A stretch of 64,000 nucleotides of DNA from Pachysolen tannophilus NRRL Y-2460 (lineage: Eukaryota): NCBI GenBank assembly GCA_001661245.1, contig KV454012.1, positions 1,600,418 to 1,664,417 on the forward strand, in the 5' to 3' direction. The translations under genes and the position numbers were made by a program. The notes below the pieces were generated by a model. The model made no database searches. It was not told the DNA's origin and saw only the letters and a list, made by a program, of their open reading frames with translations. The stretch's first letter is position 1; the number at the start of each line of letters is the position of its first letter. This document shows positions 1-64,000 of the stretch, one piece after another.

Positions 1-1019
1 TCATTTAAACTTATGATTTTATTCCACTTATTGGCTAATAATGAATCCTCTTGGGATTGCTTCAGTTCATGTTCATTTATGTTATTGAAGTAATCTCTTG
101 CATTCAATTGTCGCTGTAATGTTCTTAATGGAACATCATCAAACTTATTTGATGTCAACTGATTTGTTGAAGGAGAAATCCCCAAGTAAGATACATTTGT
201 AGCTGGAGACGATGCATTTGATGACTGTGATTGACTCGTTCTACGATCGGGGCTTGAGCTTGTTCTATAGAGTTGTTCTGCAGGAAAAAAATTATCTACT
301 TTTTGTTCTCCCTCTTCATCTAATTTGTTTGAACTTTCTAGTGATCCGCTTCTAAAAGCAGTATATGAATAATTTAATAATGATTTTTTGTGTTGATGAT
401 GTTTTTGCCAATTTTTATTATTTGATTTCCTTTCTTTATTATCTTCTAATTCAAATTCAGGACTAAAAGAAGATATCCAATTATCGACATTTTTATTTGT
501 TGATTTTGAGGTTAACGTAGGTGATTGGTATTCGACTATACTTCTTTGTTTTTCTCTTAAATTTGCAGTGGAAGTGGCCTCTGTTTGAAAAGTATAATTT
601 GAAGAAGCACTTGACTGACGAGAATGACTTCTATAACGACTGAAGTTACTATGAAGGTTTCCAGGAACAACCGTATCAGAAACTGTATTTTCATTGTAAG
701 GTAATAATAATGAATGCTTGACCTTTGCTGTGGGTATTGGCTTATGATTAGAAACAAAGCTTGATTTTGAATTATTTCTGGTGGTGTTCTTAAAACTATG
801 TGTGGAATCATTTCTTAACCTAGATTGTTGGCTTAAAGCTCTTTCTGCAGTAGTTCCTCTAAAAGGTATATTTTTTGTATTGTTATATTCATATCTTGCT
901 GCTATTTGAAACTGACGTCCCCTTCTTTGTTCAGAGGGAAGTTTAGCATTAGAGTCATAACTTGAGATATTATTATCATTATCTCCAATTACATGTGCCT
1001 CTGCATCCCGTTCCATCAT
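1..1019 (-). CDS. Uncharacterised Ser/Asn-rich protein, 5' part (runs off the left edge)
   Basis: Manual translation from ATG at 1019 (MMERDAEAHVIGDNDNN...) has no stop down to position 1 (about 339 codons). It is absent from the ORF track because its stop lies outside the window. Confidence 0.8.
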   Translation of the reverse strand, partial: MMERDAEAHVIGDNDNNISSYDSNAKLPSEQRRGRQFQIAARYEYNNTKNIPFRGTTAERALSQQSRLRNDSTHSFKNTTRNNSKSSFVSNHKPIPTAKVKHSLLLPYNENTVSDTVVPGNLHSNFSRYRSHSRQSSASSNYTFQTEATSTANLREKQRSIVEYQSPTLTSKSTNKNVDNWISSFSPEFELEDNKERKSNNKNWQKHHQHKKSLLNYSYTAFRSGSLESSNKLDEEGEQKVDNFFPAEQLYRTSSSPDRRTSQSQSSNASSPATNVSYLGISPSTNQLTSNKFDDVPLRTLQRQLNARDYFNNINEHELKQSQEDSLLANKWNKIISLN

Positions 1020-1977
1020 ATAAATGATTTTAATTGCTGTGTTGTCTGTGTTGAAAAAATCGACAGTTTTCCTGGAATTAAAACCTCCTCCTGTTCTATA
1101 TCATATAAATGATCTCTACTTTGAAATATTTTATTTTATTTCTTTTCTTTTTTTTTTGCGCTTTTTGCTTTTTGCTTCTCTTTATCCAAGATTAGTTTAA
1201 ACGCAATGAAACCCATCAAACTGCTTAATTCAAAAATTGGTTTTATTTTAGTTAATATGCTTTTTCAAATTCAAAGGAAAGGGAAACAGTTTTATAAATG
1301 AAATTCAGCCAATAGTTAAAATGTCGATGAAAATAATTTGTTAACTGATAGAGATCAAATGTATATATGGCTCTATTTTATAAGTACAAACTAGACAATA
1401 ATAATAGCCTTGATATTATGCTGCTTTCTATAATACCGAGCATCGATTATGCAGAAGTTAAAATTTGACCAATGAAATGTTATCGATAAGAAGAGAAAGA
1501 AAGAAGAGCCTACCTGACTTTGAAGAGCATATACAACTCTGACATTCCAGTTACAAGTATCATTCAGCTGCTTCCAAATAAACCCATCTCAAATTTAACA
1601 TCACCATTTACTAATGTTCTTCCAAAGTCCCAGTTTTTCAAATAGGAAGCTGGAATGATAAATTGTCTTATTGATGAAAAACTTTGATACCTTCATTAGA
1701 GCTGATAAGGTTTGCCAATTGCATGCATAAACTTGCATGATAGGCCCGAAGGGGCACACGACCTTAATTTGATTGAAAAAGGAAGGGCACAACAGCAAGA
1801 TAGTAAGTACAATTAAGGGAAGGAAAGAAACATACTTTGGCAATTAGTTATTTGTTTTCAAAATCTACATGATAAAAGTAAAAAAGAAAGAAAAAAAAAG
1901 ATAAAAAAAAAAAAATATTGTAGCAGATTTTATGATAGCATAAACTTCGATTAAATGATCTATAGCTGTCTATATTT

Positions 1978-4900
1978 CTAGTCATAAATTTCAATTGGAG
2001 GAATTCTATCGTTATTGTAAAACCAATTTCCTGATTCTAATTCTTTGTCCAACCATTCTGTTGGGAATATAACCAAATGACCACGGATATGACTCAATAA
2101 TTTCTCTGAAGTATCATGATTATATATTCTATCACCAATCAAGTTACGCCTATGTCTTGATGCAAAAGTACCAATTCTTTTCTTTGAGATTTTATGATTG
2201 TTGTAATTGATTTGAGGTAATTGTTGATTATCTTTATTGTCACCATCTTCTGGGAAATAATTTACAGGTTCTGAATTATCAGCAAGTGGAATATTACTTT
2301 TGGAAGAAGAAGTGCTTGTAGGATTCGAATCTCTAGTGTTGTCTTCCCCTTGGAGCCCTTGCGATGAAACAGAAGATGTGGAAACGCTGTCATTGACATT
2401 TTCATTCGGAAGACCTAAAACTTTTGAGCTATAGGCCCTTTCAGCATCGGATAAATTTACTTTTCGCTCAAAACGATGATCATTTGGAGTTGAAGAATCG
2501 TTTCTTTCATTCCTTTGTTTGATTTCTTGCTCTTGAGCTAATATAAATGCAGAATTCATATTGGAAAAATCTTTGTAATCTTTCCAAGTCGACACTAAAT
2601 TATCAGGCTGAGAGTGGAATACCAGTCTATATATTCTGGTATTCCTTGAAGCAACTTCATACCATATATCTTCATAGAAATCCTCATCTAATGGATCTTC
2701 AAAATTATAAGGATCGATGAAGATAGGTTTTTCTGGAAGACCGGATGTACTCAATGATTGCAAAATATCGTTGACACCATTGTCATCCAAAGAGACAATC
2801 GGAACTTGACCTGAATAATCTGTTTGACCAGTACCATTATACAAGTTTTCAGCCGCCTTACTAGGTGGAACTGATCCAACACTTCCTGCCCACTCGCCTG
2901 CTTCACTAGAATTCTTTTTAAACTCATCAGAAACGGGATGAGACTCTTCTGTTAAGGGAATAGCACTTGTTACAACACTGCTTCCACTTACACCAGTATT
3001 ACTATTACTAGATTTCGGAGCCATTCCAACATTAGCCCTTCTTTTATCTTCCTCTTGTTCTTCAAACTTTTGCCTAGTTGCAACACGTTGAAAGTAAGCA
3101 ATTCGCTTTAAAAAATCCCATCTCTCTCTATTCTTCATTGACAATATACGTTCTTCTGCAGCGCTCAATTTTCTACCAAAACCTTCCTCGTAATTAATGC
3201 TGTCATCTTCTAAATATTCTGACACTTGATTCGAATGTGGTAAAAACACATCAGTAGGTTTTGAAAAAGCTGCATCATAAGCCCATTTCTTCAATAGTCT
3301 TGTAACTTTTTTAGTTGACTTTTGATAAGTTTTTGATTTGTAGTGATCGGCACCTAACCCATCGACATCATCTTTGTGGGCAGCATTATTCGAAATTCTG
3401 GAATCCGAAGAAAATGGCTTTTTCTCTCTAATTCCAACATTATCAACACCTGATCTATAATTAAATGAATGATATAGAGGCATTGGTTGCTGTTGCTTTT
3501 CTTTGGAAAACTGTTCAGGCAAGTCTTCTTGTTCAAGAGGAATTTCAAAATTTGGATCAGTTCCGGTTGCGTCCATAAAATTTTTCCATCTCATAGTGCC
3601 ATGAGACTGGTTTAATATCTCCCTAGATGCTAGTTCAACTGCAGCTGACAAAATTCTATCATCTTCTGTAGAAAAAGAATTCGTACAAGCTAATTTACCT
3701 AAATCTGTTCTGGCAATTTTTTCTAACTGCCCAAATCTCCTTTCTACCAATTCCAAGATATCAACGTCAACACCAAGATGTTCCCTCATCAATCTCATTC
3801 TTAGAGTATGAGCAAACTTACTAGCTAAGTAGGGTTTACCATTCATTACAGTATCAATTAACTCTTTATCTCTTACGATAGCTGCAACTTCTGAGTCTCT
3901 ATTTCCTCTCATTGATCTTTCATTGATGTTAGCAGATCCAATCAAAGCAACCCTATCATCAGCAATAATAGTTTTAGCATGTACATATAATTGCTCAGTG
4001 ATTAACGTTCTATCTTTTCCGATACGACCCCATTTTCTAAGTGAGAAAAATTGAATATAATCATCTGGATCAATACCAACTTTTCTCAATTTGGCAAATA
4101 TAGAAGTAGAACCCCTTGAAATAGACATGAACTGACATTGCATAATAACTCTAACAGATGAACCTTCAGCTCTGTCAACTTCACTTTCAAAACCTGGCAT
4201 CAAAGGGATAACACATACAGCTCTCCATGGTTTTCCTTCATTATGAGCTTTAATAATTCTATCGACTAAGGCATCCCCAATCCTATTTTGAATGACCACA
4301 CCATCCCATGCCGCGCTGGTAACAAAAAACTGATTTTCGAGGTAAACAAAGTGTTCACTTGTTTCGATTATCTTTAAATATGCTTGCTGGATACTAACTT
4401 CAGGCTCTTTCAATCCCAAAGACCAGCCACAAGATGATCTAAGTAGTTGTATTTCACAAGTTCCAGCTAGTCCCATTTTCAGAATTTCTTCCTTTGTTAA
4501 ATTAGGAGGAGGCAATAATAATGGGGTTGGTCTTGATGGTCTTTTCTGTCTTAACAAAAAATTCCATCTTTGTACAAAATGCCTTGATAAGTCTCTTGCA
4601 ATTTGTCCTGATGATATCATATGAACATCGTGCCACGGCATCCTAGGAACACTTTGCCTATCATACATAGATTCATAAGGTTTATCCAAGTTAAAGAAAT
4701 CTTTGACCCTGGGATTCGAATAATCTTTTCCAGGAAAATTTTGAAATCTGATATGAGCCTCATCGGACTTTGAGTTCAGATCCAAATCACTAGCAAATGC
4801 CATTAATGAATCATCACTCAAAACATGGTCCGCAGTATCATACCGACCGTAACATAAATCAATACCACCAAGAAAGCAGATAGTACTATCGACAATACAT

Positions 4901-7490
4901 AACTTTTCATGGTGTGCCCAAAAATATGTGTTTTGCAATAATTGGTTTGGAGATCTTAAAACATGAATGTTCAGATGCAAATCCAATAACGAATGTTTTG
5001 TCCACAACGAGTCTGTAACAACTGTATTACCAACGTTTCTATAAATTATAACAAAAATTTTAACTCCTTGTTCAGCTTTTCTTTTCAAAATTCTATCAAT
5101 TCTCCATTGCTGATTACCATTAGCTGGTCTTCTCATATATAATTCTGGAGATAACCACCAGTCATGAATGTATATAGTTTCCTTGGCCATTTCTAATGCA
5201 GAACTACATGCCCACATATAATCTCTGGCATCAACAAACCATTGCGCAAAACAATTATCTCTCACAGGAGCAAAACTTCCAAATCTGTTGGCTTGAGACC
5301 ATTCTGTTTTCAGAATCATCATGTTTATTGACTTTACCCACAATTTCAACTGTTTCTCCGATCTAGCTAACATTTTCAATTTTCTTTCGCTGTTCTCCAA
5401 TTTTATTGTTAAATAAGGTGCTTTTTGTTTCGCCTTTTGTTTAAGATTGCTTGCTTTCAAATCCTCATCTATAATAGAGTGATAGTCTTCCACATCTGAT
5501 TCATTCAGATTCACATTATGAATCGTTGATGAAGAAGTTGAATCCCCTATGTAATCAACTTTGAAACTTGAATCTACCAAAAATACTTCTAATGGAGTAG
5601 TCGAATAAATATCATTTACATACATGATGTAACTATTTCTGACCAAGAACCATTTTGTAGTATGTCTTTCAACCATATCTTTTAATTCCCTAAATTTTAA
5701 ATGCCCAACTCTCCATCCCTGTGCTTTTGCACTATTTCTCACTAGGAGATAACCTTGTTTACCTTGATATCCATTTTCATTGCCCAATAGAACTCCAATA
5801 GGCGATAGCTCAAAGAATTGAAAAACCCTATTTGACTGAGGCCTCAAAGTTAAAGTTATTAACAATTGATTCAAGTAAACTTCCATAGATTGTCTGAAAA
5901 GTTCATTGACATCTGCTGCTGCTTTTAATTGATGCTCCAAATTTACACCCTGATGACTACTTCTAGAATTAACCCTATCAATAAGATGTCCCAAAAATGA
6001 TCTTGATCTAGATCTTATAGAAGACAGAGCAGAGTTGGAGCTAATAGAAGTTATAGCAGAAAACGTATCATCATGAGCATGATCGTGCCTGACGCTTGGA
6101 GGAGGAATTGCATGTGTTGAAGGAACTAAATTTCCAGTAGACCCTATATTAGTATTGATATTACTAATTATTGATTTGCTGCGTCTCAAGTGATGATCAT
6201 ATTTCGGCATCTTTGCCAATTCAACACCTTTTCCATTTCTATTAAATGCGTTTGATTGGAAAAACAAGACTTTTAAACGCGAATGTAATGCTGCAAAATC
6301 TCTAATATCTTTAACAATTGACCATTTTAATCGATTTTCTCCGACACCATATTCTAATTCAATTTTATATTTTCTATGTTTACTCCTCCGACTTTTCGTA
6401 ATATCAACCAATTGAAAACCTAGCAAAGATAGCAATAAAGGTGCTCTTTGAGTACCATGTTCATCTCTTAAAAAGATACTACTTGCAAATAGAGCAGCCG
6501 GGCATCCTGAAATTAAAGAAGAGATTAAAGCTTCAGCTCTTAATTTTGTTTTTTCATCTAATTCTCTTTTCAATTCTTCTGCTCTATCCCAAATTTGATC
6601 ACCTGGATATTCTTTAGTTTTTTTTTAAACGGTTTTATAGAATTTTTAAATTCTTTCCATTTTCTTGATTCATTTGTTGGTGTTTCATTATTTCCAAGAA
6701 ATGTTTTTGAATTGGGAGTATTAGTGATCTTTGAGAGACGATTTATCCAAGTGTTATGGAAATCTTCGTCATCATTATTGCTGCCATTATAAAGAATATT
6801 ATGAAATGAATGGGTACGTCTTGATTTCAATGGCGGTTTTATTTTTTCAGATAATCTATTCAGAGGACCCATTTCATGAACATCTCTTTCATTTGTTCTA
6901 TTCCTGTTCAATGGACTTGGATCCGTTTCATGTCTGTTTAGTGTATCGCGGTAATCACCAAAAAGTATATGTTGGCGTTGTTGATCTGCTTCAGGTAACT
7001 CTCCTGTTGCATGTTCCGTCTCAGCGCTAAACCTTCCTTCCCTATGATGAGAATCTTCTTCTCCCGAATGCAAAAACCTAAATTGAAATGAATTGGGAAC
7101 AATGTGCGGATGTTCAAAATGATTATTATCAAGATCATTGGTATTATTGGTATTGGTATTATTATGGGTATTATCATTATCATTATCATTATCGTTACTA
7201 CTATTATCATCTGTTTCCTGAATATTGCTATCACTAGTGTGAAGGTTCTTCGCTGTACCATTGGCAGCACTATTAGCTGTACCATTAAGGATGCCATTGG
7301 TATGAATTGGTTCGTTTTCATCATTTGAACCATCTATATTTTTAGTACTATTCTTGTCTGAATTTTGGGATTTGATCTTATTAGTATCATCTTGCTGTTT
7401 ACTACCATCTTTGCTAAACAAACTGGAAATAAAGTTGGAATCAACTTTTTTCAATGTAGAACTCTCCAGAGACCCCTGAACATCCTCCAT
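1978..7490 (-). CDS. SPO14: Phospholipase D1 (PX/PH plus two HKD motifs), split by a one-base frameshift near 6618-6626
   Basis: HKD motifs HHEKLCIVD and HAKTIIADD, plus WWLSPE and GSANINERS. The upstream ORF (ATG 7490) joins the 1531-aa ORF if the A9 run gains one A. Confidence 0.93.
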
Positions 7491-8066
7491 AATCGACTCA
7501 TAAATCTCTAGACGAATTGCAAAACTAAGCGCCCACAGCAATTAGTCTTTGTTTTCTTAAACAAGTGCTAAAAAAATAAAGTAAAGCTCGCTAAATTTAT
7601 ATATTTTTATATAATTTTATAATTACTTTCTTAAATTTTTTTTTCTTTTGTTTTCTAATTACACACGCCGCATATAGAAGAGCTACATCATCAAATACAA
7701 TACAATTCATACACACAGAATGGTATAATTGAAGATATATATATTTACAAAATTATTAGTCTAATATAATCAAGAGTCTTTTTTTTTTTAAAAAAAAAAG
7801 CAAAAGTTTGTAAGAGAATAAATTGTAAAATGTATTTGAAATGAATGAAACAAAATAAAATAAAATAAAAATAAAAAAATTAAAAAAAAACGACCAAAAC
7901 CTAAGCTTATTCATATATTAGTGAGAAAGACCATTCGTTGCCTGTTATAATAACAGCAGGGATAAAACAACAACAACAACAACAAAAAAAAAATAATCGT
8001 AATAAAAAAAAAAAAAAGAAAAAGAGATAGAGCCATTAAAAAATTATGAAGAAAATAATATTTTGT

Positions 8067-8665
8067 TTAAATGATGATTTCTCCTGCTACTTCTTCATCG
8101 CTGCTACTCAAATCACTTTCACTTTCGCTGTCTTGATCCATTTTATCGTCCTCAGCTCCGTCTTCATCGCTGATTAAATCGCCATTGGCAGTAAATCTAC
8201 TTGGATCTGCATATCTCTTGACATAACTCTTAACTTTTTCAATATACAAATTATTATCTTTTAAATATAAACTACTTGCTTCTCCATTTAAAGGATCTGC
8301 AGCATTTGGGTAACTTAAAAGTTGAGGAAGAAAAGTTTCAAAAATATTGAATATATCAAACATTGGTGACCAAGTTTGATTAATGACATCAAGACAAACC
8401 GATCCAGAATTTTCATCTATATTTGGATGATAAATCTTATTTTGGAAACCAATTGATGGTGATTTATAAGGGTACTGGTCCGGTAGCTCAACATGGATCT
8501 TCCAGATTCCACCTTCATAAGGTGTCTCTTTAGGACCATGGAAATTCACATAAAATTCTTGCATATTATCATCAACCAAATTAACTTCATAATCACTCAT
8601 CAAGCTGGCAAAGTAAAAAAAAAAAATTAAACTAAGTTAATAAATCAATTTCAATATACCAATTA

Positions 8666-8697
<32 letters not shown>

Positions 8698-8882
8698 CAA
8701 TAATCATTAATCAATACATACAGTTTCATAACATCGGTTTCAATTCTTCTCTTTGGTGAGCTATTTTTAAATGAAAAAAGGAGTGGGGAAAAATAACATG
8801 TTAGTACTCATTCACAATAAAAATATTAAACCATATCAGAATATAAAAGACCAAAAAAAAAAAAAAAAAAAACTCACCTCAT
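8067..8882 (-). CDS. UBC8: E2 ubiquitin-conjugating enzyme Ubc8 with two introns (exons 8882-8878, 8760-8722, 8604-8067)
   Basis: Spliced N-terminus [22 protein letters not shown] and active-site [14 protein letters not shown]. Intron 1 is GTGAGT..TACTAAC..TAG; intron 2 is GTATGT..TATTAAC..CAG. Confidence 0.93.
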
Positions 8883-9176
8883 TATCACTTTATCTTATAT
8901 AATAAATTATATAAATATATAATTCAATTAAATAATTATATATAACTTGATAAATCAAAATGATATTTTACAAAACTGATTTTATAAATTATTTAAGGCA
9001 GATAGGATAAACTTATAAACTCATCGCGCGCGCATTTTAAGCGTTTTAAGAACAGATTGGAAAATGGACACACGACTTTCAACTGATTTAGGTGGGAAAG
9101 AGACCATTTTAACCATTGAAACAAGTAAAGATCTTGGAAGATTTCTTTTCTTTTCCTATTGGAGACTTATCTGGAG

Positions 9177-10301
9177 ATGGTAGAAAACTGTGATGCCAAA
9201 GGTGATGGTAATTGTGTTGCCAATGGAAATGGTAATGGTGAAAACAATGACCAAAATTTTCCAATTGTATTTACGTCTATGGGGATGTTTATTATTGATG
9301 AAATACATTTCCCAAATCAACCTGCTCAATATGATGTGCTTGGAGGTGGTGGGACTTGGGGTGTTGTTGGTTCAAGAGTGATACTATCATCAAAACATTC
9401 AGGGGAAGTTGGTATGATTATAGACTATGGTACGGATTGTCCAGACAAGATTAAAGAGGAAGTACTGGGATGGGGAATTGACCTGATAATAAGAGAAAAT
9501 GAATCAAGATTAACAACAAGAGGTTGGAACATGTATGGAGATAACGAATTTAGATCCTTTAAATATTTGACACCAAAGAAAAGAATTGATGTTGATGATT
9601 TAGTTCAATATGAAAGTTTATTAAATTCCAAATCTTTCCATTTAATATGTTCTCCTGAAAGATGTATTGAGATTATGAAGAGATTACGAATTGAAAGATT
9701 GAAAATTGGTAATGAGGAAGAACCAATTAGTATTTGGGAACCAATTCCTGATGATTGTAATCCAAAAAATTTGGAAAGATGTCTTTCAATATTAGATAAA
9801 ATTGATATATTATCACCTAATGCTGCAGAAGCATCTTCTTTCTTTGGATTAAGTGAACCAAATAATAGAAAAGAATTGGAAAAAATTGCATCAAAATTTA
9901 TACCTTACTTGACAAAAAAAAATTCAGGAATAGTTTTAAGATGCGGTAAAATGGGATGTTATTGTTTAAATAATTCAGGTTTATCGAAATGGTTTCCTGC
10001 ATATCATCACCCATTGAATCCAGATTATAAAGTTGTGGATCCAACTGGTGCAGGAAACGCTTTTCTAGGTGCTTTGGCAACTGGTTTTGTGAAAAGTGAC
10101 AAGAATTGGACCATTGCTTGTATTTGTGGTAATATTGGAAGTGGATTAGCAATTGAACAAATAGGTATGCCAAAATTAACCAAAGGTGATAGATGGAATG
10201 GCAAAACTGTACAAGAAAGATTCAAGCTCTACTTAGATAGGAATAAAGATATCGATTTTGATTTCAAAAAACTTTCTAAATTGTTAGATTATAATCAGTA
10301 A
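9177..10301 (+). CDS. MAK32: PfkB/ribokinase-family protein Mak32
   Basis: GMFIIDEI, GGGGT and the VVDPTGAGNAFLG PfkB signature; adjacent to MAK31. Confidence 0.85.
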   Translation: MVENCDAKGDGNCVANGNGNGENNDQNFPIVFTSMGMFIIDEIHFPNQPAQYDVLGGGGTWGVVGSRVILSSKHSGEVGMIIDYGTDCPDKIKEEVLGWGIDLIIRENESRLTTRGWNMYGDNEFRSFKYLTPKKRIDVDDLVQYESLLNSKSFHLICSPERCIEIMKRLRIERLKIGNEEEPISIWEPIPDDCNPKNLERCLSILDKIDILSPNAAEASSFFGLSEPNNRKELEKIASKFIPYLTKKNSGIVLRCGKMGCYCLNNSGLSKWFPAYHHPLNPDYKVVDPTGAGNAFLGALATGFVKSDKNWTIACICGNIGSGLAIEQIGMPKLTKGDRWNGKTVQERFKLYLDRNKDIDFDFKKLSKLLDYNQ

Positions 10302-10336
10302 AATATATATATATATATATATAAATGTAAATTCAT

Positions 10337-10648
10337 TTATGTTTTCACTTTCCCTTGTATATTTTTATTTTTCAATTTCCACCGTTTTGTCTTTTCGTAC
10401 TCTAACCTATCTACTTCCACCTTCACTATAGCCGCCTTCGGCACACAAACCAATCCTATATTTCTATGTCTTAAAGAATTCTCATCATCATGATAGTATT
10501 CTGTTGCATCTGATATTAATAAATTCGATTGATCATCCACAGCTATCAACACTCCTTTCACTGTTCGACTATTAACAATCTCTATTTTAAAAGGAAGAGA
10601 AATATAATCCACCACAGATAACTCCAGTCCAGATCCAGACATCCTCAT
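10337..10648 (-). CDS. MAK31: Sm-like NatC auxiliary subunit (Mak31/Naa38)
   Basis: Sm1/Sm2 motifs (RTVKGVLIAVDDQSNLLISD, RNIGLVCVP) and synteny with MAK32. Confidence 0.8.
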   Translation of the reverse strand: MRMSGSGLELSVVDYISLPFKIEIVNSRTVKGVLIAVDDQSNLLISDATEYYHDDENSLRHRNIGLVCVPKAAIVKVEVDRLEYEKTKRWKLKNKNIQGKVKT

Positions 10649-10858
10649 AATATTTCCGTTCTGGTTATTGTTATTTTGTATTGAGTTATATCTGTTTTTC
10701 ACAAATGTTTTCGATTAATTTCGATTTTTCCTTTTTGCTTTTTTTTTTATTTAATTTTTTTTTTTCAAAATATATATAAATTATTATTATTTAATTAATA
10801 AATAACAACAATATAAAATAAAAATATATCAAATATTTATAGTAAATTTTCGATCATC

Positions 10859-11701
10859 ATGTCATCGACAGCAGCAACAGTGAATAACGAGCTTGATGAG
10901 TACAATGTTGAAGAGAAATACCAGGTTTTACCTCAAGCTTTAAATCATCCTTCATCATTGATGTCATCGACCACGGCTAATAACGATCTCACAAATGTAT
11001 CATTAAAATCTATAATCGCTTCCAAATATACACTATTAAACACTAGTTTATTAGAATTATTTAATATAGTTCATCAAAAGTTGGGCAATGAAGAAATATT
11101 TCAGAATGATTTAGATATTGGTCATTATAACGAGTGGTATGAAAATTTGCAAGCGGAATTCAATGAATTAAAAAATCAAGATAAAAGCGGTACTCATGAT
11201 GAACTTGATAAAAAATCTTCAGAATTAAGCAGTTTGTTAAAAGAGCTGATTAAAAACTGTCCTAAAGATTTTAAACTTAAATTTAAGAGTGGCGATGGTT
11301 TTAAAATACACAAGAAAAAATTCAAGTCTAAGAAAATTGATTATTTGAAAGCAAGTGATTTCTCATCAGCTACTGAACCAGAAATTCCAGTTGAAGTTGA
11401 ACCGGAATCTGAACCATCTAAAGAGGAGCTTAATTCAGAAGAAAAGGAGGTTGAGGAGAAAGATGCTGACGAGAAAGATGCCGAGGAAAAAGACACTGAG
11501 GAAAAAGATACTGAGGAAAAAGATGCCGAGCAAAAGGATGTCGAGCAAAAAGTAGCTGAGGAAAAAGATGCCGAGCAAAAAGATGTCGAGGACAAAGATG
11601 CTGTAGAAGAGGTTGTTGCAAAAGAAAAAGACAATGAAAAATTAGTAGAATTAGCAAACGAGGAAGAACTGCTGACACTGGAAAAAATGGAAGAAGATTA
11701 G
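10859..11701 (+). CDS. Putative Htl1-like RSC-associated protein with acidic pentapeptide-repeat C-terminus
   Basis: 280-aa ORF divergent from MAK31. NVSLKSIIASKYTLLNTSLLELFNIV resembles the Htl1 core as I recall it. Confidence 0.6.
   Translation: MSSTAATVNNELDEYNVEEKYQVLPQALNHPSSLMSSTTANNDLTNVSLKSIIASKYTLLNTSLLELFNIVHQKLGNEEIFQNDLDIGHYNEWYENLQAEFNELKNQDKSGTHDELDKKSSELSSLLKELIKNCPKDFKLKFKSGDGFKIHKKKFKSKKIDYLKASDFSSATEPEIPVEVEPESEPSKEELNSEEKEVEEKDADEKDAEEKDTEEKDTEEKDAEQKDVEQKVAEEKDAEQKDVEDKDAVEEVVAKEKDNEKLVELANEEELLTLEKMEED
11438..11605 (+). repeat. Coding 15-bp minisatellite (about 11 units; EEKDA/EEKDT/EQKDV)
   Basis: Tandem GAG(G/C)AAAAAGATG(C/T)C-like units are visible in the sequence. 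Confidence 0.9.
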
Positions 11702-12778
11702 GATCTTCAACTTGTAAGTTAGGTTAGACTAGATTAATTATGCAAAAATTGTATTTTAAAAACAAGACAACAATGGGAAACGTTTATCCATTATAAAAAT
11801 TTCACAACATTTCGTAAGAGAATCCAAAATATTTACTCTCACCTCGTGAATTAGATTTTAATTTTATCTTTCTTATTAGCCTTTTCTTATTAGCCTTTTC
11901 TTTTTAACTTGTTGCTATATCAGTTTCCATTGGTATAAGTTAAGTTTTCTGAAAAAAAAATAGTATTCCATGGGAAGGAACTTTTGGCTTCAACTGCATT
12001 TCTAAACCTTAAATATTAACAAATTATAATGAAAACAAATTCATAGACGACCAATAGAAGCAGAATTAAGGAAGTGATCAAAAGCCATAAGATTGAAGTA
12101 AATACAGTAAATACACCATTAATTTAAAATTAAATCAGTAAATGCATAAAGTTCCAAAGGAAAACACAGCACTGATATCAAATGATAACGGATGAAACAT
12201 TTAATTAGCACAATATATGGAAAAATTCTCCATCTAAATAACCAAAGTCGTCAAATAAACATAAAGCAAAGATATAATATCTTTAAATTGTATGAAGTGT
12301 GTGTTAGAAACCCAAAGAAAATCAGGTGTTCTACCAGCATCTTCAATTGTGGTTAGAAGTGAGTGCAAATTAAATAAATAAAAGAATTTTGATAAAATGA
12401 ACTGATACTACCTGGTACACCTCATGAAACTACTGTAGAAGTCATGACACTTCAAAATCCAAGAAGCTCTTTGTAAAAGTACCCACTAACTTGGCTTCTC
12501 TTTCCATTTAACGACACCAATATAAAGCACACAACTTCACAGCCTTAAAAAGCAGCCAGAATTTTTGAAATTGTCTACTGGTCTAATTTCTATCCACTGA
12601 AACAAATATAAAAGTATATCAACTTTGTTGCCAAACCTGTGAATGAAGCAATAAATTGTAATAATTCTAGTCAAATGTTTTCACTAAGAGAATTTGAAAA
12701 TTGCATTTTATACTTTACTCTAATTTACAGTTAATAAAAGATAAAACAATTTTAGAGTTTCTTCAACCATTTTTCAAT

Positions 12779-12809
<31 letters not shown>

Positions 12810-13270
12810 CTTACCACCGTAATCACTGAATGAATCTACTGAAACGAAAGATTGTTTGTTATTTGGATCAAAGAAATGCAAGATGCATCTCTGGTGTGCA
12901 TAAACACACAGGTTACCTGCAAAAATTTCTATAGAGAGAAGAAGTACGTTAAATCGATTTCTAATTCAAAAAGTTCTGCTCTTACTGGTGAATCAATACT
13001 AACCGACAACAAGGATAAACCTCGTTGTATCCAACATTCTTTCTAGTTTTTATTAGTTTTGAAAAAAGTTTTCAGTTTAATCTAATAATTGATTACAACT
13101 ATTTAAAAATCTCAAAATCCACCCAATATTAAAAAAAAAAAAAAAAAAAAAACTATAAAAAGCAAAATAAAATTAAACATATACTTTTTGCGCTATATTT
13201 CTCCGATACCTTTTTTTACTCCAAAAGGTACAATCACCTTAAATTTAAATGCTATAAAACCCATGTTCTT

Positions 13271-15387
13271 TCATACATCGAAATTACTGCTAGTTGCAGC
13301 TTCATCAAAGCAATAACTTTTGTCATCGTAGATGATTTCTTCTTCCAAATCTCTTCTGCTGTTATTATCATGCTCATCATGATTAGTTGATCTAACTGAC
13401 TTAACTGAAACTTCGTCCTCATTTATACTATTATTTCTCATATATTGAGAATCTGGAGAGATAACACTATTAGTGGGGGTCTCAGAATGACGAGGGTTGG
13501 ATTTTTCTGAATTTGATCTTTTCAATTTCAGATTATTTAATATCATTTGTTTTGTCTTGTATAAATAAACATCACGATTTTTATTTTTAATGTTGTTTTT
13601 CAGATTTATATTATTATTAATAATATTATTGTTATTATTATTGTTGATATTTATATTTGCCTTTTTGTTATTAATATTTTTAAAAAATTTTGTAAAGCTA
13701 TTTTTTTTATGATTATCCATTTTTATATTGTTTACCATATTTACATTTGTTAATGTACTATGACCATTACTTTGATTATTTGAGTCTATATTATAGTTGT
13801 ACAATGAATCATTTGTAGATGATACAGTTCCCGGTGCTCCATAGTCAATTAAAAAATCAATCAATGCAACCACTTTATGTGATACATTATTATAGACTGA
13901 ATAAAGATAATCAGAACTACCTTCAGTTTTTGAAAATTTAAAATTTTCATTTTTAAAACTTTGAATAGTATTATTATCAGAATTTTTTTTCCTTAATTCT
14001 AAATTTTTAATAAGACTTGAACTATAATTATTATGATGATTATTTTTTAAATCCATTGATTCCACATAAATATTTAAATCATCAACATCATTTTCATCTT
14101 CAATTTTATCATGACTTGTAATTATAAAATCATATTTACCTTTTTTAAAAAATTTTTAATTTTTAAATTATTTTTTTTATCTTGATCTTGTATTTTTGGT
14201 AAATAATTTCCAAAACTATCAAAATAATCTGTAGCTTCATCAATATAAAAAGGTCTTCCTAATATACCCTTTTTTTGATCATTTTTCTCTAATAAAGCAA
14301 TTCTATTGATATATTCCCAAGAAACAACATTTGATACAACATAACAAGTGATATTAAATACTTCAGAAACTTGACTTATGAAAAAAACTGCGACATCTGC
14401 AAAAAAAAATAAAATTGAAGCATTTATTGCAGCAAATGTAATTAATGTGAAAACTAATATTTTTGAATTACTAAAAATGAAATTTTTTTTGCTAAAGATG
14501 AAAACAAACATTAATGAAGAAAATAAAACTGACATTGAAATTCTTAATAAATAAACGAAAACAGGTATTATTGTTATTGTTGAATCTTCATCTGAATTAT
14601 AATTGACCAAATGTCTTGTAGCAATATAGGTTGCCATCAACAGTTGTGATGATACTGCTAAAAAGACACCTATAACTAAAACAATTCTTTTTTCCTTTTG
14701 TCTTGAAAAAGTTCTCATTATAATTTGAACTTGAGCGAATTGTAATAATATTGTAACTACTAAATCAACAGAATTAAAAGCAGGACTTCCTTGTATTGCA
14801 TCTGTTACAATCATTCCACTTGATATTCCCTTTTCATATTGTTCATAAAATTTTACAATTGAAAAAATATAAGTTGAACTAAGATATAATAATGCTAAAA
14901 ATGATGAAATTTTAATCAATCTAGTTGGTTTTTGTGAATAAAGATATTGTTTTGTTAAAATTATTAAAGTTAAAAATAATGTAACAACAAAACAAGAACT
15001 TAAAGAATATATGATTGGATATATACAATATATCGAATCAAAATCATGATCAACATAATAATCCCATCCTTTATCTAAATAAGGTAATTTTGTAATATTA
15101 TATTGTTCAAATAAAGTATTAGTTGTTGATAATAATAACATATTTCTATAACAAAAACTTTGAAATGTTGATTCACTACCAATCTCAGTAATAACTCTAG
15201 GATTCTCTGATATAATAAACCCATCTTTTAAATTAATTAATTCACAAGCTTTATATACATCTTCTATAGAAGATGGATATTTCCATACTTCAGCTTTTGA
15301 AATCCCAGCTCCAGCTCCAGCTCCAACCATTCCTGTACTACTAACCTCTCCACTTCGTTTTAAAAGTCGTATCACTTCACCAAGCAT
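13271..15387 (-). CDS. RIM21: PalH/Rim21-family multi-pass membrane pH sensor, frameshift near 14141-14157
   Basis: Multiple hydrophobic helices with LQFAQVQIIMRTFSRQKEK and WEYINRI..KGILGR. The downstream Asn-rich ORF becomes the cytosolic tail after a -1 shift. Confidence 0.75.
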
Positions 15388-15903
15388 ACTCTGAATCAAT
15401 ATTTCTAAATCAAAAAAAAAAACCAACTATGATTACTAACCAAAATATATTCTAATCAGAAAAAAAAAAACAACTAACTTTTATTAAAACTTCTTCTTTT
15501 TTCTTGTTCTTCTTGTTCTATTGATTACATTATAACATTCATTTCTCTTCCTCTTCTTACGGCTAAGCACAATTTTTATATTTAAAAACAAAAAAAAAAA
15601 AAAAAAAAATCAGAAACAAAAAGTCGTTCCGAGAAAATCAAAAGATCAAAAAGTCGTTTCTATAAAATCAAAAAAATTGTGAAAAACGTAGTTTCTTAAA
15701 AATCAAAAAATTACAAAAAAATTTTTTTTTTTCCCGAAAAAAAAATGGAAATTTAGAAAGATGAAAGAAAACTATGATGAAAAGTATGAAAAGTATGGAA
15801 ATATGATGAAAAGTATGGATACCTTTTTATATTTAATATTTTAATTTTTTTTATTTTTTTTCTGATTTTTTTAATTGATTGAATTTAAATTCTGAAGTGA
15901 GAG

Positions 15904-17019
15904 ATGCCACCAAAGAAGAAGGTTGAAGAGAAGAAAATTTTGTTGGGCCGTCCGGGCAACAATTTGAAATCAGGTATTGTTGGTCTTGCCAATGTTGGTA
16001 AGTCTACATTTTTCCAAGCAATTACAAGGTGTCCTCTTGGTAATCCTGCAAATTATCCATTTGCAACGATTGATCCTGAAGAAGCTAGGGTTACTGTTCC
16101 TTCTGAGCGGTTGGATGAGTTGTTTGAGTTGTATAAGTCTCTGAAGAAGATTCCTGCTTATATTACGATTTATGATATTGCTGGATTAACTAGAGGTGCA
16201 TCTGCAGGTGAAGGTTTGGGTAATGCTTTTCTTTCTCATATTCGTGCTGTTGATGCTATGTTTCAAGTTGTTAGGTGTTTTGATGATGCGGATATCATTC
16301 ATATTGAAGGTGATGTTAATCCTGTTAGAGATTTAGAAATTATTAGTAATGAATTAAGATTAAAAGATATTGAATTTGCTGAAAAACATTTAGAAGGTGT
16401 TTTAAAAATTACTAAAAGAGGTGGACAATCTTTAGAAGTTAAACAAAAAAAGGAAGAAGCTCTGTTAGTTGAAAGAATCATAGAGATGTTAAAAGATGGT
16501 AAAAGAGTAGCAAATCAAGATTGGTCACCAAAAGAAGTTGAAGTTATTAATACTATGTTTTTATTAACAGCAAAACCTGTTATTTATTTAATCAATTTAT
16601 CAGAAAAAGATTATATAAGAAAGAAAAATAAACATTTATTGGCAATTAAAGAATGGGTTGATAAATTTTCTCCAGGTGATGTTATAATTCCATTTTCTGT
16701 TACTTTAGAAGAAAGATTATCTCATATGGAAACTGATGAAGAAAGAGCTGAAGAAGAAAAAAGAGTTGGCGCAACATCTGCTTTACCTAAAATCATTCTT
16801 ACAATGAGGAAAAAATTGGATTTGATCTCTTTCTTTACTTGTGGTCCTCAAGAAGCAAGAGAATGGACCATAAGAGATGGAACTAAAGCACCTCAAGCAG
16901 CAGGTGTTATTCATAATGACTTGATGAACACATTCATTCTCGCTCAGGTCATCAAATATCAAGACATTATCGAACACAAAGATGAAGCTTCTGTTAAGGC
17001 CGCTGGTAAATTGTTACAA
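15904..17019 (+). CDS. OLA1: Obg-like ATPase Ola1/YchF, main part (broken at the inversion breakpoint)
   Basis: GIVGLANVGKST, ANYPFATID, DIAGL and TGS domain. The natural sequence stops at ..AGKLLQ. Confidence 0.95.
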
Positions 17020-17701
17020 GCAGGATCACATGTAATGAAAATAGGTTGAATTTGAATATTATATTTTGAATTTAATCCATTTAAAATTAAACCTAATTTA
17101 TCTAATTCATCAGGACAAATATCAGGACAATGTGTAAATCCAAAATATAAAATTGAAAATTTTCCTTTAAGATTTTCTTGAGTAAATTGATTACCATTAA
17201 CATCAATTAAATCAAATGGACCACCAATAAGTGGTTTCCCCATACCTCTATTCAGTTCTGCAGTTTTCTGTAATTCTAATCTTTTCTTCTCATGCCTGAA
17301 TAATAAAGTAAAACCAGTACCAAATACAACAAATATTAATAAAGCTTTCCATGTTTTAAATTCAATATTTGAACTACCTCCACCAACTAATTCAGATCCT
17401 GTTTGTAAATTGGATCCACCAATCAGAACTCTAGATAAAGTCTTTTTCTTGGCAGCTGGGGTATCTTTCCTCTTCAGAATTTCATCTTCTAAATGAGAAC
17501 GAATACCTTTATTTTCTTCATCATTTTGTTTATTATTATTATTATTATTATTAACTTCTTGATTAAGTCTTTTAAAAGATGATGAACATATAAATTTTTT
17601 TGATTTTGAATTAATTTCATTTGAAATTGAAAATTTTTCAAATAAACCCTATCTACTAATCCAAACCTCGTAAACATATTCATTCTAGCCATAAATACCA
17701 T
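17020..17701 (-). CDS. SCO1: Sco1/Sco2 copper chaperone, N-terminal part (inverted; frameshift at the A7 run 17595-17601)
   Basis: Presequence, TM segment (TWKALLIFVVFGTG), GKPLIGGPF, YFGFTHCPDICPDEL (CxxxC), ending at FITCDPA. Confidence 0.92.
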
Positions 17702-18048
17702 TCTTTATTAAATTTCTTTAAATATTAGCAATTAAAATAGAATATATATATATATATATATAAAATAAAAAAACAATTCTATATATTATTTCCTATTTTT
17801 CTTACTGAAAAATTTGTATAATGACAAAAATCGGTAAAAAAATCATACACTACAATTACAATTCACAATTACAACTATACGACTACAATTGAGTACAAGA
17901 AATGATTAGACATCTCTATATGTTTGATTGGATATATAAGAAAACATTGAATTAAAATCAAATGATTAAAAACAATTAGATATAGATAGAAAAAGGTTTG
18001 GTAAAAAAAAAAAAAAAAAAAAAACAAGAATTTTTTCTTTTTATATTA

Positions 18049-18117
18049 TTAGTTTTTACCTGCACCTGCTCTAAAGTATATGATATCACCATCTTCAACA
18101 ACATAATCTCTACCTTT
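18049..18117 (-). CDS. OLA1: Displaced C-terminal 22 aa of Ola1
   Basis: Reverse strand reads KGRDYVVEDGDIIYFRAGAGKN*, the conserved Ola1 C-terminus. Confidence 0.92.
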   Translation of the reverse strand, partial: KGRDYVVEDGDIIYFRAGAGKN

Positions 18118-18454
18118 AAGAGATTCACCTGAAGTATTAAAAGAATACCTTTCTGAATTTCATCCACAAATCATTGGTTTAACTGGAACATATAATAATA
18201 TAAAACAAATTTGTAAAAATTTTAGAGTTTATTTTTCAACACCTTCAAATATAAAACCTGGTCAAGATTATTTAGTTGATCATTCAATTTTTTTCTACTT
18301 GATGGATCCAGAAGGTGAATTTATAGATGTTTTAGGTAGACAATATGAAGCCCCAGAAGCAATTGAGAAAATTAAAGATCATATAAATGCTTTTGTTCCA
18401 AGGGAAACAAGGGAAAGACAAAAAAATAGTTGGTATGGATTCTTGTTCAAATAA
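18118..18454 (+). CDS. SCO1: Sco1/Sco2 C-terminal part
   Basis: RDSPEVLKEYLSEFHPQIIGLTG...DYLVDHSIFFYLMDPEG...WYGFLFK*. It has no ATG of its own at the start. Confidence 0.92.
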
Positions 18455-18799
18455 TAAAATAAAAAAAAAAAAAAAAAATTTTTTTTTTCCTGTATATATT
18501 TATACTTACAAGCTTTACAATTAAAACAAGTATATATACTATATATATATATATATATATACGCATATACAACAAACCATATAAATTTTGTAGATCTCAT
18601 ATCCAATCATTATGAAAAGTACAAAACTTAAAGTCAACTATAACTAAATTAAGAAAGTCACGGTTATGTGTCACTTTCCTCTAATCCAAAAAAGAAAAGT
18701 CTCTATGTTCTCTATGTGTTAAAACATTTTTTCAGTTTAAAAGTTTAGCTAGCTAGTTAATTTAATCTCTAGTCGTATTATTATTTATAAAAGTTTCAC

Positions 18800-18805
18800 A
18801 CGCGT
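18800..18805. promoter_or_regulatory. MCB-like element (ACGCGT) upstream of ITC1
   Basis: Single exact hexamer about 210 bp upstream of the ATG in very AT-rich DNA. Confidence 0.35.
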
Positions 18806-19013
18806 TTTATAAAAGAGAAATTTTTTTTTATTTTTTTATTTTTTGACTTTTCTTCCATCATTTATTTTTATTTAATTTTTTTTTTTTTTTTTATAATTTC
18901 AAATATAAAATTTAAAAGATTAGTTTTTGGTTCTTATATATAATAAGGTTTTTGAAAATCTTTTGAAAAGAAGTTGATCAATCAATTAATCAAATATCTA
19001 TAGATATTTTAAT

Positions 19014-22000
19014 ATGGTAAGTATGATTTAATGCGATGAGTTTTCTTTTGATGATGATCTTATTATTATTTATTGATCTTATCGGCGGTTATTATTAAAA
19101 AGATTAATTTACTAATTGTTTTTTAAAAAAAAAAAATTTTAAAATTTTTTTCTAATTTATTTTTTTAATTTATTAAAGGTTCTCTTTAAGCGGAAACCAA
19201 TCGAGTTTGCTCCAACTCCAGATAATCCAGTGGATTTAAATACAGAGGTATGGTATATTCCAGAAACAAGAGAATGGTTTACTGAATATGATGATTATTT
19301 AGGAAGATTGGATTATTATAATACAAGAAAATTTGTTTGTGAAATTACAGGTATAACAGGGTATACATTTTGGGAAGCTTTAGAAATTGAAAAAAAAGAA
19401 ATTGATAAAATTTTAAAATTTTTCCCTGAAGCATGTAAAGAACCAATATTAAGATATGTTCAATTTTCTACAATACCGAGAATTGATCAATTAATAGATG
19501 ATATTTATATGAGGTTTAAAAATGAATTTTTCCCAGGAGATGTTGTTAATGTTAAATTAAATGGTGGTCAAACAAGAGAAAAAGGTATTGTTAGAGAAAA
19601 GGCAAGATTTAATGCTATAACTTTACCAAATGGAACTACAAGACCACCATATTGTCAATATAGAGTTTTACTTTCATCAACAGATAGAGAAATTACAAGT
19701 AATGAAGCTGATTTATCAAGAGATCGAAATTTATTTACTAAATTATATATAAGAGGTTTTATAAAATTAACTGTAACAAGATCAAATAAAATTGGAGCTC
19801 CATGGGTTGTAAAAGATGAATATACTAAAAAATATAGAATTCCAACTGAATTTCCTCCTCATTTACTGATGTTTAAAGAAGATGAAAATTCAAATACATC
19901 TTCTATGAAAAGGAAAAGATCAAGAAAAAATAATTTAAATACAACAAATAATAATAATAATAATCTGCAACCAATTTTCCCATCATCAAATAATAAAAAT
20001 AATAGTAAAAATAATAATAATAATGGTCATACAAATAAAAATAATAATTCTAATAATCAAAAAGAAAATAGAAAGAAAAGAAAAACTGAAGAAATTCCAG
20101 GAATATTTGAAAATTTAAAAGAAACACCTCCTCCAAATGGTGAAGGTAAAGAAAATCCTTTGATGAAATGGAGAGAAGAATGGTTGAAAAGATTAAATGG
20201 ACTAGTTGTTTACATAGATGAAAGTAATCCGAAGACAGTTGATAATGATATGAAAGAAAAAGTAATTCAATTATTTGAATCAGTTAATTGTAAATTTGTT
20301 ACAAAATTCGAACCAGATACAGTTAATTTTATTATAACAAAGAGAACTTATAGTTCAAAAGTTAATTATAAACCAGATGATATTTTTTATAATTTGGATG
20401 AAACTAATAGAAAAGTTTGGCATTATGAAAAAGTTTTAAGATTTTTTAAAAGTTTAGCAATTACAGTAAGAAAAATTCAATTAAAACAAAAAGAATTAGA
20501 AAGAGAACAATGGAAACTGAAATTAGAAGAATTTAAAAAACAACACGCTGCCAATGAAATGATGGGATTTCCTATTGATCAATTTAATGGTAGATTCAGA
20601 CCAATTTTACCTGCAGATCAAGGTGGTTTCCCATTAAATGATCAAAGATATATAAATAATGGGTTATTACCATTATATCCAAAAACAGCAACACCACAAC
20701 AAATTAAAGAATTACAAAAAAGTTTTTTCTCTGGTGGAGCTTTTCCAGCAGATGCAGATTTTAACTATAATAAATTACTTCTGGAATCAAGATCATCATC
20801 TATTCCTCCAACTTCTGCGATAATTTCTTCCCAATTCCCTATGACTAAAGCTGCATTGGTTGACGATTTATCCTTACCTTTCCAATTAACTTCCATGAGG
20901 CCGGGTTTCAAGAAACTAGAAATTCCAGAAATAACAAGAATATCGGAATTATTAGAAAGTTGGTGTTTTTTAAATATGTTTAGAAATGCTTTGACAATAG
21001 ATACTTTCACATTAGATGATTTTATAACTGCTATTAGTTGGAAGAAATCTGATTTAGAATGCCAGTTATTACAAGAAGTTTTTTGTTCTTGTTTGAAATG
21101 TGTATTGGATGATGATGTCAAAGTTGGTGGTAATAACACTCATGGAATAAGTAAAGATGAAAATGCTATTGGTGATGGTGAGCAATATTTAATTTTAATT
21201 CCTCCGAAAGATGGTTATCTTGATCCAATTCTGGATTTGGAAGAAGAAAAGAAGGAAGAATTGAAGCAAGATCAAACTGAAAATGAAGAACCAGTTAAAA
21301 ATGAAGAATCGGCAACACCAGTGGCAAAATCTCAAGAACCGGATACAGAAGGAGAAAAATCGCATGATGAAGGTAAATCCAACGGAAAAAATGAAGAAAA
21401 TGGAACAGAAAATGGAACCATAAACAACAAAGATCAGGATGTGAAGGAAGAAGAAAAAGAAGAAGAAAAAGAAGAAGAAGCAGAAGTAGAAGAAGCAGAA
21501 GAAGATGAAGAAGAAGATGAAGAAGATAATGGCAGTGTTGAAGAAAGTGAGGATTCAGAAATTGACCACAATGCATATAAATTGTTGAATTTCAGAAAAA
21601 TATCATGGCAAGAGAGATTACGTAAAAGAACTTTCAAAGATGGTCAATGGTTAATAATCTTAATAGGTGTATTGTCCTTAGTTGAACATGTTCCAAGATA
21701 TACATCAGATATTCAAGAAATTTTTGAAATTTTAGCACCTTTGGATATGCCAGCTACACCTACTGTCGTTACTCAGCAGTTTTTCTTAGCTTTACCTACT
21801 GATTTGAAGATTAGAGCAATTAATATTTTGTGTGAATTATTAATTAGTGGAATCGTTATTAGAAATCATATTGATAAGTGTGCTGAAGATTCTGCCCAAC
21901 TAAGGAGAGAAAGATTAGAATGCCTTAGAGAATATAAATCACTTATTGAAGAAGCGGGAAACATCAATAAACAATGTCGTGAAGCCATGATAAATAACAA

Positions 22001-23732
22001 TGTCAAATTGCAAGTTTCTCCGGAACCTACTTTAAAGATTGTCAAAGAAAAGAAGAATAGAGGTGGTCGCCCACCCAGCTTGTCCCTTGAACCAACTCCA
22101 GAAGAAAATGCCTTGGCTAAGGTTAATCCTGAATTCCTGAAACTTGTCAAAGAAAGAGCTGAAAAATTACAAAAGGCAGAAGAATTGAAGAACAAACGAA
22201 AATCTTTGGAATTCAAATTAAATGAATTGGATATTCAAAGAGTTCAATATATTGGTAGAGATAGACTATATAATCGTTATTGGTGGTTTGAAAATAATGG
22301 GTTACCTACTTTAAGATCTTCTCGTAAGAAAGGAGGGCAAGACGAAGAAGAAGGAGATGGCGATGAAAACTCATTCATGAACGATGAAGAAGAGGAGGAA
22401 GAGGAAGAAGATGATGATGATGACGATGATATGACTGATGAAACGTATCTTATTGGTAGGTTATGGATTGAAGGACCAACAGATGAGGATAGAACTACGT
22501 TTTTAAATATGAATGATGAGATCATTGAAAAATGGAAAGAAGAATTGATCAAGGAAAAAGAGAAGCAAAAGGAAGAAGTAGATGAAGAAAACAAGACATT
22601 GGAAACGAATATTATTGATGATTCTTTAGCGTCTCAAGAACATTCTGAAACTCTGGAGAGTGGCCATGAAAAAGAATCCGAAGAAAATGATTCAAAAGAA
22701 GGTAAACTCCAGGACAGAAAATTACCTGCTTCATTTGTCAATACTGCTGCTCAAGTTTTCTCTATAAAATTTGAAGGAAATATTATAAAATCATCTGAAA
22801 CTGATCGCTTATTTGTCGATGAATACGGAGCTACAACCACTGATGCTATTGAGTTAAAGCCAGGTCAAAGAAAGATTATGGAAGAGAGTCCTGATCCTTT
22901 ACTAACAAGTAAAGATTGGAGATATATTGATGATATTTCTGATCTTGATAATTTAATCAAATGGTTAAATCCATTCGGTAAAAGAGAAGGTCCATTGCGT
23001 AAAGAATTTTTATCATTGAGGGATAGTATCAGGTACAGCATTGATGCTAGAAGGAAAGCTTTAGGTTTGGATAAAAAATCTGATGATGAAATTAAATTAG
23101 AAGAAAAGATTAAAGAGATTATTATTTCAGAAGATGAAATTGAAAGTGAAGATGATAGTCATGCTGAAAATACCAATACAGAAGATGAAGAAGATGTTTC
23201 TATGCAATATGAAGGCGATGTGGGGTTCAATTCTGGAACTGAGTCTTCTTATTCAGAAGGAACAGATGGAGATGAAGATTCGGAAACTGAACTAATACAG
23301 ACAAGATCAACTAGAAGATCAACACGTAGTAAGGATAATCAAAAAGCTCAAAGAGAACGTCACCATCACCATCATCGCCATCACCAGAATCATGAAAATA
23401 ATCGTCAGTTCAATTTGAGAGAGAAAAAATTAAGAGAAAGAGCAAGTAGAAGGACGAAATTGCAAATGTATCAGAAGGAAAATAAGCGGGCTAGTGGTGA
23501 TAACTTAGTCAATAATTTTACCAAGAAATCCAAGAGACAAAGACTTTTAAAAAGAGAAGAAAAACAAAAGTATAAAGACCAACTAATGGCAAGATTGAAA
23601 AATTTGAAAAATAATAGATCCGAAGTCAGGTGTTTGGAATGGGTTAACGCAAGTGCTATTGAAAAATATGGTACTACCCATTATGAAGATAGTGTAAAGA
23701 AATCAAGCACAAAGGGCAGAAGAAAGAAATAA
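19014..23732 (+). CDS. ITC1: ISW2 complex subunit Itc1 (WAC, DDT, WHIM/WSD); exon 1 is ATG only, intron 19017-19178
   Basis: Spliced start MVLFKRKPIEF, WAC motif (FVCEITG), DDT region (LLESWCFLNMF..IDTFTLDDF) and IGRDRLYNRYWWFE. Confidence 0.92.
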
Positions 23733-24204
23733 CCAAAAATCCCTAGATAACCGTCTATGGTCTTTTTGTATATTATTATCATTATATCTTATAGATATAT
23801 ACATTTGTAATTTTAAAAAGAAAATGAAACAGAATAATTTTGAGCATTACCGTAGAAAACATACTTACACTCACACTAACACTCACACACAAATGGATAA
23901 TGGATAAAATATGACTTCCTAATGTAGTAATGCTGTGATTTTATAGCACCAATTTCCTTTTTTGGGTTTTTTCAACTTAAATTTTTTTTTTCGAAATTTT
24001 TTTTTTTTTTTTTTTTTCGTAATCCGAAAAATTTGATTAGCTGAGAAAAATTTCAGTAATTTCTGTTTTCTGTAATAGTAGTAGTAGTAGTATTAGTAGT
24101 AGTGGTGGTGTATATTATATTAAGAAGTATAAACATTTTGGTTAAGAAGGTTAGTAATTTCGATATTATTGTTTGTGGGGTTACTCATATATGTATATAA
24201 GTAT

Positions 24205-25245
24205 ATGATATCTATGATGTCTATGATGTATTTGAGAGTTTCTACGAAAAAAGTTTTAAGGCCGAGTGTGGTTGTTGGTTTACGTTCTGTATATGGTTGT
24301 TCAATCAGATTAAACTCATCTCATTCGATCAAAGGGATTAAAAATAACAATAATAATAATGAAGATATTGATGATTTTGGTACTCCGAGTAAATTAGCAT
24401 CATCTTCGAATTTCCCATATGTTGAAGATCCAACAAGAGTGAATAAGGATATTAAGTTGAAGGCAAAGATAAAAGAAGAAAAAGAGGAATCAGTTGGGTT
24501 TGTTTTACCAAAATGGAAAGAAACAGTTGGTGAATCTCTTATATCTGTATTTGGTATTGATATGGATAATATTAGAGCAGGATCAGTTGGTGGATCAAAA
24601 TATTATTATATGTGTAAAGATCAAGGTTTACAATTTGCTAAAGAAGATTTATCTGAGACTGCTAAATTTTATTATGAAACTTTACAATTACCTAAAACTT
24701 TTTCACAATGGTTTCAAATTACATCATTACATATTTGGTTATTATTTGTTAGAATGAGAGCTATGCCTTTTAAATATGGGAAAAATTATCAACAAAAATT
24801 GGTTGATCGTTTTTTCAAAGATATGGAACTTAAATTAAGTGAAGAAATGAATGTACAATCAGGTAGAATTATTGATTCATATTTAAAAGATTTTAATGAT
24901 CAATTAAAAGGTGTTGTTTTATCATATGATGAAGGACTCGTCACAGATGATGCTACTTTAGCTGCTGCAGTTTGGAGAAACTTATTCAACGGTGAAAAAG
25001 AAGTTGATTTAGTTCATGTCGAAGCTGTAGTTAGATACATCAGAATGCAATTATATGTATTAGATAATATGAGTGATAGAGAATTTGGATTTGGTGACTT
25101 TGAATTTGTTAAACCAAATGAAGTTGTAACACCATTAACCCCAGAGCAAGAACAGGTCATTAGACAAAAGGCAAAAGAGAGATACGAGAGAAGTGATGGT
25201 AAACAATTACCAAGTATGAAATCAAAACTTTCATTGGATTATTAA
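24205..25245 (+). CDS. CBP3: Cytochrome b assembly chaperone Cbp3
   Basis: LPKTFSQWFQITSLHIWLLFVRMRAMP and YDEGLVTDDATLAAAVWRNLF. The start Met is uncertain among several. Confidence 0.93.
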   Translation: MISMMSMMYLRVSTKKVLRPSVVVGLRSVYGCSIRLNSSHSIKGIKNNNNNNEDIDDFGTPSKLASSSNFPYVEDPTRVNKDIKLKAKIKEEKEESVGFVLPKWKETVGESLISVFGIDMDNIRAGSVGGSKYYYMCKDQGLQFAKEDLSETAKFYYETLQLPKTFSQWFQITSLHIWLLFVRMRAMPFKYGKNYQQKLVDRFFKDMELKLSEEMNVQSGRIIDSYLKDFNDQLKGVVLSYDEGLVTDDATLAAAVWRNLFNGEKEVDLVHVEAVVRYIRMQLYVLDNMSDREFGFGDFEFVKPNEVVTPLTPEQEQVIRQKAKERYERSDGKQLPSMKSKLSLDY

Positions 25246-25641
25246 ATGAAAAATAGATAAAATAATTTCTGGTTTTTTTCTTTTCTTTTTTTTTTTCTTT
25301 TTAACTTTCTTTTATTTGGGGAATGGAACAATATTTAATCTGGGTTTGTCAAGTCTTTACTTATTTTTTGTCTTGGAATGGTCTTTTCTAATAATTGGCA
25401 TTATTTATATCGCTCTACCCATGTATATATTATATATTATATTTGCCTAATTGATATTTATAAAACCTCTTCTTTAAATTAAACTCTTATTTTTTTAAGT
25501 AGTGTAGAACTTTTACTGTTAATTGAAAAATTTAATAATAGTAAAATGGAATAATTAAGTATTGATTTCAATTTGATTAAAAAATATATCGACAATAAGA
25601 TATATTATTGAGTTGAGCGAGTAAGAGGAAAGGAGAAGGAG

Positions 25642-26379
25642 ATGAAGTTAACTCCTCAGTTGTTGCTTTCGGCACAGTCTTATCTTAATCCAGTTGGAGA
25701 TAGAGTAATTATTCTTCGTGGTTTAAAAATAAATACAATTGAAAATTTTGGTGTTACCAACGATTCAAATGAAACAGTTGATCTTACAGATAATGATATA
25801 GCAATATTAGGGAATTTTCCTCATTTATTAAGATTAAAAACTATATTAATTTCAAAGAATAGAATAGATACTATTCTGGAGAATTTAAATAAAAGTTTAC
25901 CGAATTTACTGACTTTACAATTAACTTCAAATTATATTAAGAATTTTTCACAAATTGAACCTTTAAAGAATTGTATTAATTTACAAAATTTATATTTAAA
26001 AGATAATCCAATTTGTGATTTAGAATATTATAGATTATGGATAATATGGAGAATACCGTCTTTAAAAATTTTAGATTTTGAAAAAATTAAAGATAAAGAA
26101 AGAAATTTAGCCAAAAAATTATTTGGAGAAGATGATAATAACAATACAGAATTAGCTTTAAAAATTTTATCAGAGGACAAGGTAAATAAAAATAGTCAAA
26201 GTGGTCTGGATATTGGAATTGGGAAAGTTGAATTGGCAAAAGAAGAGAAACAATTGAATAACTTGGTAAAGAAATTAACAGATGAGGAAAGAAAAAAATT
26301 ACAACAAGAATTAATAAATGCTACTAGTTTGGTGGATATTGAAAGAATTGAAAATGCTTTGAAAAATGGCTACATTTAA
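25642..26379 (+). CDS. LEA1: U2 snRNP A' (LRR protein)
   Basis: MKLTPQLL, LRR units (DLTDNDI..LGNFP..LRLKT), YRLWIIWRIPSLKILDFEKIK. Confidence 0.92.
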   Translation: MKLTPQLLLSAQSYLNPVGDRVIILRGLKINTIENFGVTNDSNETVDLTDNDIAILGNFPHLLRLKTILISKNRIDTILENLNKSLPNLLTLQLTSNYIKNFSQIEPLKNCINLQNLYLKDNPICDLEYYRLWIIWRIPSLKILDFEKIKDKERNLAKKLFGEDDNNNTELALKILSEDKVNKNSQSGLDIGIGKVELAKEEKQLNNLVKKLTDEERKKLQQELINATSLVDIERIENALKNGYI

Positions 26380-26513
26380 ATTTGAACTTATAGAATCATG
26401 TATAATCAACTATATTGTATGAATGAAACAGCTTTTTGTAAAATCCAAAAGTATAAAAGTAATAAAAAAAAAAAATCTAAAATGTACAATATAAAAAAAC
26501 AAATTACAAGAAA

Positions 26514-29500
26514 TCAACTAAGAATATCACTGATAGAAATCTTATGACTATTCTTTCTAGCTTCATATGCCTGGCTTGCAATGTATTCATTATTGACTTG
26601 GGGTTCTTCTTCTTTCTTTTCTTGAACTATATTGTTTGCAATCACTACATTTGGAATGGAATTTTGAATAACATTCAGTGTGACATTTGGAGCAATAGGA
26701 GGAAGTACAACACTGCTATCTCTAGGAGTTGGATCAAATGGCCTATTAACTAATTTGAATAAATCTTTGGCATTATCAGCATAATGCAAATAATTTTCAT
26801 GTTCCTCTTGGAAATTTTTGTTATGTTGTAAAGAGTAACAAGAATAACATAATTTTGTTTCATTTGATTCAAAAAAAATTAATGATCTCGTAGTATTGCA
26901 CTTTCCACATCTATCCTCTTCACCATCATGTTTATCAAGTTCTGATTGCAGTGGGAAATCTGGTAAATAGTTTGAAATTTTACATAAATTTTTATATTGG
27001 AAATATCTATCTCGAATAGCCGTGGAATTAGATGATCCAGAAAATTCAGATCGATCAAATTTCTTGAAATCTTGAACATACAAAGATATCAATGGAAGTT
27101 CCTGTTGTAATTTAACATTCATCCTCTTCGCAGGTATTCTTAATGGCACAAAGTTTGGCGGAGGAAATTGATGGGAATGATTAGAACAAATTATAGTTGG
27201 ACGAGGAATTCCATAAACAAAATCATTAATCTTGATGCAATTTTTATCCTTTTGATCACAAGGTTCAAGCATGAACCCAACGAAAAAATTTGGAGTATCT
27301 AAAATACATGTAATATGAGCTTCAAAATCGCAGCAACAACATTTAACAATAGAACCATTTTTAACATTGCATAGTCCACATCTTTTCTCTATATTTTTGA
27401 ATAAAGTTAAGGATGTATTTTGAATAGGTTCCAAACTGTTAACATCTTCAAACCTAATATCCTCAGTAAATAATGCACAAAGAACATGACACCAAAAATT
27501 ATTAGAGGTTCTTTTCAATGCATCTGGGAATGTGTTAGGATTGCCTGCCAAGGCATTTCCGTAATCAGTTTGTCTTGAAGGGCATAAGCAGCATGAATAA
27601 TAAGTTGATATGACAGGATTTAAATCGTTTGAACAGACATCACATGCCCATTTTTTTTCAAAGCTGAAGCTTCCATCGGATTTGTTATTGTTATTGTTTA
27701 ACTTGATACCATAGCAAGAACTGTGTACGTTTAACCCACAATTGAAGCAAACCAAAATTTCCTGAATACTATCGTTTGACCTGCATATACAACATGGTCT
27801 AGAAGCGGGATCAAACAATGGCAATTTGCTGAAATTAGTTGCTAAAGTATTTGATGTAGCTCCATTAGTATTGCCATCATTGGTTTTGTTTGTTTCAGAA
27901 ACCGAGAACACCTCTGATGATTTAATTTCTTTGAGAATGTCATTCGGTAATATATAATCTGAATCTATATGATTTCCATTTGAATCCAAAATTTTTTTCT
28001 TTTTGTCTTCCAGTTTAACCTTTTTGGATTTCAGTTGCTTTTTAACATTGGAAACCTTATCTTTACCATTGTTTGAGAGTTTAGTTTCATTCTCTTCCTC
28101 TTTTACTTTCTTTTTCAAGGATTTATTTGCTTCCTTCTTGAAATTTAATACTACTTCAAAAGTTTGTTTGCCATTTTTATTACTCGTTGATTTTTTATTA
28201 GGATGCTCTTCTTCAGATTTTTTATCTTGTTCACTAACCAGAGAAATTTTTCTCTTAGCTGAAACACTGCTACCATTACCATTTGATTTCAATTTTTTCA
28301 AATTGTAATTTGCCCCATTAATTATTTTTTTGTTACCATTTCTTGCCTCTGTAATCTGTTCACAATCAACCAATAATTCACTTTCAATTTTTCTTTTCCA
28401 ACCATTACCTCCCCTCTGTTGCTGTTTTCTTAAAACCTCGTTTGGTTCTTCCCAAACAACAGCATATCTTCTCCATAATCTCGCACATCTAAGGCATAAT
28501 CCAGTAACTGTTTCGTTACTATCAGCTGGAGCCTTGTTGTAGCCTGATACTCTGAACCACTGTAAGGAGGTTTGCGTATGACAATGCTTACACTCACAAT
28601 GTCTTTTTCCTTTCAGCAATTTAGAAGTATCATACGAAGAATCATCACCTGAATCAGCAACTTCGTCCACCAATCCATGGCTTGCGTCCTTATTCAAGTT
28701 TTTCAACTTGTTCTTAGCACGGCCGGGATAATTTCCCCATATCAGACGTCCATTTGGAGTTTTCTTCCAAAGGTAATAAAATCGGACAATGGCACCAGCA
28801 GATTGAGTTCCAACCTCCTGATATACAGGATATAACTCACTACCATATTTTTTAACTGCTTCTTCAAATTTTTTAATTTCTTCTGGTGTTAAAGTTGGTT
28901 CTTTTAACGAATCTCTAGTTAATTTCAAAGCTTCTTGGAAAGCTAGGTCTGAATTATAATTATTATCTAACAAAAATTTCAATAATGCATCTATGAAGTT
29001 TGGTGTATGTGGAGACAAATTTAAGCTCTTGGCAATGGGTGAACATCTTTTAATGAAATTCTCAACATTTTCCTGTTGTGATTCTGACTCAGGCTCTTTC
29101 CACATTAAAGTTGATGTATTACCATTCCCTCTTTCTATATAACCATTTGGTCTTTCTATGAGCCATGGAGGATAATCTTTTGGATCAACGTTTTCAAATT
29201 CTTGTGGTATTTTTAAAAAAGGTTGTTTTAATTCAGGTTCTTTTATTGGTGTTGGAGAATTTTTCTTTTTATTATTATTGTTCCCGTTATTGCTAGTATT
29301 ACCACCATTTGATTTTTTCCGCTTGTTATTAAGTTGATGTGATGAAGAAACTTGAGACCCATCACGATCATAATATTGTAAGTGATGTCCATACCACTCT
29401 GGAATGTTACTAGCTTGATGTTTTGAACCTAACCGAGAAGCTGCTCTTGCATATGGGCTATCTTGTAAATCTAATGCATCTTCTAATCTAGCATGTACTC

Positions 29501-30941
29501 CCAAATATCTATAAGGCCATTCTTCTAAATCACGTCTCTGTTTCAAGGTTAATTTTTTGTCCTTTGATAAGAATTCAATTGCTAATAATTCATATTTGGG
29601 CAATGGCTTTGTCTTTTGGTTTCCATCTGGTGTTTGATTTGTTTCTTCAATTTTCTCCAACTTTAACTTTTCTTCTTCTCCTTCAGAGGATGTACTGCTA
29701 TTATCTTTATCTTTATCTTTATATTTTTCTTTTTCTTCTTCAACTTCAGCACTTGAATTTCTTGAATTTGGTTTTATAAAATCCAATAAATCACCTCTAT
29801 CTTCGCTTAATCTTTCTTCTAAATCTTTATTACAACTTGCACAAGACCATCCAAAACCTCTTTGTGGTTTTCTCATTAATGGTGGATCAAGACATAGCAT
29901 ATGATAAAATTTTCCACAATTAACACAAGTTACAGAATCAACAGAAGAGCACCATTGATAACATTTTTCACAATTTTTAGGATCTGCTAATAAATCTTTA
30001 CCACGACCTAATTCAACAAAAACATATGGGAATCTTTTATTTAAAGCTTTATAATAATTTTGAGGTAAATTAGTTAATTTTTCTGTTGGTAATACTTCAT
30101 AGTATCTAATCATATATCTATCATATAATTTATCAAAGAAAAAATTATTTGGTTGTGATTTATATGAATCTAAATCATCTATTTCAGATTTATGTTTTAA
30201 ATGGACTAAACCACGATAACTTTGTAAAGGACAAATATCATTATGCATTGTAGCATATAATAATCTTGAATCATTTGATTTTTGATTAAGATCTCTTGGT
30301 CTATAATACCAATTTATTTGAAACAGATAATTTGATGCATTTTTTGTATTATTATTTTTATCCTTTTTAGTGAACCCTAAGATCCTTCCTATATAATAAG
30401 GTTCTCCAGGAGGTTCACTAATCATATATATGCAATCATTTTTATGTAATTTAAAACCATCCAGCAAAATTAATGTATTATGTTCAACTTTAGCACTTTT
30501 CAAATCCAAGATATTATTAAAAATATGTGATTTTTTAAATGGAGGTTGCCAATTCCAAGGTATAGCATTTTCTTCATTTATAAATTTTTCTTGTATATTT
30601 TGTTGAAGATCAGTTGATGAATGATTTCTTGACTTGTTTGAAGTAGAAGTTGATGATGAAGTAGAAGATGAAGAAGATTTGGTATTACTTCCAGACTTAC
30701 TACTATGTTTCCCATTAGAATTAGCACCAGCACTAGCACTAGCACTAGCACTAGTATTCCCATTAACATTCCCATTCCCATTATTATTCTTATTCTTTCT
30801 TGAAGAAGGCCTTGAAACTTGGTTATCAAAAGGATCATTTTCACCAGTCTCTTTATAATTGATATTTGCACTGGCAGCTTTCCTCTTTGGTCTTGTTGTA
30901 ACAACAGCACTATGACCAGATGTATCCAGCGACGGAGCCAT
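26514..30941 (-). CDS. SNT2: Snt2 chromatin protein/E3 ligase (BAH, PHD fingers, SANT)
   Basis: SEPPGEPYYIGRI BAH motif, several PHD Cys/His patterns, SANT (FEEAVKKYGSEL..IVRFYYLWKK). Confidence 0.9.
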   Translation of the reverse strand: MAPSLDTSGHSAVVTTRPKRKAASANINYKETGENDPFDNQVSRPSSRKNKNNNGNGNVNGNTSASASASAGANSNGKHSSKSGSNTKSSSSSTSSSTSTSNKSRNHSSTDLQQNIQEKFINEENAIPWNWQPPFKKSHIFNNILDLKSAKVEHNTLILLDGFKLHKNDCIYMISEPPGEPYYIGRILGFTKKDKNNNTKNASNYLFQINWYYRPRDLNQKSNDSRLLYATMHNDICPLQSYRGLVHLKHKSEIDDLDSYKSQPNNFFFDKLYDRYMIRYYEVLPTEKLTNLPQNYYKALNKRFPYVFVELGRGKDLLADPKNCEKCYQWCSSVDSVTCVNCGKFYHMLCLDPPLMRKPQRGFGWSCASCNKDLEERLSEDRGDLLDFIKPNSRNSSAEVEEEKEKYKDKDKDNSSTSSEGEEEKLKLEKIEETNQTPDGNQKTKPLPKYELLAIEFLSKDKKLTLKQRRDLEEWPYRYLGVHARLEDALDLQDSPYARAASRLGSKHQASNIPEWYGHHLQYYDRDGSQVSSSHQLNNKRKKSNGGNTSNNGNNNNKKKNSPTPIKEPELKQPFLKIPQEFENVDPKDYPPWLIERPNGYIERGNGNTSTLMWKEPESESQQENVENFIKRCSPIAKSLNLSPHTPNFIDALLKFLLDNNYNSDLAFQEALKLTRDSLKEPTLTPEEIKKFEEAVKKYGSELYPVYQEVGTQSAGAIVRFYYLWKKTPNGRLIWGNYPGRAKNKLKNLNKDASHGLVDEVADSGDDSSYDTSKLLKGKRHCECKHCHTQTSLQWFRVSGYNKAPADSNETVTGLCLRCARLWRRYAVVWEEPNEVLRKQQQRGGNGWKRKIESELLVDCEQITEARNGNKKIINGANYNLKKLKSNGNGSSVSAKRKISLVSEQDKKSEEEHPNKKSTSNKNGKQTFEVVLNFKKEANKSLKKKVKEEENETKLSNNGKDKVSNVKKQLKSKKVKLEDKKKKILDSNGNHIDSDYILPNDILKEIKSSEVFSVSETNKTNDGNTNGATSNTLATNFSKLPLFDPASRPCCICRSNDSIQEILVCFNCGLNVHSSCYGIKLNNNNNKSDGSFSFEKKWACDVCSNDLNPVISTYYSCCLCPSRQTDYGNALAGNPNTFPDALKRTSNNFWCHVLCALFTEDIRFEDVNSLEPIQNTSLTLFKNIEKRCGLCNVKNGSIVKCCCCDFEAHITCILDTPNFFVGFMLEPCDQKDKNCIKINDFVYGIPRPTIICSNHSHQFPPPNFVPLRIPAKRMNVKLQQELPLISLYVQDFKKFDRSEFSGSSNSTAIRDRYFQYKNLCKISNYLPDFPLQSELDKHDGEEDRCGKCNTTRSLIFFESNETKLCYSCYSLQHNKNFQEEHENYLHYADNAKDLFKLVNRPFDPTPRDSSVVLPPIAPNVTLNVIQNSIPNVVIANNIVQEKKEEEPQVNNEYIASQAYEARKNSHKISISDILS

Positions 30942-31028
30942 GATAATAGCTTATGTGAAAATAGATATATGTATAGATATATATATGAATATATATGAAT
31001 ATATATCTATACTTGTAAATTATATTTG

Positions 31029-31074
<46 letters not shown>

Positions 31075-31492
31075 NNNNNNNNNNNNNNNNNNNNNNNNNN
31101 NNNNNNNNNNNNNNNNNNNNNNNNNNNNNNNNNNNNNNNNNNNNNNNNNNNNNNNNNNNNNNNNNNNNNNNNNNNNNNNNNNNNNNNNNNNNNNNNNNNN
31201 NNNNNNNNNNNNNNNNNNNNNNNNNNNNNNNNNNNNNNNNNNNNNNNNNNNNNNNNNNNNNNNNNNNNNNNNNNNNNNNNNNNNNNNNNNNNNNNNNNNN
31301 NNNNNNNNNNNNNNNNNNNNNNNNNNNNNNNNNNNNNNNNNNNNNNNNNNNNNNNNNNNNNNNNNNNNNNNNNNNNNNNNNNNNNNNNNNNNNNNNNNNN
31401 NNNNNNNNNNNNNNNNNNNNNNNNNNNNNNNNNNNNNNNNNNNNNNNNNNNNNNNNNNNNNNNNNNNNNNNNNNNNNNNNNNNNNNNNNNNN
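31075..31492. other. Assembly gap (418 N) flanked by long (TA)n microsatellites
   Basis: N run, with (AT)n at about 31031-31071 and 31494-31529. Confidence 0.99.
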
Positions 31493-31536
<44 letters not shown>

Positions 31537-32973
31537 AATGGTTAAAATAATAACTTGATTTTTTTTTTCTGGTTGTGGTGTTTCAAATAGCACCTGAGAG
31601 TGAAAAAAGAATAAATGGTGAAAAGAGTCAAAGAAAAAGGAAAAAACTACGAAACCCAGTTTAAAGATTCAATAGTTGGAAACCAGTTAAAGTGATAACA
31701 AAGGCCCAAGTAAGATTAGATTTTTGTTTAATATATATTAAAACCCTTTGATGTATAAGTATAGTTTTAGTTAATATTTATCAATAATGACGGTACAAGT
31801 ACTTTCCACCAGAATCATTAAAAAGAAATAATGATTTTTACAATTAAACAAAAAAAAAAGAAAAAAAAATTCTACAACTCCAACTTTTGGCACTACTATA
31901 AAATTATTATTTCAATCCATGGTTAAAATCTATTATTTCAAATGATTAAATTTTCAGCGCTCTTGTGGAACTAATTTCTTATTTGTTATAACGATCATTT
32001 TAACATAGAGAGAAGGTGAAGAAACTTAAAAAGAAAAATGACTTTAAATGAGAAGAAAAAACAGTGGTAGTTCGGATTCAACACAAATGTCCAAATCAGG
32101 AAATAGGTATTTTCCATCTTTTTTCCATCTTTTTTGCTTGAATACCACCGACAGCAATGAGTGAAAATGAGTAAGTTTGCAACAATTTTCAATAAGTGGT
32201 TGTTTGTATTGATGAATAGTTTGGTAATAGTTATAAGTTAATATATGGTTATTTTTTTATGTTTTCTGCTTTTTTGGCAAGAAATTGGTTTGAAAAGTAT
32301 GAGTGGTTAAATTGAGTTGATGTTACGCTTGATTACCATTGTAGACCATTGTAGTGCTCTATAATTTTTTTTCTTTGACAATAGATATTAATTAATCTAT
32401 CTCCAGAATTTATCTATCTATATTTGGGTATACAGTGGAAATAGCTGTTGTTGGTATAAGAACAAATTGGTTTTCTTCTTTTTTGATTTTGTTTTTTATT
32501 TTTAATTGTGTGCGGCTCATGCAATAAGATGTGGTTAAGTTTGTTATTAATATCGCAGCACTATTGAATGAAAAAAAAAAATCCAAACTCAGTTACAGTA
32601 ATTTGATCTTCATACTTATGGCCTGCTATGAGAGAACCAGTTTACAATAAACTTTTTTTTTTCTGCAAAAAACTCTAAAAGTAATTGAATTGGTATTGTT
32701 TTGTGTTGGTAAAATTGATCATCACCTTCTAAAAGAGAAAGAGAAAAAGAAAAAGAAAAAGAACAGCAGAAACGTCGTGTTCCATAATTCCAATTTCCGT
32801 TTTTGGAAATGATTTTTTTCACCAAATTTTTTTTTTTTTTAAACATTTTTTTTTTTGAACTTTTTTTCATCGACCAATACATTTTTTTAACCAAGGCTAA
32901 GGCTGGTAGTATATAATAATAGGTGTGGGTTTATAATAGCTTTTTAAAAACTTGATAAAACTTGATATCAAAA

Positions 32974-34332
32974 ATGTTGAGGTCAGGTTTAGAGCCTGTG
33001 ATTGTTAGACAACCAAGATTATTTGGTAGGGCGATTTCTACAAGGGTAAACCCTGTATTGGCTGAAAATGAAAAAAAACTTAAACTTTCATTTAGAAAAG
33101 TTAATAGTAATGCTGGTGGTAAGAAAAGAAAAGGTTCAGGTAATCATAAGAGTTTTAAAGATTTGATTATAGCTTCGAATTTTAAGCAGTACCTGAAACA
33201 AACTGAGGGTGGTCAAACTTTGATAAATGAACTTTTACCATTTATTGATTCACAACAAGATTTTAAAATTGATGAAATTTTATCTTATCCAAATCAATCT
33301 TTAAAATCATTATATCATTTTGGTTCTTTTAATCATAATCAATATAATGAAATTAATTTTAAACCTGTATCTCTTTCAAGAAATTCAACAACTGTTCCTA
33401 TTTTAAATTTTTTAAAAAATTCATTAAATAATTGTTCGATAAATAATAGATTAATAATTACTGGAGGAAAAGGTGTTGGTAAATCAACTTTATTAACTCA
33501 ATTCCAATCATTAGCTAAATCTTCAAATTCTATAATTTTACCAATAAGTTATTGTGATTCTTTAATTGATGGTTCTAATGATTTTATTTATGATCAAACT
33601 TTAAAATTATATCATCAACCAATGTATTTAACAAGATTATTAAATAAAATTAGAAAAGGAAATGAATTAGAATTATCATTATTAAAATTATCAAAGGATG
33701 TCAAAATTTCAAATATTATATTTGAAGCAAATAAAACTTCTTTAAATGAATTTTTATTAAAAAGTAAATCAATGAAATTGGAATTTAAATTTAAATTTTT
33801 TGAAATTTTAATTGAAGAATTATCATTACAAAAAAAATATCCAGTATATTTAACAGTTGATAATTTTTCAGCATTTGCAAGCTCACCTTTTACAAAATAT
33901 AGAAATGTCAATAATAAACCAATTTATTTCACAGATTTTTCAATTGCTAAAAATATAATTGATTTTGCAAGTGGTAAAAAAATATTTAACAGAGGTGGTA
34001 TAGTATTATCAACATCAGGTATTCATAGATCAAATGATACTTTAAATGTACTGTTGAAAAAAATAGAACCAGATCCTTATGCTCCTTTCTATAAATTTGA
34101 TCCAAAATTAGCATCAATCTTATTAGAAAATAATGGCTTGAAAGAATTGAATGTTCCAAAATTTAATAAAGATGAATTAAAAATTATGTTAAACTATTTC
34201 TGCACAAATGAAATTATAGAACATGAAAATGATTTACAAGATATTGAAAAATTGTTAAACTCCAAATACATTCTTAGTGGTAATGGTAATCCAAGTGAGT
34301 TTATAAAATCTTGTGTTGTTAACTATCATTAA
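32974..34332 (+). CDS. RSM23: Mitochondrial ribosomal protein mS29/DAP3
   Basis: P-loop ITGGKGVGKS, YHQPMY, PVYLTVDNFS, SGNGNP; next to SNT2 and CEG1. Confidence 0.88.
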   Translation: MLRSGLEPVIVRQPRLFGRAISTRVNPVLAENEKKLKLSFRKVNSNAGGKKRKGSGNHKSFKDLIIASNFKQYLKQTEGGQTLINELLPFIDSQQDFKIDEILSYPNQSLKSLYHFGSFNHNQYNEINFKPVSLSRNSTTVPILNFLKNSLNNCSINNRLIITGGKGVGKSTLLTQFQSLAKSSNSIILPISYCDSLIDGSNDFIYDQTLKLYHQPMYLTRLLNKIRKGNELELSLLKLSKDVKISNIIFEANKTSLNEFLLKSKSMKLEFKFKFFEILIEELSLQKKYPVYLTVDNFSAFASSPFTKYRNVNNKPIYFTDFSIAKNIIDFASGKKIFNRGGIVLSTSGIHRSNDTLNVLLKKIEPDPYAPFYKFDPKLASILLENNGLKELNVPKFNKDELKIMLNYFCTNEIIEHENDLQDIEKLLNSKYILSGNGNPSEFIKSCVVNYH

Positions 34333-34534
34333 GAGTGTATATATATATATATATATGATTTTTACTCTTTATTTTTACTTTTTTTTTTTTCTATTTTCCA
34401 TTTTCCATTTTCTTTACTTTGTAAATAGCTTTTCAATAATAATATTAATAACATATATAAATTCTAAACATATAATACAATTAGTGCAAAATAAAAAGAA
34501 AAAGAACAGAACAGAACAGAACAGAATGAAAATA

Positions 34535-36115
34535 TCAAGTTTTTTGTCTTTTAGTGTCTTCATGATTATCGCTGTCTCCGTACTTTGGAGAAACAGATTT
34601 CTCATATGTAGGAATATCGTCAAAATCGTTATCGTCATCGTCGTAATTATCATCTTCGCTAAACTTTCTTTTTGGGGCTTGATTCTGTGGTGAATTTTGA
34701 TCTTGTAGTTCTTGATGTTCTTTATTTTCTAATTGCTTTGGCTGCAAAGGTTGTTGTGGATGCGGTTGCTCTGCGTGACTATGATTTCCATCACGATTTA
34801 CATCATGATGATCATCTATATTATGACCATCTATACGATGACTTTCATCATGGTGATTCTGATGATGATAACCATTATCAGTATGACTATTAACATGTTC
34901 AGCTGGATTTTTTTGACGTAAAATTCTTGCCTTATCAGCTTCTTTTCTTCTTTGTTCTCTTTCTTCCCAATTTTTTCTAATTTGTGGCTCTGCTTCAATT
35001 AATTCTTCTCTTTTAACAGAATCTTGAATACTATTTAAAATCTTAAGTACAACAGAAGAATGATTACCATTAGCTTTATCATCTCTAAATCTTAACATTC
35101 TCCACCTTCCATTTTGATCTTTTCTCGCTTCCACTATTCTACCATTTAAAGGTTCATTCAATTTTTGTAAAGATTCCCATTCTTTATCATCAATATATAA
35201 TTCAGAATATTCAGAATAATTATTAAAAGTATGTTTAGAATCTTGTCCCATATCATCACCACCTTCCCATATTAATAATTTAAAAACTGGCATAACATCA
35301 TAATTTTTATAAAATTTATCAGGATCATGTTCAGGTAAATCGGGATCTTCAAAAATCGGTATTTCTAATTTTATCTTAAAATCAATTGTATTTTCTTCAG
35401 CAGGTTTCCATTTTAATAAAGTAGGATCTGAATTTGATACATATGGTGTTTCACAACAAGTAAATATTAATCCATCACTTATATATGTTAAATTTTTCAT
35501 TTCTTTAAAGATTTTTGAAACTTTATAAGATTGTGTCATATTTTTAAAATCAATTTTAAACGGAAAATCAACACATCTATCTGGAAATTCTTTTCTCATT
35601 TTTTGGAAAGGAAGATAAAAATCATGTTGAGCTAAATATAATCTTTTACCTAAATTTTTCATCATTACTGATCTTTTATTCATAGAAAGACAATCAAAAA
35701 TCAAGTACCTCAATTCTTTTAATTTAGTTATTGGATTAGTACTAATAACCAATTCTCCATCTAATATAGTACCATCATGTGGCTCAGCAAAATCTGCTGT
35801 ATTTGTTGGAAAATGAAATCCTTCAACCAAATGATACTCATTCCCTCTTGTAATTAAAAAACAACCTTCTTCACCAGTTTCCTTATTCACTAGCGCTAAT
35901 AATAAACATCTTAATCCATCTGATTTTTCACAAACAAAATAATCTTTTTTCATTAAATTCTCTGGAATATGTTTTCTTTCAAAACTCACTGGTTGAGAAC
36001 CTGGGAAATCATTTCTTCTACAATGTAAAATTCTTGAAACTTCCAATTTTATTGAATCAGATACATCTTCTGGTATTACCACACCAGGTATCTCGGGCAT
36101 TTCTCTATCATCCAT
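34535..36115 (-). CDS. CEG1: mRNA capping guanylyltransferase
   Basis: FPGSQPVSF, KSDG motif I, DGELV, DGLIF, LLKWKP and RDDK..GN. It has a His/Gln/Asp-rich tail. Confidence 0.95.
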   Translation of the reverse strand: MDDREMPEIPGVVIPEDVSDSIKLEVSRILHCRRNDFPGSQPVSFERKHIPENLMKKDYFVCEKSDGLRCLLLALVNKETGEEGCFLITRGNEYHLVEGFHFPTNTADFAEPHDGTILDGELVISTNPITKLKELRYLIFDCLSMNKRSVMMKNLGKRLYLAQHDFYLPFQKMRKEFPDRCVDFPFKIDFKNMTQSYKVSKIFKEMKNLTYISDGLIFTCCETPYVSNSDPTLLKWKPAEENTIDFKIKLEIPIFEDPDLPEHDPDKFYKNYDVMPVFKLLIWEGGDDMGQDSKHTFNNYSEYSELYIDDKEWESLQKLNEPLNGRIVEARKDQNGRWRMLRFRDDKANGNHSSVVLKILNSIQDSVKREELIEAEPQIRKNWEEREQRRKEADKARILRQKNPAEHVNSHTDNGYHHQNHHDESHRIDGHNIDDHHDVNRDGNHSHAEQPHPQQPLQPKQLENKEHQELQDQNSPQNQAPKRKFSEDDNYDDDDNDFDDIPTYEKSVSPKYGDSDNHEDTKRQKT

Positions 36116-36382
36116 CTTGAGCTGCCACAATCTCTCCAATAACTTATCTTCTATATTTAATTATTATCATTATTATATATTAAAAATATTATTATTATAT
36201 TTATTTATACTTGATTACACAATAAGTTGAACACCACCAATTTGGAGTTGGGTTTGAACACACTACCAAAAATGTGCTCTTCGCAACGGCTTCAGTTCAG
36301 TCAAAATAAATTAAAATAAAGAAAATAAAATAAAATAGTAATAAATATATCTATATAAATTGCTATGTATAGATGTATTTGT

Positions 36383-37057
36383 TCAGACTCCTCTGTAACT
36401 TTTCTCCGCAGGTGGGTCTGGTGGTGGGACTGCCTGTGGTGGAGCACCAGGAGGTCTAGTATACTGAGGAGTGTTATTATAATACTCATTTGCAGTACTT
36501 CCTGAATCGTAGTAGTTATCTGCACTACCCACCGAGCTGCCCTTTGCAGGCCTTGAAGTTTGATAAGCTTGATCAGGATGTGCAACACCGCTGTCTCCAT
36601 AAGGTTTCTCGTTGTTTATGTTAGAATTTGGATAATCTTGATGAGGCTGCAGGTATGGATCAGCAGCCCCAGCTCCTGCAGCACCACCAGCAGCGTACCC
36701 TCCTCCTTCAACATCTCCTGGGCCAGCGCCAGAGCCAGGGCCAGCTCCTGCTTGCTGTGGAGGGGCCTGATTATAACCTGCATCTTGCTGCGTCTTCCAA
36801 GGAGTCCAATAAGCAACCGGAGCTGTACCATTAGCCCTTCTCTTTGCATTTTGCTTACCGACTACACGCAGACAAACAATAATAAATATAAAGATAGCAA
36901 CTGGGATAAGTAACAATAAGAATAACAACCATCTAAACCTATGGAAACCACCATTCCCATAATTACCGTATCCATAACCATTGTAAAAATATCTTTTCAT
37001 AAATTCTTCAGATTGGGGGTTGTTGTTCCCCATTGCATCAAGGTCAATTACAACCAT
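36383..37057 (-). CDS. Rcr1/Rcr2-like single-pass membrane protein
   Basis: RW followed by one TM helix, then KRR..G.AP...W and a Pro/Gly/Tyr-rich tail ending YTRPPGAPP. Confidence 0.65.
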   Translation of the reverse strand: MVVIDLDAMGNNNPQSEEFMKRYFYNGYGYGNYGNGGFHRFRWLLFLLLLIPVAIFIFIIVCLRVVGKQNAKRRANGTAPVAYWTPWKTQQDAGYNQAPPQQAGAGPGSGAGPGDVEGGGYAAGGAAGAGAADPYLQPHQDYPNSNINNEKPYGDSGVAHPDQAYQTSRPAKGSSVGSADNYYDSGSTANEYYNNTPQYTRPPGAPPQAVPPPDPPAEKSYRGV

Positions 37058-37702
37058 CTTTACACTAAATAGAAAAAGCAAAAAAAAAGAAAAACTATTA
37101 TTACAATTTTTACAATTAAAACCAAAAGAGATAATGAAAAAACTGGCTCTTAAATAAAGAGAAATAAAAGCAATTTGCGTTCGTTGAAGTTAAAGTTTAT
37201 AAAGAAAGTATAGGGAAAGAGCAAGCCAAGACAAAAGCCGTCAAGAAGACTATTCTAACTAGAAAGGGGTACAGAATAGCCCTAGTTTTATGGGGGTTAA
37301 AAAATAAAATTAAAAAAAGGTTAGTAGCCCCAGTGTTTCCTAATCGGGAATATGTCCCATTTTATGAAGCGAATAGGAAAAGATAGATTGTACCGTTCAT
37401 TGTTCGTTGACTTTTCACATCTTTTCAAGCCAATTAGACACCAGAAAAAGAGTCATATATAGAGGTTTGTCTTTTAGTTGTCTTTTATATTGAACTGGTT
37501 TTAAAAATTAGGGTATTAGCTAGACGAGTAAATTTTTTTTGTTTTTTTTTTTCTTTTTTTGTGCTTTTTTTTTCTCTAATTTCTCTATGGGAATTTCATT
37601 CAAGCACGTACTTTAATGGGCAAAAAAATTTCATAATTCACCTTTTGAATCTACACAGCTTCCTTAAATTCTTTATGGTATAGGGTTTAACTTAAAATAT
37701 AC

Positions 37703-39505
37703 ATGATAGCTAGGAGAGTATCGGCGACTTGTAGATTATTTAGAATGTTCAGCAGTAGCAGTAATAATAGCAGTGATAGCATTGGCACTAACAGTAGTAG
37801 ACCATCAAGTCCACCTTTACCAAATAAAAGAAGAACAGCTATAATAAGAGATGAGAATGGATTTAAGATCAAGAGGAATGCTATTGATTCGAAAAGTACA
37901 ACTGCTTTTGAACAATTAGGTGGTGGTAGCAACACTTATGATAAGACACTTTACGAGGAAGAAGTTGATAATTTTAAATATGTAATTGATGGTCCTTTAA
38001 GGAAAGTTCCTCCATATTTTTTCACATATTTAACTTTTTGTAAACTTCGCTGGATAGGTAAGAAACTTATTGATGTATTTGCAGATGAGTTTAGGTTATA
38101 CCCTCGAAGTTATTACGAGAAGACAATTAAATCAGGTAAGGTCACTATAAATAAAAAAGTTGCAGATATAGACACGGTTTTAAAAAATGGTGATTTAATC
38201 AGCCATAAAATCCATAGGCATGAACCACCAGTTACATCTGTTCCTATCAAAATAGTTTTCGAAGATGATGAAATAATTGTTATCGATAAGCCTTCAGGTA
38301 TTCCGGCACATCCTACAGGAAGATTTCGTTACAATACCGTGACAAAAGTAATGGAAAAAGAATACGGTAAAGTTGTTCATACTTGTAATAGATTGGATAG
38401 ATTAACTAGTGGATTGATGTTTTTAGGTAAAACAGCAGAAGCTACGGCAAAATTGGTTAATCAAATCAAATGTCGTGAAGTTTCAAAGAAATATATTGCA
38501 AGAGTTTATGGAAATTTTCCTTCTGAAGATTCGATAGAGTGTGATAAACCTTTAAGGACTGTTGAACCTAGGTTACTGTTAAATATAGTTGATGAAATTG
38601 AAGGTAAAGAAGCCAAAACAGTTTTCAGTAAAATAAGTTATGATAAAGAAACAAATACTAGTATAGTTTTGTGTAAACCATTAACGGGAAGAACTCATCA
38701 AATTAGAGTTCATCTACAATACTTAGGACATCCTATTGCCAATGACCCCTTATATTCAAGCCCTAAAATATGGGGGTCAAATTTTGGTAAAAATGCTGAT
38801 TATAAGATTGAAGAAGTCATAGAGAAATTAAATAAAATTGGAAAGACAGATACTGCAACTTCTTGGTTTTATCCCGATTCTGCAGGAGAATTATTAACAT
38901 CTGAAAATTGTGAAATATGTCAAATCCAACTATATTCTGACCCGGGTCCTAATGATTTGAATCTTTGGTTACATTCATTTGAATACGAATCTAACGTGAA
39001 AGATTCATGGTCATATAGAACTGAACTCCCTGATTGGGTTCTTCTGACTCATAAACCATTTATGGAATTGGCTCTTAAAGAAGCAAATAATTGTGCAGAA
39101 ACCAAAACTGCATTCAGCGTTGGGTGTGTTATCGTTGATAAAAATGGGGAAATTTTATCTACAGGCTATTCAAGAGAATTGCCAGGAAATACACATGCAG
39201 AACAATGTGCATTGGAGAAAATATATGAAAAAATCGGCAAACGACAGGTACCAAAAGGATCGGTTTTATACACAACCATGGAACCTTGTAGTGAAAGATT
39301 AAGTGGTAATTTACCTTGTCTGGATAGAATAATAGATGATGGTAACATTAAGACATGTTTTGTAGGAGTATTGGAACCTGATACTTTTATCAAGAAAAAT
39401 GTTGGTTACTCAAAGTTAAAAGAACATGGTCTCAATTATCTCAAGATTCCTGGTTATGAAGAAGAGTGCTTGAAAGTAGCGTTCAAAGGCCATGAAGATA
39501 AATGA
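37703..39505 (+). CDS. RIB2: Bifunctional tRNA pseudouridine-32 synthase / DRAP deaminase
   Basis: S4 domain, RluA motifs (DKPSGIP, NRLDRLTSG, TGRTHQIRVH) and deaminase motifs (HAEQC, TMEPC). Confidence 0.95.
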   Translation: MIARRVSATCRLFRMFSSSSNNSSDSIGTNSSRPSSPPLPNKRRTAIIRDENGFKIKRNAIDSKSTTAFEQLGGGSNTYDKTLYEEEVDNFKYVIDGPLRKVPPYFFTYLTFCKLRWIGKKLIDVFADEFRLYPRSYYEKTIKSGKVTINKKVADIDTVLKNGDLISHKIHRHEPPVTSVPIKIVFEDDEIIVIDKPSGIPAHPTGRFRYNTVTKVMEKEYGKVVHTCNRLDRLTSGLMFLGKTAEATAKLVNQIKCREVSKKYIARVYGNFPSEDSIECDKPLRTVEPRLLLNIVDEIEGKEAKTVFSKISYDKETNTSIVLCKPLTGRTHQIRVHLQYLGHPIANDPLYSSPKIWGSNFGKNADYKIEEVIEKLNKIGKTDTATSWFYPDSAGELLTSENCEICQIQLYSDPGPNDLNLWLHSFEYESNVKDSWSYRTELPDWVLLTHKPFMELALKEANNCAETKTAFSVGCVIVDKNGEILSTGYSRELPGNTHAEQCALEKIYEKIGKRQVPKGSVLYTTMEPCSERLSGNLPCLDRIIDDGNIKTCFVGVLEPDTFIKKNVGYSKLKEHGLNYLKIPGYEEECLKVAFKGHEDK

Positions 39506-39718
39506 GTAACTCAAATACATCTAAATCTTTATATATATATATATATTATATTTTACGTATTAATATATATTTTTTAAACTGAATTGTAAAATTTCTATTT
39601 GTACAAATATCTGCTTAGGGTGAAAAAATAAAAAATCTTGGTGATGGAAAATAGGTCCATAAATACTAACGATTTGTAATTATACTCAAAATTAAATAAA
39701 TATCTTGACGGCGAAGAA

Positions 39719-40539
39719 ATGTCATTGGTGGATGCGGCCGGAGAAGCACATAGTCTAGTGTCAAGGTTTCTTTCAACTGAGGTGCAAGATCTGAAATTGT
39801 TCAGTTCTACAAAGTTGCGAGTACTGGAGACTTTTAGCATCTTGAGAGAAGCCTTAGTGAAATATAAGTAAGTACACAGAATCGGAGTGTTAATTTTTTT
39901 TTTTTTATTTGTTTGTTTGTTTGAATCTTTGTAAGTTATTAACATGGTGGTTATAGTCTAGATGAATTGTCCATATCTTATAATGGTGGTAAAGACTGCC
40001 TTGTGATGTTGGTTATATTTCTCGCTGCGATATATGAAAAATTTGGGCAAGATATACCAGTGGATCGTTTAGACTCTGTTTTCATAAATACAGAAGAATA
40101 TTTCCCTGAAATCTCTGATTTCTTACAGCTTTCTATTGAAGAATATAAACTTCTGTTGGTCAATCTTCAAATACATGACTTAAAACAGGGATTTACCAAA
40201 TACTTAAACATGAAACCTAAGGTAAAAGCGATAATAGTCGGTATACGGAAAATTGATCCTTATGCCAAGGGTCTACAGTCTTTTCAAATCACAGATAACA
40301 ACTGGCCCAGGTTTATAAGAGTCAACCCTATCTTGAATTGGGAATATGATGAAATTTGGTTTTTCTTAAGAAAAAATAAGATCAAGTATTGTAAACTATA
40401 CGATTTAGGGTATACCTCAATAGGAGGTATACATAATACTATAAAGAACCCGTTATTACTAAAAGACGGAACGGAAGATGAATACTTTCCAGCTTATTGC
40501 TTGGAAGATAAAAGTAAAGAAAGGTTGAGTAGGATTTAA
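39719..40539 (+). CDS. FAD1: FAD synthetase; exons 39719-39867 and 39957-40539
   Basis: SYNGGKDC and GYTSIG. Intron GTAAGT..TATTAAC..TAG splices in frame to give KYNLDELSISYNGG. Confidence 0.92.
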
Positions 40540-40697
40540 TTTTTCAAAAAAAAATCTATATAATATATAAATATATATGTATATATTTTATATAGTTTAA
40601 AATAAGTGTCTATATGTAAAGAAAATTTATTTTATATTTTATAAATATATTTGATATCTTTTAATATAAATTATTAATAAATTAATCAAACGCAAAG

Positions 40698-41381
40698 ATG
40701 GATTATCAGAATAGAGTAGGCTCCAAAAAAGGTGCTGGTGGAATGGCATCAAATGACCAGGTTAATCTTCAAAGACATCAAAGAATTAAAAATATTCTTT
40801 TAAACTCATCATCTTTACAAAATGACCCATATTTGATAAAGAATAATCTTGGTCATTACGAATGCAAATTATGTTTAACTACACATGTTAATGAAGCTTC
40901 ATATATTTCTCATTCTCAAGGTAAGAAACATCAATTGAATTTGATTAAGAGGTCAAATTTGGATAATAAAAAAATCAAGTTAGATACAAATACGGGATTA
41001 TATCTTTTTAACAAAAATGGTAATAATGTAACAACAATACCAAAGAAACAATATGTGAAAATAGGGAAACCGATTTATAAAGTAACGAAAACAAGAGATC
41101 CATTAACTTTACAATTAGGATTATCTATAGTAGTGAACTATTCTAATACAAAGGGGAAAATTGGTGTTGGTAAACCTTTATATAGAATAATGTCATCATT
41201 TGAACAAAATAAAGAAGCTGAAAAATTTGAGAATAAAAATTTCAAATATTTAATATTGCATTATGAACCATTTGAAAATATTTGTTTCAAAGTACCAAAT
41301 TTAAAAATTGATGATATTTGGGATTTTTACGATGTTGATTTAAAAGAGTATTATATTCAGATACTGTATTCCAGTTCATAA
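40698..41381 (+). CDS. PRP11: SF3a subunit Prp11/SF3A2
   Basis: MDYQNRVGSKKG and U1-type zinc finger ECKLCLTTH..SH..GKKH. Confidence 0.93.
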   Translation: MDYQNRVGSKKGAGGMASNDQVNLQRHQRIKNILLNSSSLQNDPYLIKNNLGHYECKLCLTTHVNEASYISHSQGKKHQLNLIKRSNLDNKKIKLDTNTGLYLFNKNGNNVTTIPKKQYVKIGKPIYKVTKTRDPLTLQLGLSIVVNYSNTKGKIGVGKPLYRIMSSFEQNKEAEKFENKNFKYLILHYEPFENICFKVPNLKIDDIWDFYDVDLKEYYIQILYSSS

Positions 41382-41513
41382 TATAGCTAATACAAAACAA
41401 AACAAAAAACAAAAAATTGAACTCCGAAATTAAATTAAAAATAAAAAAAGAAAAAAAAAAGCATTCTTCAACTGTATATAGTTTTATTGTACAATAAAAT
41501 TAGATTTTATGGA

Positions 41514-42875
41514 TTAAAATTTTTTATTCATTTCGTTTAAATACAATCTAATATGATTGTTTAATTTTGAAATTTCCAAGTTAATTTCTTTCAATTCTTC
41601 ATCAAATTTAAAGTTTAAATCATCAATTTTATTTTCATATGATGAAATTGTATTTTTTTTATTAATTAAATTTTGTTCATCCAAATTTCTTTCTGTTAAT
41701 AATGTTGTATATTCTTTATGTAAATTTTCAATATTTTTATTAAAATTTTTTTGTTTTTCTGTTGATTGTAATTTTAATTTTTCAATTTTTTCATTATTAT
41801 TTTTCAATTTTCTATTTAATTGTTCAAAATTTCTGTTTAAATTATTTAAATTAATTTTTTTCTCTTCAATAATTTCTTTATATTTTACTAATTTTGAATT
41901 TGTTTGATTTTTTTTACTTATTTCAATTTGAATATCTTCTAAATTTTTATTAAAATTTTTAAAATCTTGTTGTAAAAAATTAAATGAATCTATTGTAATT
42001 GATAAATTTCTTGATTTTTTTTCTAAATTTTCTAAAATTTTTGAATTTGTTTCAATTGAATTATTTAAATCACAATTAATTTTTGCTACTATATCAGGTT
42101 TTTCAATTACATAATTTTTTAAATTATTTAATTGTTTTTCATTTTCTAATAATAAATATGAATTATTTTCATAATTTTTTAATAAATTTTTCTTTTCAGT
42201 TTTATAATTATCATGTTGTAAAGTTAAAGATTCTTGAGTTTTTTTCAAATTTTTTAATTCCAGTTCTAAATCTGAATTCAATTGATTTAATTTATCTAAA
42301 TTATTTTGCATTATATTTGATTTAATTGAATTAATTTTATCTTTTAAATTTAAATTAACTTGAACTAATTTTTCATATTCTCCTAATATATCACGATTTA
42401 ATTTATTAAATTTTTCAATTATAAATTTATGTTCTTCTCTAAAACGTGCAAAATTAACAATACAACTTAAAATCCTTCTAACCCTTATTGGATCAGGCTT
42501 AACAATATCCATAATATTAAAATCATCAATACCACATTCATTTAAAAATCTATAAATTATTTTTTGTAAACCAATAATATTTAAAGATTCATTAAATGTT
42601 GACTGATCATCTTCTAAACGATTCATAATATTATATAATTTCAAATCATTAATATTTAAAAAAGTATCTGCAATTTGTGAAAATAATGTTAACATATATT
42701 GTTGTGTTGGTTTCATCAATAATTCTTCAGAACAAGTAAAAGAACAACTTTCTAAACAAACAACAATTTCCTTTAAATCTAAAAGCGGGAAAGGATCATT
42801 GTTCCGCTGATGGCGAACTGATGAAGGCGTATTCAGAGCAGACGAAGACTTAAATATAGAGCTTTGCCGCGACAT
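41514..42875 (-). CDS. NUF2: Ndc80 complex subunit Nuf2
   Basis: FPLLD..EIV.CL, KP..RVRRILSCIVNFARFREE and a long coiled coil. Confidence 0.9.
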   Translation of the reverse strand: MSRQSSIFKSSSALNTPSSVRHQRNNDPFPLLDLKEIVVCLESCSFTCSEELLMKPTQQYMLTLFSQIADTFLNINDLKLYNIMNRLEDDQSTFNESLNIIGLQKIIYRFLNECGIDDFNIMDIVKPDPIRVRRILSCIVNFARFREEHKFIIEKFNKLNRDILGEYEKLVQVNLNLKDKINSIKSNIMQNNLDKLNQLNSDLELELKNLKKTQESLTLQHDNYKTEKKNLLKNYENNSYLLLENEKQLNNLKNYVIEKPDIVAKINCDLNNSIETNSKILENLEKKSRNLSITIDSFNFLQQDFKNFNKNLEDIQIEISKKNQTNSKLVKYKEIIEEKKINLNNLNRNFEQLNRKLKNNNEKIEKLKLQSTEKQKNFNKNIENLHKEYTTLLTERNLDEQNLINKKNTISSYENKIDDLNFKFDEELKEINLEISKLNNHIRLYLNEMNKKF

Positions 42876-42924
42876 GATCAATACCACAATTCAATAAATT
42901 AATATTCAATAACTCAAATAGATG

Positions 42925-42962
<38 letters not shown>

Positions 42963-42985
42963 TATAAAAGTTGTTTTGTTTTGTT

Positions 42986-43268
42986 TTTGTTTACGTTTTT
43001 TCAATTTGTTTAAGGAAACGAGAAACGAAAAAAAACAAAATTGCCTAATACGGAAAGTATATGTCCAAATCAAGTGTTTTAACACTTGAGTTACCGTTTA
43101 CGGGAGTTGTACACTTAAATAGTACTTCTATTACCGGATTAGGTTACTTTTTGCTTTTTTTAAAAAAAACCCGCTAAACTTCCTGATATAGTAATTACCG
43201 AGTTTGGACTTTTGTTTTGCGGTTTTCATTTTTTTTTTGCTTTTTTTTCCTTTTTTACCGACTTTGGG
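42986..43268. promoter_or_regulatory. Forkhead site plus cluster of Mcm1-type CC-N6-GG boxes (NUF2/SDH5 divergent promoter)
   Basis: TTTGTTTAC at 42986; TT(A/G)CC-N6-GG starting at 43041, 43091, 43131, 43195 and 43255. Confidence 0.55.
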
Positions 43269-43387
43269 GACCGAGAAAAATCATTAATAATACAAAATTC
43301 TATAAATTCTTATTGATCTTATAAATATATTTTCTAAGTTTTATATATTTTGTACAAATATAAACATACAGAAGTTATTATCAAAAT

Positions 43388-43870
43388 ATGAATATGATTA
43401 GACAATCATCAAGTCTTGGTTTAAAAGCTGTTTCCAGTAATAGATTTTTCAGTGTTTGTAGTCGTTCTCTTCTTGCTGAGCCAACACTTGATAAATTTTT
43501 CACATCAGATGGCAAATTAAAAGATGCAGAAGTTGTTATTAAGATCGATCCAATACCAAGACCAAATGAACCGATTGAAACAAAGAGGAAAAGATTGTTG
43601 TATCAATCAAGGAAAAGAGGTATATTAGAGAGTGATTTACTCTTGTCGAGATTTGCCAAGAAATATTTGAATGATATGACTTTGGAAGAAATGGTTGAAT
43701 ATGATCAGTTATTAGATGAAACTGATTGGGATATTTATTATTGGGCAACAAGAAATTACGATGTTACTCCTTTACCTGAACAATGGAAAAATTCTAAAAT
43801 CTTGTCTAGACTTCAAGAAATGAGTGAAAATAAGGAAAAGGAAGTTTTAAGAATGCCGGAGTTGGATTAA
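43388..43870 (+). CDS. SDH5: SDH assembly factor 2
   Basis: [20 protein letters not shown] and DWDIYYWAT. Confidence 0.95.
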
Positions 43871-44262
43871 ACGTATATACTTGAATTGTTGTTGTTGTTG
43901 TTTTTTTCCTTGCTTTTCTGTTATACATTTTTATTTTCTTTCTTCTATTTTGTGAATAAATGCATTTTATACAGTTTTATAATTCTATAGTTGTACAGTT
44001 CTATAGTTGTGCTCTCCGTTATCACCATCTATTAAACCGAGGTCGTGTGCCTGGAAATTAAATGTAATTTTTCGGCTTTTTTTTCTTTTCAGGTAATTTT
44101 ATTAAATTAACCAAAAATTAAAGAAATATGAGTTTAGTTTCCCCTAGATAATTAACAAATTAATTATTTTGTTTTCTTTACTTTTTCTTTTTTTTTATAG
44201 AAAGAAGAAAGATAATATTTTGTGGAAAGAATTTGGATATTGAATTTTTGAGAAATATTGTC

Positions 44263-45438
44263 ATGGATAATTATTTGAATTTGGATAGTGGTAATCAAAT
44301 TGATAATAACAATTATAACTATAACTATAATTATACCAGTTATAACAAGAATAATAATAATAATAATAGGGACTCAACTCCTACGAATTTAAGTTCAACA
44401 ATAAATGAATCCGATTTATTGGATTTTGCAAATACGTTGGATGAGTTTGTACCTTCACCGCAACATACACAATCACATCAGCGGAGCCGAGACCAAGAAA
44501 TAAATTCAAATTTTGATCAATTATCCTCGCCTTCATCTTTAAACGGTAACCTGAATTTCCATAGTCCACAACAGATAACTGCTTCTACATCTCTGAATAT
44601 TAGAAAGTCTTTATCGAAGGCAATGAATAGGAAGGATTCAATTAAAGATGAGGGAAGTTTGTCGAAATCAGTAGGTGCTGGAAATGGAAACGGTGTTACA
44701 AGCGGCACGGGAAGCGGTACAGGAAGTGGTACAGGAAGTGGTAACGCAAGTGGAACAGAATCTTTAAGACGTAATTCGTCCTTATCGCATAATAATAATA
44801 ATAATAATAATGTAACTTCTGTGGAAAGAAAAAGAAGAGATAATATCAATGATAAAATTCAAGAATTACTCCTGTTAATTCCAGACACTGTATTTAAAGA
44901 TGCAAATGATAAATCAACAGGTACAAAAGATGGGAAACCTAATAAGGGTCAAATATTAACAAAATCTGTAGAATATATTCAATTTTTACAAAATGAAATC
45001 GATGCCAAAAATAGAAAAGAAGTTGAACTTATCTATAATTTGAAAAAATTAAATCTTACAAATGATAATAATGAATTCGATCACACAAGTGCAGAAATTG
45101 GACTAGGAAGAATAGGTGTAGGTCCATTTGCACATTTACAAAAAGAAGAAGCAAAGCAAAAATGGGCCCAAAATCCTCATTTAAGACAAGAACCAGAAGA
45201 AACTTCATTATCTCCAGCTTCTACATACCATGGAATAAACAGTAATAATCAATCAAATAATTCCCCATCTATAATAACAAGTCCCCCAAATGATAATAGG
45301 AATGAAAATAATAATATAACTCCAAATTTCGATGATTTCACAACATTCGACGAATTCGGAGGAGAACAAATAGATTTAAAAGGTGAATTTAATGATACTG
45401 GTAAAAATAATGGTGAATTTGAAAATTTTGAATTTTAA
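44263..45438 (+). CDS. RTG1: bHLH-Zip retrograde transcription factor Rtg1
   Basis: ERKRRDNINDKIQELL...TGTKDGKPNKGQILTKSVEYI..NRKEVEL. Confidence 0.88.
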   Translation: MDNYLNLDSGNQIDNNNYNYNYNYTSYNKNNNNNNRDSTPTNLSSTINESDLLDFANTLDEFVPSPQHTQSHQRSRDQEINSNFDQLSSPSSLNGNLNFHSPQQITASTSLNIRKSLSKAMNRKDSIKDEGSLSKSVGAGNGNGVTSGTGSGTGSGTGSGNASGTESLRRNSSLSHNNNNNNNVTSVERKRRDNINDKIQELLLLIPDTVFKDANDKSTGTKDGKPNKGQILTKSVEYIQFLQNEIDAKNRKEVELIYNLKKLNLTNDNNEFDHTSAEIGLGRIGVGPFAHLQKEEAKQKWAQNPHLRQEPEETSLSPASTYHGINSNNQSNNSPSIITSPPNDNRNENNNITPNFDDFTTFDEFGGEQIDLKGEFNDTGKNNGEFENFEF

Positions 45439-45918
45439 AGGGGAAATTTAATTTAAATGTGTTTGAATTTTTTTTTTTTTTTTTTCTTTTTGTCTAAAGA
45501 GTTTTTGATATTGTATGGTATAATATTTTTTTTTTTTTTTTTTTTTTTTTTGAAACTTGGTGGAGAGTTAAATGGCAGTTATGAATATCTAAGGAAATAG
45601 CTTTTCTACTTTACACTTTAGTTATTGCTTCTTATCAATCATCAATTGAATATATAAAAAATATAGCTTAATGACTTTTCCTGTATTTTAAAGTAATTTG
45701 TTGGTAGTGCGCGGAAACCCTGAAAATTTGTATGGTTGAAAAACGCGTTGAAAAGAAAGAAAGAAAAAAAAAATTTCTAACAGGTAAAAAGGCAAGATGA
45801 ACGACAGCTTTACATTTTAAATACATTTATATATATATATCAATTTATTAAAATTCTATATATATTTATATATTTATATTTATATATATATATATATTTC
45901 CATTTATAGAATCAGATC

Positions 45919-47583
45919 ATGAGTTTTGGAGGTCAGACGCCAACGATTGTTGTGTTGAAAGAAGGAACAGATTCTTCTCAAGGTAGAGGTCAGATCATAT
46001 CCAATATAAATGCTTGTATTGCAATTCAAGATACAGTAAGGTCAACTTTAGGTCCATTAGGATCGGACCTTTTAATAGTTGATGGTAATGGTAAGACCAC
46101 AATATCGAATGATGGTGCAACAATCTTGAAGTTGTTGGATGTTGTTCATCCAGCCGCCAAGGTTTTGGTTGATATTTCGATATCTCAAGATGCAGAAGTT
46201 GGTGATGGTACTACTTCAGTTACATTATTAGCGGGTGAATTTTTAAAAGAAAGTAAAAATTTTATTGAAGAAGGAATTTCATCTTATGTTGTCACTAAAG
46301 CTATTAGAAAAGCAAGTTTATTAGCTGTGAGTAGAATAAAAGAATTGGCTGTTGAAATTTCTAAAAAAAATACAAATGAGCTTGAATATAGGGAATTATT
46401 AGAAAGATGCGCCAAAACTGCAATGTCATCTAAATTAGTTAGTAAAAATTCAGAATTTTTCACAAAGATGGTTGTTGATGCTGTTTTATCTTTAGATCAA
46501 GAAGATTTAAATGAAAATTTGATTGGTATTAAAAAAATTCCAGGTGGTTCAATGGAAGAATCTTTATTTGTAGATGGTGTTGCTTTTAAAAAAACATTTT
46601 CATATGCTGGTTTTGAACAACAACCAAAAAATTTTAAAAATCCAAAAATTTTAAATTTAAATGTTGAATTAGAATTAAAAGCTGAAAAGGATAATGCCGA
46701 AGTTAGAGTTGAACATGTTGCTGATTATCAATCAATTGTTGATGCAGAATGGAAAATCATATTAAATAAATTACAAAATATTGAAAATACAGGTGCTAAT
46801 ATTGTTTTATCCAAATTACCAATTGGTGATTTGGCAACTCAATATTTTGCTGATAGAAATATTTTTTGTGCTGGTAGAGTGGCATCTGAAGATATGGATA
46901 GAGTTATTCAAGCAGTTGGTGGTTCAATTCAATCTACTACAACTGATATTAAAGAAGAACATTTAGGTACTTGTGCCACTTTTGAAGAAGTTCAAATAGG
47001 TGGTGAACGTTTTAATTTGTTTAAAGGTTGTCCAGAAGCTAAAACTTGTACTTTAATTTTAAGAGGTGGTGCAAACCAAGTAATAGCAGAAGTTGAAAGA
47101 TCATTACATGATGCAATAATGATTGTTAAAAGAGCAGTTAAGAATAGCTTTGTTGTTGCAGGTGGAGGTGCTATAGAGATGGAAATTTCAAAATATTTAA
47201 GAGATTATTCAAAAACTATACCTGGTAAACAGCAATTGATTATAGCTGCATTTGCTAAAGCTTTAGAAATTATTCCAAGACAATTATGTGAAAATGCTGG
47301 TTTCGATGGAACAGATTTGTTAAATAAGTTAAGATCTGCCCATGCAAGAGGTGAAAAATGGTACGGTATTGATTTCACTGAAGAATCAATAAGTGATAAC
47401 ATGGAGAAATTTGTATGGGAACCTTCTTTGGTTAAGATAAATGCAATTCAAAGTGCTGCAGAAGCTGCTGAATTAATTTTATCAATTGATGAGACTATTA
47501 AAAATCAAGATAGTGCTCCTGCTAATGCAAGTGTTGCTGCTGGAGGTCTGGCTCCAGGTAGAGGAAGAGGAATTCCGCGTTGA
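45919..47583 (+). CDS. CCT7: Chaperonin CCT eta subunit
   Basis: [36 protein letters not shown]. Confidence 0.96.
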
Positions 47584-47737
47584 TTTTTGATTAATGGTTT
47601 TAACTTTACATTTATTTTTTTATTTTTTTTTCCTCGTTCTTGATAAAAGCAATATTGTATAGTTCTTACTCAAAAAAAAAAAAAAGAAAAAAAAATAATA
47701 ATAACCAAATTTATTTAATAATATACATCTAACATCT

Positions 47738-48550
47738 TCAACTTTGTAATGCTCTACTAAATTCTTCTTTATTTTCTTTTTTCTTTTGATTCAATTTTTC
47801 TTCCAATTTTTTAATTTCTTCTTCTTCATCTTTTATTAAATCTTTAACATATATTTTTTTCTTTGTTTCGTTGTTTTTATTTTTTTGCAGATCAAACTGT
47901 ATTAAATCTTTATTATTAATTTTCAGATTTAGTAATTCAATCTGTGATCTCTGATCGTTTTCTAATTGTTTTAATTCAGATATTTCTTGATTAAGGCTTC
48001 CCATCAGAGTTAAATAACCGTTCAATTTAGAATTTAGTTCATTATTATTGAGCTCCAAAGTATTTGAATATTTCGATATCAAAAGTTCTAAAGTATTAAT
48101 TAATTCATCCATTGTATAGTTATTACTATTTAAATTGTTTAAAATCGATTGTAACTTTTTCTCTTCTGAGTTAATTCCATTATTACTGTTACCATTACTG
48201 ACATCCATTTCACTATTTAATTCATTCAATTTCATATTAGATATCTTAACTATTGGTCTATCATCTTCCATCATTTGTTCCCCAGAATCCTCATTTATAA
48301 CATAATCATTATCCTCAACCAAATCCACATACCCTTTAGTACCATCACTTCTTCTGGCATTATTTTTTTCATCAATCATATATATATTAGATTCAAAATC
48401 TTGAGCATCTCGTATCAACCTTGTTATATCTGGTTTATACGTCAAGGCATTTGTAAACATTCCAGATGGTGCAAAGTACAAGCTCTTGATAGAATTTGAG
48501 CTTCTATTTATCGAATCCAAACACTGACTAAATGAGGAAGACATCGCCAT
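47738..48550 (-). CDS. SPC34: DASH/Dam1 complex subunit Spc34
   Basis: SLYFAPSGMFTNAL..DITRLIRD N-terminus, coiled-coil C-terminus, adjacent to KAE1. Confidence 0.8.
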   Translation of the reverse strand: MAMSSSFSQCLDSINRSSNSIKSLYFAPSGMFTNALTYKPDITRLIRDAQDFESNIYMIDEKNNARRSDGTKGYVDLVEDNDYVINEDSGEQMMEDDRPIVKISNMKLNELNSEMDVSNGNSNNGINSEEKKLQSILNNLNSNNYTMDELINTLELLISKYSNTLELNNNELNSKLNGYLTLMGSLNQEISELKQLENDQRSQIELLNLKINNKDLIQFDLQKNKNNETKKKIYVKDLIKDEEEEIKKLEEKLNQKKKENKEEFSRALQS

Positions 48551-48682
48551 GCTAAACCCGATAACCTACCTAACAAATATATATACAAATGATAAAAATG
48601 ATCTATTATTCATATATAAATATATACAAATATATTTATATATTTATGTTCACGCGCCCTAACTAAATGTGATATAAAAAGT

Positions 48683-48808
48683 GTAAACAAAAAACCAAAA
48701 AAAAAAAAAAAAATGCACAAAAAAATTCCTAATTAGGAAATGGTACAGGTAGACTTCCTAATCTAGTATTATGAAGTAAATTAAGGTAAGCCTTACCGTT
48801 TTAGGAAA
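48683..48808. promoter_or_regulatory. Forkhead and Mcm1-type sites upstream of SPC34
   Basis: GTAAACAA at 48683, palindromic TTCCTAATTAGGAA at 48726, TTACCGTTTTAGGAAA at 48793. Confidence 0.6.
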
Positions 48809-48824
48809 TGCCTCGAGATGACTA

Positions 48825-49937
48825 TTAATCATCTCTCCATTTGACTAGGACTTCATCTGTTCTAAATTTCTGTGTACAAACGGTTTCATTCAAAGGAGTT
48901 GTATCTCCCATTCTGTAGGCCAATAGTCCGGCGTGGGCGATCATTATTCCGTTATCTATGCAGAATCTCTCATCAGTTGCATAAATGCTACCATTTCTGT
49001 CTTTAACCATGATTGCCATCATTTCTTGTAATCTTTCATTGCAACCAACACCACCGACAATTAAGACTTGATTAGAGTTGACGTGTGCCATTGCTCTTTC
49101 TGTTATTTCCACGAGCATTGCGAAAAGACATTCTTGTAAAGAGAAGCATAAATCTGCCGTTGTAATTTTTTCTCCAGACTCTGTAGTTAATAATTTATTT
49201 TTTTTATTATTAAATAAATCATAAGCTAAATTATCAATATATTCCAAGATTCCACTCATACTTAAATCCATACCTTTAACAGTATAAGGTAATTCAACAA
49301 AATTTTTACCCTTTAAAGCTAATTGTTCAATATTATAACCTGGAGAAGGATTATTTGAAATTTTTAAAGTTCTTGCAAATCTATCTAAACAATTTCCAAT
49401 AGCTATATCTAATGTTTCACCAAATATTCTATATCTTTGCCTTGAATATGCAATTATCTGAGTATTACCACCACTTACGTATAAAACTACTGGATTAGTA
49501 GAATTGGTGATTTCTCTACCCATTTCAATATGTCCTATACAATGGTTGACTCCAATCAATGGTATATCCCATAATTGTGATAATGTTCTAGCAGCTATTA
49601 CAACGCTTTGTAAAGGGGCACCCATTCCTGGACCTTGGGTAAAACATATAACATCCAAGTCTAAACCTTTCAATTTTGATACAATCAATGCCCTTTTAAT
49701 TAATCTTATGATCCAGTTTCTATGATGCCTAGCTGTATCTCTTGGTAAAAAACCTTCACCTGGTGGAGTAATATAAGTATCTCTAATATTTGCTAGAACA
49801 GTTGCTTTATTATTTGGTGTTAATTCACCTTTTTCATGTCGTATAATTCCAACACCTAATTTATTAGCCGATCCTTCTAAACCCAATGCATAATAATGAT
49901 CTTTTCCTGGCTTCAAATAAGAATCTAGATTAACCAT
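48825..49937 (-). CDS. KAE1: KEOPS t6A synthase Kae1
   Basis: [37 protein letters not shown]. Confidence 0.96.
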
Positions 49938-50529
49938 GATCCAATAATAAAAAATATAATAACTGCTATATTTAATAAAAATGAGAAACTTTATGTGCAT
50001 ATATATATATATATATATTTATTCTTACATATAAAAAAAATTTTTTTTTTTCACTTTACACCAGCAATAAGACGTCTTGAACAGTATAAAAAGACAAGTT
50101 ACAGAGATTTTTAAAAGACTAGGGGTAGAGTAGACTAGAGTAGAGTAGAGTAAGCGAGACGAGGATTTTTAAACAACTATGATAATTACTTTTTTTTCTC
50201 AAATCTACAAGTAATCCATCCCACTTATCAAGTTTAATATTACTAACCAGTTGAATTGTAAAAGATTTTGAAATTGTAATTGCAAACAGCAAAACAACCA
50301 ACAAGAACAATATTAATTCAATCTACAGGAGTTCATATGAATTTCTTCAAATTAGAAACAAACCAGGATTATAAAAACATAAAATTAAAAATCAATTTAT
50401 TAATAATAGAAATACCCATTTAATAATCAAACCGACTTTTGCTTTTTTTCTTTTTTTTTTTAAAAAAATTTCTTTATTTCATTTATTTTTGTCTTTTTTT
50501 CAGCTATAGTTGAATCATTTTATTTTAAC

Positions 50530-50994
50530 TTAACGTGAAGATGGGAGAACTTTTTGGAAAGCACCTTTAGCTTGTTGTTTTGAGAATTTGGCACCACCTG
50601 CAACTAATTCAGCCTTTGCAGCCTTCTTCTTAGCCTTTTCAGCCTTTCTCTTTTCTTTATCAGCTTTAAGAGAAGCTTCTCTTTGAGCTTTTCTTTGTTC
50701 TGGTTTTTGTGATCTTCTTTCCTTAATTAAATCCAATGAAGCACCAACAACAGCTCTTTGATGTTTAACTGATTTTCTAGTCTTTCTCTTGGAAACTTCT
50801 TCAGTAATACCTTTCTTGTGGTGTCTTCTAAATAAAACAGTCCATGAAATTCTTCTTGGATTCTTTCTTTGGTGGAATAATGAAGCAGATTTAGATGAGT
50901 GGAATCTGAAAACTTTTGAGTCACCACGAACAAATAAAGTACCTCTACCTGGGTAGATCTTTTGACCAGAAAATGAACAAACTTCAACCTTCAT
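50530..50994 (-). CDS. RPL24: 60S ribosomal protein eL24
   Basis: MKVEVCSFSGQKIYPGRG..RKNPRRISWTVLFRRHHKKG. Confidence 0.97.
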   Translation of the reverse strand: MKVEVCSFSGQKIYPGRGTLFVRGDSKVFRFHSSKSASLFHQRKNPRRISWTVLFRRHHKKGITEEVSKRKTRKSVKHQRAVVGASLDLIKERRSQKPEQRKAQREASLKADKEKRKAEKAKKKAAKAELVAGGAKFSKQQAKGAFQKVLPSSR

Positions 50995-51606
50995 TTCGTG
51001 ATTCTTATAAATAGATTAAGTTGATTGAACTGAAAAGATGAAAATATAGAATGAAAAAAAAAAATAAGAGAAAATGGAAAATAAAAATTTAATCAATATT
51101 TTTTTTAAAAACCAAAGTTGCCAAAAAACTCAACCTAGAAACAACCCGTAGTAGTTATTGAGGAAACCTTCAACTTTACGTGAAAAAAGAAAAAAATTTG
51201 AAAAAATTGAGAAAAACAAAAAAAAATGTGTGAAAAAAAATGTGATTTCCTGATCGGGAAGTACTTTTGATGTGACAGTGAAAAAATTAAAAAGTAGTGA
51301 ATTTCTCAGTACCAGTAAACACTTGTCCAACGGTATATTTCAGCACTAATAAAAAACAATACCAAATAAATAGTACCATTGACAAAAAAACAATACTTTA
51401 ATTTTGGATGCACGACTTTAAGAAGTTTGGGGGGGGGTTTTCTGCTTCAATGCACTACTTTTCAATGAATTTTTTTTTCTTTTTCTCAATTTGGTGAAAT
51501 TTTTCACCAAAAGTTTCTCTCGCTCTCTATACAAGAAAGAGAGAAAAAAATTTTTCTTTAATACTTTTTATAATACTTTTTTTTTATTTCTTATAACTAT
51601 ATCACC

Positions 51607-51649
51607 GACCGGAGTGTATAACAATTAATCAAAAAACACAGAGATGGTC
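51607..51649 (+). promoter_or_regulatory. L30-binding kink-turn autoregulatory RNA element
   Basis: GACCGGAGTGT (51607-51617) pairs with ACACAGAGATGGTC (51636-51649), overlapping the ATG and 5' splice site. Confidence 0.85.
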
Positions 51650-52086
51650 AGTATCATTTTATCTTAACATGTGTTATATGGTCGACAGACTTTTTAAGCA
51701 TGAGACCTTTTAATTTTTTTATATATACTAACTAGAAGTCTTTTCAATATTTATTATTACAGGCCCCAAAAATTAAGAAGAACAGCGAAAACATCAACGC
51801 TAAGTTGGCTTTAAGTATCAAATCAGGTAAATATACCTTGGGTTACAAGTCAACTGTTAAATCCTTAAGACAAGGTAAGGCAAAGTTGATCATCATTGCC
51901 GCTAACACCCCAGTTTTGAGAAAATCAGAATTGGAATATTACGCTATGCTTTCAAAAACCAATGTCTACTACTTCCCAGGTGGTAACAATGAATTAGGTA
52001 CTGCTTGTGGTAAATTATTCAGAGTTGGTGTTTTAACCATTTTGGATGCTGGTGATTCAGATATCTTGACTGCTGTTCAAGCTTAA
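51644..52086 (+). CDS. RPL30: 60S ribosomal protein eL30; exon 1 is ATG only, intron 51647-51762
   Basis: Intron GTCAGT..TACTAAC(51726)..CAG gives spliced [28 protein letters not shown]. Confidence 0.96.
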
Positions 52087-52472
52087 ATAGAAAACTAATT
52101 TTCCCTTTTTTTTCTGTTTTTGCTTTTTTTTTTTTTTATATATGATTTTCTTGTGTAATATATCATAATATTATATCTTTTGATCGTTAATGAGATATTG
52201 GTAATAACAGTAGCGTATATACATTCTTTGATATATATGAATAAGATTGAATCTTTCTAGCTTTATTGTGTATAACAGTGAGTGCGCACTTGTGCGCTTA
52301 TGCGTATGTATGTGCGTGCGCGTTTGATACCGCATTGGGATCCGGTATTGCGGGATCCAATTTTATCTAATCAGGCAGCATCAGTATCAGCATCATATAT
52401 ATAAACTAGCTATTGTTGACTATTTTGAAAAGAGAAAGTTAATTGATTGATCGATATGCCAATAGAGATAAT

Positions 52473-53648
52473 ATGTCGGTTCCAATTTATATTTTGACGT
52501 TTAATTGTAACAAGAATTTCCAAAATCCAGATGCAATAATTTCAACTTTCTCCAAGAGTTATCCAGTGGATCCTTTCCCAGAATTTTTTGTATTTGGATT
52601 TCAAGAAGTTTGTTCAATTTTAGATAGTACTTCTTTTGAAGTTGTTAATAACTTATTGATTGAGTTGAATGAAACTTTGATAAAATCGCTAAGAAGAAAA
52701 TATGGTAGAGAATATAATTTTCAAACTGTTTCAATTAGTCATGTTGGTGCTATAGGATTAATTATAATAACTCCATTTTTAAGTAAAATTTCAAATATTA
52801 AAATAGGTAATTGTAGTTGTGGAATATTTGCTTCTTCATTAAAAGGTGGATGTGGTATACGTTTTAATTATAAAACTACAGATTTATCTTCTTCAACATT
52901 TTTCACTTTTTGTAATTGTCATTTAGCAGCTTTAGAAGGAGAAAGAAATTTACAAAAAAGAAATCAAGATGTTTTAACTTTAATGAAAGGAATAGATTTT
53001 GGTGATGGATTTGGATTAATTAAACCTAAAAATCATTGTTTTTTCATTGGAGATTTAAATTATAGAGCAACAGCTCGTATATTTAATAATACTATAACAG
53101 ATAATTCTAATGAAGATAGAATGATTGATGAAAATGAAGAATTAATAATTGATATAGATAAAGATGAATTAAATTTGTGTAGGAAAAACAATGAAGTTTT
53201 CATTGGATTTGATGAACCAAATGTGAAATTTAAACCAACTTATAAATATATCTTGGGAACACAAGAATATAATATGAAAAGAATACCTTCATGGTGTGAT
53301 AGAATACTATATCAATCATATAATACTGATTCCAATGTTATTGTTCATAAATACGATTCGATTTCCATTTCCGATTCTGGACTATTATCTGATCATCAAC
53401 CAGTATACCTTTCAATATCAGTTCCAATGGATCCACCGATTAATATAATAAATACTCATGGTTATTTGAGTGATGTCGATGGTATTAACATTGATAACGT
53501 TTACCTTAAACCAAGTAACTTAGATAAGGCCAGAAGAATATTAACATTTATTAGTGATTCAACAATAGGGTATGCATTATATAGTATTGGAACAACTAAA
53601 GGACGGTTCATTACAATTATTGGTTTAATAATTTTTTATTTTTTTTAA
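52473..53648 (+). CDS. INP54: Tail-anchored inositol polyphosphate 5-phosphatase
   Basis: TFNCNK, GFQE, GDLNYR, PSWCDRILY, SDHQPV and a hydrophobic C-terminus. Confidence 0.85.
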   Translation: MSVPIYILTFNCNKNFQNPDAIISTFSKSYPVDPFPEFFVFGFQEVCSILDSTSFEVVNNLLIELNETLIKSLRRKYGREYNFQTVSISHVGAIGLIIITPFLSKISNIKIGNCSCGIFASSLKGGCGIRFNYKTTDLSSSTFFTFCNCHLAALEGERNLQKRNQDVLTLMKGIDFGDGFGLIKPKNHCFFIGDLNYRATARIFNNTITDNSNEDRMIDENEELIIDIDKDELNLCRKNNEVFIGFDEPNVKFKPTYKYILGTQEYNMKRIPSWCDRILYQSYNTDSNVIVHKYDSISISDSGLLSDHQPVYLSISVPMDPPINIINTHGYLSDVDGINIDNVYLKPSNLDKARRILTFISDSTIGYALYSIGTTKGRFITIIGLIIFYFF

Positions 53649-53736
53649 AAATTTTTCTTTAAAAATTATATTCAAGAAATATATACAAAATTAATCAACT
53701 AATACCCTCCTTCATCTTATGCTATTTCATTCCACT

Positions 53737-54015
53737 TCAATCATGTGGTTTACCATTTACCTTTGGTTGTAATCTAGTAGTATGATAATTAATCGATGAT
53801 TTTTGAACTCTCTGCGCTGTGGAACTGCTTGATTCCATACAAACTTTTAAATCTGTCTCCAACTTCTTACACACTTTATTACTTTCACCGTTTGATGACC
53901 AGCAATTCAACAATGAAGACATTATCACCAAACACGGATTAGCCTGTGTTTGAACCACTGGTTTCTTCACCCGAAGTGTTGGTAACGGTGGAAGTCTTAC
54001 TGGTCTTTGTGACAT
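53737..54015 (-). CDS. MRP10: Mitochondrial ribosomal protein mS37 (twin CX9C-like)
   Basis: RLPPLPTLRVKKP..NPCLVIMSSLLNCWSSNG..SINYH. Confidence 0.92.
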   Translation of the reverse strand: MSQRPVRLPPLPTLRVKKPVVQTQANPCLVIMSSLLNCWSSNGESNKVCKKLETDLKVCMESSSSTAQRVQKSSINYHTTRLQPKVNGKPHD

Positions 54016-54363
54016 ATCGAAACTACTTCTCCTCCAAAATTAAAAATAAAAAAAGCAAAATATTCAACTACTCAACTACTCAACTATTCAATATCAAGCT
54101 ACTTCACACACTAGCAACTACCACCCAGAATCAAATACCTATTAAACCCAATTTTAATACAATCTTTTCATCTTGTCGGTTGAAATATTTTTTTTTTGGT
54201 GAAGTTTTTCGATAAAACTTTTTGCTCGAATTTTCACGACTGTTTTTTTTTTCTCTCATCTTGTTTGCTGAGAAGTTGTAATTGTATGAAAACATCTTTA
54301 TCAAGAACTTCAAGGTTTCTTTAGATTTGTAAATATATATATATATATATATATGACGTTTTG

Positions 54364-56345
54364 ATGTTAAGGGGGAAAATGCCGGTTGATAAAGAAGTTG
54401 TATTAGTAGACTCAACAGATTCTGGGAAGAATGGGAATGGGCATTATCGCCCGAATAAGATATCGAAGATAAACTCGTCACAAGATATTTATAACCAGTC
54501 ATCTTCAAATTCCACTCCATTTAATTCTCATGGGACAACTCCATTACCGTTTAATGGGGATGGTGGTGGTGGTGGTGGTGGTCGCATTGGTTCTAGTGCT
54601 GCGGTGAATAGGCTTTTAAGCGCTGAGGGATTACCTTTGCCATCTTCTGTTTCTTCTTCATCAGAGTCAGAGGTAGAATCTGAATCTGAATCTGGTGAAT
54701 TGGGTTCAGGTTCTGGTTTTTCAGAGAAAGGTGTACGAAGTGAGAATAGCAGAGGAAGGAGTGTTTCTTCTTCTGCAGAAAATAGAAATCACGATGAGGA
54801 TGGAGGTGAAAGCGATTCTAAGAGTGGAAGTGGGAGTGTGAGTGGGAGTGGAAGCGAGAGTCTGCTTAGCAATAGCGATGAAGATAGTGAGTTGGAAGAG
54901 CTACATTTTGATCAGGAAGATTCAAATTTAAGTGATAGCAAGAGCAAGGATGATGATGACAATAATAATAATAATAATAATAATGAAATTACAGGTGATT
55001 TTGTTTCAAAAGAGACTACTTCATTGGCTAGAAGCTATTTAAAAGCTAATGGGTCAATGAAATTTTTGGATCGTTATTTACCTGGAACTGCATCAGCTGA
55101 AGATATTTTAAATTTGATTCAGCTTTTAGGTTATAAGCCTAAAGAATTACCTCGGTCTTTATTATTTAATGAAAAAAAATTAAAAAAAATAATGAAAGAA
55201 GTGACGAGGATAAAGAAGAAGAAGATGAAGATTTTAACCAAGTGGATAACGAAAATGCTTTGATGTATTTGATCAAATTTTTACAAAAAGCAATGAATAA
55301 AGTATTGACCATGAGAGTAAGATTACCAGATTTTGATACAATTGAAGCGTTAGTAGATAGTATAAATAATGCATCAAATATTGTGGTTTTAACTGGAGCA
55401 GGTATTTCAACATCTTTAGGGATACCAGATTTTAGATCTTCAAAAGGTTTTTATGCAAAGTTATCCTATCTTGGGTTGGAAGATCCACAGGAAGTATTTG
55501 ACTTGTCTTATTTTAGAGAAGACCCAGCAATATTTTATTCAATAGCACATATGATCTTACCACCAGAACATGCATTTACACCATTACATGGTTTTATTAG
55601 ATTATTACAAGATAAGGGGAAATTATTAAGAAATTATACTCAAAATATAGATAATTTAGAAAGTAATGTTGGAATTGATGCAGATAAATTGATTCAATGT
55701 CATGGATCTTTTGCCACTGCAACATGTATTACTTGTGGGTTTAAAGTTCCAGGTGAAACAATTTTTAAAGAAATTAGAGCTCAAGAAGTACCTATATGTC
55801 CCTGGTGTAAGACTAAAAGATTTAAATTGTTAAAAGAAATTGAACTTGAAGAAGATCTTAATGGCTCTGCAAGTGCATGGAAAACAATGTTTTCTAAATC
55901 GTTTGGTGTAATGAAACCAGATATAACTTTTTTCGGTGAAGCATTACCTGAAAGATTTCATACAAGTATAAAGAAAGATATTTCAGAATGTGATTTATTA
56001 ATATGTATAGGGACATCTTTAAAAGTTGCTCCAGTATCTGAAATAGTGAACATGATCCCAGAAGAAGTGCCTCAAGTCTTAATCAATAAAGATTTGGTTG
56101 GTCATTGTGAATTCGATTTAAGTTTATTAGGCTATTGTGATCAAGTAATTGTCTATCTCTCTGAAAAATTAGGCTGGAAAATAAATCATAAAGATTTTGA
56201 AAAAATTGCTAAAAGCGATCTAAAATGCACTCTGGTTGAAGAAAAAGTTGGAATTTATGAAATCACAAGTTCAAATTACAACGAAGAAGAATTAAATGAG
56301 AAATCAGATATAATTGGAGAAATAGAAGAAAAAGAAGAAGAATAA
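54364..56345 (+). CDS. SIR2: NAD-dependent histone deacetylase Sir2/Hst1, frameshift near 55172-55189
   Basis: [36 protein letters not shown]. The upstream ORF holds the Sir2 N-terminal motif [19 protein letters not shown]. Confidence 0.92.
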
Positions 56346-56760
56346 GAATAAGAACTGGGTACCAACTCCAAACTACTTTTTCACAAAAACTAATTCCCTT
56401 TTTTTCACTTACTTCTCCTCCTCGCCAACTACCCTTAGATACTTACATATATACATATATATATATATATCTATAATCCATCTCTCAATTATAACTAGAA
56501 CTAGAGAACTATTGACAAACTTTTATCAACTTCAAAAACAAATTACACGCAATCAATGCGGCTTAGCCGCTGGAAAGAAGGCGTGTATAAAATGACAAGT
56601 AGTTTTCTCAATTTATATTATATTATATATATTATCAATTAAGGGCATCCTGTTGTCTATTGAAACCAATAAATTGTATATTGTAATTAATCATTGTGAT
56701 AGTGATAATAATCATAGATAGATAGATAGTTTAGAGGTAATAATAATTGAAGAGATAAAG

Positions 56761-57459
56761 ATGTCATCGACATCTAAAACTGAGCCATTTAAGAAATTTT
56801 TTAACAAGTTGCCCGGAATAAATTTACCGGTATCTACAAATTATTCTCTTCTTCCATCATCATTACCGACAAATGTTAGTGTGACGGTACCTCCTGAAGA
56901 GAGAATTCGAGATAAGATAAGTAAAAATGTTAAGAAATTTGTGAACAGATTTCCATTTGGGAATGGTGATGAGGGGGAAATTTCATTGGAGACTAATGAT
57001 CAAATTGTTACATCAGATCCAGGTATATTTCAATTATCAAGGTATGATAGATTGGTATTATTTTTCATATGTTTTGGAATATCTGTTGCTTGTTTCCTGA
57101 TATGTTTTTTTTTATTCCCATTATTATCATTAAAACCTGCAAAATTTTCTATAATATGGTCTCTTGGTTCAATTTTTTTCTTAATTTCATTTTGTATATT
57201 ACAAGGTTCTAAAAAATTTATGGAAAATTTATTTAAACTGGATAGAATTTTTTTCACATTATGTTACTTATCTTCAATAACTTTAACATTGATATTTGCA
57301 TTGGTAATTAAGATAACATTATTTGTTATCATTGCTTGTTTCGTGCAGTTTATTGCAATGATATGGTTTAGTGTTAGTTATTTCCCATTAGGTTTAAATG
57401 GGTTAAGGTTTACCACTAGCTTAGCAACTTCTCAAGTAGAAGGTTGGATTAATTCTTAA
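56761..57459 (+). CDS. SFT2: Sft2/Got1-family tetraspan Golgi protein
   Basis: LSRYDRL, KPAKFSIIWSLGS, four TM helices, SYFPLG..GLRF. Confidence 0.88.
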   Translation: MSSTSKTEPFKKFFNKLPGINLPVSTNYSLLPSSLPTNVSVTVPPEERIRDKISKNVKKFVNRFPFGNGDEGEISLETNDQIVTSDPGIFQLSRYDRLVLFFICFGISVACFLICFFLFPLLSLKPAKFSIIWSLGSIFFLISFCILQGSKKFMENLFKLDRIFFTLCYLSSITLTLIFALVIKITLFVIIACFVQFIAMIWFSVSYFPLGLNGLRFTTSLATSQVEGWINS

Positions 57460-57589
57460 AAAAAGATTATAAATTCATAAATGAAAAAAAAAAAAAAAAA
57501 AAAACAACAAAAAAGAAAAAGAAAATAGTAAATTTTTTAATTACATATATATATATATATATATTTATATATACTTGTCTATAATCTTA

Positions 57590-60109
57590 TCAAATTAACA
57601 AGTACTCGATATCAGCTACTTGAATAGGTTCTAAGTCATTTTGTAAAAGTTCATTTAGTTTTGTTTGGACCTTCTCAACATCTATTGTCTTTTGAAAATT
57701 TTTAATAAAATCAACACAGCTTTTAGCCAATTCGAATTTATCTTCGTTTCCATTATTAATAATATTATCAATACAATATTTAATTATTTCCTTATCGTCT
57801 TGATCGTCTTTATTTAAAAATTGAAAATTTTTATAAAAAGATAATTCAACTAATTTCAATAATTTGTCATTTTCCTGTATCAACTTATTAAATTTAAATA
57901 TTTTGAATTGTAATAATAATGAATAAAAAATCGAATTTTTAGTTTTTCCTAATTTATGCAAATTATTTAAAGCCAAAATATATTTGTTCAAATAATTGTT
58001 TACCTTAACATTTAATGTTAAAATTATTTTAAAATTGGTAAATTTTTCTGAAAATTTAAAATAACTATTAAAATCTTCAATTGGTCTTTTGGTATTAATA
58101 AGATTTTCCCCTAATGGATCACTATCATTATTATATGAGTTAACTCTTATAATTAATTCTTCTCTTTTCTTAAAATCCAGCTTATTTTTCTTATTTTTCT
58201 GCTTCTTATTTTCCAATTTTTTAGTATCTTCAGAATCACCATTCATGGTAGATGATGAGAGAATATCATCTTCAATTTCAAAATAAATTTTGGATAAACC
58301 TTCTAACATTCTTAAATAAATTGGGTGCCTGTATAAATCATCTGCCCATTTTATCATTCTAACATATGATCTTGGAGTTCCCTTTCTCATGCAATACGAG
58401 TGGAAATCAAATTGATCACTTTCAAAATCTTGGAAAATCTTGAAAATTGCATTGAAACGCTTTAACGCTAAAGATCTATTTATCGAAATCTCCCAATCCA
58501 GCTGTTTCTTTAAAGATTCATCAACTTCAGAGTCTGGAAGAGATAGTATCTTTTTATTTTTCAAATAAAGCTTATAATATGATTCTGCACTTTCAATGAT
58601 AAACCAACAACATTGCATAATATGCAAATCTTTAAGTCCGTTAGGTGCATCTTTATCCATCTTGGTGAATAATGTTATAGTATTAACAGCTTCATCTATT
58701 AATCCAGCTCTGACGTAGTACTTCGTTGTCTTAGTATTAATGAATCTGTCTTGTAAATCCAATAATCTGGCTTCATTCATTACTTTAGAAGCTTCAAGCA
58801 ATTTGTCTTGGTGTTTTAAAATACGCGCTTTCAACAGATATAGTTCAACCAATGTCGGTGTGTGTTCAATGGCTTCATCAACAAATTGTATTGCTTTGGT
58901 AAAATTTTTTAAATACAAATAATGTTGACTCAAATAATACAATGTCCAACAATAAGTTAATGGAGAGTTTTCATCCTTTTTCTCAACTTGTTCTTTTAAG
59001 AAATTCAAAACAATTTTTTCAATTAACTCAATTTTAAAAGTTTTCTTATAAAGAGGTTTTAAATTGATAAAAATTGATGGAACATTTCTTTTCAATTTTT
59101 CAATGATATAATCTGATAAACGTTCATTCAATAACTCTTTATCATTTTCATTCAAAAACATTAAAGGAATAAACTTAACAGGATCCGATCTAGCATAAAA
59201 AGTCAGCAATTTGGAATACAATTTCAACCTTAATTGCAAGTCAGTTCTTGGAATTTCCAAAGAATCTTCTAACATATAATAATATTTTTTATTATCAGGA
59301 TTTATTTTTAATAAATTTCTTGCCACCAAGCTAGCTTCTTTCTTTGAGTCAGGCAATTTCATTAAATATTGGAACTTCAATTCCAAAAAAGCTCTTTTAT
59401 CCAATATTTTTGCTTCTGAATCAAGTAAAGTTTGATATCCTTTAGCATAGTCACCACTGTCAAAATATATCAAGTTTTTATAAAGAACACATTCGGAATT
59501 TTCAAAACTATCACTTTCATTCAACTTCCCATCAATCAATTTCTCAATTTTTTCCAAGACTCTAATGGCGGCATCATAATCTTTATTCAAATGGTGTGCC
59601 ACAGCAGCAGCTGTCCAGTTAGCTCTGTACCCAGGCTCATTTTCTAAATATTCTAACCTTGACTTAATCATCCCTCTATAGTCCCTAATCTGTGCTTGCA
59701 TGGTAGCCAATTCTCTCCAAATATTGTTATTATTGGAACCATTTTCCATTGCAAACTCGTACCATCTGCAAGATTCTTTATAATCAGATATATTCCTATA
59801 ATAAATACCAATAAGGTGACAAACTATAGGATTCCTGGAACTCGAATCGGTTTTCTTGGAATCTCCATATTTATTAACAGCCTTCTTAATATACGTCTCA
59901 GCATCTTCCAAATTACCTAAATTATAAAAATTCAAGCCTTTCAATGCTAAACTTTCCAAATTACCTGAATTTTTCTTCAAAATTTGATCCAATATCTTTG
60001 TCGACTTCTTATACTGTTTCTGCTCATACAATTTCAACGCTTCTTTAAATTGATTATCTTCTTTCGAAGCAATTACCGGCTTCCCCGGTACTAACCTTCT
60101 TGATGCCAT
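57590..60109 (-). CDS. NAT1: NatA auxiliary subunit Nat1/Naa15
   Basis: TPR repeats, HTPTLVELY, LDLQDRFIN, DQFDFHSYCMRKGT. Confidence 0.95.
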   Translation of the reverse strand: MASRRLVPGKPVIASKEDNQFKEALKLYEQKQYKKSTKILDQILKKNSGNLESLALKGLNFYNLGNLEDAETYIKKAVNKYGDSKKTDSSSRNPIVCHLIGIYYRNISDYKESCRWYEFAMENGSNNNNIWRELATMQAQIRDYRGMIKSRLEYLENEPGYRANWTAAAVAHHLNKDYDAAIRVLEKIEKLIDGKLNESDSFENSECVLYKNLIYFDSGDYAKGYQTLLDSEAKILDKRAFLELKFQYLMKLPDSKKEASLVARNLLKINPDNKKYYYMLEDSLEIPRTDLQLRLKLYSKLLTFYARSDPVKFIPLMFLNENDKELLNERLSDYIIEKLKRNVPSIFINLKPLYKKTFKIELIEKIVLNFLKEQVEKKDENSPLTYCWTLYYLSQHYLYLKNFTKAIQFVDEAIEHTPTLVELYLLKARILKHQDKLLEASKVMNEARLLDLQDRFINTKTTKYYVRAGLIDEAVNTITLFTKMDKDAPNGLKDLHIMQCCWFIIESAESYYKLYLKNKKILSLPDSEVDESLKKQLDWEISINRSLALKRFNAIFKIFQDFESDQFDFHSYCMRKGTPRSYVRMIKWADDLYRHPIYLRMLEGLSKIYFEIEDDILSSSTMNGDSEDTKKLENKKQKNKKNKLDFKKREELIIRVNSYNNDSDPLGENLINTKRPIEDFNSYFKFSEKFTNFKIILTLNVKVNNYLNKYILALNNLHKLGKTKNSIFYSLLLQFKIFKFNKLIQENDKLLKLVELSFYKNFQFLNKDDQDDKEIIKYCIDNIINNGNEDKFELAKSCVDFIKNFQKTIDVEKVQTKLNELLQNDLEPIQVADIEYLLI

Positions 60110-60486
60110 TTATCTCTCAATAATTACCACAAAGTTTACACAAATAAATTGCTCTATATTATTTACCTTCACCTGATTTTCCAAAAATTTTTGACGTTGA
60201 TTTTTTTTTTTGTTCTTCAAAAGTTGTTAATTGATGTTTTATACCAAAGTGAACTACCATTTTTTTTTTCAGTATGGTTTGAGTCGATACAAGATTAAGA
60301 AGAGATGGGTTAATACCATGGTTGGTAGGGTATATATATGATATAGGATATGATCTGTATGTAACTATCTATATAGATGTATATGTATGAATATTTTTTT
60401 AAGAGATTAGTGAGAAAGAGCCAAATCTAGAGCAAATTAGAAATGGATAAGGTAGATTAAGGTTTTAATTTAAACTGCGTTTTAAT

Positions 60487-62571
60487 TCAAACCGCCCAAG
60501 TACCAATCATTCCATTGGATCTTCCCTCGACCAGATAACCTTCTTTATGTCTAGCGAAATTGATTGTACTTGCTTCGTAATCTGTGTCATCTTTTCTTGA
60601 TTTTCCAGCACCACATTCCCAATGTCTTTCATCAATTCTATCATAGATTTTCATTGTTGTTTCTTGATTTGTACAAATGATTCTTCTGTTATCAAATTGT
60701 AGACTTGTTATCGGACTATCGTATGCAAATGCATCAATTATACCTCCTGTCCTTAAGTCCCACATTCTAATTGATCTATCCGAAGAACCTGTTATCAACT
60801 GCTTATCATCGAATTGTAAGGAAGTCATTGGTCCTGTATGGCCAATTAATTGTCTAATAACTTCACCAGAACGCAAGTCCCATAATCTTACAATTCCATC
60901 AGCTGTCCCCGTGGCCAATGCAGCATCGTAGCATTGTAAAGCTCCTATAAATGAGGCATTATTTGTTTTGAACATGGAAAGATTATTACCAGTATCCAAA
61001 AATTGTGAATGTGTTATATTGCTCTGAGTTGATGCCCAAAGTACATCTATGGTTTGTAAGCAATGACCAGTATTTAAATCCCATTGTCTTATAGTACGGT
61101 CTGATGAACCACTAACTAAATTATTTTTATGGAAATGTAAGGCAGTAACTTCTTCAACATGACTTTCAAAAGAATGTAATAATGTTAAATTTTCTTCTTC
61201 TTCTTCTTCTTCTTCATCATTACCACCACCTAATACATTGAGTTTTGATAAATCCCATAACTTTAACGTGGCATCAAGTGATCCTGTAACAACCAAGTTT
61301 TCCTCCATTTGTAAACATTTTACAGCGGCAAAATGCCCTTCCAATAAACCTGAACATTTACCGCGGCTTAAATCCCAAACTTTTACAGTATTATCTAATG
61401 AAGAAGTAACCATTGTACCAAAGGGCACGTCAAAATCTAGTGAAGTAATTACATCATCATGGGCATGGAAAGATCTAATCTCTGATCCAGGCTCGTAATA
61501 TGTTTGTAACATTGGTTTTGTCTTTCTATTATGTGGTACTGATGCAGAGACATTTCTATAGTTTTTGAGCTTTGGATCTGATTTCAATTTTCCGTAGACA
61601 GATTTTGTCATCAAGTTTGAACTTTCATCTTTTTCAAGTTCATCCTGTTCTTGTTCATCCTTATCTATTAGTTGGAAATCTTCCGAATCAACTCCGGAAT
61701 TTTCATTTTCGTCATTATAACCATTAACATCACCACCTTCACCGTTACCTTCACCGCTGTGGCTACTGCGGTTCCTGCTACCGCTACCGTTACCACTAAT
61801 TCCAGGATCAATATCTTTAATCAAAACCATCCTCGAATCTATCTCATACAACTGATTTTCTAAAAATAATTCGTCCTGTTCAAACTTTCTAACTTTTTCA
61901 AAAATTGATTCTCTCATTAATTGTAAATTCCGAATTTTTTCATCAATTTCATTTATTTCATTTGCTGCCAATCCTTTCCTAATTTCCAACAAGTCTAGTT
62001 TATAGTTTATGCTATCTTTAAACTGCGAAAGCTGTCTTGAATTTTGTGAAATTTTTATCTTATGTGTTGTTATACCTCTAGGTAGTATTGCTGATTCATC
62101 AATTTGATCTGGATTTGATTCTATTAATTTTCCTTCTCTTATTCTCTCGATCCGATCATTAATCTCTGGTAACGTAGCACTAAAACCTTGAAATAATGAA
62201 AACATATCGCCAGTACCATTACTAGTAGTTGAATGACTATTACTAGGAATATCCATCAACAGCTCATCGGATAATTCATCAAAACTTTTCGATCTTCTCT
62301 TTTTTACAAAATATTTCTGCTTTTTTTTCTTATAATTCAAACTTCCTGGTTGCTGATCTTGCCCTAGGTCTGTATGCTTATAAATTAATTGATGAGAATT
62401 ACTATTCTTCAAAGTATTACTGAGGGACTCTTTATAATTCTTATTATTTATCAATATCTCACTTGAACCAAACCCGTTGGGTGAACTAACTATAGCAGAT
62501 GCAGTCGTTGCAACAGCTTTAGAAAAATTCAACAAATCATTGCTATTATTTGAATGATTCGTATATGACAT
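60487..62571 (-). CDS. MDV1: Mitochondrial fission adaptor Mdv1/Caf4 (coiled coil plus WD40)
   Basis: FSLFQGFSA, coiled coil, LDFDVPFGTM and WD repeats. Confidence 0.9.
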   Translation of the reverse strand: MSYTNHSNNSNDLLNFSKAVATTASAIVSSPNGFGSSEILINNKNYKESLSNTLKNSNSHQLIYKHTDLGQDQQPGSLNYKKKKQKYFVKKRRSKSFDELSDELLMDIPSNSHSTTSNGTGDMFSLFQGFSATLPEINDRIERIREGKLIESNPDQIDESAILPRGITTHKIKISQNSRQLSQFKDSINYKLDLLEIRKGLAANEINEIDEKIRNLQLMRESIFEKVRKFEQDELFLENQLYEIDSRMVLIKDIDPGISGNGSGSRNRSSHSGEGNGEGGDVNGYNDENENSGVDSEDFQLIDKDEQEQDELEKDESSNLMTKSVYGKLKSDPKLKNYRNVSASVPHNRKTKPMLQTYYEPGSEIRSFHAHDDVITSLDFDVPFGTMVTSSLDNTVKVWDLSRGKCSGLLEGHFAAVKCLQMEENLVVTGSLDATLKLWDLSKLNVLGGGNDEEEEEEEENLTLLHSFESHVEEVTALHFHKNNLVSGSSDRTIRQWDLNTGHCLQTIDVLWASTQSNITHSQFLDTGNNLSMFKTNNASFIGALQCYDAALATGTADGIVRLWDLRSGEVIRQLIGHTGPMTSLQFDDKQLITGSSDRSIRMWDLRTGGIIDAFAYDSPITSLQFDNRRIICTNQETTMKIYDRIDERHWECGAGKSRKDDTDYEASTINFARHKEGYLVEGRSNGMIGTWAV

Positions 62572-63131
62572 CTTCACTTCCCTATCTTTATGAATAAATG
62601 CTATCAACTCAGCTAACTACTCCAAATTTAATGTATATTCTTTATAAAAAGGAAAAAATCTTCTTTACTCCTAGTTGAAACCTTTCAAAAACAATTTAAA
62701 GCAAAAACAGAATTAAACAAATTAATGAAAAATAACGCCACTAGCAACTGCCAAATATGAAAGATCAATCGGAGTAAAAGATAACTGATATTCAAATATA
62801 ACTTCTTCTATGATTATAATCAAAAACCTTTAATGGAGAACTTTTGGCTTACTGCAATACTGCTTCTGATTGGTGATCGGGAAATTCTTAAGGTCCTGCA
62901 GCCCTTGAAGTGGCCTTTGAAATGGAGGGGACTCGGGCAAACTACAAAGATGAGCTTGATTCTATTGATAGCAAGACTAGATGAAGAGAAGAGAATTAAA
63001 TGGAAACAGTAGAGATTAGATTAAATGATATTAAAATTATGTGGTATATATATATATATATATATATAAAATAAAAAAAAGGGAAAAGAAATGGCTAAAA
63101 ATGAGAAACTCGTTGGAGAAAACTCGTTTGG

Positions 63132-64000
63132 TTAAACTCGTGGCGGACCTTTCCTTAAAATATCCATGATATCTTCTTCTTCTTCTTGAGAATCTTCTTC
63201 GACAAATGGATCATGGATGCTATTAGCGTGAGATTGACGTTTTGTAGAATGATAACCGAACCCATGGCCATGGCCACCATTACTGGATTTCTCATTTGTG
63301 TTTGGATTTGTATTATCGTGATTCATATCAAATAATGATGATCTTCTGTTGCTACTACTACTTTGACTTCCAGTATTTAAACCTAATGCTAATGACAAGG
63401 ACTTACCAAAATGTGAAGTTGATATACTACTTCCGCTGACTCCACTTGTACGTCTAAAATTTGGGGAATAATTGGCATTAATTTCTTGTTTTGTTTCTAG
63501 ATTGTTTCCATTTGATTCAATGTCTGAATCACCTTGTAATTCATTCGGTATCTTAGGATTTGTAGGAGAAACTGGATCATGTGGATCATGTGGACTTGCA
63601 GGAGAAGCTTCGTTGATATCAGAAAGCAGTTTATGCATTGGTTCTTGAAATGCAAAATTTTTCAAAAAAACAGTTTCTTGCTTTTCAGCTATTCCAGTAT
63701 TATCTTTATTTGTAGAGGATCCATCCTTTATAGAATTTTTTTCAGATTTGGAACTCAAATCACTTTGAATTGATTTTTTTCTAGAGTCCCATATATTATT
63801 ATTAGTAGTAACATCGGTATTTGTAGAAGATCTTTTTTCTTCGCTACCAGTTGTGAAACCAGTAATCCAACTAAGTTTAGATGATTTTCTTCTTCGCCCA
63901 TCAGACATTGATACATCCATAAATTCTAAAGGTTTTATAGCCGAAGACTGAGGTGTTCCATAAAAAGCAGTTCGATATGAATTATCTCTTGGTGTTACAA
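63132..64000 (-). CDS. Uncharacterised Ser-rich protein, probably the 3' part of a gene starting beyond the right edge
   Basis: The 262-aa ORF's frame stays open upstream of ATG 63920 to the window end (VTPRDNSYRTAFYG...). Confidence 0.75.
   Translation of the reverse strand, partial: VTPRDNSYRTAFYGTPQSSAIKPLEFMDVSMSDGRRRKSSKLSWITGFTTGSEEKRSSTNTDVTTNNNIWDSRKKSIQSDLSSKSEKNSIKDGSSTNKDNTGIAEKQETVFLKNFAFQEPMHKLLSDINEASPASPHDPHDPVSPTNPKIPNELQGDSDIESNGNNLETKQEINANYSPNFRRTSGVSGSSISTSHFGKSLSLALGLNTGSQSSSSNRRSSLFDMNHDNTNPNTNEKSSNGGHGHGFGYHSTKRQSHANSIHDPFVEEDSQEEEEDIMDILRKGPPRV

What the first reader, a model, noticed from the sequence alone, without database searches (positions are those of the whole stretch)
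17020..18117. Precise 1098-bp inversion that breaks both OLA1 and SCO1
Seen: OLA1 (+) stops matching at ..AGKLLQ (CAA ends 17019), and its C-terminus KGRDYVVEDGDIIYFRAGAGKN* lies on the minus strand at 18117-18049. SCO1 runs on the minus strand from 17701 to ..TCDP-GC at 17020, then continues on the plus strand from 18118 (A-AGA-GAT-TCA, giving A-R-D-S-P). Reverse-complementing exactly 17020-18117 restores both junctions in frame with no base gained or lost, leaving OLA1 and SCO1 in tandem. There is no inverted repeat, microhomology or target duplication at either breakpoint. Inference: both halves look undecayed, and Sco1 is needed for cytochrome oxidase assembly, so this is a misassembly or edited sequence, or a very recent or reversible event. 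If real, it would inactivate two genes at once and make chimeric tails (Ola1-AGSHVMKIG; Sco1-CNNLPAALTEA...).
Basis: partly seen in the sequence, partly recalled or inferred. Interest (0 to 1): 0.8.

Follow-up and report, generated by a model that had tools for sequence, protein, structure and literature searches.

The report
Probable assembly flip breaking two genes
A 1.1-kb piece of a yeast draft genome is reversed and cuts two housekeeping genes in half; this is most likely an error in the genome assembly rather than something the yeast does.

Summary
The inversion is in the sequence as described. Flipping 17020-18117 rejoins OLA1 (394 aa) and the SCO1 catalytic domain with no base gained or lost and no microhomology. 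It is also in the public annotation: a 381-aa chimeric Ola1 and a 136-aa Sco1 fragment named Pachysolen tannophilus. SCO1 has a separate one-base frameshift near its start, so the flip alone does not repair it. The restored tandem order is also not the convergent order seen in other yeasts. The biology argues against a real fixed event: this is the only SCO gene found, COX11 and COX15 are intact, no alternative oxidase was found, all four pieces are undecayed, and the strain grows well on glycerol. The assembly is an error-prone draft: 25 of 30 gaps lie at long homopolymers, and there are frameshift candidates at A-runs. No inverted repeat supports a switch. Best reading: an in-silico flip during assembly or finishing (about 0.8). 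A real subclonal inversion is about 0.12 and a programmed switch about 0.03. No reads were laid on the junctions, so this is not proven.

The parts
15904..17019 (+). OLA1 (Obg-like ATPase, YchF family), codons 1-372
   Evidence: Pfam PF01926 and PF06071; 84-89% identical to five intact relatives
17020..17049 (+). As-deposited read-through tail of Ola1: 9 residues from antisense SCO1, then a stop
   Evidence: the same 381-aa protein is public record P0001
17020..18117 (.). The reversed 1098-bp block; blunt ends, no microhomology, no N and no homopolymer over 4 nt within 60 nt of either end
17020..17701 (-). SCO1 5' part: presequence, hydrophobic (probably transmembrane) stretch, CxxxC motif; matches residues 1-88 of PDB 2b7j chain A
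17622..17650 (-). Separate one-base frameshift between the SCO1 ATG and the gene body, in a stretch of short G, T and A runs; a 50-nt intron right after the ATG is a weaker alternative
   Evidence: the cause is inferred
17702..18048 (.). 347-bp spacer between the SCO1 start and the OLA1 stop, with an (AT)n tract at 17742-17762 and a 22-nt A run at 18003-18024
18049..18117 (-). OLA1 last 22 codons and stop
   Evidence: 22 of 22 identical to the two nearest relatives P0002 and P0004; Pfam PF06071 positions 67-83
18118..18454 (+). SCO1 3' part (111 codons and stop), with the conserved His; matches residues 90-200 of PDB 2b7j chain A
18540..18561 (.). Second (AT)n tract; it shares a 9-nt flank word with the tract at 17742, and the two are candidate ends of an older or assembly-made flip of the whole SCO1 gene
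   Evidence: weak, since 249 of 38920 background flank pairs share such a word

Best explanation
The reversed block is an artefact of the draft assembly G000, and the cell carries intact OLA1 and SCO1. Shown: the block is an exact reverse complement of unique sequence, joined bluntly inside two conserved genes. Inferred: an interval was reverse-complemented in silico during scaffolding, gap filling or misassembly correction, which gains or loses no base and needs no homology. The likeliest sub-case (about 0.6) is that this 1098-bp piece alone was put in backwards and the true order is tandem OLA1 then SCO1, the product of an old gene-sparing inversion. The other sub-case (about 0.2) is the first rival below. 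Which program or step did it is not shown.
For: (1) The two halves are the only SCO matches in G000; COX11 and COX15 each match as one open frame. (2) The strain name on P0121 is NRRL Y-2460, equal to CBS 4044 by a reference title; CBS 4044 grows on glycerol as sole carbon source at about 0.26 per hour (PMC5779717, passages); Sco1 is needed for Cox2 metalation in S. cerevisiae (PMC7700678, passages). (3) No decay: all four pieces are as close to intact relatives as those are to each other, including 22 of 22 for the orphaned Ola1 end. (4) The assembly is error-prone: 25 of 30 gaps lie by homopolymers of 12 nt or more, 4 frameshift candidates in 864 kb each overlap an A-run, one of them in the next gene, and SCO1 itself has another. 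(5) Zero microhomology, no repeat and no unusual fold at the ends (z -0.03 and -1.50).
Against: No reads were laid on the junctions. An overlap assembler does not normally invent two reciprocal, N-free junctions without reads that show them (general knowledge). The breakpoints are unlike this assembly's usual contig ends (longest run 4 nt). No second gene-breaking flip was found in 864 kb, 6.9% of the genome, so this is not a frequent systematic bug. No intact same-species Ola1 or Sco1 turned up in three protein searches or two metagenome scans. The alternative-oxidase search was blank but its control was silent too.
Confidence: 0.8

Rival explanations
1. Sub-case of the artefact (counted inside the 0.8): the true order is convergent, as in other yeasts. 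The roughly 1.17-kb SCO1 block between two (AT)n tracts was first assembled backwards. A later paired-end-guided correction then flipped an interval of similar size whose ends were displaced by about one insert length, cutting both genes. Both steps are inferred.
For: All 4 of the 15 metagenome loci that hold both genes are convergent (two are near-identical), and W/C gene names in two Eremothecium/Ashbya species put the genes on opposite strands. In the tandem state the tracts lie at 17376-17395 and 18540-18561, about 355-365 and 420-445 bp to the right of the two breakpoints. The tracts share a 9-nt flank word.
Against: The convergent loci are Saccharomyces-like or on a long branch; none is from this species' own clade. 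(AT)n tracts are common (140 in 864 kb) and the shared word has a background of 0.64% per flank pair, about 2.5% per tract pair, noticed after the fact. Only 5 of 30 gaps lie at (AT)n tracts against 10% of AT-rich windows. It needs two errors.
Confidence: 0.2
2. A real inversion carried by part of the sequenced culture (a subclone or one homologue): two blunt double-strand breaks rejoined in reverse by end joining, with the assembler choosing the broken form. Cells with the intact form explain respiration.
For: Two exact reciprocal junctions without N are what a real molecule would give. Breakpoints are not at homopolymers. The equal 0.92 word share in five runs does not exclude both forms being present.
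Against: It needs two simultaneous breaks with no end loss, and a Sco1-null lineage common enough to win the consensus. No site feature was found at either end.
Confidence: 0.12
3. A real inversion fixed in the clone that was sequenced, making it a double null for OLA1 and SCO1.
For: The public annotation holds only the broken forms. A second YchF-family gene on C1 (52% identical) might cover for Ola1.
Against: No second SCO gene; growth on glycerol. Runs of two studies hold the same 0.92 share of words; junction words private to one sample should lower the other by about 0.02 (chance of 2 or fewer such words about 0.04).
Confidence: 0.05
4. A programmed, reversible switch that turns OLA1 and SCO1 (and so respiration) off together by a homology-free, blunt, site-specific inversion.
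For: Undecayed halves and exact reciprocity. The species does invert its MAT region on nitrogen depletion (PMC6692504, passages).
Against: No inverted repeat, shared core or symmetry at the ends, against 2-kb repeats at MAT. The junction codons show no gap or insertion relative to about 120 homologues each, so there is no sign of an evolved site. No recombinase was looked for genome-wide.
Confidence: 0.03

Closest known systems
Local inversion misassembly in draft genomes
   Same: Unique sequence reversed in place, genes broken without decay, in an assembly with homopolymer gaps and frameshift candidates.
   Different: Typical cases end at repeats or N gaps (general knowledge); these ends have neither, which points to a coordinate-based flip rather than a repeat mis-join.
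FF1 flip/flop mating-type switch of Pachysolen tannophilus and Ogataea polymorpha
   Same: Inversion of a chromosome segment in the same species.
   Different: FF1 inverts 8 kb between 2-kb inverted repeats and holds MAT genes; here 1.1 kb, no repeats, and both ends cut coding sequence.
Small gene-order inversions of budding yeasts
   Same: Kilobase scale; would explain tandem versus convergent OLA1-SCO1 (PMC2258174, passages).
   Different: The gene-order model in that paper assumes inversions cutting within genes are not tolerated; this one cuts two conserved genes.
Blunt end-joining inversion between two double-strand breaks (as after paired nuclease cuts; recalled)
   Same: Exact reciprocal junctions without homology.
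   Different: No cause for two breaks is evident, and the product should lose cytochrome oxidase.

Membership tests
FF1 flip/flop invertible locus | Long inverted repeat flanking the invertible segment | tested here: not met
   definition from PMC6692504 passages
FF1 flip/flop invertible locus | MAT genes inside the segment | tested here: not met
   the segment holds only parts of SCO1 and OLA1 and a spacer
FF1 flip/flop invertible locus | Both orientations occur in cells | not tested
   no reads were laid on the junctions
Site-specific recombinase inverton | Shared core or inverted recombination sites at both ends | tested here: not met
   1 of 1050 breakpoint pairs gives the flipped string, so no shared base at the ends
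Site-specific recombinase inverton | Recombinase gene nearby | tested here: inconclusive
   the flanking ORFs scanned are RIM21-like and ITC1-like; 7 frames were scanned, not the whole window or genome
Assembly artefact | Junctions absent from raw reads | not tested
   five runs hold the stretch but none was laid
Assembly artefact | Broken genes show no decay and no backup copy | tested here: met
   Ola1 has a 52%-identical paralogue, Sco1 has none
Assembly artefact | Ends at repeats, homopolymers or gaps, as in ordinary mis-joins | tested here: not met
Assembly artefact | Phenotype at odds with the deposited genotype | tested here: met
   growth on glycerol of CBS 4044, from literature passages; whether the sequenced clone itself respires is unknown
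Sco1/SenC | CxxxC motif, conserved His and thioredoxin-like domain | tested here: met
   split across the two pieces: 2b7j_A 1-88 and 90-200
Ola1/YchF | G domain plus C-terminal PF06071 domain | tested here: met
   the last 22 residues lie on the other strand

The most novel reading that the evidence does not exclude
Both orientations exist in living cells: a blunt, homology-free 1.1-kb inversion recurs at these exact bases and switches off Sco1 (cytochrome oxidase assembly) and Ola1 together, a respiratory phase variation in a xylose-fermenting yeast by an unknown recombination route.
Probability: 0.03. Interest if true: 0.9.

Novelty: not a real feature. Interest (0 to 1): 0.14.

Why it matters
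If it is an artefact, the value is curatorial: public databases hold a chimeric Ola1 and a Sco1 fragment for a reference yeast of the CUG-Ala code, so presence/absence studies would wrongly score SCO1 as lost. It is also a clean example of a draft-assembly flip with no repeat or gap to warn of it. If it is real and subclonal, it would be a rare captured blunt inversion. If it is real and reversible, it would be a new kind of eukaryotic switch controlling respiration.

Tried and rejected
No reads were laid on the junctions, so the direct test is open. No RNA holder listed. Using the absolute word share (0.92, 21-23 of 273 words missing) to tell artefact from real: inconclusive, the answer changes with the assumed set of homopolymer errors. 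Looking for an intact same-species copy: none among the best 120 rows listed in each, none in the one-member clusters of P0001 and P0121, none by exact DNA pattern (0 matches) or by protein (15 loci, best 78%) in metagenomes; those tools may leave out records near the window's genome, so this is no evidence either way. An edit made only in this scan's copy: rejected, the chimeric protein is a public record. A systematic flip bug: 517 coding segments in 864 kb gave 2 tail-to-tail hits (this one and a His-Gln repeat false positive) and 2 weak head-to-head hits that I did not inspect; the detector needs pieces of 70 codons and missed this inversion's right junction. Hairpins at the breakpoints: not above shuffles. 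(AT)n tracts as usual contig ends: 5 of 30, little above background. Alternative oxidase: no match, silent control; that this species lacks cyanide-insensitive respiration is recalled, and I read none of the 6 papers listed for it. Literature: 0 papers for SCO1+OLA1+synteny and for Pachysolen tannophilus+Sco1; none of the 14 listings for Pachysolen+inversion names this locus in title or abstract start. The genome papers were not held and the proteomics supplements could not be seen; they may hold peptides that decide the matter.

Full report
Observation. The window is G000:C2:1600418-1664417 of a 12.6-Mb, 197-contig genome, and the region is single-copy there in the same orientation. OLA1 starts at 15904(+) and as deposited ends after 381 aa. 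Reverse-complementing 17020-18117 gives 394 aa, the usual length of its relatives, and opens the SCO frame from 17648 to the natural stop at 18454. The rejoined junctions align without a gap in 119 of 120 Ola1 and 119 of 119 Sco homologues that span them; the commonest Sco junction context (48 of 119) is the flipped reading itself. Only 1 of 1050 breakpoint pairs yields that string, so there is no microhomology. The repeats shown are AT-rich and none marks both ends. The two SCO pieces match residues 1-88 and 90-200 of yeast Sco1 in PDB 2b7j: the CxxxC motif is on one piece and the conserved His on the other, so neither could work alone (inference from the family).

Two corrections. First, the SCO1 ATGs at 17701 and 17692 are out of frame with the gene body; 0 of 3900 breakpoint pairs restored both genes from their ATGs. 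One base is missing somewhere in 17622-17650, a stretch of short runs; a 50-nt intron is possible but I see no branch-point consensus by eye. Second, the flip leaves the genes in tandem, whereas all 4 of 15 metagenome loci that hold both genes have them convergent. Two of those are near-identical Saccharomyces-like loci and two form a long branch; none is from this species' clade. A gene-sparing flip of SCO1, old or artefactual, is therefore also needed to reach the order seen there.

Identity. The best Sco hit, P0121, is named Pachysolen tannophilus NRRL Y-2460, and it and the 381-aa chimeric Ola1 (P0001; NCBI, UniRef, nr) sit on a contig of 2,193,613 bp, the length of G000:C2. P0001 reads CTG as Ala. 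So the break is in the public deposit and its annotation.

Is it biology? The two halves are the only SCO matches in G000. COX11 and COX15 each match as one open frame. No alternative oxidase was found, though the control was silent. In S. cerevisiae Sco1 is needed to metalate Cox2 (PMC7700678, passages). CBS 4044, the same strain by a reference title, grows on glycerol alone at about 0.26 per hour (PMC5779717, passages). All four pieces are undecayed: 84-89%, 86-100%, 68-80% and 70-78% identical to five or six intact relatives, against 83-94%, 86-100%, 66-82% and 69-82% among those relatives. Together these make a fixed real event unlikely.

Is it the assembly? In 864 kb (800 kb fetched, plus the window) 25 of 30 gaps lie by homopolymers of 12 nt or more and 4 same-strand frameshift candidates each overlap an A-run, one in the RIM21-like gene next door (judged by eye, not checked against homologues). 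That is a pyrosequencing-like error profile (inference). Against a routine mis-join, the breakpoints have no N and no run over 4 nt, and no second gene-breaking flip was found with a detector that needs 70-codon pieces. Ends that look random, lose no base and share no homology fit a reverse-complement operation on coordinates, or blunt end joining in a cell. Both ends fall in genes by chance 46% of the time, so the double hit needs no design.

Mechanism. I commit to an in-silico flip (0.8). In the simpler form (0.6) this piece alone was placed backwards and the true order is tandem. In the bolder form (0.2) the true order is convergent: the roughly 1.17-kb SCO1 block between the (AT)n tracts was mis-oriented, and a correction flipped a similar-sized interval displaced by 355-445 bp. 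Support for that is the matching size, the order in other yeasts and a 9-nt shared flank word (background about 2.5% per tract pair, noticed after the fact); (AT)n tracts are common and seldom end contigs here. Real alternatives are a subclonal or heterozygous inversion (0.12), a fixed mutation in the sequenced clone (0.05) and a programmed switch (0.03). The species' known switch inverts 8 kb between 2-kb repeats at MAT (PMC6692504, passages); none of its tested features is met here.

Papers seen: passages only for PMC4937558 and its preprint 10.1101/037226, PMC13232491, PMC6692504, PMC5779717, PMC4986446, PMC2258174 and PMC7700678; search listings for the rest. Searches for this locus in print gave 0 papers or none that names it in the listing. 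Supplements of the proteomics paper could not be seen and may bear on the verdict.

Verdict. A well-spotted and real feature of the deposited sequence, most likely not of the organism. Interest 0.14. The read-level test is cheap and still open.

Noticed in passing
window 13271-15426 (-): RIM21/PalH-like gene (PF08733) seems split by a frameshift at a T6/A6 run near 14130; the 294-aa downstream frame has no Pfam match and no check against homologues was made.
   Followed up: partly
window 17622-17650 (-): One-base frameshift in the SCO1 presequence; the public model P0121 (136 aa) skips this part and stops before the CxxxC motif.
   Followed up: partly
window about 19015-19180 (+): The ITC1-like gene (WAC, DDT, WHIM1, WSD domains) seems to start with ATG followed by an intron (GTAAGT donor, TACTAAT branch-like site); it also has a weak DBF4-type BRCT match below cut-off.
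   Followed up: no
G000:C1:530342-531514 (+): A second YchF/Ola1-family gene, 52% identical to P0002.
   Followed up: no
G000:C2:1489052-1491432, C2:1726117-1727858, C1:1011909-1014499: Three more probable homopolymer frameshifts in long genes.
   Followed up: partly
G000:C2:1544401-1545386 and C3:688256-689225: Two weak head-to-head detector hits, both near assembly gaps; not inspected.
   Followed up: no
window 31031-31529: The window's only N gap (418 nt) is flanked on both sides by (AT)n tracts of 41 and 36 nt.
   Followed up: partly
window 54325-56345 (+): Two same-strand frames overlap by about 90 nt (54325-55263 and 55173-56345); possibly another frameshift or an intron.
   Followed up: no
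L014, L015, L017: Three related yeast OLA1 loci have no SCO gene in the DNA fetched (L017 is only 4.8 kb), so the OLA1-SCO1 adjacency is not universal.
   Followed up: no

What the first reader, a model, noticed from the sequence alone, without database searches (positions are those of the whole stretch)
20160..20462. Dbf4 N-motif (BRCT-like) domain embedded in the chromatin-remodeller subunit Itc1
Seen: between the WAC and DDT domains, flanked by Asn-rich and Pro-rich linkers, lies an ordered block of about 100 aa: LMKWREEWLKRLNGLVVYID...KVIQLFESVNCKFVTKFEPDTVNFIITKR...DDIF...KVWHYEKVLRFFKSL. Recalled knowledge: the S. cerevisiae Dbf4 HBRCT reads WQNNWKK..IYFD...F..LGAQITQFFDTTVTIVITRR...DIL...KVWSYEKAARFLKNL and binds Rad53 FHA1. 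The W-x3-W helix, YxD, V..IIT.R and KVW.YEK..RF..L patterns are colinear. I do not know this domain in canonical Itc1/ACF1. Inference: a domain-capture event could link ISW2 directly to the replication checkpoint or origins. This is the best candidate for an undescribed system in the window.
Basis: partly seen in the sequence, partly recalled or inferred. Interest (0 to 1): 0.82.

Follow-up and report, generated by a model that had tools for sequence, protein, structure and literature searches.

The report
Dbf4-type H-BRCT domain inside Itc1
The yeast chromatin-remodeller subunit Itc1 encoded here really does carry a Dbf4-like H-BRCT protein-binding domain, but this feature of the methylotrophic (Pichia-type) yeasts was already published in 2019, and what the domain binds is still unknown.

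Summary
Window 20157-20486 lies inside one 1518-aa ITC1 gene (one-codon first exon, intron, long second exon). It encodes a helix-plus-BRCT (H-BRCT) domain homologous to the N-terminal domain of Dbf4. Evidence: Pfam DBF4_BRCT E 2.8e-7 for the segment alone; a profile of 16 Itc1 domains against PDB gives Dbf4 3QBZ at 3.1e-13; the AF2 model has pLDDT 90.3; the best structural match is 3QBZ, Z 12.4. It is not an assembly chimera.

It is not new.

My additions are small:
- The Itc1 domains form one clade, which suggests a single acquisition.
- A profile search of 1.84 billion proteins finds the fold only in Dbf4, Itc1 and Sir4.
- Separate intact DBF4 genes exist in the same clade.
- An invariant motif, F-x-x-Φ-K-E-T-P-P, always precedes the domain in Itc1.

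Function is inferred only: a partner-binding, possibly phospho-epitope-binding, module that tethers ISW2. The proposed Rad53 or origin link is untested.

The parts
19014..19016 (+). ITC1 exon 1: the start codon ATG only
   Evidence: Read. The ATG is followed directly by GTAAGT. The open frame upstream of 19179 has no ATG. Splicing gives M-VLFKRKP, matching the ortholog consensus MVLFKRK. This is inferred from sequence; no RNA run was available.
19017..19178 (+). Intron (162 nt): 5' GTAAGT, branch-point-like TACTAAT at about 19111, 3' AG at 19177-19178
   Evidence: sequence read. Inferred from splice-signal consensus recalled from general knowledge of yeast introns; not confirmed by RNA.
19179..23732 (+). 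ITC1 exon 2 (1517 codons plus stop). The whole protein is 1518 aa.
   Evidence: Pfam finds WAC, DBF4_BRCT, DDT, WHIM1 and WSD. Orthologs are named Itc1 / Isw2p-Itc1p subunit.
19245..19547 (+). WAC domain (P0002 23-123)
   Evidence: PF10537, E 1.7e-34, 118.7 bits.
20106..20132 (+). Invariant Itc1-specific motif F-E-N-L-K-E-T-P-P (general form F-x-x-[ILVM]-K-E-T-P-P), 8 residues upstream of helix alpha0
   Evidence: Present in 24 of 24 Itc1 proteins that carry the H-BRCT signature (window included), always 95-104 residues upstream of K-V-W. Present in 0 of the 91 other Itc1 proteins. Not seen upstream of alpha0 in 85 Dbf4/Sir4 domains (read by eye). Mean pLDDT is 86 for model residues 1-10. It lies outside the range aligned to solved structures, which starts at model residue 10-14.
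20157..20486 (+). H-BRCT domain (P0002 327-436): alpha0 helix with W331 and W335, then a BRCT core of four strands and helices, with K412-V-W414-H-Y-E-K and R421-F422
   Evidence: AF2 model m8590463bb67d, pLDDT 90.3, pTM 0.82; elements H19-31, E35-38, H48-60, E64-66, E76-78, H98-101, E104-106, H108-117, H122-128. Foldseek top hits are all Dbf4: 3QBZ E 4.9e-6, TM 0.69/0.73. VIA-align: 3QBZ Z 12.4, rmsd 2.8 A over 109 residues; Sir4 H-BRCT Z 9.2-9.7; generic BRCTs Z 7.4 or less. Pfam and PDB sequence hits.
20940..21113 (+). DDT domain (P0002 588-645)
   Evidence: PF02791, E 1.8e-15.
21741..21875 (+). WHIM1 motif (P0002 855-899)
   Evidence: PF15612, E 1.2e-4, 22.1 bits against a 19.1-bit cutoff.
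22239..23009 (+). WSD / D-TOX E motif (P0002 1021-1277, interrupted by acidic low-complexity sequence)
   Evidence: PF15613, E 5.5e-14.

Best explanation
This is the ITC1 gene of a yeast of, or next to, the methylotroph (Pichia/Ogataea/Komagataella) clade. Itc1 is the accessory subunit of the ISW2 chromatin remodeller.

As in the other sampled members of that clade, one copy of the Dbf4 N-terminal H-BRCT domain sits between the WAC region and the DDT domain. It is an N-terminal helix packed on a BRCT core. The copy was most likely taken from a DBF4 gene once, in the clade's ancestor, and DBF4 itself remained intact.

Shown here: homology, fold, single clade, strong conservation, and the aromatic residues equivalent to Dbf4 W112, W116, W202 and F210.

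Inferred (about 0.4): the domain works as its relatives do, as a docking module whose concave alpha0/beta4/alpha-helix surface binds a short and possibly phosphorylated epitope, or a surface of a partner protein. That would tether ISW2 to a chromatin site, or recruit a partner to ISW2. The partner is unknown. The stated confidence refers to the identity and origin of the domain, not to the partner.
For: Identity:
- Pfam DBF4_BRCT, E 2.8e-7.
- PDB phmmer hits Dbf4 only below E 1e-3.
- Profile against PDB: 3QBZ at 3.1e-13, Sir4 H-BRCT at 0.018.
- AF2 pLDDT 90.3.
- Structural matches: Dbf4 Z 12.0-12.4, Sir4 H-BRCT Z 9.2-9.7, generic BRCT Z 7.4 or less (Foldseek).

Conservation:
- 18 of the 23 orthologs I aligned carry the domain.
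- In the 16-sequence domain alignment, W23, W27, W106 and F114 are invariant; these match Dbf4 W112, W116, W202 and F210. E109, K110, R113 and S117 are also invariant.
- Faure et al. call these four aromatics a putative binding cage.

Single origin:
- The 9 Itc1 domains form one clade, SH-aLRT 99, among 97 H-BRCT rows.
- A clade of Itc1 plus the 17 Pichiaceae-type Dbf4 rows is not rejected (p-AU 0.494).

DBF4 retained:
- Komagataella Dbf4 (P0127) and Ogataea Dbf4 (the P0132 cluster) have all three Dbf4 motifs.
- The Ogataea cluster includes locus tag KL936_002541. The Ogataea Itc1 P0012 carries KL936_001059, so both come from the same genome.
- Table S1 of Faure et al. lists both a Dbf4 and an Itc1 for 10 methylotroph species.

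Not an artefact:
- Contigs of runs X3 and X5 (two samples, two studies) are colinear with window 18905-20600 with 0 other letters.

Mode of action by analogy:
- Dbf4 H-BRCT binds Rad53 FHA1 through alpha0 and K200 and docks on the Mcm2 A domain.
- Sir4 H-BRCT is solved with pS/pT peptides of Esc1, Ubp10 and Ty5 (PDB titles). Phosphorylation of the Esc1 motif is reported as critical for binding.
Against: - No partner was identified and no binding was tested here.
- In whole-protein scoring the Pfam hit (24.7 bits) falls below the 27-bit gathering cutoff.
- The position of the Itc1 clade among the Dbf4 domains is unresolved. There are only 108 columns and 49 of 94 inner branches are drawn open. 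The donor is therefore not shown.
- Three of the six Dbf4 residues that contact Rad53 differ in the window, so the best-known Dbf4 partner may not be the partner here.
- I could not read Deshpande et al. 2019. Conservation of the Sir4 phosphate-binding residues was therefore not checked.
- The window's own genome is not held, so a separate DBF4 in this particular organism is assumed from relatives.
Confidence: 0.9

Rival explanations
1. Sir4-like role. The Itc1 H-BRCT reads a phosphorylated short motif on a nuclear-periphery, telomere, centromere or silent-cassette protein. In this Sir4-less clade it would give ISW2 a heterochromatin or anchoring function. Faure et al. 2019 raised this idea.
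For: The fold matches Sir4 H-BRCT solved with pS/pT peptides (Z 9.2-9.7; profile E 0.018). The clade lacks Sir4: the Sir4 and Asf2 columns of Table S1 are empty for the methylotrophs. The paper's discussion proposes it as an entry point to the silencing of the two-MAT-locus system. The basic and aromatic residues K-V-W-x-Y-E-K-x-x-R-F-x-K are conserved.
Against: No partner is known. The Itc1 domain is closer to Dbf4 than to Sir4 in both sequence and structure. In S. cerevisiae the Sir4 cage mutant was not essential for silencing. I could not map the phosphate-binding residues because the paper is not held.
Confidence: 0.3
2. The domain binds the FHA1 domain of Rad53 as Dbf4 does, and so puts ISW2 under replication-checkpoint control.
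For: The residues whose mutation abolishes Dbf4-Rad53 binding (L109/W112, W116/M120, K200, W202) are kept or conservatively replaced in the window: L, W, W, L, K, W (alignment). The best structural matches include the Dbf4-FHA1 complexes 5T2F and 5T2S.
Against: Most of those residues are core or cage residues shared by all H-BRCTs, including Sir4, so they do not discriminate between partners. The polar contact positions E111 and N115 are K and E here and vary among Itc1 orthologs; Y198 is N. The Dbf4-FHA1 contact is weak and also needs a Cdc7 phospho-epitope, which Itc1 would lack.
Confidence: 0.12
3. Origin docking. The domain docks on the Mcm2 A domain of loaded MCM double hexamers as the Dbf4 BRCT does, and brings ISW2 to licensed origins.
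For: The Dbf4 BRCT is required for DDK docking on Mcm2 (PMC8770131). The model matches the Dbf4 chains in the MCM-DDK structures 7P5Z (Z 12.2) and 7PT6 (Z 10.1).
Against: The match is to the same Dbf4 domain wherever it was solved, so it says nothing about the Mcm2 surface. I did not examine the Mcm2-contacting residues. No data link ISW2 to MCM in this clade.
Confidence: 0.08
4. Artefact. The domain is in ITC1 only through a misassembly, a chimeric gene model or a chance match.
For: The same window does hold an assembly problem 2 kb upstream, an inverted 1.1-kb block, plus homopolymer indels.
Against: Contigs of two samples are colinear across 18905-20600. Twenty-three orthologs from several genera have the same domain at the same place. 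The E-values are far below chance. The feature is published.
Confidence: 0.01

Closest known systems
H-BRCT domain of Itc1 in the methylotroph yeast clade (Faure et al. 2019, Genome Biol Evol 11:572, PMC6394760)
   Same: Same protein, same position (after WAC/'downWAC', before DDT), same domain type, same conserved Trp/Phe residues. The orthologs retrieved come from the genera that paper lists (Komagataella, Kuraishia, Ogataea, Brettanomyces/Dekkera, C. arabinofermentans, Pichia; Table S1).
   Different: Only the species differs. The window's domain is 38-46% identical to the 15 orthologous domains aligned and sits behind an unusually Asn-rich linker. The invariant F-x-x-Φ-K-E-T-P-P motif upstream does not appear in the paper's text or in the supplement text held. 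The figures are not held, so it may be visible in the paper's alignment.
Dbf4 N-terminal H-BRCT ('motif N', Rad53-recognition domain; PDB 3QBZ, 5T2F, 5T2S; Pfam PF22437)
   Same: Homologous fold with the extra alpha0 helix, and about 25% identity (Z 12.4, rmsd 2.8 A over 109 residues). The W112, W116, W202, F210 and K200 equivalents are conserved.
   Different: The host protein differs. Itc1 has no Dbf4 motif M (PF08630) and no zinc finger (PF07535). The Rad53 contact positions E111, N115 and Y198 are not conserved. The Itc1-specific K-E-T-P-P motif is absent from the Dbf4 upstream regions.
Sir4 H-BRCT (PDB 6QSZ, 6QTM, 6RR0, 6RRV)
   Same: Another capture of the Dbf4-type H-BRCT by a chromatin protein in a yeast lineage. 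Same fold (Z 9.2-9.7).
   Different: More distant (profile E 0.018). It occurs in Saccharomycetaceae, not in methylotrophs. It has known phosphopeptide ligands; the Itc1 domain has none known.
Canonical Itc1 / ACF1 / BAZ1A family (WAC-DDT-WHIM-WSD)
   Same: WAC, DDT, WHIM1 and WSD are all present in the usual order. A distant animal hit is BAZ1A (P0116).
   Different: Saccharomycetaceae, CTG-clade and Phaffomycetaceae-type Itc1 lack the H-BRCT. Like other fungal Itc1, this protein shows no PHD finger or bromodomain hit.

Membership tests
H-BRCT (Dbf4-type helix+BRCT) domain family | BRCT core of four beta-strands with flanking helices | tested here: met
   DSSP on the AF2 model gives E35-38, H48-60, E64-66, E76-78, H98-101, E104-106, H108-117. 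Generic BRCT domains match at Z 5.8-7.4.
H-BRCT (Dbf4-type helix+BRCT) domain family | Long N-terminal helix (alpha0) that packs on the core and carries the W-x3-W pair | tested here: met
   Helix H19-31 contains W23 and W27. It aligns to Dbf4 residues 102-220 and Sir4 968-1085, both including alpha0.
H-BRCT (Dbf4-type helix+BRCT) domain family | Four conserved aromatics (Dbf4 W112, W116, W202, F210), the 'putative binding cage' of Faure et al. | tested here: met
   W23, W27, W106 and F114 are invariant in 16 of 16 Itc1 domains. Their correspondence to the Dbf4 residues comes from the alignment; the residue list is from PMC6394760 section 12.
H-BRCT (Dbf4-type helix+BRCT) domain family | Significant match to Pfam PF22437 DBF4_BRCT | tested here: met
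   31.8 bits against a 27-bit cutoff for the isolated segment. Only 24.7 bits when scored inside the whole protein. The profile search in the other direction retrieves 89 Dbf4 proteins.
H-BRCT (Dbf4-type helix+BRCT) domain family | Binds a partner through the concave surface (Rad53 FHA1, Mcm2, or pS/pT peptides) | not testable with these tools
   No same-species partner sequence was available because no genome is held. No complex prediction was run.
Dbf4 / Dfp1 / ASK (regulatory subunit of Cdc7) | Motif M (PF08630 Dfp1_Him1_M) and motif C (PF07535 zf-DBF), which bind and activate Cdc7 | tested here: not met
   Neither family is found in the 1517-aa protein at E up to 1. 89 of 89 true Dbf4 hits have motif M. 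The gene is therefore not a DBF4 paralogue; only the N domain is shared.
Itc1 / ACF1 (WAC-DDT-WHIM accessory subunit of ISWI remodellers) | N-terminal WAC domain | tested here: met
   PF10537, E 1.7e-34, full length 1-101/101.
Itc1 / ACF1 (WAC-DDT-WHIM accessory subunit of ISWI remodellers) | DDT domain followed by WHIM1 and WSD motifs | tested here: met
   PF02791 at 1.8e-15, PF15612 at 1.2e-4 (above its cutoff), PF15613 at 5.5e-14.
Itc1 / ACF1 (WAC-DDT-WHIM accessory subunit of ISWI remodellers) | Orthology to named Itc1 proteins | tested here: met
   114 hits, the best at E 4.5e-134. Source names include 'Isw2p-Itc1p chromatin remodeling complex subunit' and 'Imitation switch two complex protein 1'. 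SCO1 lies upstream, as in the fused SCO1-ITC1 gene models P0008 and P0018.

The most novel reading that the evidence does not exclude
The invariant, Itc1-specific motif F-x-x-Φ-K-E-T-P-P lies 8 residues upstream of helix alpha0. It is found in 24 of 24 H-BRCT-bearing Itc1 proteins, in none of the 91 Itc1 proteins without the domain, and not in Dbf4. It could be a proline-directed (CDK/MAPK-type) phosphorylation site that the neighbouring H-BRCT reads in cis or in trans. That would make a phospho-switch gating ISW2 targeting or dimerisation in the methylotroph yeasts.

I found no mention of this motif in the text or supplement text of the 2019 paper; the figures could not be seen.
Probability: 0.08. 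Interest if true: 0.5.

Novelty: already known. Interest (0 to 1): 0.15.

Why it matters
The feature itself matters moderately. It is one of only three known hosts of the Dbf4-type H-BRCT fold (Dbf4, Sir4, Itc1). It marks a lineage-specific rewiring of the ISW2 remodeller in yeasts that lack Sir4 and HP1, including the industrial species Komagataella and Ogataea. How those yeasts silence their mating-type cassette is not understood.

As a discovery it adds little, because the domain, its position and its clade distribution were published in 2019 and the window only adds one more ortholog. What stays open is experimental: the binding partner, and whether the conserved T-P-P motif next to the domain is regulatory.

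Tried and rejected
- Own genome: not held, so I could not look for this organism's DBF4, RAD53 or MCM2. None of these lies in the window (Pfam on 27 ORFs).
- Deshpande et al. 2019 (Sir4 H-BRCT phospho-peptide paper): not held by PMC id or DOI. The phosphate-binding residues were therefore not mapped. What I say about that paper comes from PDB titles, passages in two other papers and my own recall.
- Ty5 targeting hexapeptide: I recalled that it resembles the K-E-T-P-P motif, but I could not verify its sequence. Xie et al. 2001 is not held and two literature searches gave nothing usable. I make no claim from it.
- RNA evidence for the intron: no RNA holder listed.
- Complex prediction: not run. 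No same-species partner was available, and a stand-in would pass by likeness to 5T2F/5T2S.
- CTG decoding: of 7 CTG codons in the gene, only one lies in a conserved column (Leu in 11 of 23 orthologs), so the test is inconclusive. None lies in the H-BRCT.
- Inverted repeats at the borders of the 1.1-kb inversion: only A/T-rich chance pairs.
- tRNA genes in the window: none.
- Earlier findings of this scan: nothing on this genome.
- Donor of the domain: the tree is too short to place the Itc1 clade among the Dbf4 domains. The AU test neither supports nor rejects a Pichiaceae Dbf4 donor (one search did not finish; one search gave p 0.494).
- Follow-up literature: searches for 'Itc1'+'Dbf4', 'H-BRCT', 'Itc1'+'Komagataella' and 'Itc1'+'BRCT' found no functional study of the Itc1 H-BRCT in the held library.
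Full report
**Gene model.**
The finding lies in a long open frame on the + strand. From the first in-frame ATG it runs 19509-23732. The frame is open from 19143, and that upstream part encodes a WAC domain with no ATG in front of it.

The DNA shows an ATG at 19014-19016 followed at once by GTAAGT, a TACTAAT box near 19111 and an AG at 19177-19178. Splicing there gives M+VLFKRKP, which matches the ortholog consensus MVLFKRK. The gene is therefore:
- exon 1: 19014-19016;
- intron: 19017-19178;
- exon 2: 19179-23732;
- product: 1518 aa.

The intron is inferred from sequence only; no RNA run was listed. Pfam on the exon-2 translation (P0002) gives WAC 23-123, DBF4_BRCT 360-426, DDT 588-645, WHIM1 855-899 and WSD 1021-1277. 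The best database hits are named Itc1 / Isw2p-Itc1p subunit. This is ITC1.

**The observation.**
Several independent tests show it is a Dbf4-type domain:
- Scored alone, it matches Pfam PF22437 (DBF4_BRCT) at 31.8 bits, E 2.8e-7, above the 27-bit cutoff. Inside the whole protein the score is 24.7 bits, just under the cutoff.
- phmmer against all PDB chains finds seven distinct Dbf4 sequences at E 5.5e-5 to 2.9e-4. Nothing else scores below 0.15.
- A profile built from the window's domain and 15 orthologous domains (alignment A2) hits Dbf4 3QBZ at 3.1e-13 and the Sir4 H-BRCT 6QSZ at 0.018. I left out P0006, P0011 and P0032 as near-copies of rows already in the alignment.
- AlphaFold2 on A2 gives pLDDT 90.3 and pTM 0.82. 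The model has an N-terminal helix (19-31) followed by a strand-helix-strand-strand-helix-strand-helix core and a short C-terminal helix.
- Foldseek ranks only Dbf4 chains at the top (3QBZ E 4.9e-6, TM 0.69/0.73), then the Sir4 H-BRCT.
- VIA-align gives Z 12.4 for 3QBZ (rmsd 2.8 A, 109 residues, model 14-124 on Dbf4 102-220). The Sir4 H-BRCT scores Z 9.2-9.7 and ordinary BRCT domains Z 7.4 or less.

**Not an assembly artefact.**
Logan contigs of runs X3 and X5 come from two samples and two studies. Both are colinear with window 18905-19935 and 20086-20600 with no other letters. The 151-base Asn-codon repeat between those pieces has the same length in contig and window. One of these runs may be the source of the window's assembly, so they are not fully independent. 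However, 23 orthologs from several genera carry the same domain at the same place.

**Distribution.**
- Among the 114 Itc1 hits, 23 carry the signature K-V-W-[HNS]-[YF]-E-K.
- One more, P0003, the closest relative, has a diverged copy that is visible in the alignment.
- Named carriers are Komagataella, Ogataea, Brettanomyces, Kuraishia, Candida boidinii, C. arabinofermentans and Pichia californica, and Martiniozyma.
- In my 24-row alignment (the window plus 23 of the 114 hits, chosen as the top hits plus named outgroups), 18 of 23 orthologs have the domain. Babjeviella, Wickerhamomyces, Saccharomycopsis, Cyberlindnera and Scheffersomyces do not.
- Pfam's precomputed annotation already lists PF22437 on 9 of the 114 hits.

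**Already published.**
A search for 'Itc1' and 'Dbf4' found Faure et al. 2019, Genome Biol Evol 11:572 (PMC6394760). I read its abstract and outline, passages, section 12 and part 1 of its supplement.

[quoted passage not shown] Section 11 reports three things:
- the domain is retrieved in all Itc1 proteins of that clade, between a 'downWAC' region and DDT;
- it is absent in Saccharomycetaceae;
- it is absent in Ascoidea.

Table S1 lists a Dbf4 and an Itc1 for each of 10 methylotroph species.

Further searches ('H-BRCT', 'Itc1'+'Komagataella', 'Itc1'+'BRCT') found no functional follow-up on the Itc1 domain in the held library.

**What I could add.**
1. Hosts of the fold.
   - The A2 profile, run against 1.84 billion representative proteins, gave 99 hits at E up to 1e-3.
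   - By Pfam these are 8 Itc1, 89 Dbf4 (all with motif M, nearly all with the DBF zinc finger), 1 Sir4 (SIR4_SID) and 1 repetitive protein (P0119, 16 stretches) that I regard as an artefact.
   - At this sensitivity the fold has only the three hosts the paper names.
2. Single origin.
   - I built a maximum-likelihood tree of 97 domain rows: the window plus 96 of the 99 hits. P0119, P0172 and P0188 were left out as repetitive, truncated or split.
   - It puts the 9 Itc1 domains in one clade with SH-aLRT 99.
   - The place of that clade among the Dbf4 domains is unresolved.
   - An AU test does not reject joining it to the 17-row clade that contains the Komagataella and Ogataea Dbf4 (p 0.494). 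A donor within the clade's own ancestor is therefore allowed but not shown.
3. DBF4 retained.
   - Komagataella (P0127) and Ogataea (the P0132 cluster) keep full three-motif Dbf4 proteins.
   - One Ogataea polymorpha genome carries both KL936_001059 (Itc1 with H-BRCT) and KL936_002541 (Dbf4).
4. An upstream motif.
   - The motif F-x-x-[ILVM]-K-E-T-P-P (window 20106-20132) occurs in 24 of 24 signature-bearing Itc1 proteins, always 95-104 residues before K-V-W. It occurs in 0 of the other 91.
   - It is not seen in the 85 Dbf4/Sir4 upstream stretches I printed (read by eye). 14 of those 85 hold any S/T-P.
   - It lies before the part that aligns to solved structures but is modelled with pLDDT about 86.
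   - It does not occur in the paper's text or supplement text. The figures are not held.

**How it probably works.**
The invariant residues of the Itc1 domain include the equivalents of Dbf4 W112, W116, W202 and F210 (with the alignment). Faure et al. describe these as a putative binding cage on the concave surface.

Relatives use this domain for docking:
- Dbf4 binds the lateral face of Rad53 FHA1 through E111, W112, N115 and W116, and through Y198 and K200 (PMC5041073).
- Dbf4 also docks on the Mcm2 A domain of the MCM double hexamer (PMC8770131).
- The Sir4 H-BRCT is solved with Esc1 pS1450, Ubp10 pT123 and Ty5 pS1095 peptides (PDB titles). Phosphorylation of the Esc1 motif is reported as critical for binding.

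I therefore read the Itc1 domain as a docking module that tethers ISW2 to a partner, possibly through a phospho-epitope. This is inference, at about 0.4.

- The window keeps L109, W112, W116, K200 and W202, and has Leu for M120.
- It has K, E and N at the E111, N115 and Y198 positions, and these positions vary among Itc1 orthologs.
- The kept residues are shared by all H-BRCTs, so they do not discriminate between partners.

No binding was tested. No same-species partner sequence was available, and none lies in the window.

**Verdict.**
The feature is already known, so this window is one more ortholog. The functional link to the checkpoint or to origins remains an untested possibility among several.

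**Side observations.**
The window holds an inverted 1.1-kb block that splits the OLA1-like and SCO1-like genes. Contigs of three runs join 17020 to 18118 on opposite strands, which restores both genes. The inversion is therefore most likely a misassembly of this record. The same contigs show one-base homopolymer insertions at 17594 and 17835. A SIR2-family gene appears split at 55263.

Noticed in passing
window 17021-18117 (flanks 15904-18454): An inverted block of about 1.1 kb splits two genes. The OLA1-like ORF (15904-17049, +) lacks its conserved C-terminus, which lies on the - strand at 18159-18049. The SCO1-like N-half is on the - strand (17648-16959) and its C-half is on the + strand (18107-18454). 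Contigs of runs X1, X3 and X5 join 17020 to 18118 on opposite strands, which is the un-inverted form with an intact SCO1. No contig supports the window's arrangement, so this is probably a misassembly of this record. No meaningful inverted repeats lie at the borders.
   Followed up: yes
window 17594 and 17835: Contigs of three runs carry one extra T (after 17594) and one extra A (after 17835) in homopolymer runs relative to the window. This suggests homopolymer-length errors in the window's assembly. Apparent frameshifts elsewhere in the window should be read with care.
   Followed up: partly
window 54364-56345 (+): A SIR2-family gene appears as two abutting ORFs in different frames: 54364-55263 (DUF592 N-part) and 55263-56345 (DUF592 C-part plus the SIR2 catalytic domain). 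It is either a real frameshift or another assembly indel.
   Followed up: no
window 31075-31492: A run of 418 N, either an assembly gap or a withheld stretch, lies just past the 5' end (start side) of the minus-strand BAH-PHD protein gene 26514-30941.
   Followed up: no
proteins P0008 (C. arabinofermentans) and P0018 (Pichia californica): Public gene models in two relatives fuse SCO1 (PF02630) to ITC1 in one predicted protein. This is probably an annotation read-through. It shows that the SCO1-ITC1 neighbourhood seen in the window is conserved.
   Followed up: no
protein P0119: A 1035-aa protein from an unnamed assembly matched the H-BRCT profile in 16 stretches (E 5.7e-31). In Pfam it shows only scattered sub-threshold hits to unrelated families. 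It looks like a tandem-repeat or low-complexity artefact rather than a fourth host of the domain.
   Followed up: partly
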